DNA of 60,000 nt from NCBI RefSeq assembly GCF_963921235.1, contig NC_086108.1, positions 70,062,001 to 70,122,000 of the forward strand, written 5' to 3'. The notes beneath the pieces were generated by a model. The model saw only the letters and a program-made list of their open reading frames with translations. It was not told where the DNA came from and ran no database searches. Position 1 is the first letter of the stretch, and every line of letters starts with the position of its first letter. Position numbers and translations under genes: made by a program. Positions 1 through 60,000 of the stretch are shown piece by piece. This DNA comes from Mobula hypostoma. Taxonomy: Eukaryota.

Positions 1-1247
1 TTATGTGACCGAGGGGAGGAGGAGTGGAAAGAACAAAGGGATTATCAGTGAGAGGGTAAAATCTAAGATTACCCAGGTGGCTGTAATGCTGTTGGTGTCA
101 TCTAAGAGGGGGAGCTGAAAGAATGCAACAGATCACTGAGGGGGAAGAAAAGTGAATTAGCCACATCTAACACAAACAGGAACAGATGGTTTAAGAAAAT
201 TGTTCCATTCAATACTGAGCCATGAAGCGTGCAAATACCGAAACAAAAGACGAGATAGTACCCTTCATCTACTTTGATCTTTGTCAGGAGAGTGTAGGAA
301 CCAAAAGACAGAGAAGACCACGTGGGGGAGGTTGGAAGAAATAAAGTGATGCTCAGAGTTAACAATTCATTGAGCTGCTTGGAAATGCTGGTTCAATGTA
401 CCAGCTCACCAATCGGATGCATACAAGGCCACAAAATAGCTGGGATCTCACTACAAGGACAAAGGTGGGATGTTTATTCCAGCCACCACCCCCACAATGT
501 CAATCAATATAAACAAATCGAGTCTATTGTGTGAGGAGTCACAGGTGCATATCTATCTTTTAATCATGAAGCAGGAAGTGCAACCATCCTGTAATCAGCC
601 CTCTGCTCTGCAATTTGAAAAGCAAACAGAAAACTGATTGATTCATATGAGTGCTCTGTCAAGATTTTTAAAAAAACTGGGAGCAGGTGGATATTTAAGA
701 AATAGGATAATTTAAAACATTGCTATTAAAATGTACATTTTCTTCAAGAAAGTTATTTCATTCTGGAGTATAGTTTTCCTGTGATTTTTTTTGGTTTATG
801 GATTTAAACCAGAAATTGACTTGGCTCCTTTTCATTTGGATGATCAATAATGTTATACTTTCCATGGAGCCATTTGTTTGCTGGTATCAAAGACAAAAAA
901 TGAAAATGAACATTTTTCATTGTATAAACTGGATTCATAATTTAATACCTCTCTCTTGGATTTGAAACATTAAAACTGTTTATCTTTTTTTCATTCTCAG
1001 CTTCCTCATACAGTACAAAACCTTTAATAACAAACCTTTTGCTTGGTCCTTACTTCCATGTCCTTCACCCTGTCCTTATTAATTACAGCAAAATAAATCC
1101 AACAAAACTTCAAGAACAGCATCTTCTCTTCTGGCAAAGCATGTAACAATGCTTAGAACTGATCACTATTTCAGTATTAAATATATAATATATACGATTT
1201 GATTGATACAGCAAAGAAACAGATTCAAAAAAATAACACTTATAATG

Positions 1248-2100
1248 TAAACACGAGGAAATCTGCAGATGCTGGAATTTCGAGCAAGACACATAAAAAT
1301 TACTGGTGAACACAGCAGGCCAGGCAGCATCTATTGGAAGAAGTAGAGTTGACGTTTCAGGCCGAGACCCTTCGTCAGGACGAACTGAAAGAAGAGATAG
1401 TAAGAGATTTGAAAGTGGAAGGGGGAGGGGGAGGAGGAGATCCGAAATGATAGAAGACGACAGGAGGGGGAAGGGATGGAGCTAAGAGCTGGACAGTTGA
1501 TTGGCAAAAGGGATATGAGAGGATCATGGGACGAACGAGAGGCCGAGGGTGAAAGAAAGGGGGAGGAGGGAAACCCAGAGGATGGGCAAGGAGTATAGCG
1601 AGAGGGACACAGGGAGAAAAAGGAGAGAGAAAAAAATATAATAATAATAAAAGATAAATAAATAACGGATGGGGTAGGAAGGGGAGGTGGGGCATTAATG
1701 GAAGTTAGAGAAGTCAGTGTTCATGCCGTCAGGTTGGAGGCTACCCAGACGGAATATAAGGTGTTGTTCCTCCAACCTGAGTGTAGCTTCATCTTTACAG
1801 TAGAGGAGGCCGTGGATAGACATGTCAGAGTGGGAATGGGACGTGGAATTAAAATGTGTGGCTACTGGGAGATCCTGCTTTCTCTGGCGGACAGAGCGTA
1901 GGTGTTCAGCAAAACGATCTCCCAGCTTGTGTCGGGTCTTGCCAATATATAGAAGGCCGCACCGGGAGCACCGGATGCAGTATATCACCCCAGCCGACTC
2001 ACAGGTGAAGTGTCGCCTCACCTGGAAGGACTGTCTGGGGCCCTGAATGGTGGTGAGGGAGGAAGTGTAAGGGCATGTGTAGCACTTGTTCGGCTTACTA
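1248..2100 (-). mobile_element. Penelope-like element, 5'-truncated (GIY-YIG C-terminus + pseudo-LTR with hammerhead core)
   Basis: ORF 1695..2021(-) GVIYCIRCSRCGLLYIGKT...RFAEHL is a GIY-YIG endonuclease; the pLTR carries CTGACGA..GAAACGTC on the minus strand; candidate TSD ttataatgta at 1240-1249 and 2101-2110. Confidence 0.9.
1695..2021 (-). pseudogene. GIY-YIG endonuclease domain fragment of a PLE ORF
   Basis: VIY..YIG motif, conserved R and EH, and C-terminal LEEQHLIFRLGSLQPDGMN. Confidence 0.85.
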
Positions 2101-3964
2101 TTATAATGTATTTACCAAACTCTTGGTCATGTGCTGATATTTTCCTTCGTGGGTACCAACCATAAGACACAGGGACAAAATTAGGCAATGTGGCCCATCG
2201 GGTCTGCTCTGCCATTTCATCATGGCTGATCCAACTTTCCCCTCAAATCCAATCTCCTGCCTTCTCCCCATATCTCTTCATGACCTGACCAATCAAGAAT
2301 CTATCAACCTCTGCCTTAAATATACATAAAGACTTGGTCTCCACAGCTGTCTGTGACAAAGAATTCCACAGATTCATCACTCTCTGGCTAAAGAAATTTT
2401 TCCTCATCTCTGTTGTAAAAGGATGCCTCTCTATTCTGAGGCTGTGTCCTCTGGTCTTAGACTCTCCCACCATAGGAAACATCCTCTCCACGTCCACTCT
2501 ATCAAGGCCTTTCATCATTCGATAGGTTTCAGTAAGGCCACCCGTCATTCTTCTGAATTCAAGTGAATACAGGCCCAGAGCCATCTAGCACTCTTCATTT
2601 GTCAACCCATTCAGTCCTGGAATCATTTTTGTGAGTCTCCTTTGAATCCTCTCCTGTTTCAGCACATCCTTTCTGAAACTGTACAAGGACTCCCAAATCC
2701 TTCTGCATCTCACTTTTTTGTATTTTCATTCCATTTAGAAAATAGTCAATCCTTTAATTTCTTCTACCAAAGTGCATGACCATGCACGTCCCAATACTAT
2801 TCCATCTGTTATTTCTTTGCCCATTTTCCTAATCTAAGTCCTTCTGCAGCCTCTCTACTTCCTCAAAACTACCTGCTCCTCCACCAATCATCATATTACC
2901 TGCAAACTTTGCAACAAAGCCATCAATTCCATCATCCAAATCATTAACATAAAAGTAAAAATAATCAGTCTCAATACAGACCCCTGTGGAACACACTAGT
3001 CACCGGCAGCCAGCCAGAAAAGGTTTCTATTATTCCCACTCTTTGCCTCCTGCCAATCAGCCACTGCTTTATCCATGCTAGAATCTTTCCTGTAATACCA
3101 TGGGCTCGTAGCTTGTTAAGCAGCCTCATGTGTGACACCTTGTCAAAGGCCTTCTGAAAATCCAAGTACATAACATCAACCAATTCTCCTTTGTCTTTCG
3201 TACTTGTTATTTCTTCAAAGAATTCCAACAGATTTGTCAGGCAAGATTTTTCCTCGAGGAAACTATGCTGACTACAGCCTATTTTATCATGTGCCTTCAA
3301 ATACCCTGAGATCTCATCCCTAATAATCAACTTCAACATCTTCCCAACCACTGAGGTCAGACTAACTGATCTAAAGTTTCCTTTCTTCTGCCTCTTTCTC
3401 TTCTTGAACACTGGAATGACATTTGCAATTGTCCAGTCTTCCAGAACCATTCCAGAATCCAATGATTCTTGAAAGATCATTACTAATGCCTCCACAATCT
3501 CTTCAGCCACCTCTTTCAGAACCCTACGGTGTACACCATCTGATCCAAATGACCTGTCTATCTTCAGACCTTTCAGTTTCCCAAGAACCTTCTCCCTAAT
3601 AATGGTACCCACACACAGTTCATGACCCCTGACACCTGGAACTTCCACCATACTTCTAGTGTCTTCCACAGTGAAGACTGCTGCAAAACACTTATTCAGT
3701 TCATCCATCATTTTGTTGTCCCCCATTACAACCACTCCAGCATCATTTTTCAGCAGTGCAATATCCACTCTTGCCTCTCTTTTACACTTTATGTACCTGA
3801 AGAAACTTTTGGTATCCTCTTTATTGGCTCGCTTCCTTTCGTATTCCACCTTTACCTTCTCAATTACTTTTTTATTTGACTTCTGTTGGTATTTGAAAGC
3901 TTCCCAATCCTCCAACTTCCCACTAATTTTTGCTTTATTATATGCCCACTGTTTGGATTTTATG

Positions 3965-4199
3965 CAACATACATCAAAGTTGCTGGTGAACGCAGCAGGC
4001 CAAGCAGCATCTATAGGAAGAGGCGCAGTCGACGTTTCAGGCCGAGACCCTTCGTCAGGACACAGTCCTGACGAAGGGTCTCGGCCTGAAACGTCGACTG
4101 CGCCTCTTCCTATAGATGCTGCTTGGCCTGCTGCGTTCACCAGCAACTTTGATGTATGTTGCTTGAATTTCCAGCATCTGCAGAATTCCTGTTGTTTAC
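3965..4199. mobile_element. Palindromic PLE pseudo-LTR insertion with hammerhead cores
   Basis: Perfect 98-bp inverted arms 3964-4061 and 4065-4162, loop aca, 37-nt tail, TSD gtttggattttatg at 3951-3964 and 4200-4213. Confidence 0.92.
4063..4100 (+). ncRNA. Minimal type I hammerhead ribozyme motif (PLE-type)
   Basis: cagtc-CTGACGA-agggtctcggcct-GAAA-cgtc-gactg: stem I cagtc/gactg, stem II agg/cct, palindromic ACGT stem III, predicted cleavage after GTC 4095. Confidence 0.85.
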
Positions 4200-5138
4200 G
4201 TTTGGATTTTATGTTGGTTTTGACTTCTCTTGCTAGCCACAGTTGTGTCATTTTCCCTTTAGAATACTTCTTCCACTTTGGGATGTAAATATCCTGTGCC
4301 TTCCGAATTGCTTCCAGAAATTTCAGCCACTGCTGCCAGTGTTTCCTCCCCAATCAGTTCTGGTGAACTCCTCTCTCATACCTCTGTAATTCCCTTTACT
4401 CCATTGTAATACCGATACATCTGACTTTAGCTTCTTCTTCTCAAATTTCAGGATGAATTTGGTCATATTATGGTCACTTTCTCCTTAGTGTTCTTTTACC
4501 TTAAGCTCTCTAATCAATTCTGGTTCACTGCACAATACCCAACATTGTAGGAATTCCCGCTCTTGGAATCCAGCACCAACTTGATTTTCCCAATCCACCT
4601 GCATATTAAAGTCCCTCATGACCATTTTAATATTCCCCTTTTGGCATACATTTTCCATCTCCCGTTGTAATTTGTAGGCCACATCCTTACCACTGTTTGG
4701 GGGTCTGTATAAAACTCCAAAAGGGGTCTTTTTACCCTTGCAGTTCCTTAGTTCAATGCACAATGATTCAACACCTTCCGACCCTTATGTCACTTCTTTT
4801 TGATGATTTGATTTCATTTTTTACCAACAGAACAATGCCACCCTCTCTGTCTTCCTGCCTGTCCTTTCGATACAATGTGTATCCTTGGACATTAAGCTCA
4901 GAGCTATAATCTTCTTTCAGCCATGATTCAGTGATGCCTACAACATCATACCTGCCAATTTGCAACTGTGCTGTAAGTTCATCCACCTTATTCTGCATAC
5001 TACGCATAATCAAATACAACACTTTCAGTCCTGTATTCACCCTTTTCGATTTTTTCCACCTTTTACATTGCAACTCATCCTATTGACTGCAATGTAGCCC
5101 TATCAACAGCCTCTCCTCACTACACATTGCCTCTATTC

Positions 5139-5494
5139 CTTCCCCCTCCCTTCCCCTATCCCAGTTTCACTCTGCCTCCTCCCCGAGCTGCCTATCACCT
5201 CCCTCGTGGTTCTGCCTCCTTCTACTACCTATTGTGCTTTCTCCTATTCCTTCTTCATCTTTCCTGCCTATCACCTGCCTGCTTCCCCTCCCCCACCCCT
5301 TGATCTTTCCCTTACTGGTTTTTCACCTGGAACCTACCAGCCTTCTCCTTCCTACCCTCCCCCCACCTTCTTTATAGGGCCTCTGCCCCTTCCCTATTCA
5401 GTCCTGACAAAGGGTCTCAGCCTGAAATGTTGACTGATCATTTCCACGGATACTGCCCGACCTGCTGAGTTCCTCTGGCGTGTTGTGAGTGTTG
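5139..5494 (+). mobile_element. PLE 3' region/pLTR fragment with degenerate hammerhead
   Basis: Pyrimidine-rich tract followed by cagtcctgacaaagggtctcagcctgaaatgttgactg; possible TSD ctattc. Confidence 0.75.
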
Positions 5495-5799
5495 ACTATT
5501 CGCTGATCAAAGGTCTATTACACTGCCACAAACTGCTGCAGCTGCCTTTTATCCTCGGGGAGTGAACCTGATTGAAATTCCCACCCCTCTCCAAACTTCT
5601 GATATCTGGATTGGCTGCTGGTCAAAGCTCTATAATGGTTATCGATAATTTTCAGCAATTACATACTACTAATTGATGTCATACTTCACTTCAGATCCAA
5701 TGCAGCTGGTGAAAATAAAATCAGCCAGGCCTTTGAAGTGAGCTTTGCTTCCAAGCAATTGGTGCTGATGAATGAACAGCAATTACTTAACATCATCAC

Positions 5800-5920
5800 A
5801 GGAGGTTCTGGAAATCCAGAACAATGCATACAAAATGCTGGAGGAATTCCTGATGAAGTGTTTCGGCCTGAATCGTCGACTGTCTATTCTTCTCTCAAAT
5901 GCTGTCTGACCTGCTGAATT
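5800..5920. mobile_element. Old inverted pLTR junction (PLE)
   Basis: Minus-strand pLTR end (caaaatgctggaggaa) fused to plus-strand ctgatgaagtgtttcggcctgaatcgtcgactg. Confidence 0.6.
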
Positions 5921-6311
5921 ACTTACCCTCATTTTCTACATCAGCTGTTTCCTAACAAATACTTAGGTCATAATTTATTTGTTTGTTCAGAGGATCTCAA
6001 AATGTCAACTTGATTTTCATTTTACAATGGTCAATGTATGTAGATTCAGCACCAATAAACTCACATACCCTGTCATCCAGAATTTCTTTCCCAAACATCT
6101 AAGTAAATCGCAACTTTTGTCCAGAGATCAAGCACAGAATTGGAGTCACTGTTTGCTCACTTGAAATACCATATGCCTTGACCTAATTTTCCTTCTTTTT
6201 GTTAGAGATACTTTTACCCAGATTTTTTTTATAAATGGGTTCTTTTGTATTTCTTTGTTTTGTGACTGCATGTTAGGAGACAAATCTCAAGGTTGTATAA
6301 TGTATACATAC

Positions 6312-8592
6312 TTTTTTTAAATCAAGGTATTTTTATTAACAAAGAGAAATAGCAGAACCAACCAATCAACAATATAATACAACCAACCATTTTGTACCAG
6401 TTACAGAAAGAACCCCCCCCCCACCCTCCAATAAACAACAAATAGAACCAGCTGGACCAGTCAAAAATAGATGGCCTAGTGTACATATAAAGATAAAGCA
6501 CTTTACACATTTAGATAATTTTTTCAGCATCCATATTTTTGAGGAAACTTAAAAAAGGTTGCCAAGTGGTGTTAAATCTTGCAGACTGCCCCCTAACCAA
6601 ATAGCGATCTTCTCAAATTTTATAAAGTACAGGATATCTTTGATCCACTGTCCATATGTTGGAGGGGAAGAGTCTTTCCATGTGCACAAGCTGAGCCTTC
6701 TGGCAAGAAGTGAACAAAAAGCGATGAGATTGGTTTGGAATTTGCTGAGGTTAGCATTCTGAGAAGGCTCTCCAAATAGTGCTGTTGACCAAGATGGTGC
6801 AATTAATTGTCCAAAAATTTTCAAAAATCAAACCCCAGAAATTTACTAATTTTGGACATGACCAAAACATATGGCAGAGTATAGCCAGGAATTGTTTACA
6901 TCTGTCACACATTGGGTCAAGATCTTTATTAACCCTAGCCAATCTAATTTAAGATCACTGACAACGGTGCATTTTTAAACTGAAACTGAACAACATGTCT
7001 AAGACACACAGAGGACAAATAAATTCAATTGTTTTTTGCCATATGTCATCTGGAATTTGTTCCTCTATATCCTCTTCCCATCTGTGTTTTAATAAATCCA
7101 AATTCTCAGGATTAACTACATTAAGTAGCTTGTAGATTTTGCTTACAGATTGTTTCACGTCAATTTTGCACTTAAGGACTGAATCCAAGAGCGATGAAGG
7201 GGGGCAGTAGGGAAAGCACTCAAGATAAGAGGCCATAAAGCTCCTGAGTTGTAAATATCTATAGAAGTGTGTCCTAGGTATATCAAATTTCTTAACTAGC
7301 TGTTCAAAAGAGGCAAAATTGCTGTCAATGTAGAGATTATACAATGAAATGATACCGTGTTTAGGCCAAATATCAAACGCTACATCCATTATTGATGGGG
7401 TGAACATGTAATTTTTTGCTACTGGTGCAGCGAGTAAGAGGTTATTAAGTGGATTGTCACCTTGTCGTGGTGGAGAAGCTTGCATAGTCCTGTGATCCCG
7501 AGAGCGATGCCATATGGAGCTATGCTCTGGTAGGGTCACCTATGGTGGTAAGGTCGAGGGTGAGGTCCCTGACAAAGGACAATCCAACCAAGACCTCAAC
7601 GGTGGAACAGGTGGATGAAGTTACTTTGAACTCAACGACTGTGAAGGCGGATGAAGGCTGCAGCAAATCCATCAGCTCCAATCGTCGTGGTTTCCACGCC
7701 ATTGGAATCAATTGGTTGATTTGTGAAGTATCGTGTGCTTCTTGGAGTGCAACATCAAGTACACGTTAAACAAATACTCGCACAGGCGTCTTCACTCTGT
7801 GGGCCACTTCTTCAGAACGAAGACCATCACCCTCGTCCTCAAGGGATAGCCACAACGACGACGACGATTACGTGTAAAATGACGTCTAAATTGGAACCAA
7901 ATTTTAATCCAGTATATCATAACTGGATTCAGTGTGAAACTAGATACAGGTTGTGACAGTGGTAGTTTAGCATATATTATCAACAAAGAGGTAAATTGTG
8001 AGGATGACTTCTCCATAATCACCCAGCTAAGAGCAGCAATATCATCTCTTGTCCAATATAAAATTGCTGACCAGTTGTAAAATAGAAAATTTGGAAGTGC
8101 CAAACCCCCATCTTACGAGGCCTCTGTAGTATTTTTTCCTTTACTCTGGGCTGTTTTTTATTCCAAATAAAACTTGAAATTTGACTATTTAGGTTATTGA
8201 AGGAAGTCTTTGTTAGAAGAATTGGGAGGCTTTGGAACATGTTTAAGAATTTGGGCAGGACAGTCATTTTAATTGTATTAATCCTCCCACTAAGGGAAAG
8301 AGATAAAGAATTCCAATATTCAAATTCCTGTTTAAGATTGGAAAGGAGATGTTGATAGTTGGCTTTATAAAGGTCCTTGTAATTATTTGTTATCCAGACC
8401 CCTAAGTATTTGAATTTCCAATAGCTGATTCTAAAGGGGGTCACGGAAAAAGAAATATCCAAACATGTGGTCCCAATTGGCATAAGTTCACTCTTTTGAA
8501 AGTTAACTTTATAACCAGATATTTGACCGAATTTAGTGAGCAATATTTATAGATTTGGGAAACCTTGAGTTGCATCTGAGATATACAATAGG
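6312..8592 (-). mobile_element. L1 LINE, 5'-truncated ORF2 (RT C-terminus, CCHC knuckle, 3'UTR, polyA)
   Basis: LLYISD; FGQISGYKVNFQKSE; GRINTIKMTVLPKFL; CDRC..HMFWSC; minus-strand AATAAA and A-tail near 6312-6340. Confidence 0.9.
7451..7866 (+). mobile_element. Short non-autonomous RTE-clade element (5'UTR-like head + (ACG)n tail) inserted in L1
   Basis: Head ccttgtcgtggtggag...ggtagggtcacc resembles Rex3/BovB-type 5'UTR; tail acgacgacgacg; TSD attaagtg/attacgtg; removing it restores L1 RHFTLNNLLLAAP. Confidence 0.75.
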
Positions 8593-8682
8593 ACGAATGG
8601 TCTCGGCCCAAAACTTCGACTGTGCTTCTTCCTATGGATGCTGTCTGGCCTGCTGTGTTCCACCAGCATTTTGTGTGTGTTG
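8593..8682 (+). mobile_element. PLE pLTR fragment
   Basis: ggtctcggcccaaaacttcgactg...ccagcattttgtgtgtgttg matches the other pLTR copies. Confidence 0.75.
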
Positions 8683-8699
8683 ATACGATAACATGATTG

Positions 8700-8890
8700 T
8701 TTCATCCTTTGAGAAATAATGAGCAATAATTTAGATTCTTGATTGGTTAGGACATGAAGGGATACAGAGGGAAGGTGGGGGACTGGGGCTGAGAGTAAAA
8801 TTGGATCAGCCATGATGAAATGGCAGAGGATACTCGATGGGCCAAATGGCCTAATTCTGCTCCTATATCTTATGGTCTTAAGGTCTTATA
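8700..8890 (+). mobile_element. CR1 3' end
   Basis: gatcagccatgat...gggccaaatggcctaattctgctcctatatcttatggtctta tail. Confidence 0.75.
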
Positions 8891-9139
8891 AACTCATGCT
8901 TTAAATTATTTTTAAATATAAGTAGATCTCTCAAAAACATTGTTCATCTCATAATTAATATGGTCATGAACTTGAAAAAATACAGTTGAATCTCCTATCA
9001 GAAATCTCTACCAAACAACAATTAATCAAATAATTCCATAATTCTACACTGATTAGGCCTGAGAAACAAAGTCGCTGAACTCAGTGGCCTGTCTCTGATC
9101 TATATCAGATATTTCACTCCTGATGATCATCACTCATCA

Positions 9140-9435
9140 GGACCCTCAACACCAGGTTCAGGTACACTTATTACTCCTCAACCATCAGGCTCTTGAACCA
9201 GAGGGGATAAATCCACTCAAATTCACGCACCCCATTGCACAACTGATTCCACAATCTATGGACTCACTTTCAAGGACTCTGCATCTCATGTTCTCAACAT
9301 TATTGCTTATTTATTTGTTATTATTTTGTTTGTTTTTCGTTTCTTTGTATTTACTGTGAATGGCCGCAAAAAATTAATCTTAGGGTTGTATATGATGACA
9401 TGTATGTACTTTGACAACAAATTTACTTTGAACTT
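9140..9435 (+). mobile_element. Rex1/Babar-type LINE 3' end
   Basis: accaggttcagg...accatcaggctcttgaac and tail aaatttactttgaac, shared with 12815-13327 and 53825-54670. Confidence 0.7.
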
Positions 9436-9539
9436 CTACTGAAAGCATAAGACTTCAAACTCCTTTCTAATCATAATTTTACACTGCCATTTTACGGGGC
9501 TGAAAGATAATACCTCTGAATGGTTACGTGATGTTACAT

Positions 9540-9935
9540 CATGCTTAAATTTAGAGAAGATCCATTGTTCAATTTCTGAATCTAGCCAAGACATTCAAAC
9601 ATTGTGGGGACCATTTTTGAACTATTTTCAAAACCTTTGACTTGCTGTTAAAGTACAGATGGTGGCTAATAACATTTTTCACTTTATGATAAGGATTTTT
9701 TTCCTTTTTCCTTTCTTTACCAAACAGCTTTGATCTTGGTAGTGGGTTTAGATTTTTTTTCTGTATAATAAAATTATTACATTTCAATATTACGATTTAC
9801 ATGAATATAGGGTAATGTGATTACAAGTGTGATTCTAATATATTTGGTATTATTTTATCTTTTTTATTTATAATATATATCTTCTTGTACTCTGTATTCT
9901 TATATGTAGAAACTAATAAAAATATTGAAAGAGAA
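9540..9935 (+). mobile_element. L1 3' end
   Basis: LEKIHCSISESSQDIQTLWGPFLNYFQNL* (L1 ORF2 terminus), AT-rich UTR, AATAAA near 9915. Confidence 0.65.
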
Positions 9936-10129
9936 GAGTCACAAAGCACCACACAACAATGCAAACACAAGGGCTAACTAATGCATAGAAAAGTGCCACC
10001 AATAACATCTGTGGTTAGTTTTGATTGAATTGGAAAAGTTGCATGCACCTTTTCATTTCATGCAGAGGCATCTTTAAGTTCTCTGGTTCTCTGTTTCTCA
10101 ATGTATTTAATTTTATATCCAAGTTCAAT

Positions 10130-10895
10130 AGACTGGAATGTTCACTAATATCTTTAACCTCTCGTTTTGGCAGTCTGAGGAACCTACCTGCTTCAAGCAG
10201 GCTTCAATTATACGAAGAACGTGGTAACCTTTCTCAATGACTAGCATCCAGTAGCACTTGTGTCCACTGTGATGAAGCATATTGAGAGGCTAGTAACAAA
10301 ACATATCTGAGAAGCGACTTGGATCCACTCCAATTTGCCTCCTGTCGCAACAGCTTAACAACAGATGTCACTTCAATGGCTCCTCACTCAACTCTGGAAC
10401 AGCTGGACAATAAAGATGCATACATCAGGGTGTTCTTCATTGAGTACATCTTGGCCTCCTCAAAACTAATCAATAAGCTCCAAGACCAAGGCCTCAATAT
10501 GTCCTTGTGCAACTGGGTTCTTGAGTTCCTCTCTTGTAGGCCTCAGTCAGTTTAGGTTGGCAACAACATCTCCTCCACAATCACCATCGGCACAGATGCA
10601 CCACAAAGCTGTGTGCTTAGCCCCCTGCTCTACACGCTTTGTAGTTATAACTGTGAGGCTAAGCACACCTTCAATGCTATATTAAAGTTTGCCAACAACA
10701 CCACTGTTGGTGGCCGAAACAAAGGTAGTGATGAATCAGGAGATGATTCAACAATTATGATGATGAACCCTATAAGAGGAAGATTGAAAATCTGTCCGAG
10801 TGACGCCATATCAACAGTTTCTCACTCAATGTCAGCAAAACTAAAGAGCTGATTATTGACTAGAAGAGAAAGAACCCAGAGTTCCATGAGAAAGT
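10130..10895 (+). mobile_element. Rex1/Babar LINE RT fragment
   Basis: PTCFKQASII; DPLQFA; LCNWVLEFL; PQSCVLSPLLYTL; LKFANNTT. Confidence 0.85.
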
Positions 10896-10899
10896 GCTC

Positions 10900-12370
10900 A
10901 ATATATGTGTAACCATATACAACCCTGAGATTCATTTTCTTGCGGGTATACTCAATAAATCCAATAGTGTAACCATAATAGAATCAATTGCAGCAACAGG
11001 AAAGAAAATCAGAGTGCAAAAGACAACAAACTGTGCAAATACAAAAAGAAATAAATGATAATAAATAATAATACATAAACACATAACAAATATTGAGAAC
11101 ATGGTTCAGGGGCCTGATGGTTGAGGGGTAATGACTGTTCCTGAACCTGGTGGTGTGAGTCCTTCTTCCTGATGGCAGCATGAGAAGAGAGCATGGTCTG
11201 GGTGGTGGCAGTCCCTGATGATGGATGCTGCAATTTAAGGTTGCTGATCCTCACCACCTCTGATCCCCCAATGAGGACTGATTCATGTACCTAGATACGT
11301 CCTCCTTCAGTCAATAATCAATTCCTTGGTCTTGCTGACATTGAGTAAGAGGTTGCTGTGTGGCACCACTCGCCAGATTTTCAGTCTCCCTCCTATATGC
11401 TGATTTGTCACCACCTTTGATTGGGCCTATGACAGTGGTGTCATCTGCAAACTTAAATATGGTGTGACGAATACACATAGATAAGATGTTAGCTGTCCTG
11501 TGTGATCAGCAGTTGGTCTGCCACCTGTCTTCAAGAGAGAGATAAGGAACACAATGAAACAGCACCTGGAGATGTGTAGAGAGCTGTCTGGAGCGGCTCC
11601 CCCTTTGAACCCTGAACTGTTTGAAGTGATGGACAGGCGATACCACAGCAGGGGGATAAAAAGGGACAGGTTCGCTAAGGCAGGACACACGCCACCCGAG
11701 GTAACGAGACCCTGGAAGCGGTGCGCCTCTCACGAGTCGGTGGGAAGTATCAGACAACGGCCAGGGTGGAAAGGTACGATCAGCGGGAACCCGGTGTGTG
11801 TCCGCCCTTGCTTGGGTGCCGGGTTCACTGCAGAGGATCGACCACATCTGGAGGAGGGGTCACAGTCGGTGACCTCAGGTGACATCACCAAAGACCTGCC
11901 CAAAAAGCTGCTTGTGAGCCATATCGCCGGTCTGTGAGTGGAAGCCGTTCTGAATGATCAGTTGTTCCTGTTCTCTCTCTCTCTCCCCCCACGTTGTCCA
12001 TCGCCATGGCAACGATTACTGCGAACTGAACTACTAAACTGGACTGAACTTTGAATCACTTTGAAATTGGTCATTTACCCCTAGACAACGATAGAGCTTG
12101 ATTGATGCTGTTATCTTAATTCTGTGCACATGTGTGTTTATCATCGCTGAACTGTTGCATTCATTATCCTTTCGATTACTGTGTTGCTTGTTTCTTTAAT
12201 AAAACTTTCTTAGTTCTAGTAATCCAGACTCCAACTGAGTGATCCATTTCTGCTGGTTTGGCAACCCAGTTACGGGGTACGTAACAATGGCATTGGATCT
12301 GTACTTGGCTACACAGTCATAAATGTAAAGCAAGTAGAGCAGAGGGCTAAGCATAGCTTTGTGGGGACAG
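10900..12370 (-). mobile_element. Rex1/Babar LINE 3' fragment interrupted by the solo LTR
   Basis: LPSGRRTHTTRFRNSHYPSTIR; FKFADDTT across the LTR site; 3'UTR matches other copies. Confidence 0.8.
11463..12286 (+). mobile_element. Solo LTR (824 bp), probably Gypsy-type
   Basis: TGTGACG...CGTAACA termini; 4-bp TSD atgg at 11459-11462 and 12287-12290; AATAAA near 12198; host Rex1 resumes after the TSD. Confidence 0.9.
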
Positions 12371-13327
12371 CCTAACCCCTATTGACATCAATGGATCTGG
12401 GGTTGAGAGGGTGAACAGTTTTAAGTTCCTCGGCATAAACATCACTGAGGACATCACGTGTTCTGTACACATCAGCTGTGTGGTGAAAAAGGCACAACAG
12501 CGCCTCTTTCACCTCAGACACTTGAGGAAGTTTGGTATGGGCCCCCAGATGGAAGATGGAGGGGAACCAAGTTGCTTCTCAGGCAGGAGTTAATGTTTCA
12601 TCACTATCCTCTCAAAACACTTCATCACTGTAGATGTAAATGCGACCCGATGACAGTCATTGAGGCAGCTTACCTTATTCTTCTGAAGGACTGGCATAAT
12701 CAAAGCCAGCTCGAAGCAGCTGGGTATCCCACTGCCAAAGTAAGAGGTTTAAAGAAATCAGTGAACACTCCAGTCAATTGATCATTAAAGGTGTTTAGTA
12801 GTCGGCCAAGGGACCAGGGGTAGAGAGGATTAGCAACTTTAAATTCCTCAGCATTACCATGTCAGAGGATCTGTCCTGGATCCATCATGTAAATATCAAA
12901 ATAAAGGAACAACAGAGCCTCTACTTCATTAGAAGTTGTGATGATTCAGCAAGTCATTTAAAACTTCGACAGGACTCACACCACCATGATCAAGAACAGT
13001 TATTACCGCTCAACCATCAGGCTCTTGAACCTGAAGGGATAACTTCATTCACCCTATCACTGAACTGTTCCTAAACCAATGCACTCACTTTCCAGGACTC
13101 TTCGTCTCATGTTCTTGATAATTATTGGGCATTTATTATTGTTATTTTGTTTGCTTTTTTCTTCTTTTTGTATTTGTAGTTTGTTGTCTTTTGCACACTG
13201 TTGTTTGTCCAGCTTGTTGTGTATGGGTTTTCATTGATTCTATTGTGTTTTGTGTTAATGCCCGCAAAAAATGAATCTCAGGGTGATACAAGCACTTTGA
13301 TAATAAATTTACTTTGAACTTTGAACT
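12371..13327. mobile_element. Cluster of Rex1/Babar fragments in alternating orientation
   Basis: 12371-12550(+) FKFLGINIT..KKAQQRLFHLR; ~12550-12810(-) LNDCHRVAFTST; ~12815-13327(+) 3' end with (tttgaac) tail. Confidence 0.75.
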
Positions 13328-14038
13328 TGATTCCATTGTACATCTAATACATTGCCAACCTGATCAACTCCTTTCGTCCTCTGAATTTCTGTCTTTGTCT
13401 CTTAAAATCTTCCTTCCTCCTTTTTGTGGTGGCGGAATCTCCAGATATCTCATGCTAGCTCGCTATAATTTCCCTAAAATTTTCTAACTCTTTCCCATTA
13501 AAAACTTCTCAAAATGCCACTAAAATTTAATATTGTACTCTTCTGTTCCGAATCTCCTTCCTGAGATAGAACTTACTTCCTCATTTATTTCAATTTTGTG
13601 AAACAACCTGCAGCAGTTTTTTTTAGGTCAAAGCAGAGCTAAACACTAGTTGATGTTGCTTGTGCTAATCTGGTGAGTGCAGATGCAGAAAAATAAACTG
13701 GATTACTGCATTGATGGGAATTAGGTGTCTTTTAGGTCACATGAATCTGCAGAGTGAGATTATGAAAAGGTTCACATAATAGATCAAAGAGGACAATTAA
13801 ATCCACGATAAATTTCTATAACATATCCCAAAATTGTCATACTAAGTCACATAGCAGAGATGTCATTAGTCAAAAATGGAAGCATTTACATTCAAGGCCA
13901 AGAGAGCTGATAAGATATATTCTTAGGTTCATATTAAAATATTAAAAATGAAGACTAATTATTTCCAAAGAGAAGTAAATGTTGCTGCTGAGAAAAAGGT
14001 GCATGTTTAGCACTCTCTACAACAATCCGTTGATATGC

Positions 14039-14275
14039 ATAGAAACATAGAAAATAGGTGCAGGAGTAGGCCATTCAGTCCTTCGAGCCTGCACCGCCAT
14101 TCAGTATGATCATGGCTGATCATCCAACTCAGAACCCTGTACCTGCCTTCTCTCCATACCCCCGATCCCTTTAGCCACAAGGGCCATATCTAACTTCCTC
14201 TTAAATATAGCTAATGAACTGGCCTCAACTGTTTCCTGTGGCAGAGAATTCCACAGATTCACCACTCTCTGTGTG
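14039..14275 (-). mobile_element. CR1 3' end (same young subfamily as 43734-45831)
   Basis: TQRVVNLWNSLPQETVEASSL; (ttctatgt)n tail. Confidence 0.9.
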
Positions 14276-14315
14276 CACATAATCACCTGAGTATTCAATA
14301 TGAAATAAAAAACTA

Positions 14316-14828
14316 CACAATGGCCACTTTATTAGGTACCTCCAGTACATTTGTAGTCCCCTCTGCTTTAGCCCATCCACTTCAAGGTTCAACAGGTTGT
14401 GTGTTCGACAAGTTGTACTGCATTGTTATATATAATAATTATTATATTACCTTCCCCTCAGCTTGAACCAGTTGACCATTCTCCACTAACCTTTGTCATT
14501 AACAAGGCATTTTTGCCCACAGAACTGCCATCACTAGATTTTTCATTTGTTTGTTTTTGTACCATTCTCTGTAAACTCTAGAGACTGTTGTGCACAAAAA
14601 TCCCAGGATAAATCCCAGTTACTGAGATACTCAAACCACCGTGTCTGGCACCAAGAATCATTCCACAGTCAGAGTCAGTTAGGTCATATTTCTTCCCCAT
14701 TCTGATGTTTACTCTGAACAACTGAACCTCTTGACCATGTCTGCATGCTTTTTATGCAATGAGTTGCTGCCAAATGATTGGCTGACTTAATGAGGTGTAC
14801 CTGTACCTAATAAAGTGGCCACTGAGTG
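14316..14828. mobile_element. Tc1-type non-autonomous DNA transposon
   Basis: TIRs cacaatggccactttattaggtac / gtacctaataaagtggccactgagtg flanked by TA. Confidence 0.85.
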
Positions 14829-15627
14829 TATTTATTCTTTGACCTTATAATGTACATTTTTGTGAATAGTGTGTTCACTATAATGAGGATATTCATGCTA
14901 AGAAATATATATTTCTATTTTAGGCTCAATAGAATGCACCCCAGGCAGATGTGGTATAATTTCCCAGCTCTCTGTAGTAATAGTTATACACTGGGGAACA
15001 GGTTCATTGAGTACATTTGGTCTTTACCATCTGGAGTTGGACTGATAGAGACCAACCCCAGCTTTTAAGACAGAATCATGCATAATTATTCCTCCCCTGT
15101 TCTGTGGTAACAGACCACTTTAAACTATATGGTGCAGGAGGTTTAATCTGTACAAAGTGATGAACTTGGCAAGACTGAAATAATTCAAACGGCAACATCC
15201 AACAATACCAAATTATCTTTTAAGGTTATCGCCGCCGGCTTAATTGGAACTTACCACTTTATTATTGTGAACCTACTGAGCAAGACAACAATGCCTCAGA
15301 TCGAAGATACTGAAATATTTTAGTTCCTCTGGTATATAATTTATACATCTTAGATTTAAATATCATTACACAGTTACTGCAGTTACTGGTACTGCAGAAT
15401 GCTCTATTTTGTACTCTGTGTGCGATATTAAGGCATGATTACACTAAGTGAATAAATAGCTGGAGTTGGAAACTTATCCAGGTATAAAATATATGGATCC
15501 CCAGTTATTCTACAAACTGCCTTCTTTCTGCTTGCTCGAGCCATGGCCCTGTTGGCACAACCTGCCTTGACTCAATCAATGCTTTACAAACTGTAGGCAT
15601 TGTCGCAATCTTGAGGCCAACAAATCC

Positions 15628-15965
15628 CATTAGACCAGAAGACATTGGAGCAGAATTAGACCATTTGGCCCATCGAGTCTGCTCTACCATTCCATCATGG
15701 CTTATTTATTACCCCCTCAACCCCATTCTCCTGCCTTCTCCCCATAACCTTTGACACCCTGACTAATCAACCCCTGCTTTACATTTACTCAATGAGTTAG
15801 CATCCACCACCATCAGTGACAATGAGTTCCACAGATTCACCACCCTCTGGCAAAAGAAATTCTTCCTCATCTCTGTTCTAAAGAGACATCCTTCTAATCT
15901 AAGATGGTGCTCTCTAATTGTAGACTCACCCACTATAGGAAACCTCCTCTCCACAAAAACATCCC
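15628..15965 (-). mobile_element. CR1 3' end
   Basis: FRTEMRKNFFCQRVVNLWNSL and CR1 tail. Confidence 0.85.
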
Positions 15966-16804
15966 AGAACAATGTATCTTTCTGTGTAATATTTAAACAT
16001 CTTTAAGACAAATGCAATGGTGTGTTAATCACTTGAGCTAAAGACATCCATAATATCTGAGCATCTAGTTTCTTTCATTGATGTTGTAATGTTTTGTGAC
16101 ATTTTCAGGTTGAAAAGTAGACCAGTTGAATGATGATACCCATCTAGGATGCTTCATGCACTGTTTAATCACAACTAAAAGTGTTCCTGCTATCAAATGC
16201 AGTTTACTGAGATGGGAATCTATGAAGAAAGGTGATATATGCAGTTCTGCAAACTGTTGTGCTCAACACATAGCTGTGAATTAAAAATACTTTTTATTTA
16301 TTCATTTTCCATGACCTGGACATCAAGTTCAGTATGTATTTTCCTTATAAATTACCCTTGATAATTCCTTCTTAAACCACTGCTGACCCTCTGTAGTTAA
16401 AATGCCAGTGGGTGGGGATTTAGACTCAGAGTAGGGTGCAACTTGAAGGGGGAAATCTCTAGTGATGCAGTTCCCCTATGCCTGCTGCATTTATGGGAAA
16501 AGTTGTGGATTTGGAAGGTGCTCTGGGAGCAGCCTAGATATAATATTGCAATGCATTTTGTTGTGATATTCTTGAAAGCTAGGGCAAATCAGGTTCTGGA
16601 AATTCCTCATAGAACAAGAAACAGAAATGTATTTTGCCATGAAAACAGGAATGATGGAAACACTTGGGCACTGTGGAAAGAGAAATAGTTCATGTTTCAG
16701 ATCAAGGACTCTGCACTGGCACTAAGGAAACTAATTACTACTATAAGTAGCATAAAAGATGCAGGAGGGTATAGGTGGGACAAATAAAGTTTAAGTTAAA
16801 GGGC

Positions 16805-17318
16805 TGTTAAAATCAGATTAAGTTTTTCTGCGCATGTACTATATTCTAATGATGAGACTGTGGGCCATGCCCATAAACATCCAGAGTTTCACACACATGT
16901 AGGAGACATGTACAGTACCTGTTTTCTGTCTGCATTGTATTCTGTGTTGCATGCTTATTAAGGTTACTAGTTATGTGGGTGCGGGTGTGGTAAAAGTGAA
17001 GGGTTTACTTATGTATTCATGCTTTGCTCTGGGCAGTTTAGAACTGGGGACCGCTGGGTATCATAGCTTTTGTTAACCGTTTAATTTTGCTTAATTACAT
17101 TTGAAATTGCTTAATTCCACTTAAGCCTGCTTAAGTACATTTAATATCACAAGTTTTAATTTCATGAGTTACATCGCTTCAAGATTGTATGTTTTGCTAG
17201 TTGTTAATAAAGGATCGAATACACTTGTTCGACTCTTTGAACATTATTATTGGACTGATCAGAGGGTGCATCATACAGAATAACTTCCTGTGCTTGGTCT
17301 CTAGCAGCCACTACAACA
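16805..17318 (+). mobile_element. Candidate solo LTR
   Basis: TGTT...AACA termini, AATAAA about 110 bp from the end; no TSD visible (a PLE abuts the right end). Confidence 0.4.
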
Positions 17319-17890
17319 CATAAAATGCTGAAGGAACTCAGCAGGTCAGGCAGTATCTATGGAAAGGAATTTAAAAGTTGACTTTTTGGGCTGAGACCCT
17401 TCATCGGGACTGAAAAGGAAGAGGGAATCATCCACAATAAAAGGCGGAGGGAGGGAAAGGAGTACAAGCTGGCAGGTGATATGCAAAGCCAGGTGACGGG
17501 CAAGGTAGGCAGGTGGGGAAGGAGAGGATAAACTGAGAAACTGGGAGGTGATAGGTGGAAAAGGTAAAGAGCTAAAAAAGAAAGAATCTGATAGAAGAGC
17601 AAGAGAAAAGGAAGGGAGAAAAGCACCAGAGGGATGTGAAATGCAGGCAAGGAGAGGAGAAGTAGTAAGAGGGGAGCCAGAATGGGGAATAGAAAAAGGA
17701 GGAGAGCGAAGAGTTTAGAAATTATGGGAAATTAGAGAAATTGATGCCCCATGTGTCCCATGGTTGTAGGCTACCAGGTTGGAATATAAGGTATTGCTCC
17801 TCCAACCGGAGAGTGGCCCCATTGTGGCAACAGAGCAGGTCATGATGGAATGGGAATAGGATGTGGAATTAAAATGGTTGGCCAGCAGGA
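17314..17890 (-). mobile_element. PLE 3' fragment with mutated hammerhead
   Basis: Colinear with 1248-1870; the core reads ccgatga...aaaaagtc on the minus strand. Confidence 0.85.
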
Positions 17891-17948
17891 ATTACCAGCA
17901 GAGTAGAAATTCAAAAGAAAAAGGAACAATGAAGGAAGAAAGCAGTAT

Positions 17949-18497
17949 CTTCAATGTGCTCGTCCATTGTCAATGTCGGTAAGGACCTCAATACAATTAT
18001 TATGGTGTCGAGACTAGCGCGTGATTTGGATTTAAGTGAGAAAGATTTGCGCAGCGTCAGCCTCACTCTCTCTTCCCAATTCCATCTGGATCCAGTGGCA
18101 AGACAAGAGTCGAGACGGCTGGAGATGGGACTAGGCGCAGTGGATGACCAGGACGTCTTCTGTGTCTTGTCCTGCTCTACACATTCCACGACGCTTGCAG
18201 AGACTGCCTTCTTGACTGTTGGACCTTCCATTGGTCTTGTCCGCTCAATCCGCTGGAGTCTGTCTTCACACGCTGGGATAGACAACTCCCTATCTCACCG
18301 AGGGTTTGAGACCCGTCGGCTACCCTCACCTGGTTTACCTGGTTTGTCGAAGCCGTTGCCCGGGGTGTGGCCGCTGTCGTATGCAAACAGCTACAGGTGA
18401 GAGCTGAGTGCCAGGTGGGGACCAAAGGTGGACTAACCGCCTTGAAAAGGACGCGACATGTTCCCCCACCAGAGGTGCTACCCCTCCCTGACACCCC
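17949..18497 (-). mobile_element. Non-coding RTE-derived short element with HDV-like head
   Basis: Minus strand starts ggggtgtcagggaggggtagcacctctggtg; contains ctcacctg, ggccacaccccgg and caggtgag; homologous to 19468-19867. Confidence 0.75.
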
Positions 18498-18994
18498 ATA
18501 TACCCAATACCTTCAACAGAGTGAATGGGAAGTGCAGGTTCTATTGGTAGAATCACTTTGGAGCTGGTGGAAATTTCAATGGATGATCCATTAACTGTTG
18601 GTGTGGAAGGCAAGGATCAGGGAAACTGTTTTAGTTTTGTCCAGGAGAAGGGGTGGTCCTGCTCATTGTTTCCCATATTTTCTGTTTTTATTTCTGATTT
18701 CTGGCACTTTCAGTTTATTTTTAATTCTCACCATGCTTATGTTGACAGCATAAGTACACTCAATCCTCCCAATACGTACTTATGCCATGTCAGTGAAGTC
18801 AGTGAAGTTAGGGTCTGCAAAGAGGAATCTTTATTTTGTATCTGAGTTATACCTGATGCTAACATGGTGAGTCTGAAGAGCAGAGTTATTCAATTAAAAA
18901 CACTAAAATTGTAAGTTAAACCACTTTAGCAAACATCAATTTAACTCTTCCCCCCCCACCCCGACACACGTACACATAATTAGCTGGGGTGCCA

Positions 18995-19282
18995 TGGCAG
19001 CACAGTGGTCAGCGCAATGCTATTACAGCTCAGGGTGTCAGAGTTCAGGTTTCAATTCCAACGTCATCTATAAGGGTTCTGTACGTCCTCCCCGTGAACG
19101 TGCTCGTTTCCTCCAGGTGCTCCAGTTTCATCCCACAGTCCAAAGACACACCAGTTAGTAGATTAATTGATCATTGTAAATTGTCCTGTGATCAGGCTAG
19201 GGTTAAATCGTGAGTCGCTGGTGATGCAGCTCGAAGGGCTGGAAGAGCCTATTCTGTGCTGTTTCTCTGAATAAAATAAAAT
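18995..19282 (+). mobile_element. tRNA-derived V-SINE (HE1-like)
   Basis: tRNA-like head, V-domain gtttcctccaggtgctccagtttcatcccacagtccaaagac, CR1-like tail ending in aataaaataaaa. Confidence 0.85.
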
Positions 19283-19467
19283 GAATGTTATCAAATTTAC
19301 ACAGGGCTTAATTAAACTGTGCCTTTGTTAGATATCATGCTGTCAGCTGCGATGTTGCCTCAGTTTTCCATTCATTTTAATACAGGAAATCAAAGAGAGG
19401 TGTGTTCTGCATTGTGCCAAGGTATACTGGATTAGAGCTGCTTACTTTACGGTGGGGGGGGTTTTGT

Positions 19468-19867
19468 GGGGTCCAGGGAGGGGTAGCACCTCTGGTGAAG
19501 GGACTTGGCGTGTCCATTCTGGGGCAGCTTACTCCCAGTTGGTCCCCACCGGACACTCAGTTCTCACTTGTGATTCCAAGTAGCTGTTTGTATGCGACAG
19601 TGGCCACACCCCGGTACACTGCTTTGACAGGTGGGCTAAACCAGGTGAGGGTACCCAGCAGGTTCTGCAACACTTCAGGAGAACAAAGAGCAGGACAAAA
19701 CACAGATAGTCATCCACTGCAACCAAGGAAGACTCCAGCTGTGGTGACTATATGCCCTACTGGTGGCGGACTTCCAACGCCCAGCGAGTGGAACTGCCCC
19801 AGCGCACTTTAAAAATTTGCCCACACAGGTTTCCTGTCATCGTTGGATATGGTGGACTACCACCACC
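19468..19867 (+). mobile_element. Non-coding RTE-derived short element with HDV-like head and (cca)n tail
   Basis: ggggtccagggaggggtagcacctctggtg...ggccacaccccgg...ggctaaaccaggtgag; tail ctaccaccacc. Confidence 0.75.
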
Positions 19868-21429
19868 AATCACCATAACTTTACAAAAGAATATTATGAG
19901 GTGTAGCTCATATACTGCATTCGTTGAGTTGTGCTATGCTGTGCTGCACTGCAATGGCTCTAGTTTCTGAATTGAAAACCTGAAATGAAGTAAGAATAAT
20001 ACAAATCAGGGGAAATATGTTTTTGTTAGAATGGGAAAACAACAAAGTTGTAAGCACAAAAAGCTAATGGATTGTGTGGGTTGAAGGGCCCATGTTGTTT
20101 TGTTTTATGATTCTAAAAAGGGCAAAAATACAAAGAAGAGGCACATTGTGTCAGAATGGTGAAGCCCAATTACACTGAAATATAACAGTCTCAGAGGCAC
20201 ACGAAGGTGATGATGAAGGAAGAAGTGTTTGTTGAATGCTTGAAGAGTGGTGCACAGAGAGAACTTCGCGGTGGTCTGCCTTCATTGACCAAGCTTACTT
20301 GGGCAGATAGGTTCGGATTCTGCAAAAGGTTTCCTCTAGCTCATTCTAGGATTGATGTAGATGCCAGGTTTGCCTATCAATGCATTAAACCTAACAGGAC
20401 AGCTCTGGAAGTTGTGTAAGATGTAGTGCTGATATGAAAGTACTTGGCAAAGCTGAAAATAATCAAACATGAATAATAATAATCAAACCAAGACTGACGC
20501 TTCAGCAGTTGAGTGCCGTCACTGTATATTATTATTAATTAATGCACCAGAACATCAGCTGGATCAGCAACATGTATCTAAAGTCCTTGAAGACTTTTGT
20601 GAATCTAAAGCACTTATTGCTGTCCCACAATAATGTCAGCAATCAATATCCTGTGACCTCCTAAACAAGCACTTGAATAAAGACTCAGAAGATTTACCTG
20701 GCATTAACACTCACAAACACTATGGGTTGTGCTTAATGATATTTGCACAACACATAAACATCAAAAATAGAAATAAAATAATTCTACTGCAAATATAATA
20801 AACTGCAATCAATTCATCATAGAAATAACCATTGTCCTCAGGAAGTATCAATTACCTTCTGAAGCCATATCGCTAAACTCAGCTTTCACTTGTATTATTT
20901 TGCAAGGTGCCTTTCAAAGTCTATTTCAGTAAATATGTGGCATTATACCCAGAGGCTGGGCGTCTGCTTGTAAGTGATCTTTCCATGTGGTAGATGAATA
21001 AAAACGTACAAATTACAGGACCATCACTGGGAAGGAGGAGGAAATGTTGGAAATACAGAGGCAATGACAAATAAAGCAGAATTCAGGGAACAAGAATCAG
21101 TTAAAAATTGAATGCCCAATGGTACTGAAAGCATTTCAGGGCTGAGCAGAAGGAATAACAATTAACTTTATATGCAGCCACAAAGAATGCTACTGGATTA
21201 TTTGAAGAGCTTAGTCACAGGGTTAAGGACAAAACCTCACTTGATTTTTATAAATTTTTCTTTTTTTCCCTGGTCTGTTCAGATCACTTAACAACTGTGG
21301 TCAAGATGACCTCCTCCCAGTTATTTACCAACTGTACTCTTCAATGAGTCACAGCTTGCATATGAATACAGTAGTAACAGAATTTAGAAGCTCCGATTGG
21401 AACAACAACAGTGATGATCTGGGAGTATA

Positions 21430-21720
21430 AGAGTACAGAACATCAGAAATAGAAGGAAAAATAGACCATGTGACCATTCATGCTGATCTTTATCTTATCA
21501 CTGCTTTATTGCATGAGCCACATGTCCCTAGAATACAATAATATCTGGAATCTATCCATCTGTGTTTTGAATATAACCAACAATTGAGCTTCCAAAACCC
21601 TCTCTGGGAGAGAATTTTTATTTTCATCTGAATTCTGAATATTGAGACTGTGACTTCCAGTTCTTGACGATCATCAAAGCCATTACTCTGTACGCCCAGT
21701 TAAGAATTTTGTATGTTTCA
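21430..21720 (-). mobile_element. Highly decayed CR1 3' end
   Basis: Residual similarity to the CR1 tail (gaacatcagaaatag..., ctctctgggagagaatt). Confidence 0.5.
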
Positions 21721-23581
21721 GCATACTGTAATGAAAATACAAAGAATTCAAAATTGAAGTAATTAAATCAAAGGAAAGGAAGATTAGATTAAGGAAAAAA
21801 TGAATTTTATAAAACTGTTCCTTGACCTTTTTTAAAAAAGTCTCAAACAACAATTAAAACCTTTATTACAGGTCTCAATACTCAAAACTTAAATCTCAAT
21901 GGTAAAACTCATAGTAATAATTAGTGCAAAGCACATTGTTAAAAGATATACTTAAGTGTTGTTGAGAGTATGACTAAAGTGGATAAGACTTCCGATGAGA
22001 AGCCTAGTTCATATTTGCAAAATTATCACAGCACCTTCACAGTATTCAGTTCATTTCAATGGTGAGCTCGCAAAAAGATGCCATCTTCATGAATTTAATA
22101 ATGCAATAAGTTGTTGGAGAAAAGCTCATCATTTTATATTATGTCGTAACCTTTCAAAATTGATTCACTGTTTTCCAATTTTACTTTTCATCAACTAAAA
22201 ATTAATCAGTGTGTGAGTTAAAAGAAATCTAAATTAAAGGGAAAATGTCTTTTAAAGGTGTCTTGACGACAACTCATCTGATTGAATAACATCAGGTTTC
22301 TGTGGCATCATTGCCCCAGCCAGAACACTTCCAAAGATCATTCTGGAGAGCAAACCTTCCTCCAAATTGTTATTTACTTCCACAGCCATCAGGACTTTCC
22401 ACAACATTCTCCACTTCCTCTAAGAGGCATGAAATATGATGAACTTAAGGGTTTGTTTCTTTTTACATGAAAGCACTGAAGCCATCTGCAATGTGACTCT
22501 CTCCAGCCTCCAGTTCCCCACCTTCTTGTACTTCATTCCTTTCAACTTCCTCAGTCCTTTTATCGCTTTGCCTCCTTTCCTTAGCATTCATCTCAGTCAC
22601 TGTAGCCAAGGCATAATTGGTTTTCCTAAATCTTTCTCGGTAAGCAGTCAATATCAGACACTGACCTAAGTGCTGGCTGATGTTAACCCTGATTTTGTCC
22701 AGAATTGTTTCTCCCCCTTTATTTTTATCATCAATTAGTTGCATCATCCTTTACAACTTTCAGAAATCTTCCCTCATCCCTAGTCCACTTAACATATTTT
22801 CCCACATTGGTATTTCTATGGCTGAACAAATGCAAGATAAGTCAAATGGGCAGATGCTTTTAAACTAGGAAGAACTAGAGGACTGACAGAAGGAAATTTA
22901 TAAAATATGCAAGATGGGTCAAGAGTAAATAACACTTATACAACAAGAAAAAGTATCACAGCAAAAAGTCACACACATTGTATTGTACATAGTGAGCAGT
23001 TTAAAGAAAGCTGGGGAAGAGGCTGAGACAACTGTTTGTGGAAATGACACTGGACATGCACTGATCATGATCATTATAATCAGAGCCATCAGAAATGTTG
23101 AAGAATATAATGTAAACAACCCAATGCTATTCAGAGGTAATGATGATTAAATTGCTGAGTGCTCTGGACAGACTACATCCTCAGTGCTAACCCCGTCCAA
23201 TTGCTAAGATATAACAGAAATATTCAATCCCTGGACGCACCACAGTGACGAACCATGATCTGATTACTGTTCTGCATTAATAATAATAATAATTACTTTA
23301 TTGATCTCAAGTGGGAAAATATTTTGTTACAGCAGCAATATTTAAAAAACATACTTAGCAGTGTGCAGACTAAACCAATAAGTAATAAAGTACAGAATAA
23401 TAATATACACAATAATCATGTACCAATATACAATAATAAATTTTGAAATATTGAAACAGAGACTATCGCACTGTGATGTGTGTATTACAAGGACATTTTG
23501 ATCTTTCTGCAAAAATAGAGAGGGGTCGTGCAAAGATATGCAACATCAAGGTCTTTAATTAATTCATGAAGTTAACTTTTT

Positions 23582-25760
23582 ATAAGACATAGGAGCAGAA
23601 TTACATCATTTGGTCCATCAAGTCTGCTCTGCCATTTCATCATGGCTAATTTATTTTCCCACTTAACCCCATCCTTTGTCTATCTTGCCTGTTATTTCCT
23701 TAAAGAATTACAACAGATTTGTCAGGGAAGATTTCCCCTTAAGGAAACCATGCTGACTTTAACCTATTTTATCATGTGCCTCCAATTACACTGAAACCTC
23801 ATCCTTAATAAAGGACTCTAACATCTTCCCAACCATTGAAGTCAGGCGAATTAACCTATAATTTCTTTTCTCCTCCCTTCTTAAAGAGTGAAGTGACATT
23901 TGCAATTTTTCAATCCTCAGGAACCATTCCAGAATCTAGTGAATGTTGAAAGATTATTACTAATGCCTCCACAATCTCTCCAGCTGCCTTTTTTAGTACC
24001 TGAGGTATAGTCCATCTAGTCCAGCTGACTTATCTGCCTTCGAACTTTTTCAGCTTTCCAAGCATCTTCTCCTTAGGAATAGCAATGGTTTTCACTTCTG
24101 CCCCCAACACTCTCAAATTTCTGGCATTCCTCTCTTGGGATCCATCACAAGGTTGATTTTCCCAATCTTTCTGCATATTGAAATCCCCCATAACTATCAT
24201 ATTGAAATCCCCCGTGACTATCATAACATTGCCCTTTTTACATGCCTTTTCTGTCAATGTAATAATTTGTATCCCACGTGCTGACTACTGTTTGGATGAC
24301 TGTATATAACGCCCATCAGGGTCTTATTGCAGTCTCTTAACTCTACCCACAAGGATTCTACATCTTCCGCTCCTATGTAACCTCTTTCTAAGGTTTTGAT
24401 TTCAATTTTTTTTAACCAGCAAAATCACACCACCCCCTTTGCCTACCTGCCTGTCATTTTGATACAAAATGAATGTTAAGCTCTCAACTATGATCTTCTT
24501 TCAGCCACAACTCAGTGATGCCCACAATGACAGACCTATCAATCTCTAACTGTGCTACAAGATCATCTACCTCATTCCATATATTGTGTGCATTCAGATA
24601 TAACATCTTCAATCCTTATTCATCATCCTTTTCAATTCTGATCCTATGTTACACTTCACTTCATCGCACTGACAGCAGTACTGACAGCAGTTTTGCCCTA
24701 TCATCTGCCTGACCTTCCTCACAGACTCATTACACACTGCATCTACTTGTATACCAACTGCCCCATCCTCAGTCTTATCACGCTGGTTCCCATCCCCCTG
24801 CCAAAGTGGTTTAAAGTCTCCCCAAGAGCTCTAGCAAACCTGCCCATGAGGATATTGGTCACCCTCGGGTTCAGGTGTAACCCATCTTTTTTGTACAGAT
24901 CATACCTTCCTCCAGAAGAGATCCCAATAATCTAGAAATCTGAAACACTGCTCCCTGCACCCATTCCTCAGTCACATATTCATCTGCCAATTCATCCCGT
25001 TCTTGCCCTCAATGGTACATCGCACAGGCAGCAATCCAGAGATTATTACCCCAGAGGCCCTACTTTTCTGTTTTCTACCCAACTCCTGTATTCTCCCTTC
25101 AGGGCCTCCTCCCTTTTCCTACCTATGTTGTTGTCAGCACCACAACTTCTGACTTCTCAACCTCTCCCTTCAGAATGATGTGCAACTGATCCAAGACATC
25201 CTTGAACCTGGCACCTGGGAGGCAACATACCATCCAGGTCTTTGCCTCTTGTCCACAGAATCTCCTGTCTGCTTCTCTAACTATGGAATCCCCTATCACT
25301 ACTGCCCTCCTCTCCGCCCCCCCACCCCGCTTCTGAGACACAGAGCCAGACTCAGTGCTGGAGATCCAATTGCTAGGGCTTCTCTCTGGCAGGTCGTGCC
25401 CCTCTCAACAGTATCCAAAGCAGTATACTTATTATTGAGGAAAACAGCCACAGGGTTACACTGCACTAGCCGCCTATTCTCTTTCCCTCTCCCAACAGTC
25501 ACCCAAGTACCTTTCTCCTATAATATAGAGGTGATTACCTCTCTGTAGCTTGAATCTATTCCCTCCTCATTCTCCCATATAAGCCAAAGTTCATCCAGCC
25601 GTAGTTCCAGTTCCTTAACCTGGTCTCTGAGGCGCTGAAACTCAATGCACTTCATGTAGATTTAGTCTATCAGGGAAACTGGAGGTCTCCCAGAGTTCCC
25701 ACATCTCACACAAGGAACATACCTCTAACTCTGCATCCATTCTCAGCACACTAGCTATGT
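23582..25760 (-). mobile_element. CR1 LINE with ORF1 (SGNH/GDSL esterase-like) and internally deleted ORF2
   Basis: RAVVIGDSIVREADRRFCG...VCCLPGAR (25123-25341); EN GDFNM; RT fragment; 3' tail near 23582. Confidence 0.88.
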
Positions 25761-26799
25761 AGTAATTTACAAAGATAGAGGAAAAAAACTGACTAGTAAC
25801 TCTCTTAATTAGAACCTCCATCTGTACTTGACCAAGCCTGTTGAACCAAAACCTCCCATTCTAACATTGAGGATTTTTTGTAAGTCCAGGATTTACAAAG
25901 CATCCACAACCTCAAAGAAGATGGATATGTTCCCAGTTCAGGGTAATCCACGAATAGGAGAACTTTTGGTCATTTTACCCTTCTAGTGCAGTTCTGATCA
26001 TTCTAGGTGCTAATGATTGTGGATCAAGGGTGAAAGTGAAGCAACCTTGGCAAAAAAATCTGTAAATGCTGGAAGTCAGAAATAAAAACAGAAAACATCA
26101 GAAATTCTCTCTGGGAGTGGCAGCATTTATGGAGGGAAAGACAGTTAACACAACAGAATCATTTATTCTTATGATTATCAATCACCTGAAATGTCAACAC
26201 TATATACATATAGAGGCAACATCTATCTCTACCTTAGGATAGCTGCCAATAATTCATAGTTGCAAGACTTACTGAGCATCAAATCCACCTACTTACTTTC
26301 CCTTGAAAAAGAGAATTAGCTTCATTGCAACTGTAAAATATTTTTATGAAATATTCAGTGCAAGTTATTAATTCAACCAGAACAGAGAGTTAAATTTACA
26401 GCTTGTTGAGACTAGACAGATCAAATTAATGAAGATTCCATATTAGCACATCCATCATACTAAAACTTAAAATTATGTTTTAATTAATAAAATCAGTCGC
26501 ATTAAAACATGCACTTTGGTGCTTAATCTCTATCAACATATAATCCACTAATGACCCCAAAGTATATAGGTTATTGACCTATACAATCTGATAGTCTACA
26601 ATGAATGTTTTACTTCTCATAGTATTCTCATTAATAAAGGTACCAGACAGCTGCTGTGATAACTAGTGTCCAATATTAGAACCTTTCCTAAGCAATTAAG
26701 TGCTAAGATAATGCTGCAAATATTTGTTCAATGAAGGATGTGAAAAGGGAGAGAAAAATTAATTATAAAAGTGAGATCAGGGTGGAAATTGCCACCAAG

Positions 26800-27350
26800 T
26801 ATAACAACATTTGAGTTCTGAGGCAATAACAATATAATGTTGGACTGCTCTTACATTTACCCAGTCTTTATCTGAATATTCCCTTCCTTGACATTTATTC
26901 TCCATCTCAGGGAAGATGTTAGTGAGCTATTGCCTTCACAAGCCAACCAACTTCCATAGCATTCTGAACCTTCCACTTAGCATCTTGTAAGGATTCATTT
27001 TCATTCTCCAAGATTGTCCACCTTAATTGCATGTTAGTACCTATTACGTTTCCATCTCAATCATACTCTAACATCTCTATTCTCAGCCAAGATCAGAGCA
27101 AGGAACTAATCGCCTTTTCTTTCTGGCACATCACAACTCTTGGGTCTTAACCATGACAACTTTGATTTGTACCCTATCAGAAACCTTACTCAGGTCCCTT
27201 CCTTCTTTCCCTTTCTCGAACTTAAAACTCACGTTTTCTCATTTTTCCAGTTCTGATAAAGGTCATTGACTTGCTTCTCACCCAAGGGATGATGATTGGT
27301 GTGCGGGGTTCTTCCAGCAGGTGTTTTTTTTTGTTTTAGAGTTACTGCAG
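26800..27350 (+). mobile_element. Ancient PLE fragment
   Basis: Weak similarity to the GIY-YIG C-terminus and pLTR (ccagttctgataaaggtc). Confidence 0.45.
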
Positions 27351-27699
27351 TTTTCTACTCCAATTTCCATTCAGGACTACAGTAGCACACCTATGGACAT
27401 TCCACCCAGCAGTTTACACATCTACTCCCCCATTTTAAACACACAGTAAGTGCCAGTTATACCATCCACAGTAAATAGTACAGCACTGTCTCTTCTGCAA
27501 AAACTTCTCAACCCACAACTTCCATCATAGAGAAAACCATGAAAAGGATAAAGAATACTACAAGAAAATACTTCAAAGATGAGAAATATTTCACTTCATT
27601 TAGAGCTTAGCTTTCTTTTTGAACAATTCAAAGATTAGATAATATGGTGCTCATCCTAAACACAGAACTTTGACAACACACTGCCCCCCATGAAGAAGA

Positions 27700-27840
27700 A
27701 AAACACATTTGCTACAAGTTCAGGTTCTTTGTAACCTGTTCTTTGACAAAACTTCATGTTTATGGTACCGTCTCCTCTACATTGGAAAAACCAAATACAG
27801 ATTGAGTGAACACCTTGCAGAATATCATCCAAATGCAAGG
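27700..27840 (+). mobile_element. PLE GIY-YIG fragment
   Basis: LLYIGKTKYRLSEHLAEY. Confidence 0.6.
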
Positions 27841-27921
27841 GTGCTGAGTTTCCATGAGAAAAACTCCATTAGCAGTGCTAATTCAAGAACAAATTTTCAA
27901 CTGTACTATAAAAGATTATTG

Positions 27922-28056
27922 ATTAAAGATAAAGATTAGCTTAATTTGTCATATGTGCATCAAAACATGCAGTAAAATGCATTGTTCTGCATCATCCACA
28001 AACACAGTCTGAGGATTGTATTGGACGAAGTCCACAAGTGGTGCCAGGCTTCCATT
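27922..28056 (-). mobile_element. SINE 3' fragment (same family as 52576-52908)
   Basis: Reverse complement matches the tail ...aagctaatcttt. Confidence 0.6.
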
Positions 28057-28412
28057 TCCAAGATTGGGGAACAGAAAGGAGGTTCTGTGGATGAGAATGA
28101 GATCCCCAGATGGCATGTTGCTTCTTGGGTGCTAGGGTCCAAGACATCTCAGATTGAGTCCTCAGTTTTTTTAAGTGGGAGGTGAACAGCCAGAAGGTCA
28201 TGGTCTATGTAGATACAAATGACATAGGTAGGAAGAGTGATGAGGTTTTGCAAAGTGAGTTCAGGGAGTTAGGTGCTATGTTAAAGGGCAGGGCCTCCAG
28301 GGTTGTGATCTCAGGATTGCTACCCGTGCCATGTGCTCGTGAGGCCAGAAATAGAAAGATTATACAATTTAACACATGGCTAAGGAGTTGGTGTTGAAGG
28401 GAGGGGATAAGA

Positions 28413-31101
28413 CCATAAGGCATAGGAGCAGAATTAGGCCATCTGGCCCATCGAGTCTGCTCCGCCATTCAATCATGGCTGATCCTTTTTTTTCTCTCCT
28501 CCTCAACCCCAGTTCCCGGCCTTCTCCCCGTAACCTTTGATGCCATGTCCAATCAAGAACCTATCAATCTCTGCCTTAAATACACCCTATGAACTGGCCT
28601 CCACAGCTGCACGTGGCAACAAATTCCACAAATTCACCACCCTTTGGCTAAAGAAACTTCTCTGCATCTCTGTTTTGAGAGGCGCCTCTCTATCCTGAGG
28701 CTGTGCCCTCTTGTCCTAGACTCTCCTACCATGGGAAACATCCTTTCCACATCTACTCTGTCTAGGCTTTTCAACATTCGAAAGGTTTCAATGACAACCC
28801 CCCTCATCCTTCTGAATTCCATCAAGTACAGACCCAGAGCCATCAAAAGCTCCTCGTATGATAACCCTTTCATTCCTGGAATCATCCTTGTGTATCTCCT
28901 CTGGACCCTCTCCAATGCCAGCACGTCTTTTCTAAGATGAGGAGCCCCAAACTGTTCACGATATTCAAGGTGAGGCCTCACCAGTGCCTTATAAAGCCTC
29001 AGCAATACATCCTTAGTCTTGTACGAGGGGTGATTGATAAATTTGTGGCCTAAGGTAGAAGGAGTCAATTTCAGAAAACCTAGCACATTTATTTTTCCTA
29101 CATTTACACACTTAGACCAGCGGTTGTGGAGCATATGGATCCCTTCTTTGTAGAGGTCGGCATCTTGGACCTCCAGAAAGTGGTCCACAGCAGGGGTGAT
29201 TGATAAGTTTGTGGCCTAATGTAGGAGATGAGTTATTAACTTCAAACTTTCTGCATTTTCACTTAAAGAGTTGAACTGTACGTGCATGTAATGAGAGCTG
29301 TATAACTGATCTCCTTCTGCCGTAGGCCACAAACTTATCAATTACCCCTGCTGTAGACCACTTCTACAAAGAAGGGATCCGTATGCTCCACAACAGCTGG
29401 ACTAAGTGTGTACATGTAGGAGGGGACTATGTTGAAAAATAAATGTGCTAGGTTTTCTAAAATTGACTCCTACCTTAGGCCACAAACCTATCAATCACCC
29501 CTTGTATTCTAGACCTCTTCCAATGAATGCTAACATGGCATTTGCCTTCCTCATCACCAACACAACCTGCAAGTTAACCTTTAGGGTGTTCTGTACAAGG
29601 ACTCCCAAGTTCCTTTGCATCTCAGATTCCTGGATTTTCTCCCCATTTAGAAAATAGTCCGCTCATTTATTTCTACTACCAAGGTGCATGATCATGCATT
29701 TTCCAACATTGTATTTCATTTGCCACTTTCTTGTCCATTCTCCTAATCTGTCTAAATCCTTCTGCATCCTACTTGTTTCCTCAACACTATTTGCCCCTCC
29801 ACGTATCTTCATATCATCTGCCAACGTGGCAACAAAGCATCTATTCCATCATCTAAATCATAAGACCATAAGATATAGGAGCAGAAGTAGGCCATTCAGC
29901 CCATCGAGTCTTCTCTGCCATTCAATCATGGCCAATCCAATTCATCCAGTCATCTGCACCCCCCTGCCTTCTCCCCATACCCTTTGATGCCCTGGCTAAT
30001 CAAGAACCGGTCTATCTCTGCCTTAAATGTACCCAATGACTTGACCTCCACAGCCGCTCGTGGCAACAAATTCCACAGATTTACCACCCTCTGACTAAAG
30101 TAATTTCTCCACATCCCTGTTCTAAATGGATGTCCTTCAATCTTGAAGTTGTGCCCTCTTGTCTTAGACTCCCCTATCATGGGAATTAATTTTGCCAGAT
30201 CTAATTTGTTCAGACCTTTTAACATTCGGAATGTTTCTATGAGATCCCCCCCTCATTCTCCTGAACTACAGGGAATACAGCCCAAGAATTGCCAGACATT
30301 CCTCATATGGTAACCCTTTCATTCTTGGAATCATTCTCGTGAATCTTCTCTGAACTCTCTCCAATGTCAGTATATCCTTTCTAAAATAAGGAGCCCAAAA
30401 CTGCACAAATGTGGAACACCATGAGTCACTAGCAGCCAACCAGAAAAGGATCCTTTTATTCCCACTTGCTGCCTCCTCCCAATCAGCCAATGCTCTAGCC
30501 ACGTTAGTAACTTTCCTATAATACCATGGGCTCATAACTTGGTAAGCAACCTCATGTGTGCCACCTTGTCAAAGGCCTTCTGAAAATCCAAATATACAAC
30601 ATCCACTGTATCCCCTTTACCTATCCTACGTGTAATTTCCTCAAAGAATTCCAACAGGTTCATCAGGCAGGATTTTCCCTGAAGGAAACCATGCTGACTT
30701 TGTACTATCTTGTCCTGTGTCACCAAGTACTCCATAACCTCATCCTGAACAATTGACTCCAACATTTTCCCAACCTCTGAGGTCAGGCTAACTGGTCTGT
30801 AATTTCCTTTTTGCTGTCTTCCTCTTTTCTTAAAAAGTGGAGTAACATTTGCAATTTTCCAGTCCTCTGGCACCATGCCAGAGTCCAATGATTTTTGAAA
30901 GATCATTTCTAATGCCACCACAATCTCTAACACTACCTCTTTCAGAACCCTAGGGTGCAGTTCCTCTGGTCCAGGTGACTTATGTATCTTTTTCAGCTTT
31001 TTGAGCATCTTCTCTCTTGTAACAGTAACTGCACCCACTTCTCTTCCTTCACACACTACAACATCAGGCATACTGCTAGTGTCTTCCACAGTAAAGACTG
31101 T
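28413..31101 (-). mobile_element. CR1 ORF2 3' half inserted in CR1 ORF1, itself carrying a MITE and a second CR1 3' end
   Basis: ORFs 30532-31308 ([11 protein letters not shown]) and 28634-29188; second CR1 tail begins at 29860 and runs to ~30408. Confidence 0.9.
29024..29504. mobile_element. Mariner-derived palindromic MITE with four TIR copies
   Basis: TA TSD at 29022-23 and 29505-06; TIR cgaggggtgattgataa.tttgtggccta; both arms encode the mariner C-terminus (FYKEGIRMLHNSWTKCVHVGGDYVEK*). Confidence 0.92.
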
Positions 31102-31749
31102 GGATAAGATTTTTGGATCATTGGGTTCTCTCCCAGGGAAGATGGAACCTGTACGGAAGAGACAGTTTGCACCTGAACTGGAGGGTGACTGATATCCTAG
31201 CGAAAAGGTTTGCCAGTGCTGCACGGTGGTGCTCAAACAAGAGTTACAGGGTGATTGGAACCAGAGTGCTAGAACGGTTAATGGAGATGTTGGTAAGACC
31301 TCAGACAAAGTCAGGAATCAAAAGGTTGAGCAAAGGGCAACTTACATATCCTGACCTGAGTATATTTCAATGCAAGAAAGGCAGTTGAGCTCAGGGCATG
31401 GATCAACAGCTAGAATTACGATATTGTAGACATTAGTGAGTCTTGGCTGCAGGAGGGGCTGGACTGGCAGCTTAATATTCTGGGGTTTTGTTGTTTCAGA
31501 CATGACAGAGTGGGAGGGATTAAAGGAGGAGGGGTGACGTGATTAGTCAGGAAAAATGTCATGGCAATGTTCAATCAGGACAGACTGGGGAATTCGAATA
31601 GTGAGGCATTATGGGTTGAATAGAGAAATAAGAAAGGTATGACCACATTATGGGCCTATATTACAGACCACCCAACTGTCCAAGGGATTTAGGGGAACAA
31701 ATTTGCAAAGAGATTGCAGACTGTTACAAGAAACGTAAGGTTGTTACAG

Positions 31750-32540
31750 AAACACACACAAAATGCTGGAGGAACTCAGTAGGCCAGGCAGCATCTACGA
31801 AAAAGCATACAGTTGACATTTTGGGCTGAGAACCTTCATCAGGTCTGGGGAAAAGAAAGATGAGGAGTCAGAGTCAGAAGGTGGGGGAAGGGGAAGAGAC
31901 ACAGGGTGATTGGTGAAACCGGGGTGGGGGGGGGGACAAGTGAGGTAAGAGCTGGGAAGTTGATTGGTGAAAGAGATACAGGTTCTGAGAGGGGGGGATA
32001 GGACAGGACAGAAGGCCATGGAAGAAGGTAAAGGGGGAGAAGCACCAGAGAGAGGTGACGGGCAGGTAAAGAGATACGGTGAGAGAGGGAAATGCGAATG
32101 GGGAATGAAGGAGAGGGGGTGGGGCATTATTGGAAGTTCCAGAAATCAATGTTCATGCCATCAGGCTGGAGGCGACCTAAACCGAATATAAGGTATTACT
32201 CCTCCAACCTGAGTGTGGCCTCATCATGGCATGTGGAGGAGGTAATGGACTGACATGTCAGAATGGGACTGGGAAGTGGAATTAAAATGAGTGGACACTG
32301 GGAGATCCAGCTTCTTCTGGCGGACAGAGCGTAGGTGCTCAGTGAAGCGGTCTCCCAATCTATGTGTGGCCACTGGGAGATCCAGCTTCTTCTGGCGGAC
32401 AGAGCGTAGGTGCTCAGTGAAGCGGTCTCCCAATCTATGTCGGTTCTAACTGATATGCAGGAGGCCATACCGGGAACACCAGATACAGTGGATGACCCCA
32501 ACAGACTCACAGGTGAAGTGTCACCTCACCTGGAAGGACT
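31750..32540 (-). mobile_element. PLE 3' fragment with internal 75-bp tandem duplication
   Basis: GDRFTEHLRSVRQKKLDLPV occurs twice; pLTR at 31750-31850. Confidence 0.88.
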
Positions 32541-33435
32541 TTACGTGACATCTCCGTCTAAATGTGCAATTTATAATAAATATTATGTACAACAGGAAAG
32601 CCAATATAACATAGAAATACAGTTGTGTCAGCATGAATTAATCAGTCTGATGGCCTGGTGGAAAAAGCTGTCCCAGAGCCTGTTGATCCTGGCTTTTATG
32701 CTGCAGTACTGCTTCCCAGATGGTAGCAGCTGCAATAGATTGTGGTTGGGGTGACTCGGATCCCCAATGATCCTTCGGGCCCTTTTTACACACCTGTCTT
32801 TGTAAATGACCTGAATATTGGGCTGTCCACACCACTCTCAGCAGAGCCCTGTGATTGAGGGAAGTACAGTTTCCATACCAGGCAGTGATGCAGCCAGTCA
32901 GGATGCTCTCAATTGTGCCCCTATAGAAAGTTCTTAGAATTTGGGGCACCATACCAAACTTCTTCAACCATCTGAGGTGAAAGAGGCACTGTTGTGCCTT
33001 TTTCACCACACAGCCGATAAGGACAGACTACATAAGATCCTCGGTGATGCTTATACCAAGGAACTTCAAGCTGGTCACCCTCTCAACCTCAGATCCATTG
33101 ATGTCAATAGGGGTCAACCTGTCTCCATTCCTCCTGTAGTCTACAACCACCTCCTTTGTTTTGCAACATTGAGGGAGAGGTTGTTTTCTTGACATCACTG
33201 TGTCAGGGTGATGACTTCTTCTCTGTAGGCTGCCTCATTATTATTTGAGTTTAGGTCAATCAGGGTAGTGTTGTCGGCAAATTTAATGCACAGATTGGAG
33301 CTGTGGGTGGCGAAACAGTCATGGGTATACAGAGAGTAAAGGAAGGGGCTTAGTACACAGCCCTGAGGGGCACCTGTGTTGAGGGGCAGAGGGGCAGAGG
33401 TGAGGGAATCCCCTCTTACCACCTGCTGGCAATCT
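32541..33435 (-). mobile_element. Rex1/Babar LINE fragment
   Basis: TGAPQGCVLSPFLYSLYTHDC..KFADNTT; KKAQQCLFHLR; ESILTGCITAWYG. Confidence 0.88.
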
Positions 33436-34610
33436 GCCAAGAAAGTTGATGAAGGCAAGGCAGTGGATGTTGTCTACATGGACTTATATTTGATAAGGTA
33501 TTTGATATTTGATAAGGTATTTGATATTGATAAAGTATTTGATAAGGTCCAGCACGGGAGGTTGGTCAAGAAGGTTTAGTTGCTCAGCATTCAAGATGAG
33601 GTAGTAAATTGGATTAGATATGGGCTTTGTGGGAAGAGCCAGAGAGTGGTAGGAGATAGTTGCCTCTCTGACTGGAGACCTGTGACTCCTGGAGTGCCAC
33701 AGGGATCACTGCAGGGTCCGTTGTTGTTTGTCATCTATATCAACGATCTGGATGACAATGTGGTTAGCTGATCAGCAAATTTGTGGAAGACACCAACATT
33801 AGGCGGGTAGTCGACAGTGAGGAAGGCTATCAAAGCTTGCAGTGGGGTCTGGACTAGCTCAAAAAATTGGCTGAAAAATGGCAAATGGAATTTAATGCAG
33901 ACAAATGTAAGCTGTTGCATTTTGGTAGGACCAACCAGGGTAGGTCTTACACAGTGAACAGTAGGGCAGTGAGGAGTGCAGTAGAACAAAGGGATCTGGG
34001 AATACAGGTCCATAATTCATTGAAAGTGGCATCACAGGTAGATAGGGTCGTTAAGAAAGCTTTTGGCACATAGGCCTTTATATATCAAAGTATTGAGTTC
34101 ATGAGATGGGATGTTATGTTGAAGTTGTATAAGACATTGGTGAGGTCTAATTAGGAACATTCTGTCAAGTTTTGGTCACCGACCTAGAGGAAAAATGTAA
34201 ATAAGGTTGAAAGAGTGCAGAGAAAATCTACAAGAATGCTGCTGGTACTGGAGACTTGAGATAAATGTAGAAGATTGAGGGGAGATTTGATAGAGATATA
34301 CAAAATTATGAGGGGTATATATAGGGTAAATGCAAGCAGACTTTTTCCACTGAATTTGGGAGGGACCACAATGAGAGGTCATGGGTGAAAGGTGAAATGT
34401 TTAAGGGGAACATAAGGGGAAACTTCCTCACTCAGAGGATCATTGGAGTGTGGAACAAGCTGCCAGTGAAAGTGGTGCATGTGAGCTCAATTTCAACATT
34501 TATGCGAAGTCTGGATAAGTACATGAATGTAGGCAGTTTAAATGGCTCGGCACAGACTAGATGGGCTGAAGGGCCTGTTTCTTGTGCTGTACTTTTCTAT
34601 GACTATGAGT
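33436..34610 (+). mobile_element. CR1 RT and 3' end
   Basis: [39 protein letters not shown]; tail ttctatgactatga. Confidence 0.9.
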
Positions 34611-34769
34611 AGAATTAAAATTAGGAGCCCAATTCAATAAGTGCAGATAGCTCTGAGGGTAGTCACACAGCCCTGCTGAGTTCCTAGGCAGTTTAAGTGG
34701 TTTGGCACATATTAGATAGGCCAAAAGGCCTGTTACTGTGCTGTATTTTTCTATGACTCAAAAGCATGC

Positions 34770-34931
34770 CCACAACTCTCTAATCCCAACCGGACATCTT
34801 TGCAGTGTGGGAGAAAACCCATGCGGTCACGGGGAACAGGTATAAAATCCTTCCAGACAGTAGCGGGATCGAAGCCTGATCGATGATTGCTGGCACCATA
34901 AAGCACTTGTGCTAATTGCTACATTACTGCC
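34770..34931 (-). mobile_element. V-SINE fragment
   Basis: gacatctttgcagtgtgggagaaaacccatgcggtcacgggg and tRNA-like head on the minus strand. Confidence 0.7.
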
Positions 34932-35182
34932 ACTAATATCCATTATAGAAGGAACTTTATGCCCAGATCTAAGACTATGTGTTTGACTCTTCTGAACTGA
35001 CCCAGTAAGGTACTGAACTGTACTAAAATATTCCTAGAATAAAGTAATAAAAAGCCAAGTCAGTCAGGGATTTCACATCAACTTCAGACATAACAAAGAA
35101 CCACCAGCAGCACCACCAGCATCTGGGAACCCATCATGAGAGCAGACCCAACAAAATTATTGTTTCAATAGAATCTCCTGTG

Positions 35183-35435
35183 AATCAGAATCAGGTTTAT
35201 CACTGACATTCAGGATGGTCGTGAAATTTGTTGTTTTGTGGCACCAGTACAGATCAAGACAAAGGTTACTATGAGATATAGTCTGAATAAGCAAACAAAT
35301 AAATTGTGCACAAGAGGAATAGAGAGGAAGTGCTCATGAGTTCGTGGACCATTCAGAAATCTGATGGTGGAAAGGAAAAAGCTGTTCCTAAAGCATTGAT
35401 TGTTGGTCTACAGGCTCCTGTACCTCCTCCTAACA
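35183..35435 (-). mobile_element. Rex1/Babar 3' end
   Basis: aatcagaatcaggtttatcactgac...ccattcagaaatctgatggtgg; complementary to 56330-56500. Confidence 0.7.
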
Positions 35436-36921
35436 AATGCAACAATACTCATCATATAAACTGAAAACACAGCTAACTGATAAGGCAGCATAATTCCTAT
35501 GTCCATTCCTTTTCTAAAATTGTTATAGAGAGGGTGATTTGCTTCAGGGTTATCAAATGGCTTTGTGCACATGTAAAGCAATGGTAGGCACTCTTCTGTG
35601 GAGAAAATGTGCGGAAGTCTTTCCAATGACTCTCTTCAACCTTTTCACCAGTGAATAGTTCCAGCCAAGCCAGAAAATGTAGCAAGCCACAGTGAAGTAC
35701 AAATTAAGCCAATTAACAGACAGCTCTGCAAATATAATTTTGAACGAATCTCTGCTTTTCTACACATCTCAAATGAAAATCTTCTCTTAAGTTTTGTTAT
35801 GTCAAATGGAGCTGGTGAAGCATGATATCACTTCAAAAAGCAGAGAACATCACTGCAGATAAATAATTTAAAACAAGTAAACAGGTGTTAAATTAGATAT
35901 TGAACATTTGTATGCATTTTAAACGATTCAATTCTGTGTTTTTATATACTGTATTTGCTATCTGCAGTATCTCTTCATTCTCTCCATATGTAAAGTTTTC
36001 TTTACTGTAAATTCGTTGATCTTTATATTTCTTAGTTTTCAATAACTACTATTCATAATTGCAGCTTTGATGATGATTAAGAGTAGTAATATCTGAGCAA
36101 GTGATTCCTATCACAGAAAAATTTTGGATAAAACCCATCCTGACGCACCCCCCCACCCCCCAGCAGCACTTTGCAATCACCTTGTTTGGAACACACAATT
36201 GTTTAAGTCATTTCAAAATAATCACTTCCACCACTTGGATATTCTATGTGATGCTAAGTACGAGCAGATGCTCTTGACATCAATTCTTGATCAGCATTTT
36301 ACTACCTCGGCACTTGTTCCATTGTCTTCTCATGCAACATGAAAGTAATTTTCCAAATTTAAGCTATCTGAAGTCCCCATCTAGGAGCCTGCCACCAGGG
36401 AGTCTCCCTGAGCAGTTGTTTATCCTCTGACTGCCAGTGCTGCTAACCCAAGATAAAAACACTTTGCACATGTGGTTTGGAATTGTACACCTTGATTCAC
36501 ACAATGAATAGGAGCTTTTGAGTAAGGGAAGAAATATTTAAAATGTAAGCCTGCAAAACTGTAAGAGTTAACATCTTTCTCACAAGTAGGTCAGGTTAAA
36601 CTTAATTTAAATTCAACCAAAGAAAATATGCTATTTTAATATCCCATAGTTTGGAAAACACATTCAGCTACAACTTGTTATAATCCTAATGCTTGAGGCT
36701 TTAACAGAAATTCCTGAGTCTGAATTTCCATTAGGATTAAGAACTATTCTCAATAGGAAAAACACAATAGTCAGAGAAAATAATTTTGTATTTAATACTG
36801 TGATTATTGTCTGTCAAAAAATAAGGTTGAACTGACTGCGAATTCACTTTGTCTTTTAAACTAAGGACTAAATTTATTGGAAAAATCACCTATAAATATC
36901 CGATCATATTCCATAACTTAG

Positions 36922-37150
36922 GCAACACACACAAAATGCTGGTGGAACGCAATAGGCCAGGCAGCATCTATAGGAAGAAGTACAGTCGACGTTTCTGGCC
37001 GAGACCCTTCGTCAGGACCCTTTGAAGGGTCATGGCCCGAAACATCGACTGTACTTCTTCCTATAGATGCTGCCTGGCCTGCTGCGTTCCACCAGCATTT
37101 TGTGTGTGTTGCTTGAACTTCCAGCATCTGCAGATTTCCTCGTGTTTGCG
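36922..37150. mobile_element. Second palindromic PLE pseudo-LTR insertion with hammerhead core
   Basis: 89-bp imperfect arms 36922-37010 and 37024-37112, 13-nt spacer, 38-nt tail, TSD ttccataacttag at 36909-36921 and 37151-37163. Confidence 0.92.
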
Positions 37151-38606
37151 TTCCATAACTTAGACTCAGCATCAAACTGTACTACAAAGAGTACTCCTCA
37201 CGCAACCACAGGACTGATTTACTAAAGGAACAGGTCACTTTACAATTGAGTGTCAAAAATAATACAGCACTAGACCATTGTCATTTCTTCATCTGGAAAC
37301 AGGTTGCAGTGATCATCTGATCCAATCATTATCTCCTACCTCTATCACTCATGACTGAATAACATCAGGTAAGATCCGGATTAAGGAGAATATGGAGGTT
37401 GAACTAGGAAGAAGGTGCAGAAATCTTATTAAGTACATTTCCATATGCTTAAACAATTCTTAGTCAAAGGAATAATTTGGAGTTAGCTGAAGTCAGAGGA
37501 TTGAGAGTACCTTTTAGCCCATGCTAACTGAGTCCCAAAGGTACAATCCTACCCTGTAATTCATCTCAGTCTAGAGACTGCAAGAGAAGCTTCTCTGTCA
37601 GTTAAAGATCTAAGCACATAATGTCAGGTAACCCCTGCTGAGTAAAGAAACTGCGGTCATTCATTTTGTTAAATGCAAACACACAGAGCATTTGGTATAC
37701 AAGATAGACACAAAATATGTGAAAGGGAACATAAACAGCTATTCCCTCCAAGTAGCTTTACATCAAAGAAATGCTAATGGCTCTGAAGAAAACAATGACC
37801 CAGATTCACAGATCTGCTTAGATGATGAAATATGCATAGAGGAGGCCAACAGAAAAAAACATATATTTAGAAAAAAAAGGCAAATTAAAATAAGATTATA
37901 CAATTTATTCCATTTAATTTCAAGAGCATCTGTGGTTCACTCTTGTAGTTAATTGGTATTTATTTCGTATTATGTATTCCTGATTTCATCGGCTTTCACT
38001 CACGTTATAACTGGTAAATAACAACCCACTTCATATTATATTCAGAATGCCAAATTTAATTTTCTTTTGTATTCAGCTTTGTGTTTTGCATTGTAAGTTA
38101 TTTAATTACATGTTCTTAGCCACTTGCGATTGATTGTTTCAGTAATATACAAGCTATCTGAAATTATTTTAGCAGTCTGTTGTGCCAAATGTATTCCAAA
38201 ACACAATATATTTAAGCTTCAGCAGGTTCATTTACACTTATAACACACTTAATAACAATCCTGATTTGAGCTATTCCCCTCCCCACACACTTAATTTGCC
38301 ATTCCCTTTATTAATTCTGATCTGTGCAATGTAAGATAGCATTTTCTCTGTTGGCCTTCTCTTTACTCCCCACTCTTTTGAGGTTACTAATGCTATTGCC
38401 AGCAACCAATCTATACATATCCCAAGTAAACAATCTTTATTCGTAAGCTTAGAGGATCTGGTGACAACTGGACTTTAAGACATCATCATCAAATTGACTT
38501 TGTCCTCTCTGAATTTTACCTCTGCCCACTTTAAAGGTATAGTTGGCTTTTCTAGAATTCCCAACTTTCTGAATGCCCAAGGTAGCACCAAATTCTGCTA
38601 CTTCAA

Positions 38607-38896
38607 TTGAGGATAGAGGGGAAGCCTTTTAGGACCGAGATTAGGAAAAACTTCTTCACACAGAGAGTGGTGAATCTGTGGAATTCTCTGCCACAGCAAA
38701 CTGTTGAGGCCAGTTCATTAGCTATGTTTAAAAGGAAGTTAGATATGGCCCTTGTGGCTACAGGGGTCAGGGGGTATGGAGGGAAGGCTGGGTTCTGAGT
38801 TGGATGATCAGCCATGATCATAATAAATGGTGGTGCAGGCTCGAAGGGCCGAATGGCCTACTCCTGCACCTATTTTCTATGTTTCTATGTTTCTAT
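38607..38896 (+). mobile_element. CR1 3' end (young subfamily)
   Basis: Near-identical to 45539-45831; (ttctatgt)n tail. Confidence 0.92.
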
Positions 38897-39374
38897 AAGC
38901 AATCATTCTTTTCATTTTGATAGAACACCAACCTGTTGAAGCAATATATAGAACTCTATATAATATTACACCTGTTAGTTGCAAGCAGGGATAAGTTGGG
39001 GGAAGGGTGAAATGAGAGAAAATTGTTAAGAAGGTTGTAATCTTCAAGGACTTGAGTACATAATCTAGGCTTAAACTTCAGTGTCACATCAAGTAAGCAC
39101 TCAATGTCAGATGCACCTCCTTTCTGATCAGTGTTAAATCAAATGACATTATACAAAGTTGGCTGCCTGATGGCTTGGTGCAGCCTTAGTGCTGTTTGCA
39201 GAAACCTACCCATTATGTAATTAACACTTTTGCTGACATTAGAGCAGTGACTACATTTTGGGCATGGGCTCAGGTGGCCTGGAAATGCATCAACAAATCA
39301 TAAGAATGCTGAAGAGGTGATTAAAAACTCAAGTTTCTTTAAATTAGCAGCTATGAGGATCAACAAATAGAGAT

Positions 39375-39922
39375 AGAACATGGAACATAGAAATCTACAG
39401 CACATTACAGGCCCTTCAGCCCACAATGTTAGCCGACCATGTAACCTACTCTAGGAACTGCCTAGAATTTCCCTACTGCATACCCCTCTATTTTTCTAAG
39501 CTCCATGTACCCATCTCTTAAAAGACCCTATTTTATCCGCTTCTACTACTGTCGCTGGCAGTGCATTCCATGCCATTCTCTGTGAAAAACTCACCTCTGA
39601 CATCCCTCTTGTATCTACTTTCAAGCACCTTAAAACTATGCCCCCTCATGTTAGCCACTTCAGCCCTGGAAAAAAGCCGCTGGCTATCCACATGATCAAT
39701 GCCTCTCATCATCTTACACACCTCTATCAGGTCACCTCTCATCCTCCGTTGCTCCAAAGAGAAAAGGTTAAGTTCTCTCAACCTATTCTCATAAGGCATG
39801 CTCTCCAATCCAGGCAAGGTCCTTGTAAATCTCCTCTGGACTCTCTCTAATGTACCCACATCCTTTCTGCAATAAGGTGACCAGAACTGAACACAGTGCT
39901 CCAAGTGGGGTCTTACTAAGGT
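39375..39922 (-). mobile_element. CR1 3' fragment
   Basis: EHCVQFWSPY..LERVQRRFTR..RMRGDLIE. Confidence 0.88.
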
Positions 39923-41839
39923 CAGTTTTCAAAATCTGAAAAATTTATCCAAGGCAGCTGTCCTGACCTAACAATATAGCCTCTTGAAACACCACTGTGA
40001 AATGAAGGATAGTGCCCTTGGAATTGAACAGATTGCCAAAAACTCAATTAACCCCAGAGTTTAAGGACTGAAGATCATTGCCAACAAAACAGTAGTTAAA
40101 TTCAAAGTTGATCAATAAAATTTGATTGTCCCAGAAAATATTTGGTCAAATGAAAATAAAAATGAACACCTCCAACCTGAACTCAAAATGCAAAGGAAAT
40201 TGTTTGTCCTGTTGTTTGTGCTATGATTGAACGGATGAGTTAATTGGTGATTGCTTTCAGTACAAAAAGCACAAAATAGATCTTTGAAGCATGCATTTAC
40301 ATCCACATGATCACATACATAACCCAACAAGCATAAAGCAGTGCCACCAGTTGGCATGAAACACATAAGAGCAGATGTGCCCAAGAGGTGCCACTCTCTA
40401 AGGCTTCTTAAAGGAGCAGATCCTGCGTGAAGTTAAATTGAGGAATCAGCTAAGCAAGACAACGAGGGAGTCTTCCCCAACTGCAGTTTACACCACATCT
40501 CCCCCAGAACTCCCAATATTTTTCAGGTGAGATCTTCTGAAGAGAAAAAATTTTCAATCAAATGTTCACTTCCTTCAGGGTTGGAGAAGCATGGTTCCCT
40601 GACTATCTTCTTGTTATCTTACCATGAGCTCACCCAAATCCACTTCACTTCGTCCAAATACAATTCCCACTGAAGTCTTTTGCCTTTAACTCAAACCATG
40701 GAGAGATTCAGTGCAAAGAAGTTCATGACCCAAATGCTGTGAGACTCCTGAAATTATAAGCAATCAATATAAATAATCCTGGAGATTACAGATATTTTTA
40801 GTTTATACTTCATTCGAATTTAAAACCTGTAAAGTAATGCACAAATGGAAACTATGTTCCATGTTCTCATATGAAATCAGCATGAGCCACAGATATAGTG
40901 CTTTTTTGTCAGATATTTCAATGAACATGCGATTTCTAAAACATCATATATTTTCATTGTGGTATCAACAAAGCACATTGACCAAATTTTTATTTCCCAA
41001 GTGCGTACGGAAATCATGAAATTGTTTTGCTAATTTTAGTCATAGCAACTCCTCAGTAACATTAGCACTGATTAAACCCCAGGGAGATGTGTTAACTATA
41101 CCCTATACTTAGTAAACAGGTGATACATGCCTGCAAGGTGGAGCAGGTTTCCAATCTCACAGAGACAGAATGCCGTCGGCTTACAAAGCCGCCACCTTTT
41201 ACAGCAGTCAGGATTAGATCAATGATGATCAGGACTGTTCAAAAGCAATCTACAGCTTAGACTAAAAATAAGTCGAGGAAACATACAAATCTTGCGACAT
41301 TTTGTAACAATGTAGTGGTAATAAACATCAAAATAATACAAATATCAAATAAAAATAGAAAATAATGGAAATATACAGCAGCACATGACAATACATTTCA
41401 GATGTGTCCGATTATGCACGCTAATCTGAAATGCAATAACCTTTTTTTTAAGATGCTAACTGAACTTCCAAATATTTTTGTTTTCTCAGGCTGCTGTGCT
41501 CAGTCAAGTCAATTGCAAACTGAGGTAACTAGTAACATTAATTATAGGAAAAAAAATTATAAAGGTGTCATGCAATTTTAACAGATTTTCCATTGTCTTA
41601 AATCTCATAGCTTATCCATTCCTGGGGCAGCCAAATCTACCAATCCAGATTTTGCTATGCTTTAACGTGAAAATCATGATTGGACAATGATAATGACTTG
41701 CTCCTCAAATCCGCTTTTAAACTCCTCCCACTCACCTTCACCTATGCCTAGCTAGACTGATAGACAAAGGATCAAACAATTAATAAAGGATCCAACTCAT
41801 AAACTGGGAAATTTCCCCGCTGAATTCGCACAAGGTTAC

Positions 41840-42500
41840 AGTCACAGAGCTATACAACAGCACAGAAACAAGGTCCTTCAACCCACAATATCTATGCCAG
41901 CATTTCTGCCCATCTACAGCAATCCCAATTGTCTGGATTGGGACCATATTCTTGTATGCCTTAACTTTTCAAGTGCCTGTCTAAATGATCCTTAAACTAG
42001 AGATGGCATCCCATTCCATTACCTCCTATGGCAGTAAGTTCTGGATATCAATTACTCTCTGTGAAAAACAAAACTTATGCCACCATTTCCTTTAAATACT
42101 CTTCCCACTCACCTTAACTTATGTCCCATTGCTTTTGATATCCCTACAATGGGGAGAAGATTCTGAATATCTACCATATCTATACCTCTTAGGGTTTTGG
42201 ACACCTCTATACCAGTTCATCCTTCAGTCTCCTTCATTCAAGGGAAAACAAACACAACCTACCAATCTACCCCATATCAGAAGCCACCCCCCCCTCAACT
42301 CAAGCACCATTCTGGTGAGCTTCCCCTGCATTCTCTCCAGTGCAACCAAAGCCTTCCTAAAGTGTGGCCCCCATAACTGCAAACAATATTCCACTGTTTT
42401 GTAAAGCAGCAGCATTCTGTTCCAAGTTTTATATTCAATTCCCTGAGCTATGACGACAAGCACATGTTCTTCATGACCCCCATCTACCTGTGTGAACACT
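41840..42500 (-). mobile_element. Decayed CR1 3' fragment
   Basis: EYCLQLWGPHFRKALVALERMQGKLTRM. Confidence 0.75.
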
Positions 42501-43733
42501 GAATACAAAGAAGGAAACTGTGGCTGGGAGAACTCCCTTGCTTTATCCCTCTTCACATGAACAAAAATGAATTACTCTCTGACTGGCTGTACTGCACTAC
42601 AGAAATAATTTAAAATCAATTCAGTTGACAGAATACAAGAGAAATGTTTGGTGCAAGGCTTTCAAGATTAACAAACATTTGCTGCATGTCACAGGTTTTT
42701 CTAATGATGGATTTGTGCAAAACCATCTCACAACAACGCTATCCTTGGTGTAAATTGGATGCGAAGACCCAGCTGAGGCAGCAATCTACACTTACTCCAG
42801 AAGACTAAATTTGCACTCTGATTGCACTGCCACTGTGAAGCAAAACCTCTTAAACTTGATAGTATAAATGCTCCCTTGCTGCTTTTAAATGGAATTGATT
42901 TCAGTCTGTGTATTTTGTCTGCAACCTCTTAACTATTTTTAAAATATTATTTTGACCTTTTAATAGGCTTTGAATGTTTCCAAAAAGACATTGACAAAGG
43001 TATAATCTCAATGATTGTTTGGACAGGGATACTGGGCCATTCTGGAAGTGGAGCCGGTCACACACTTGGAAACCCTGGGCTACACTGGGCCTGCTAACAG
43101 ACAGCTTCTCAATGAAGAAATTGTATGGTCCCAGGAAAGGCAAGCTTGGGAGCACACCGACGAGTGAAGAATCATGCCTACTGAAGAATCATGCCCAGTG
43201 AAGTATTAGCCACAAGGAGGTCAGCAGATTAGGAAGGCATTTCAAAGCACAAAGCTCACTAAGTACAAGTTGCCACCTCAGCCTCCATAACTGCCCAATC
43301 ACTAGATCGCCAGCTGACCAAACTGTCACTGAAATTAAACTACTGAGATTTTGGATGGCTTTACACAAAAGGAAGGCTCTGTATGAAGAAAATGAGGAGG
43401 AGAGAATTCAAGGAAGTGGGGCTGAGGAAGTTGTTGATACAGTTGGCAATGGTGGAAGTCAGTGGAATAGAGAGAGTTTGTGGAGCTCCAGCAAGTCAAC
43501 AAGAATTGGAGTTCTGGACAATTGGAACAGAGAGTGATAGGATGCATGCAGCAAACAAAGAGGCTTGTAAGTTTGCTAGAAGCAGCAGTAGCTCGAGGAT
43601 TAGCAATATTTTATAATTCAAAGGAAGACCAAGCAAATCAGAGAAAGGGAATGTATGATATATGAGAAAAGATGAGTGAGAAAGATAGAAAGCATGTCTG
43701 TAAGAGCTTCTGTAGGAATGTAAGAAGGAAGAC

Positions 43734-45831
43734 AACAATTGTTCATCCCAGTTTGGCAAAAGAATAAATCAAGGAAGGTAGTGCACCCTTGGCTGACAAG
43801 GGAAATTAGGGATAGTATCAATTCCAAAGAAGAAGTATACAAATTAGCCAGAAAAAATGGCTCACCTGAGGACTGGGAGAAATTCAGAGTTCAGCAGAGG
43901 AGGACAAAGGGCTTAATTAGGAAAGGGAAAAAAAGATTATGAGAGAAAACTGTCAGGGAACATAAAAACTGACTGTAAAAGCTTTTATAGATATGTGAAA
44001 AGAAAAAGATTGGTTAAGACAAATGTAGGTCCCCTACAGACAGAAACAGGTGAATTGATTATAGGGAGCAAGGACATGGCAGACCAATTGAATAATTACT
44101 TTGGTTCTGTCTTCACTAAGGAGGACATAAATAATCTTCCAGAAATAGTAGGGGACAGAGGGTCCAGTGAGATGGAGGAACTGAGCGAAATACATGTTAG
44201 TAGGGAAGTGGTGTTAGGTAAATTGAAGGGATTAAAGGCAGATAAATCCCCAGGGCCAGATGGTCTGCATCCCAGAGTGCTTAAGGAAGTAGCCCAAGAA
44301 ATAGTGGATGCATTAGTGATAATTTTTCAAAACTCTCTAGATTCTGGAATAGTTCCTGAGGATTGGAGGGTGGCTAATGTAACCCCACTTTTTAAAAAAA
44401 GAGGGAGAGAGAAACCAGGGAATTATAGACCGGTTAGCCTAACATCGGTGGTGGGGAAACTGCTAGAGTCAGTTATCAAAGATGTGATAACAGCACATTT
44501 GGAAAGCAGTGAAATCATCGGACAAAGTCAGCGTGGATTTGTGAAAGGAAAATCATGTCTGACGAATCTCATAGAATTTTTTGAGGATGTAACTAGTAGA
44601 GTGGATAGGGGAGAACCAGTGGATGTGGTATATTTGGATTTTCAAAAGGCTTTTGACAAGGTCCCACACAGGAGATTAGTGTGCAAACTTAAAGCACACG
44701 GTATTGGGGGTAAGGTATTGATGTGGATAGAGAATTGGTTGGCAGACAGGAAGCAAAGAGTGGGAATAAACAGGACCTTTTCAGAATGGCAGGCAGTGAC
44801 TAGTGGGGTACCGCAAGGCTCAGTGCTGGGACCCCAGTTGTTTACAATATATATTAATGACTTGGATGAGGGAATTAAATGCAGCATCTCCAAGTTTGTG
44901 GATGACACGAAGCTGGGCGGCAGTGTTAGCTGTGAGGAGGATGCTAAGAGGATGCAGGGTGACTTGGATAGGTTAAGGTGAGTGGGCAAATTCATGGCAG
45001 ATGCAATTTAATGTGGATAAATGTGAAGTTATCTACTTTGGTGGCAAAAACAGGAAAACAGATTATTATCTGAATGGTGGCCGATTAGGAAAAGGGGAGG
45101 TGCAACGAGACCTGGGTGTCATTATACACCAGTCATTGAAAGTGGGCATGCAGGTACAGCAGGCAGTGAAAAAGGCGAATGGTATGCTGGCATTTATAGC
45201 AAGAGGATTCAAGTACAGGAGCAGGGAGGTACTACTGCAGTTGTACAAGGCCTTGGTGAGACCACACCTGGAGTATTGTGTGCAGTTTTGGTCCCCAAAT
45301 CTGAGGAAAGACATCCTTGCCATAGAGGGAGTACAAAGAAGGTTCACCAGATTGATTCCTGGGATGGCAGAACTTTCATATGATGAAAGACTGGATGAAC
45401 TAGGCTTATACTCATTGGAATTTAGAAGATTGAGGGGGGATCTGATTGAAACGTATAAAATCCTAAAGGGATTGGACAGGCTAGATGCAGGAAGATTGTT
45501 CCCGATGTTGGGGAAGTCCAGAACGAGGGGTCACAATTTGAGGATAAAGGGGAAGCCTTTTAGGACCGAGATTAGGAAAAACTTCTTCACACAGCGAGTG
45601 GTGAATCTGTGGAATTCTCTGCCACAGGAAACAGTTGAGGCCAGTTCATTGGCTATATTTAAGAGGGAGTTAGATATGGCCCTTGTGGCTAAAGGGATCA
45701 GGGGGTATCGAGGGAAGGCTGGTACAGGGTTCTGAGTTGGATGATCAGCCATGATCATACTGAATGGCAGTGCAGGCTTGAAGGGCCGAATGGCCTACTC
45801 CTGCACCTATTTTCTATGTTTCTATGTTTCT
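43734..45831 (+). mobile_element. Young 5'-truncated CR1 LINE with near-intact RT
   Basis: ORFs 43995-44981 and 45001-45735 joined by a frameshift near 44976; [17 protein letters not shown]; (ttctatgt)n tail; TSD aagac at 43729-43733 and 45832-45836. Confidence 0.96.
43995..45735 (+). pseudogene. CR1 ORF2 reverse transcriptase (frameshifted)
   Basis: [45 protein letters not shown]. Confidence 0.93.
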
Positions 45832-46715
45832 AAGACTGCTGAGGATGTACATGGGTGTCACATTTAAAATAGAGGAAATTTATTTACATAATATCACCTC
45901 ATGAGAAAACTCATGACCATTTTCAAAATAAAAAAATCCCTTCCTCTTCTCTTTTCCATTTTTCATTGAAGAGGAAGGGACACAAAATCTAGACATGCAT
46001 TGTTTGTCATTGCCATTTATCACCATTTTCCAGAGGGTGCATGGGCTGAGGTTGAATTTCTATCAACATACTCACCTCCAACTCTCTATCTGATCCAGGG
46101 AAGAGATAGTCCTCAACTATGGAGGATCTTCATAACTCTCACAAATGATAATCCCCAAGAAAAGTGTTTGAGGAGGATCAGATATCAGCTTTTTGTTAAA
46201 CACATGTTCCTCAACATGTAGGCCACTTCACTGGGGTTGAAGGAAACATAACAGTATTACTTACACAACTACAATTTTAAAACTAAAATGTGTTGGCTTG
46301 AATCGTGTTTAATAGGGCTTTAAGCTTCAATGTGTGTGTGGCTTTTCAGCTGACGATATTGATCCTGGTGGACAGAGCATTTTTTGTTTTCCTTTGGCAT
46401 TGGCACCAGTTTGTTCAGAAATGCAAACTAGCAAAGTCATTTTACAACTTATTTACCATTTGTGTTTCCATTTTTGAATTTTAGATGTTGATAATGAAAG
46501 GACAGATCAGGAAAAGCAGCAAAATAAAAATCCAATACAACGATTTGTTTTAAAAATGAACTGTGCAGTTGAGATCACATTAAATACTGCTTTATTCCTT
46601 TCATATTCTTTGTGAATTAATTTGCAGTCTGATGTGAACCCCTGCCGAAATCCTAGGATCTATCCCAATCAATGCTGAATTAACACAACATTGCCACAAG
46701 TAATTACTTATAGCT

Positions 46716-48030
46716 CACAAACAGGAGAAAATCCGTAGATGCTGGAAATCCGAGCAGCACACTCAAAATGCTGGAGGAGCTCAGCAGGCCAGGCAGCATC
46801 TGTTGAAAAAAGTACCGTCAATGTTTCAGACCGAGACCCTTCGGCAGGACTGGGGGAGAAAAGCTGAGGAGTAGATTTGAAAGGTGAGGGGAGGGGAGAG
46901 AGGACCACCAAGTGATAGGTGAAACCTGGAGGGGGAGGAATGACGTAAAGAGCTGGGAAGTTGCTTAGTGAGATGAGGTGAGAGACGGAAAAGGGGAAGA
47001 GAAATGGAGAAGGGGAGGGGGTTGGGGGCATTACCAGAAGTTTGAGAAATCAATGTTCATGCTATCAGGTTGGAGGCTACCCAAAAGGAATATAAGGTGT
47101 TGTTCCTTCAACCTAAATGTGGCCTTATCACGACTGTGGAGGAGACCATGGATGGACATATTGGAATTGGAATGGGAATGGGAAGTGGAATTAAAATGGT
47201 TGGCCATCGGGAGATCCCGCTTGTTCTGGCATATGGAGCGTAAATGCTCGACGAAGTAGTCTCCCAATTTACGTTGGGTCTCACCGACATACAGGAAACC
47301 ACACAGGGAGCACCGGATATAGTAGAGAGGCCCTAACAGACTAACAGGTGAAGTGTTGCCTCACCTGGAAGGACTGTTTAGGGCCCTGAATGGTAGTGAG
47401 AGAGGTGGTGTACAGGCAGGTGTGGCACTTGTTCCACTTGCAAGGATAAGGGCCAGGAGGGGATCAGCAGGGAGGGACAAATGGATAAGGGAGTCGCATA
47501 GGGAGTGATCCCTGCAGAAAGCAGAAAGTGGGGGGGAGGGAAAGACAGTGGTGGGATCCCGATGGAGGTGGTGGAAGTTTCAGAGAATTATGTGCTGGAT
47601 GCAGAGGCTGGTGGGGTGCTAGGTGAGGACAAAAGGAACCCTATCCCTGGTAGGGTGACGGAGGATGGGGTAAAAGCAGATGTATGTGAAGTGGAAGAGA
47701 TGTGGTTGAGGGCAGCGTTGATGGTGGAGGAAGGGAAGCCCCTTTCTTTGAAAAAGGAGGACATCTCCTTTGTTCTAGAATGCATAGCCTCATCCTGAGA
47801 GCAGATGCAGTGGAGATGGAGGAATTGAGAAAAGGGGATGGCACTTTTACAAGTAGTAGGGTGGGATGAAGTGTAGTCTAGGTAGTTGTGAGAGTCTGTG
47901 GGTTTGTAATAGACATCAGTGGATAAGGTGTCTCTGGAGATAGAGACAGTAAGATTGAGAAAGGGAAGGGAAGAGAAGTGTGAGAAATGGACTCCAGGTG
48001 AATTTGACAGCAGGGTGGAAGTTGGAGCTA
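46716..48030 (-). mobile_element. PLE, longest copy here (RT thumb/linker, GIY-YIG, pLTR)
   Basis: EMSSFFKERGFPSSTI; EHLRSICQNKRDLPMANHFNS..EQHLIFLLGSLQP; core ctgccga..gaaacatt; TSD ttacttatagct/ttacttttagct at 46704-46715 and 48033-48044. Confidence 0.9.
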
Positions 48031-48076
48031 AGTTACTTTTAGCTATCCATACTTAAGAAGTTAAACTAGAATTATT

Positions 48077-48192
48077 AACAAGAGAAAATCTGCAGATGCT
48101 GGAAATCCAAGCACAAAATGCTGGAGAAACTCTATGGAAAAAAGTACGGTCAACATTTTGGGCCGAGACCTTTCAATAGGATTGGAGAAATA
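48077..48192 (-). mobile_element. Solo PLE pLTR, degenerate
   Basis: aacaagagaaaatctgcagatgctggaaatcc...gggccgagacc. Confidence 0.75.
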
Positions 48193-48769
48193 AAACTAGA
48201 ATCATTGCCTGATTGCTACTGAATAATTCCTTCTTGAAGATGTACATGTAGCTTATGCACAGATGCAAGCTTGGCTCAACTAAGATGTCCCTGTAGCTGA
48301 ACTGTACTGCAATATTTACCCCCGGTATTTACATTCATATATTTGATGCAGTGCATGGGAACCCAATGAACATGCAGAAGACACTTAGAAGAAGCAATCT
48401 GAAAAAAGTAGCAATGAATTTCATGCAACAAGTGTCAACTCCATTTTTCAGGCCTCCTAACTTACAATGCATTTGCTTTTCCAGAAATGCCTTCATTTCC
48501 TTCATTAAACTCCCCAAGAATGCCATACCTTGAGAACACCGAATCATGCAAGCATCTTCAATAAGCTATCAAGAACATTCATATTTACATAATACCAGTA
48601 AAATGCCAAGATGTACATTCCTTTGGGCACAATACCACATCTTGATGCTTAAATTGTTGTAATCACTGAGAAATTACTAGTTTGTATGGTGGTTGTTAAA
48701 TATACTGTAGCACTTTAACAGAACTTGAGTCAGTAAAGTAAGCTGATATAAATCATTTTAGTTCAAAGC

Positions 48770-49070
48770 TTTATTTATTTAGAGATACAGCACAATAAAA
48801 AGCCTTTCTGGCCCAACGAGCCCACACTGCCCTATTACACCCGTGTGACCAATTAATCGAATAATCCACAGGTCTTTTGAACATTGGCAGAAAAGAGAGT
48901 ATGTGGAACAAACTCGCACAGTAATGGGGAGAATGTACGAACTCTCACAGTAACGGGGAGAATGTACAAACTCACACAGTAACGGGGAGAATGTAAGAAC
49001 TCCTAACGGATGGTGGTGGAATTGAACCCACGTTGCTGGCACTGTAATCGTGTCAGGCTAAACACAACAC
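48770..49070 (-). mobile_element. V-SINE with internal 29-bp triplication
   Basis: Reverse complement of a 18995-19282-type SINE; aactc.cacagtaa.ggggagaatgta.. three times at 48911-48997. Confidence 0.82.
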
Positions 49071-49257
49071 GACTTAGTCTGGACAACAAACTACTCTGAC
49101 AAACAACACTCAGTTTGAGTCTGCATTAATTATTGTCTAAATATTGCAAATGAGAGTATCCTATATTCAACTATCCTGAATGATTACTTTCTATACAAGC
49201 TTTCCATAAGAGGCACATGTGCTTTCAGAAATTTTTAATTTACTTATATACTGCCAG

Positions 49258-49464
49258 CACTGTTCCATCTGAGCTGCACAGGTGTGCAGCCACGCAGTAA
49301 CTGAAATGCTCTTGCGCACACAGTCTTTGTTCCTGCACAAATGGAATTTTCTTTCATATAATGTTCTATTAAAGTGCCGCACAGTTTTCAAGCCCTGTAA
49401 ATTATTTCCTGCTCACAGCAATAGCTGGTCTGCACAGCTGTAAAAAAAATTAGAGGGAACATTG
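49258..49464. mobile_element. hAT-type MITE
   Basis: TIRs cactgttccatctga / ttagagggaacattg; degenerate 8-bp TSD actgccag/accgcaag. Confidence 0.75.
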
Positions 49465-49515
49465 ACCGCAAGGCAAATGCATTATTTTCAGGGTGCCTGA
49501 GCTCCATAAAATGCA

Positions 49516-49599
49516 AGCATAGTATCATTGCAATAGGTTTTGCTTCATTGTTGCAATGTACAAATTGATAGCATTTAGATAGTTCAGGAACCAAAGATT
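49516..49599 (+). repeat. 84-bp dispersed direct repeat, copy 1 (copy 2 at 51250-51333)
   Basis: Five mismatches and no indels between the copies. Confidence 0.9.
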
Positions 49600-50332
49600 A
49601 ACCTTTCCTAGTTCTATTGATTCATAAATCAGGAGGTCTCATGTGCTGCTTCAAAGGGCAAACTATGGCTTCTTTTTAAATAACATATATTGTTTTAAAC
49701 TATTTTCCAGTGTATAAAAACACAATTTCTTTGTTGATATATCTACCTAATTAACACTTAATTTGATAGAAATCCCTAAATTTATGCATATTATAATATT
49801 TAAATATAATTGATTAACTTGCATATAAGGAAACTGAGCAGGTTTGAGGTATTGTCTCTGAGAATTCTGCATTAATCTACCAAAACAAGTATTTTCTTTG
49901 TACCTGACCAAGAATATCAGATTAATTTTTTACCAGATACATTGAATGGTTGAATGCAATATGAAAATGTACCAATTACATAAACAAATCTATATCATGT
50001 GGATCAAAATACCAATAGAATTTTGACCATTACTACTGTCCAATATTTTTTCTTATGTTACTAAAAACAGGAATATGAATAAGCTAGAAGACTGCTTAAA
50101 TTTGTTCTTGCATTAAAAAAGATAATGGCTAGAATTCAATTAGAGCTCTAGATTCCTTAATTCCTTCAGCAGCCAAGAATCTATTTACTTAAGAATTAAA
50201 TATATTCACAACTCCAAGGTTGAGAGTCTCAAAGATACTAACCCTGAGTGAAGCAATTTGTCAGCATCTTTGAAAGAAGAGCTAATCTTGAACCTTGACC
50301 ACCTCCTTGAACTTCTAGTGACTTTTGACAAT

Positions 50333-51141
50333 TTACAGGGCTACGGTAGGAAACTTAGTCACATGGTGCGAGCAGAATTATCTGCAGCTTGATGTGAAAA
50401 AGACTAAGGAGCTGGTGGTAGACCTGAGGAGAGCTAAGCTATCGGTGACCCCTGTTTCCATCCAGGGGGTCAGTGTGGACATGGTGGAGGATTACAAATA
50501 CCTGGGGATACGAATTGACAATAAACTGGACTGGTCAAAGAACACTGAGGTTGTCTACAAGAAGGGTCAGAGCCGTCTCTATTTCCTGAGGAGACTGAGG
50601 TCCTTTAACATCTGCCAGACGACGCTGAGGATGTTCTACGAGTCTGTGGTGGCCAGTGCAATCATGTTTACTGTTGTGTGCTGGGATAGCAGGCTGAGGG
50701 TAGCAGACACCAACAGAATCAACAAACTCATTCATAAGGCCAGTGATGTTGTGGGGATGGAACTGGACTCTCTGACAGTGGTGTCTGAAAAGAGGATGCT
50801 GTCCAAGTTGCATGCCATCTTGGACAATGTCTCCCATCCACTACATAATGTACTGGTTGGGCACAGGAGTACATTCAGCCAGAGACTCATTCCACCGAGA
50901 TGCAACACAGAGCGTCATAGGAAGTCATTCCTGCCTGTGGCCATCAAACTTTACAACTCCTCCCTTGGAGGGTCAGACACCCTGAGCCAATAGGCTAGTC
51001 CTGGACTTATTTCCTGGCATAATTTACAAATTACTATTTAACTAATTATGGTTTTATTACTATTTTTTATTTATGGTGCAACTGTAACGAAAACCAATTT
51101 CCCCCGGGATCAATAAAGTATGACTATGACTATGAGTATGA
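50333..51141 (+). mobile_element. Young Rex1 LINE 3' end with uninterrupted ORF
   Basis: ORF 50325-50993 KTKELVVDLR..YKYLG..KKGQSRLYFLRRLRSF..SFLPVAIKLYN; AATAAA and (tatgac)n tail. Confidence 0.92.
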
Positions 51142-52029
51142 CAACGCATCCTTTCATTGCCATGTTTCTAAACAATGCACAAATTATGAAGGCCATTAAA
51201 TTCAGTATTATTTTAGCAGTGTATGGACCAAATATCACTGCATAATATTAGCATAATATTATTGCAATAGGTTTTGCTTCATTGTTGCAATGTACAAGTT
51301 AATAGCATTTAAATAGTTCAGGAACCAAAGATTTATCCAACAAAGGATTTGAGACTTTAATATCAAACTGACAAAGGCACTACAGCTTCAATGAAGTAAC
51401 TAAAAGTAGAAATTCAAATCAGTGCTGATTTAGGAAATATGGATAACACTGGATAACACAAATCAGAGCAGATTTGTGAAAAATATATGCTAATCAAGCA
51501 CATTTACATGCATCCTGGAAAAAACCCTGCAAATGCATTTGCAAATTAAACAAAGTGCAAATATTCTTCACGCTTTGATCTTCCATAACAAAATATAGAC
51601 TGTAATGTGTCCTCTCTTTACACTTCTCCCACATCACCCTCCTGCCCATTTCACCCGAAATATTTTTGCCTCCCTCCTTAAGAATAACAGTGCAATGTCT
51701 GCTCTCTTTAATTCTTTACACTTAAACACATTTTAAATTTGATTTAATTGGCTTTTTTATTTTTACCACGATTTTAAAAATCCTGTTCTCATGTAATCGT
51801 TGCCTGCAGGGTTATCCTGTGATAACGGTAAAATTCAAAACCAAATTGTTGCAAATACCTGAAATCTAAAACAAAAGCTGAAAATTCTGGAAATACTTAG
51901 CAGATCAAGCTGAATCAGTAATCACAGAAATAAAATCATCGTTTCATGCCAATAGCATGCTAAAGGCCTTTATATATCTATTTGATGACATGTGCCAAAC
52001 TGACTTAGTTGAATAATTCTCAGTGTGAA

Positions 52030-52570
52030 TCATAGATTTGTACAACACAAAAATGAGGTCTTTCGACCAACTGAGCCTTTGCCAACTTTTCCTCCATCTA
52101 CATTAATCAATTTGCCCACATTAAAATTATACCCTTCACGGCAACAACTAATGGAATGCCTACTGAAATGCTTCTTAAAATTGTAACTGTACCCAATTCT
52201 ACCATCTTCTCTGACATGCATTCCAGTTATCAACCACTAAGATCCCCTTTAAACCTTAAAACCATACCCCCTCCACCCTCTAGTTTTTGATATCCTTACC
52301 ATACTATTTATGCTCATTTTGCCTCTCAAAATCTTACTTACTATCAGGTGACTCCTCAGCCCCTCTTGCTCTAGGGGAAACAAGTCATCAAACTTCTCCT
52401 CCAGATTAGGCAACATCTGGAGAATGTCTTCTGCACCCTTTCCAGTGCAATTCCATCCTTCTTGTAGCTTGGCACACACAATAATCTATGTAAGCAAACC
52501 AGTGTTTTGCAAAGTCGCAACACAACATTTAAACTGTCATATTCTATGACCTGAGCTACGAAAGCAAGTT
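52030..52570 (-). mobile_element. Decayed CR1 3' fragment
   Basis: Residual CR1 tail and C-terminal similarity. Confidence 0.6.
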
Positions 52571-52575
52571 CAAAG

Positions 52576-52908
52576 GGCAGCGCAGTAGCATAGCAGCTCA
52601 GGCTTCACAGTGCGACCAACCACTGATTGAGGTTCAATTCCTACTGCTGTCTGTAAGGAATTTATACATTCTTCTCATGATGGTATGGGTTTCCTCCAGA
52701 TACTTTGCTTTCCTCCCACATTCTGGAGATGTACAGTTGGAGTTGGTGAGTTGTAGAAATGCTACGTTGGCAGCAGAAGCATGTCGACACCTGAGGGCGG
52801 CCCCGAGCACAAACCGTGATCTACGTTGGCTGTTTACACACACAAATGGCACATTTCACCCTATGTTTCGATGTACCCGTGGCAAATAAAGCTAATCTTT
52901 CATCTTTA
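52576..52908 (+). mobile_element. V-SINE with a different 3' tail
   Basis: tRNA-like head (ggttcaattcc), V-domain gggtttcctccag..ttcctcccaca, tail aataaagctaatcttt. Confidence 0.8.
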
Positions 52909-52917
52909 TCAATATAC

Positions 52918-53006
52918 TATATACAAAATGCTGGAGGAACTCAGCAGGCTGGGCAGCTGGAAAAGAGTAAACAGCCGATGTTTTGGGCCGAGACCCTTCA
53001 TCAGGA
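52918..53006 (-). mobile_element. Solo PLE pLTR with hammerhead-like core
   Basis: Minus strand reads cctgatgaagggtctcggcccaaaacatcggctg. Confidence 0.75.
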
Positions 53007-53197
53007 TGGCTCTGAACATGATTATTTTCTATCACTCACATATCATTTAAAATCCAAACAACATATGATGAAAGTTCTAGGCTTGCTTCTGTGGATATTT
53101 TCCTTTATATCTCTGTACGTTACTCAAAAATGCTTCAAAGACTTTGAATTACTTGTACTAGTTATATCAGCAAAACAGCTTTACCATGGATAGTTAA

Positions 53198-53820
53198 CAG
53201 AATCAGACTTATTATCACTCCAGTATCTTGTAATATTTCTTTGTTTTGCATCTGTGGTACCAGGTTCTTGTTCAGGCAGGAATTAATTCTAGACATGTCA
53301 AACCTCTCAGAGCACTTCTTCACTGTCGATCTGATGGATAGTTATTGAAGCAGGTCACCATGCTCTGCTTGGGCATCGGTCTGATTGCTGCCCGTTTGAA
53401 GCAGGTGCAAGCACCCAGCTGCAACAGGTGTCATACTGATTACTCCCACCAGCTGGTCAGAACAGATTTTCAGCATCCTGCAGGTACGCCGTCAGGGCCT
53501 GATGGCTTGTGAGGGCTCACCCTCTCAAAGGATGATCTAATATCGATCTTCAAGACAAAGACTGCAGGTTGCTAGATGCTGTGTGAATTTGCACAAGAGT
53601 AATATTCTGCTCCCTTTCAAAATATGCATGAAAGGATTTGAACTCAAATGGGAGAGAAGCATCAGAGCCATTTATGTTTTAGGTTTTATAGGAAGTAATG
53701 GCATGCAAAGCCTGCAACAGCTGATGTGCATCCGGTTGCATCTCTAACTTCAAACACTCCCACACGCTTATACTGGCGTCTGTAGGTCATACCTGAACTT
53801 CTTGTAGGGTTCTGGATCAT
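53198..53820 (-). mobile_element. Decayed Rex1/Babar fragment
   Basis: 3' tail plus RT N-terminal segment similar to 12550-12810. Confidence 0.65.
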
Positions 53821-53824
53821 ATCT

Positions 53825-54670
53825 AGGAGGGATATTAAGAATCTCATTGAATGGTGCCACAACAGTAACCTCTCACTCAACGTCAGCAAGATCAAAGAGC
53901 TGATTATTGGCTCATGGACCTCCGGTAGAAACTGGAGGTCCATGAGCCAGTGCTCATTAGGAGACCAGAGTTGGAGAGGGTCAGCAACTTTAAATTCCCT
54001 GACGTTACCATTTCGGAGGATCTGCCTTGGAAGCAGCACATAAGTACCATTTCAAAGAAGCACCTCTACTTTCTTAGAGGTTTGAGCAGATTCAGCATGT
54101 CATCTAAAACCTTGACAAACTTCTGACAATGCACAGTAGAGATTATCCTGATCATGGCCTGATATGGAAAAGCCTACAAAAAGTAGTGGATATGGCCTAG
54201 CCCAATACAGGAAAAACCCTCACCACCATTGAGCACATATACAAGGAGTGTTGCCACAAGAAAGTAACATCTATTATCAAAGATGCGCACCATCCAGACC
54301 GTGCTTCCTTTTTAATACTGCAAACAAGAAGGAGGTACAGGAGCATTAGATCCCACACCTCCAGGTTCAGAACAGCTATTATCCTTCAATCACCAGGCTC
54401 CTAACCCTGCATGATTAACTTCATCCACCTCAGCACTGAGCCAATTCCACAACCAAAGGATTCACTTTCAAGGACTCTACAAATCGTGTTCTCAGTTTAT
54501 TTATTTATTTTGTGTTTGCACTGTGTGTCTTCTTCTGCACGTAGATTGTTTGTCCATGTTTGTGTGTAGTTTTTCATTGATTCTGCTGTATTTCTTTGTT
54601 CTACTCTGAATGCCAACAAGAAAATAAATCTCAGGGTAGTATATGGTAACATAAACGTACTTTGAACTTT
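53825..54670 (+). mobile_element. Rex1/Babar 3' part
   Basis: EWCHNSNLSLNVSKIKELII; 3'UTR ending in tactttgaacttt. Confidence 0.82.
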
Positions 54671-54689
54671 AGCAGGGCCAATTAACTGG

Positions 54690-55220
54690 AACACTTGGAA
54701 GTTTCTGACAAGACCAGGCCGTTCGGCCCAACAAAGCTTGCCGAATTCCTATTCACATCATATGTTGAAATAACTAACGGGTTTAGATTTGAAAGTTTCT
54801 CAGGTGCTACTCTCAACTACACAACTAGGTAGTTTGTTCCATGTGTTCACAACTCACTTTGTAAAGAAATGCTTTGTAAAGAAAAAGGAGACTGAAAACT
54901 CCTTTTAACCAGTCTGCACCTATGGCCCTGTGTCCTCGTTGATGGGTTAATTTTGAAGTAACTGCTGGCATCCATTTTACTGATACCCTTAATGATTTTG
55001 AGCACTTCTATCATGTCTCCTCTCATTCTACATCTACTTAGGCTAAAAAGATTTAATTCTTTTAACCTTTCTTCATGGCTCATACCTGCAACCTGGAATG
55101 AGTCTAGTTGCCCATCACTGAACTCTCTCCAGTGCCTTCACACTCCTCACAAAATATGGAGGCCAAAATTGTACACAGTACTTAAGGTGTAGGTGTAGGC
55201 TCACAAATGCATTATACAGT
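54690..55220 (-). mobile_element. CR1 3' fragment (divergent subfamily)
   Basis: SHEERLKELNLFSLSRCRMRGDMIEVLKII. Confidence 0.8.
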
Positions 55221-55224
55221 TTAT

Positions 55225-56505
55225 GGAGATCTGATTGATTGCGGACTTCAGGAAGAGGAAGTCAGGAGAACATACTCCAATCAGCAGTGGAAAGGATGAG
55301 CAGCTACAAGCTTGGAGGATCTATCCTGGCTCCAGTACACCGATACAGTCATGAAGAAGGTATGCCAGTGGTACTTCATTAGGATTTTGGGGAAATTTGG
55401 TATGTTACTAAGGACTCTAAAATATTTCTACAGATGTACAGTGGAGAGCATTCTGAGTGGTTTCAACACCACCTGTTATGGAGGCACCAGTGTGCAGAAT
55501 TGAAAGAGCCTGCAAAGGGATCCAGACTCCGCCCCCTGCATTGCTGGCATAGGCCTCCCCACCACTGAGGACATCTTCATTGCTGGAATAGGCCTCCCCA
55601 CCACTGAGGACATCTTCATTGCTGGAATAGGCCTCCCCACCACTGAGGACATCTTCATTGCCGGAATAGGCCTCCCCACCACTGAGGACATCTTCATTGC
55701 CGGAATAGGCCTCCCCACCACTGAGGACATCTTCATTGCCGGAATAGGCCTCCCCACCACTGAGGACATCTTCATTGCTGGAATAGGCCTCCCCACCACT
55801 GAGGACATCTTCATTGCTGGAATAGGCCTCCCCACCACTGAGGACATCTTCATTGCTGGAATAGGCCTCCCCACCACTGAGGACATCTTCATTGCCGGCA
55901 TAGGCCTCCCCACCACTGAGGACATCTTCATTGCCGGAATAGGCCTCCCCACCACTGAGGACATCTTCATTGCCGGCACAGGCCTCCCCACCACTGAGGA
56001 CATCTTCATTGCCGGCACAGGCCTCGCCACCACTGAGGACATCTTCATTGCCGGCACAGGCCTCGCCACCACTGAGGACATCTTCATTGCCGGCATAGGC
56101 CTCGCCACCACTGAGGACATCTTCATTGCCGGCATAGGCCTCGCCACCACTGAGGACATCTTCATTGCCGGCATAGGCCTCCCCACCACTGAGGACATCT
56201 TCAAAAGGCGGTGCTTCAAGAAGGCAACATCCATTATTAAGAACCCTCACCATCCAGCACATGCCCACTTCTCATTACTACCATCAGGGAGGAGGTACCA
56301 GAGCCTGGAGACCCATCTCAATATTTCAGGAATAGCTTCTTCCCCTCCACCATCAGATTTCTGAATGGTCCATGAACACTACCTCACCATTCCTCTTCTA
56401 CTCTATTTGTTTTTGTAACTTACTGTCATTTATATGTCTTGCACTGTACTGCTGCCACAAACAACAAATTTCATGGCAGATGTCAGTGATAATAAACGTG
56501 ATGCT
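55225..56505 (+). mobile_element. Rex1/Babar 3' part hosting a minisatellite
   Basis: FYRCTVESILSG..CYG before the array; KKATSIIKNPHHPAHAHFSLLPSGRRY after it. Confidence 0.85.
55539..56201 (+). repeat. Minisatellite, 17 x 39 bp
   Basis: Unit cattgcYggMaYaggcctcSccaccactgaggacatctt, head-to-tail with no spacers. Confidence 0.97.
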
Positions 56506-58184
56506 GCCAAAGATTTTCCACGTAAACGCCAGCAAATCGACTGCACTTTGCCAATAAGCTCCAACAGAGGTTCAGTGGGACAGCACAGACATCTTTAGAT
56601 TTCTCAGCTCTCAGGCCTGTAAAGCAGTCAGCTAATCCTCTGCCAGGTTAGTCTGTAGACCTGGCTAGGGTACTGAGGCCATTTTAAGATCAATGGGAAT
56701 TAACAAGCACTGGGAGAACAGTTTGGAGAGCTACTAATTTATTTAAGTCAGTAACTTCAATTCATTTAATAATTTTAAGCATGTCTGGGAACATTTTCAG
56801 TTACATTTTCTCAATTTTTAAAATTTCTGTAAATAATTTTATTTTCCTATTTTTTAATGGTTCCTAAAGATTTATGGATATCAAAAGCATTCAATAATAT
56901 TCAATTTTAGCTGCAACTTTGATAGTCATTCAGTCCAAGGACAGGCTTCACTGGCTGTCAAAAGTATTTTGGTATCTCAAAGGGAGTCGTTGCACTGTGC
57001 TATTTCAGGTTACAATGTTGTGTTGGTACCAAGTGACCAAGTAGAAGATTGCATGGTTTAAGAGCAGGTGGTTAGTTACATTCATCTTCAAACCACGTAC
57101 AAAAAAGATAGAAAGAGTAGGGCGAAGGATGATTAGGGGAAGTATTGTTTGAAGATCTGCCCCTTCTGTTGTCCATTTGATTGACAATTTATGCACCCAG
57201 CACTCCTGCTGGGAACAGGGATGGACCTAACTTCTCACTCTCAGATAGGCAACCAACTGGAGTGAGCAACTTGAACAGCTTTTCCCCATGGGTGACATGG
57301 TAGGACAACCTGTATGTGGAGTGGAAAAGGTGACAAGTCATCAGTCCCTGTTTGTTGTCGCTGCAGATTATATATTAATCGTTACAGAATGGTTGTTATT
57401 TTTCCCAATGGAAAGTGGATAGATCCAAGCGGAATTGTTGCTTTATTGCTGAAGGTTTGAGAGGCCTGATGCAACAGGTTCACCAGAGCAATGTGAACTT
57501 AATTGAGGCCAAGTGCCACCTGCAATTAAAATCAGAGATGAGAAAGGATTTTACTAACTGATTAAATCCAATCCCACCTAAATAGCTCTAAGGATTAAAC
57601 TCACTGACATTAGTAATTGGGCTAGGGTAATTATGCTCATTAATTGCATTCAAAGAAAATGGTTAATCAGATGGCTCATGCCATACAGATAATTTTTTTT
57701 AATATTGAATTTAATCTTTTCCCTTTTCTTTGCAAGAATGGAATGGTGTTTGAGATTTTTTTTTTAGAAGATGTAATTATAATCCAGGCTTGCATTATTT
57801 CAGATAAATCTTTGTTTAATATAGAATGATTTGAAAAAGTATTCCTGGTTTAAACCACACTAGTCAGAGAACTATAGTTAACAGGTCATTGCACAAAAAG
57901 AAAAGCAGGAAAGCATTCTTCTTCACACAAGAATAAAAGATCTGATTTAGAAAGTGAGGGAGCATAACAAATTAAGGAATTAAAAAGGAGTTCTGCAATC
58001 GAGTTAATGTTGAATGATAAATTATGTACAGCTTAAAGGTTAAAATCATCACCTAGCAGGAAAAAGTAATAAAGAATGCAGAATAAAGTGCATACTCTGC
58101 ATGATCTAATATCACCCTTTGTCTTTGCTTTATTAATGTTAATTATACTTATCACTGTATACTTAATCTGCAAAATTAGCCAAG

Positions 58185-58295
58185 TCGGAGAAAGCAGAGA
58201 GTGGGGTTGAGAGGGATATTAATCAGCCTTGATGGAATGGTGGACCACGCTTGATGGACCAACTAGCCTAATTCTACTCCACGTTTTATAATCTC
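58185..58295 (+). mobile_element. CR1 3' tail remnant
   Basis: ggggttgagaggga..atcagccttgatggaatgg..gcctaattctactcc. Confidence 0.65.
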
Positions 58296-58311
58296 AAAAA
58301 TCTACATTTAA

Positions 58312-60000
58312 CATGTAGATGCTTCAGAAAGGACAGGGAGGGAAGCAAAAGAGCTGGGGGCATGGCACTGATAATCAGATAGTGTCATGGCCGTAGAAAA
58401 GGAGGATGACATGGAGGGATAGTCCATGGAGTCTCTGTGGGTGGAAGTTAGGAACAGGAAGGGGTCAATAACTCTACTGGGTATTTTTTATAGACCACCC
58501 AATAGTAACAAGGATATCAAGGAGCAGATAGGGAGACAGATTCTGGAAAGGTGTAATAATAACAGGGTTGTCATGATGGGAGATTTTAATTTCCCAAATA
58601 TTGATTGGCATCTCCCTAGAGCGAGGGGTTTAGATGGGGTGGAGTTTGTTAGGTGTGTTCAGGAAGGTTTCTTGACATAATATGTAGGTAAGCCTACAAG
58701 AGAAGAGGCTGTACTTGATTTGGTATTGGGAAATGAACCTGGTCAGGTGTCAGATCTCTCAGTGGGAGAGCATTTTGGAGATAGTGATCACAATTCTATC
58801 TCCTTTACCATACCATTGGAGAGGGATAGGAACAGACAAGTTAGGAAAGCGTTTAATTGGAGTAAGGGGAAATATGAGGCTATCAGGCAGGAATTCGAAA
58901 GCATAAATTGGAAACAGATGTTCTCAGGGAAATGTACATAAGAAAAGTGGCAAATGTTCAGGGGATATTTGCGTGGGGTTCTGCATAGGTATGTTCCAAT
59001 GAGACAGGGAAAGGATGGTAGGTTACAGGAACAGTGGTGTACAAAGGCTGTTGAAAATCTAGTCAAGACAAAATAAGAGCTTATGAAAGGTTCAAAAAGC
59101 TAGGTAATAATAGAGAGCTAGAAGATTATAAGGCTAGCAGGAAGGAACTCAAGAAAGAAATTATGAGAGCCAGAAGGGGCCATGAGAAGGCCTTGGCAGA
59201 CAGGATTAAGGAAAACCCCAAGGCATTCTACAAGTATGTTAAGAGCAAGAGGATAAGGTGTGAGAGAATAGGACCAATCAAGTGTGACAGTGGAAAACTG
59301 TGTATGGAACCAGAGGAGACAGCAGAGGTACTTAATGAGTACTTTGCTTTAGTATTCCCTACGGAAAAGGATCTTGGCAGTTGGAGGGATGACTTACAGT
59401 GGACTGAAACACTTGAGCATATAGACATTAAGAAAGAGGATGTGCTGCATCTTTTGGAAAGCATCAAGTTGGATAAGTCACTGGGACCAGAAGAGATGTA
59501 CCCCAGGCTACTGTGGGAGGTGAGGGAGTTGATTGCTGAGCCTCTGGCAATGATCTTTGCATCATCAATGGGGACGGGAGAAGTTCTAGAGGATTGGAGG
59601 GGTGTGCATGTTGCTCCATTATTCAAGAACATGAGTAGAGATAGCCCAGGAAATTATAGACCAGTGAGTCTTATTTCAGTGGTTGGTAAGTTGATGGAAA
59701 AGATCCTGAAAGGCAGGATTTATGAACATTTGGAGAGGCATAATATGATTAGGAATAGTCAGCATGGCTTTGTCAAAGGCAGGTCGTGCCTTACGAGCTT
59801 GATTGAATTTTTTGAGGACGTGACAAAACACATTGATGACAGTAGAGCAGTAGATGTAGTGTATATGAATATCAGCAAGGCATTTGATAAGGTACCCCAT
59901 GCCAGGCTTATTGAGAAAGTGAGGAGGCATGGGATATAAGGGGACATTGCTTTGTGGATCCAGAACTGGCTTGCCCACAGAAGGCAAAGAGTGGTTGTGG
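58312..60000 (+). mobile_element. CR1 ORF2 (EN + RT), running off the window end
   Basis: [64 protein letters not shown]. Confidence 0.93.

Follow-up and report, generated by a model that had tools for sequence, protein, structure and literature searches.

Background

It is known that Penelope-like elements (PLEs) leave complex insertions that combine an inverted, 5'-truncated copy, a tail of 30-40 bp on one side only and a TSD (PMC8557442; PMC3846280), the one-sided tail of 30-40 bp being also described in PMC11167929. The origin of their inverted pLTRs and tails has been called undefined (PMC8557442). In vitro, the protein of a green anole PLE, the Poseidon element PAc, cuts and extends both target strands and starts copying the RNA at two internal positions between which the tail lies; it is predicted to form a dimer and it uses uncleaved RNA (PMC11167929). 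The minimal hammerhead ribozymes of metazoan PLEs have a conserved core, a short helix I and a palindrome in place of helix III, and in Schistosoma such motifs occur as opposite-strand pairs 100-700 bp apart (PMC4209133). Non-LTR retrozymes are small, non-coding, derived from PLE pLTRs and equipped with a type-I hammerhead (bioRxiv 10.64898/2026.07.22.740005; PMC7229834); they are arranged as head-to-tail tandem repeats with one ribozyme per unit and give circular RNAs (bioRxiv 10.64898/2026.07.22.740005).

In this work we analysed a 60,000-nucleotide stretch of Mobula hypostoma DNA, hereafter the window, in which an old LINE has received a fold-back insertion consisting of the ribozyme-bearing pLTR end of a very common PLE, present twice and head to head. 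The layout of this stub is already known for PLEs, and the copy itself is real, young and ordinary. With the PLE complex insertions, as far as the published accounts consulted describe them, it shares the head-to-head inverted pLTR, the palindrome at the junction, the one-sided tail, the TSD and parents in partial tandem; it differs from them in consisting of only two pLTRs with no body, which is the commonest form here (25 of 38 head-to-head pairs are shorter than 320 bp). The TSD is mostly 13-16 bp here, against 8-10 bp in the rotifer PLE examples of the available text. The stub is small and non-coding like the retrozymes, with the same type of hammerhead and the same pLTR derivation, whereas it forms a single head-to-head unit whose centre is nearly private to its locus. 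Membership of the non-LTR retrozymes was considered and rejected, there being neither head-to-tail tandem units nor a master copy.

Results and discussion

Anatomy of the fold-back insertion

The insert occupies positions 3965-4199 (235 bp) and lies between two identical plus-strand copies of a 14-bp TSD, at 3951-3964 and 4200-4213. Complementary arms at 3964-4061 and 4065-4162 pair perfectly over 98 nt around the loop ACA (4062-4064), and an unpaired tail of 37 nt follows at 4163-4199. G3964 is shared: it opens the 98-nt arm, closes the left TSD and fits pLTR position 98 (a 1-nt overlap); 97 bp lie wholly inside the insert. The original prediction of an insert of about 235 bp with an exact TSD, two perfect 98-bp arms, a 3-nt loop and a 37-nt tail was thus accurate throughout. 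The strand forming the hairpin has a fold energy of -223 kcal/mol (z = -32.6), and none of 200 shuffled sequences was as stable.

When the pLTR is numbered from the GTCC that opens helix I of the ribozyme, the tail-less arm (3965-4061, minus strand) corresponds to inverted positions 1-97 and the tailed arm (4065-4162, plus strand) to positions 1-98. The tailed arm has one difference from a natural parent copy (L129), at a site that is polymorphic in the family, and right arm and tail together have two differences in 139 positions. The loop at the head-to-head junction consists of the parent's A (position 0) and two bases absent from the parent, as judged against the same copy. The tail (plus strand) is the parent sequence that follows the pLTR towards the ORF, and the first four bases of the right TSD (plus strand) also fit the parent, which looks like microhomology at the priming site. 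Elsewhere in the window, ten further sequences are 73-89% alike to the 135-nt right part of the insert.

Hammerhead motifs

The sequence CTGACGA..GAAACGTC was found on both strands of the insert, in agreement with the predicted hammerhead core on each strand. The plus-strand motif (4063-4100) has a 5-bp helix I (CAGUC/GACUG), the core CUGACGA, a 3-bp helix II, GAAA and the palindromic ACGU, with a predicted cut between 4095 and 4096; all features of the minimal type I (core CUGANGA, GAAA..UH, helices I and II, palindromic helix III stub) are present, as seen in sequence and fold, and the architecture is as in PMC4209133. The minus-strand motif (4028-4061), also of the minimal type I, has a helix I of 3 bp only, which is absent from the fold of the isolated 48-mer. 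Conserved core, short helix I and the palindrome replacing helix III are shared with the motifs described in the consulted part of PMC4209133; in comparison with these, helix II is only 3 bp here, the facing motifs are closer, spanning about 70 bp inside a perfect hairpin, and such a hairpin cannot yield the same-strand dimer needed for cleavage. No Rfam hammerhead model matched the insert at E<=10, since helix III is lacking in this minimal type of motif.

When the fold of the plus-strand ribozyme was imposed, the energy was -142 kcal/mol against -212 kcal/mol for the hairpin, a penalty of about 70 kcal/mol. In a read-through transcript both ribozymes would therefore pair with their own complement and be inactive, a sequestration that had been anticipated. 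A microRNA precursor was also considered and rejected, since no Rfam family reached its gathering score; the best score was 51 bits (mir-3926) against a gathering score of 82, among generic hairpin matches.

Arms beginning at the predicted cut site numbered 60, compared with 56 beginning three bases before it and 14 three bases after it. Fourteen loci are perfect palindromes centred on GTCGAC, which is at once a self-complementary hexamer and the predicted cut site of the ribozyme, and they contribute 28 of those 56 arms; at these palindromes cleavage and microhomology are indistinguishable. Among the first 20 arms that start at the cut site, seven are single and four have a GAC microhomology at their joint. 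Any excess of arm ends at this site is therefore weak.

The parent element

An exact 35-mer of the pLTR has 17,149 matches in the 3.48-Gb genome. Longer copies extend upstream, where they hold a 3' region rich in pyrimidines and an ORF encoding RT and GIY-YIG domains. In a 3-kb copy (L083), whose ORF is frameshifted, the matches to RVT_1 (E 4.9e-5) and GIY-YIG (E 5e-4) both lie below the Pfam cut-offs, and the translation contains a DKG motif, a C..C/H/H pattern and the CX4CxxC linker CKRNKCYTC. Among 30 loci holding the 5' part of the ORF, 14 have a whole pLTR with its tail directly upstream, in most cases with a fragment of the 3' end ahead of it; this is the usual partial tandem, and the tail is therefore the parent sequence between pLTR and ORF. 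With its RT and GIY-YIG domains, pLTR partial tandems and one-tailed inverted copies, the parent is an abundant, endonuclease-positive PLE. The 35-mer matches and the 3-kb copy thereby bear out the proposal that the arms are Penelope pLTRs and a product of PLE machinery.

A CX2-5CxxC linker between RT and endonuclease marks the Neptune and Nematis PLEs (PMC8557442). The linker of the 3-kb copy fits this pattern, and that of the parent would accordingly be of the Neptune/Nematis type; Poseidon is described without it. The ORF of the parent seems to begin after the ribozyme, unlike that of Poseidon PAc as presented in the available text. No solved structure matching the parent protein was found.

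In L129 and other parent copies, pLTR positions -28 to 0 hold a branch-point-like sequence and a polypyrimidine-AG stretch that ends at the 5' edge of helix I. The arm ends pile up where this splice-acceptor-like stretch of the parent ends, and in Drosophila virilis the end of an intron has been mapped to the same spot ahead of the ribozyme (PMC4209133). We considered a spliced or otherwise fixed leader ahead of the ribozyme, as GT was frequent before GTCC in the 25 best look-alikes, a set selected by the query itself. This candidate was discarded: genome-wide, GT occurs in only 189 of the 2,865 arms that lack the parent's A ahead of the ribozyme, which is about chance, and no shared upstream exon was found ahead of the ribozyme in 60 loci (30 from each of two patterns).

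A continuum of head-to-head pairs

The DNA around the first 100 matches of the 35-mer on contig C1 was used for arm statistics; 125 arms were mapped, and three from a duplicated block were dropped. In this sample, which represents one end of one contig and requires the exact 35-mer, 76 of 122 arms form 38 head-to-head pairs of 171-3,623 bp. Exactly one tail is present in 36 of the 38 pairs and two tails in none; of the two pairs scored as tail-less, one (L107) has its tail behind a small duplication. The TSD measures 12-17 bp in 33 pairs, with a mode of 14. The 3' ends of the arms, single insertions included, cluster at pLTR positions 96-104 and 131-146, and tail-less arms end mostly at the former. 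The tail is missing in 27 of 46 single arms, some of which have a flank of only 1.5 kb, so that partners may have been missed.

When a slightly wider overlap was allowed, 39 pairs were counted. The tailed arm reaches further 5' in 12 of them and the tail-less arm in 11 (by more than 10 nt), both ending within 10 nt of each other in the remaining 16; in three pairs the tail-less arm is longer by 631-1,824 nt. The lengths of the two arms are coupled: pairs with two long arms number 10 of 39 where 3.1 would be expected, a value reached in none of 20,000 shuffles, and in four of these ten the two ends lie no more than 25 nt apart, with an expectation of 0.7 (p = 0.003). Independent truncation of the two arms is rejected by this coupling. 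Agreement of alleles between the arms was seen in 26 of 30 pairs (expected fraction 0.56) and in 27 of 28 (0.51). The 5' ends have a density of 0.019 per nt at -10 to +9, 0.012 at -30 to -11 and about 0.001 in the body, ends beyond +24 being invisible to this sample. Perfect arms are unexceptional, 12 of 32 pairs being free of mismatches over a 70-nt core. The stubs occupy the lower size range of a continuous series of head-to-head double insertions.

Two loci deserve separate mention. In a short fold-back (L243; G000 C1:31892500-31893100) the arms differ at three subfamily-diagnostic sites, as if two different RNA templates had entered one insertion. In another region (L092; G000 C1:13257200-13265000) a block of about 3,957 bp containing a single pLTR and a fold-back stub is tandemly duplicated.

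Formation of the stubs

We propose that the insertion is a 5'-truncated double pLTR insertion, probably made in one step, in which both nicked target strands primed cDNA on element RNA (probability about 0.6). The GIY-YIG endonuclease would nick the two strands about 14 bp apart, and one 3' end would prime at pLTR 131-146, where the tail has its far end, and the other at 96-104, its near end. Both cDNAs would be copied mostly from one uncleaved RNA, or from one source locus, and would come to a halt in the same region, close to the ribozyme's 5' edge (-30 to +10), probably at the RNA 5' end. Their ends would then be joined head to head, either by a brief stretch of microhomology or with some filler bases (here AC), and the TSD would be filled in by repair. 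Two-sided priming is supported because either arm can be the longer one and because L243 joins arms of two subfamilies; a shared template is supported because the arms of pairs agree in alleles and in length class. Both arms of the present copy extend past the predicted cut site (+31/+32), and their template would therefore have been uncleaved. The cluster of 5' ends probably marks the RNA 5' end; stalling of the reverse transcriptase fits it too.

In L1 twin priming, the second target strand primes a second cDNA, which leaves an inversion inside one TSD. The two L1 cDNAs cover different parts of the RNA, whereas those proposed here would cover the same part from two fixed internal starts. A literature search, with most subscription journals and supplements outside its range, yielded no account of twin priming in PLEs or of such stubs in cartilaginous fish. 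With Poseidon PAc (PMC11167929) the stubs would have in common a tail lying between two RT start sites, the cutting and extension of both strands, and a pLTR hammerhead that is dispensable for insertion. This in vitro support comes from a different clade, and the head-to-head product, which is genomic here, is not reported for PAc in the part of PMC11167929 consulted.

More tentatively, at somewhat less than even odds, the stubs as a population may record the course of PLE integration: a dimeric RNP would nick the target about 14 bp apart and prime two cDNAs at fixed internal sites of one uncleaved RNA, the stubs being strong-stop-like run-offs that mark the RNA 5' end just ahead of the ribozyme. 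If true, one model would account for the inverted pLTR, the one-sided tail and the TSD. The counts obtained here put such a model into testable form and link the in vitro results of PMC11167929 to genomic structure: pairs have one tail each, there are two start sites, the arm lengths are coupled, and the longer arm may be of either kind.

Self-priming, which has been proposed for head-to-head PLE palindromes on an antisense template (PMC3846280), is the strongest competitor, and we consider it unlikely as the overall explanation. A tail-primed cDNA would fold back at a short palindrome or microhomology, copy itself, stop one tail length short and then join the second target end. The shared alleles of the arms, the 16 of 39 pairs that end within 10 nt, the excess of symmetric long pairs (4 of 10 against 0.7) and the 14 perfect palindromes centred on GTCGAC all agree with it; the excess of arm symmetry is predicted by self-priming as well as by a shared template. 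The present copy, symmetric with a 3-nt loop, agrees with it too, and for this copy alone two-sided priming and fold-back self-copying of a cDNA are indistinguishable. Self-priming, however, can produce neither a pair whose longer arm is the tail-less one (11 of 39) nor arms of two subfamilies, and it leaves unexplained why single insertions without a tail end at the same 96-104 site. It may account for a subset of the stubs, the present copy included, with priming from both target strands as our preferred reading for the population.

Possible role of the hairpins

The stubs might also be by-products that have acquired a role, read-through dsRNA giving rise to small RNAs against the parent family or to its editing. 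The predicted hairpin is very stable and identical to the youngest subfamily, thousands of stub copies exist, and small-RNA profiles on inverted Penelope structures of rotifers have been noted (PMC3846280). We nevertheless regard such a role as improbable, as the present copy bears no sign of selection and the orthologous site in the related organism B is without the stub. The genome holds thousands of near-perfect hairpins against its most active PLE, and these could be a source of dsRNA and of trouble in assembly or repair. Taken alone, the locus is an ordinary, probably dead stub; of more weight is the population, whose statistics give a modest mechanistic lead.

The stub population

A pattern search found at least 3,223 short fold-backs in the genome. 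This abundance, together with the tail held by each stub (likely the region where reverse transcription starts), would suit the original prediction of a self-propagating, non-autonomous retrozyme-like family, copied by PLE machinery as a 235-bp unit. The comparison of centres across copies speaks strongly against it, and we consider it very improbable. Among the first 50 consecutive stubs on contig C1, nine of which overlap the first sample, 37 different centres were counted, and differing centres, named beforehand as grounds for rejecting such a family, were largely what was observed. One tail is present in 49 of these 50 stubs, and the TSD is at least 9 bp long in 40 and 13-16 bp in 32.

Two centres do recur, seven and six times in the 50 stubs. 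Each of them coincides with a short microhomology of the two arms and is found in both orientations with respect to the tail (4:3 and 3:3), and the arms around the seven-copy centre belong to at least four haplotypes; these recurrences reflect repeated independent formation and not descent from a master. The exact 31-nt centre of the present stub occurs twice genome-wide, and at the second place (L028) both the arm alleles and the left end are different. The 30 best look-alikes represent 25 distinct loci, each with its own TSD and all with a different junction or different arms. Tandem monomers are absent, and the ribozymes are buried in the hairpin. The present stub is likely a dead by-product, unable to spread alone.

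Age of the insertion

In run X5, from the related organism B, a 68-nt contig joins positions 3921-3950 directly to 4200-4236 and carries a single TSD copy, with 31 and 37 letters on its two sides. This is the empty site, and with its one TSD copy it identifies the stub as a true insertion. In run X3, from organism A, a 54-nt contig spans the filled right junction (4178-4230) without differences, with 31 letters on the flank side and 22 on the insert side, the latter below the bar of 31 letters, and from a sample that may be the source of the assembly. The left junction, matched to public contigs at a likeness of 90, was swamped by repeat contigs. The insertion is younger than the split from organism B, or polymorphic, in line with the very recent origin that had been predicted.

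That the assembly contains a chimeric fold-back read can practically be dismissed: perfect palindromes are a known long-read artefact, and the informative public contigs cover the right junction, but the locus has an exact TSD and a one-sided tail, the orthologous site is empty in organism B, and dozens of loci have the same anatomy with different TSDs.

At the outer arm end (3963-4000), contig cover is very deep in organisms A and B, less so in D and almost absent in C (runs X1, X5, X9 and X11), and over the LINE flank it is alike in all four. The arm pattern hints at a lineage-restricted burst of the PLE subfamily, contig depth being no measure of copy number.

Host LINE and other features of the window

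The LINE that took the insertion, which we take to be CR1-like from its motifs, lies on the minus strand. Its left part (2985-3950) matches RVT_1 (E 9e-11) and is 77% alike to another copy in the window; its right part (4214-5051, end approximate), delimited by self-matches of the window, carries the frame on across the insert. Insert and TSD together measure 249 bp, a multiple of three, and are free of stops, and the LINE frame stays open for 460 codons (2971-4353, minus strand). This is probably chance, the LINE being decayed. Non-repeat Pfam domains were absent from 24 long frames of the window, which gave repeat-type matches only, and from 134 out of 232 unmasked frames; no host exon was found among them.

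A second, older fold-back stub at 36922-37149, 83% alike to the first, has another centre and a 13-bp TSD of its own. An older single PLE copy of about 850 bp (1247-2100, minus strand) retains its tail and a GIY-YIG fragment, matched above the Pfam cut-off at 1695-2111. Further pLTR relics lie near 5401, 5848, 8592, 17334, 31748, 46719, 48077 and 52972. A tandem array with a period of about 78 bp (55536-56203) consists of units 93-97% alike; several of its frames are open for 250-290 codons, and these frames gave no Pfam match. An old inverted repeat of about 480 bp, with a self-identity of 72%, occupies positions 29022-29506.
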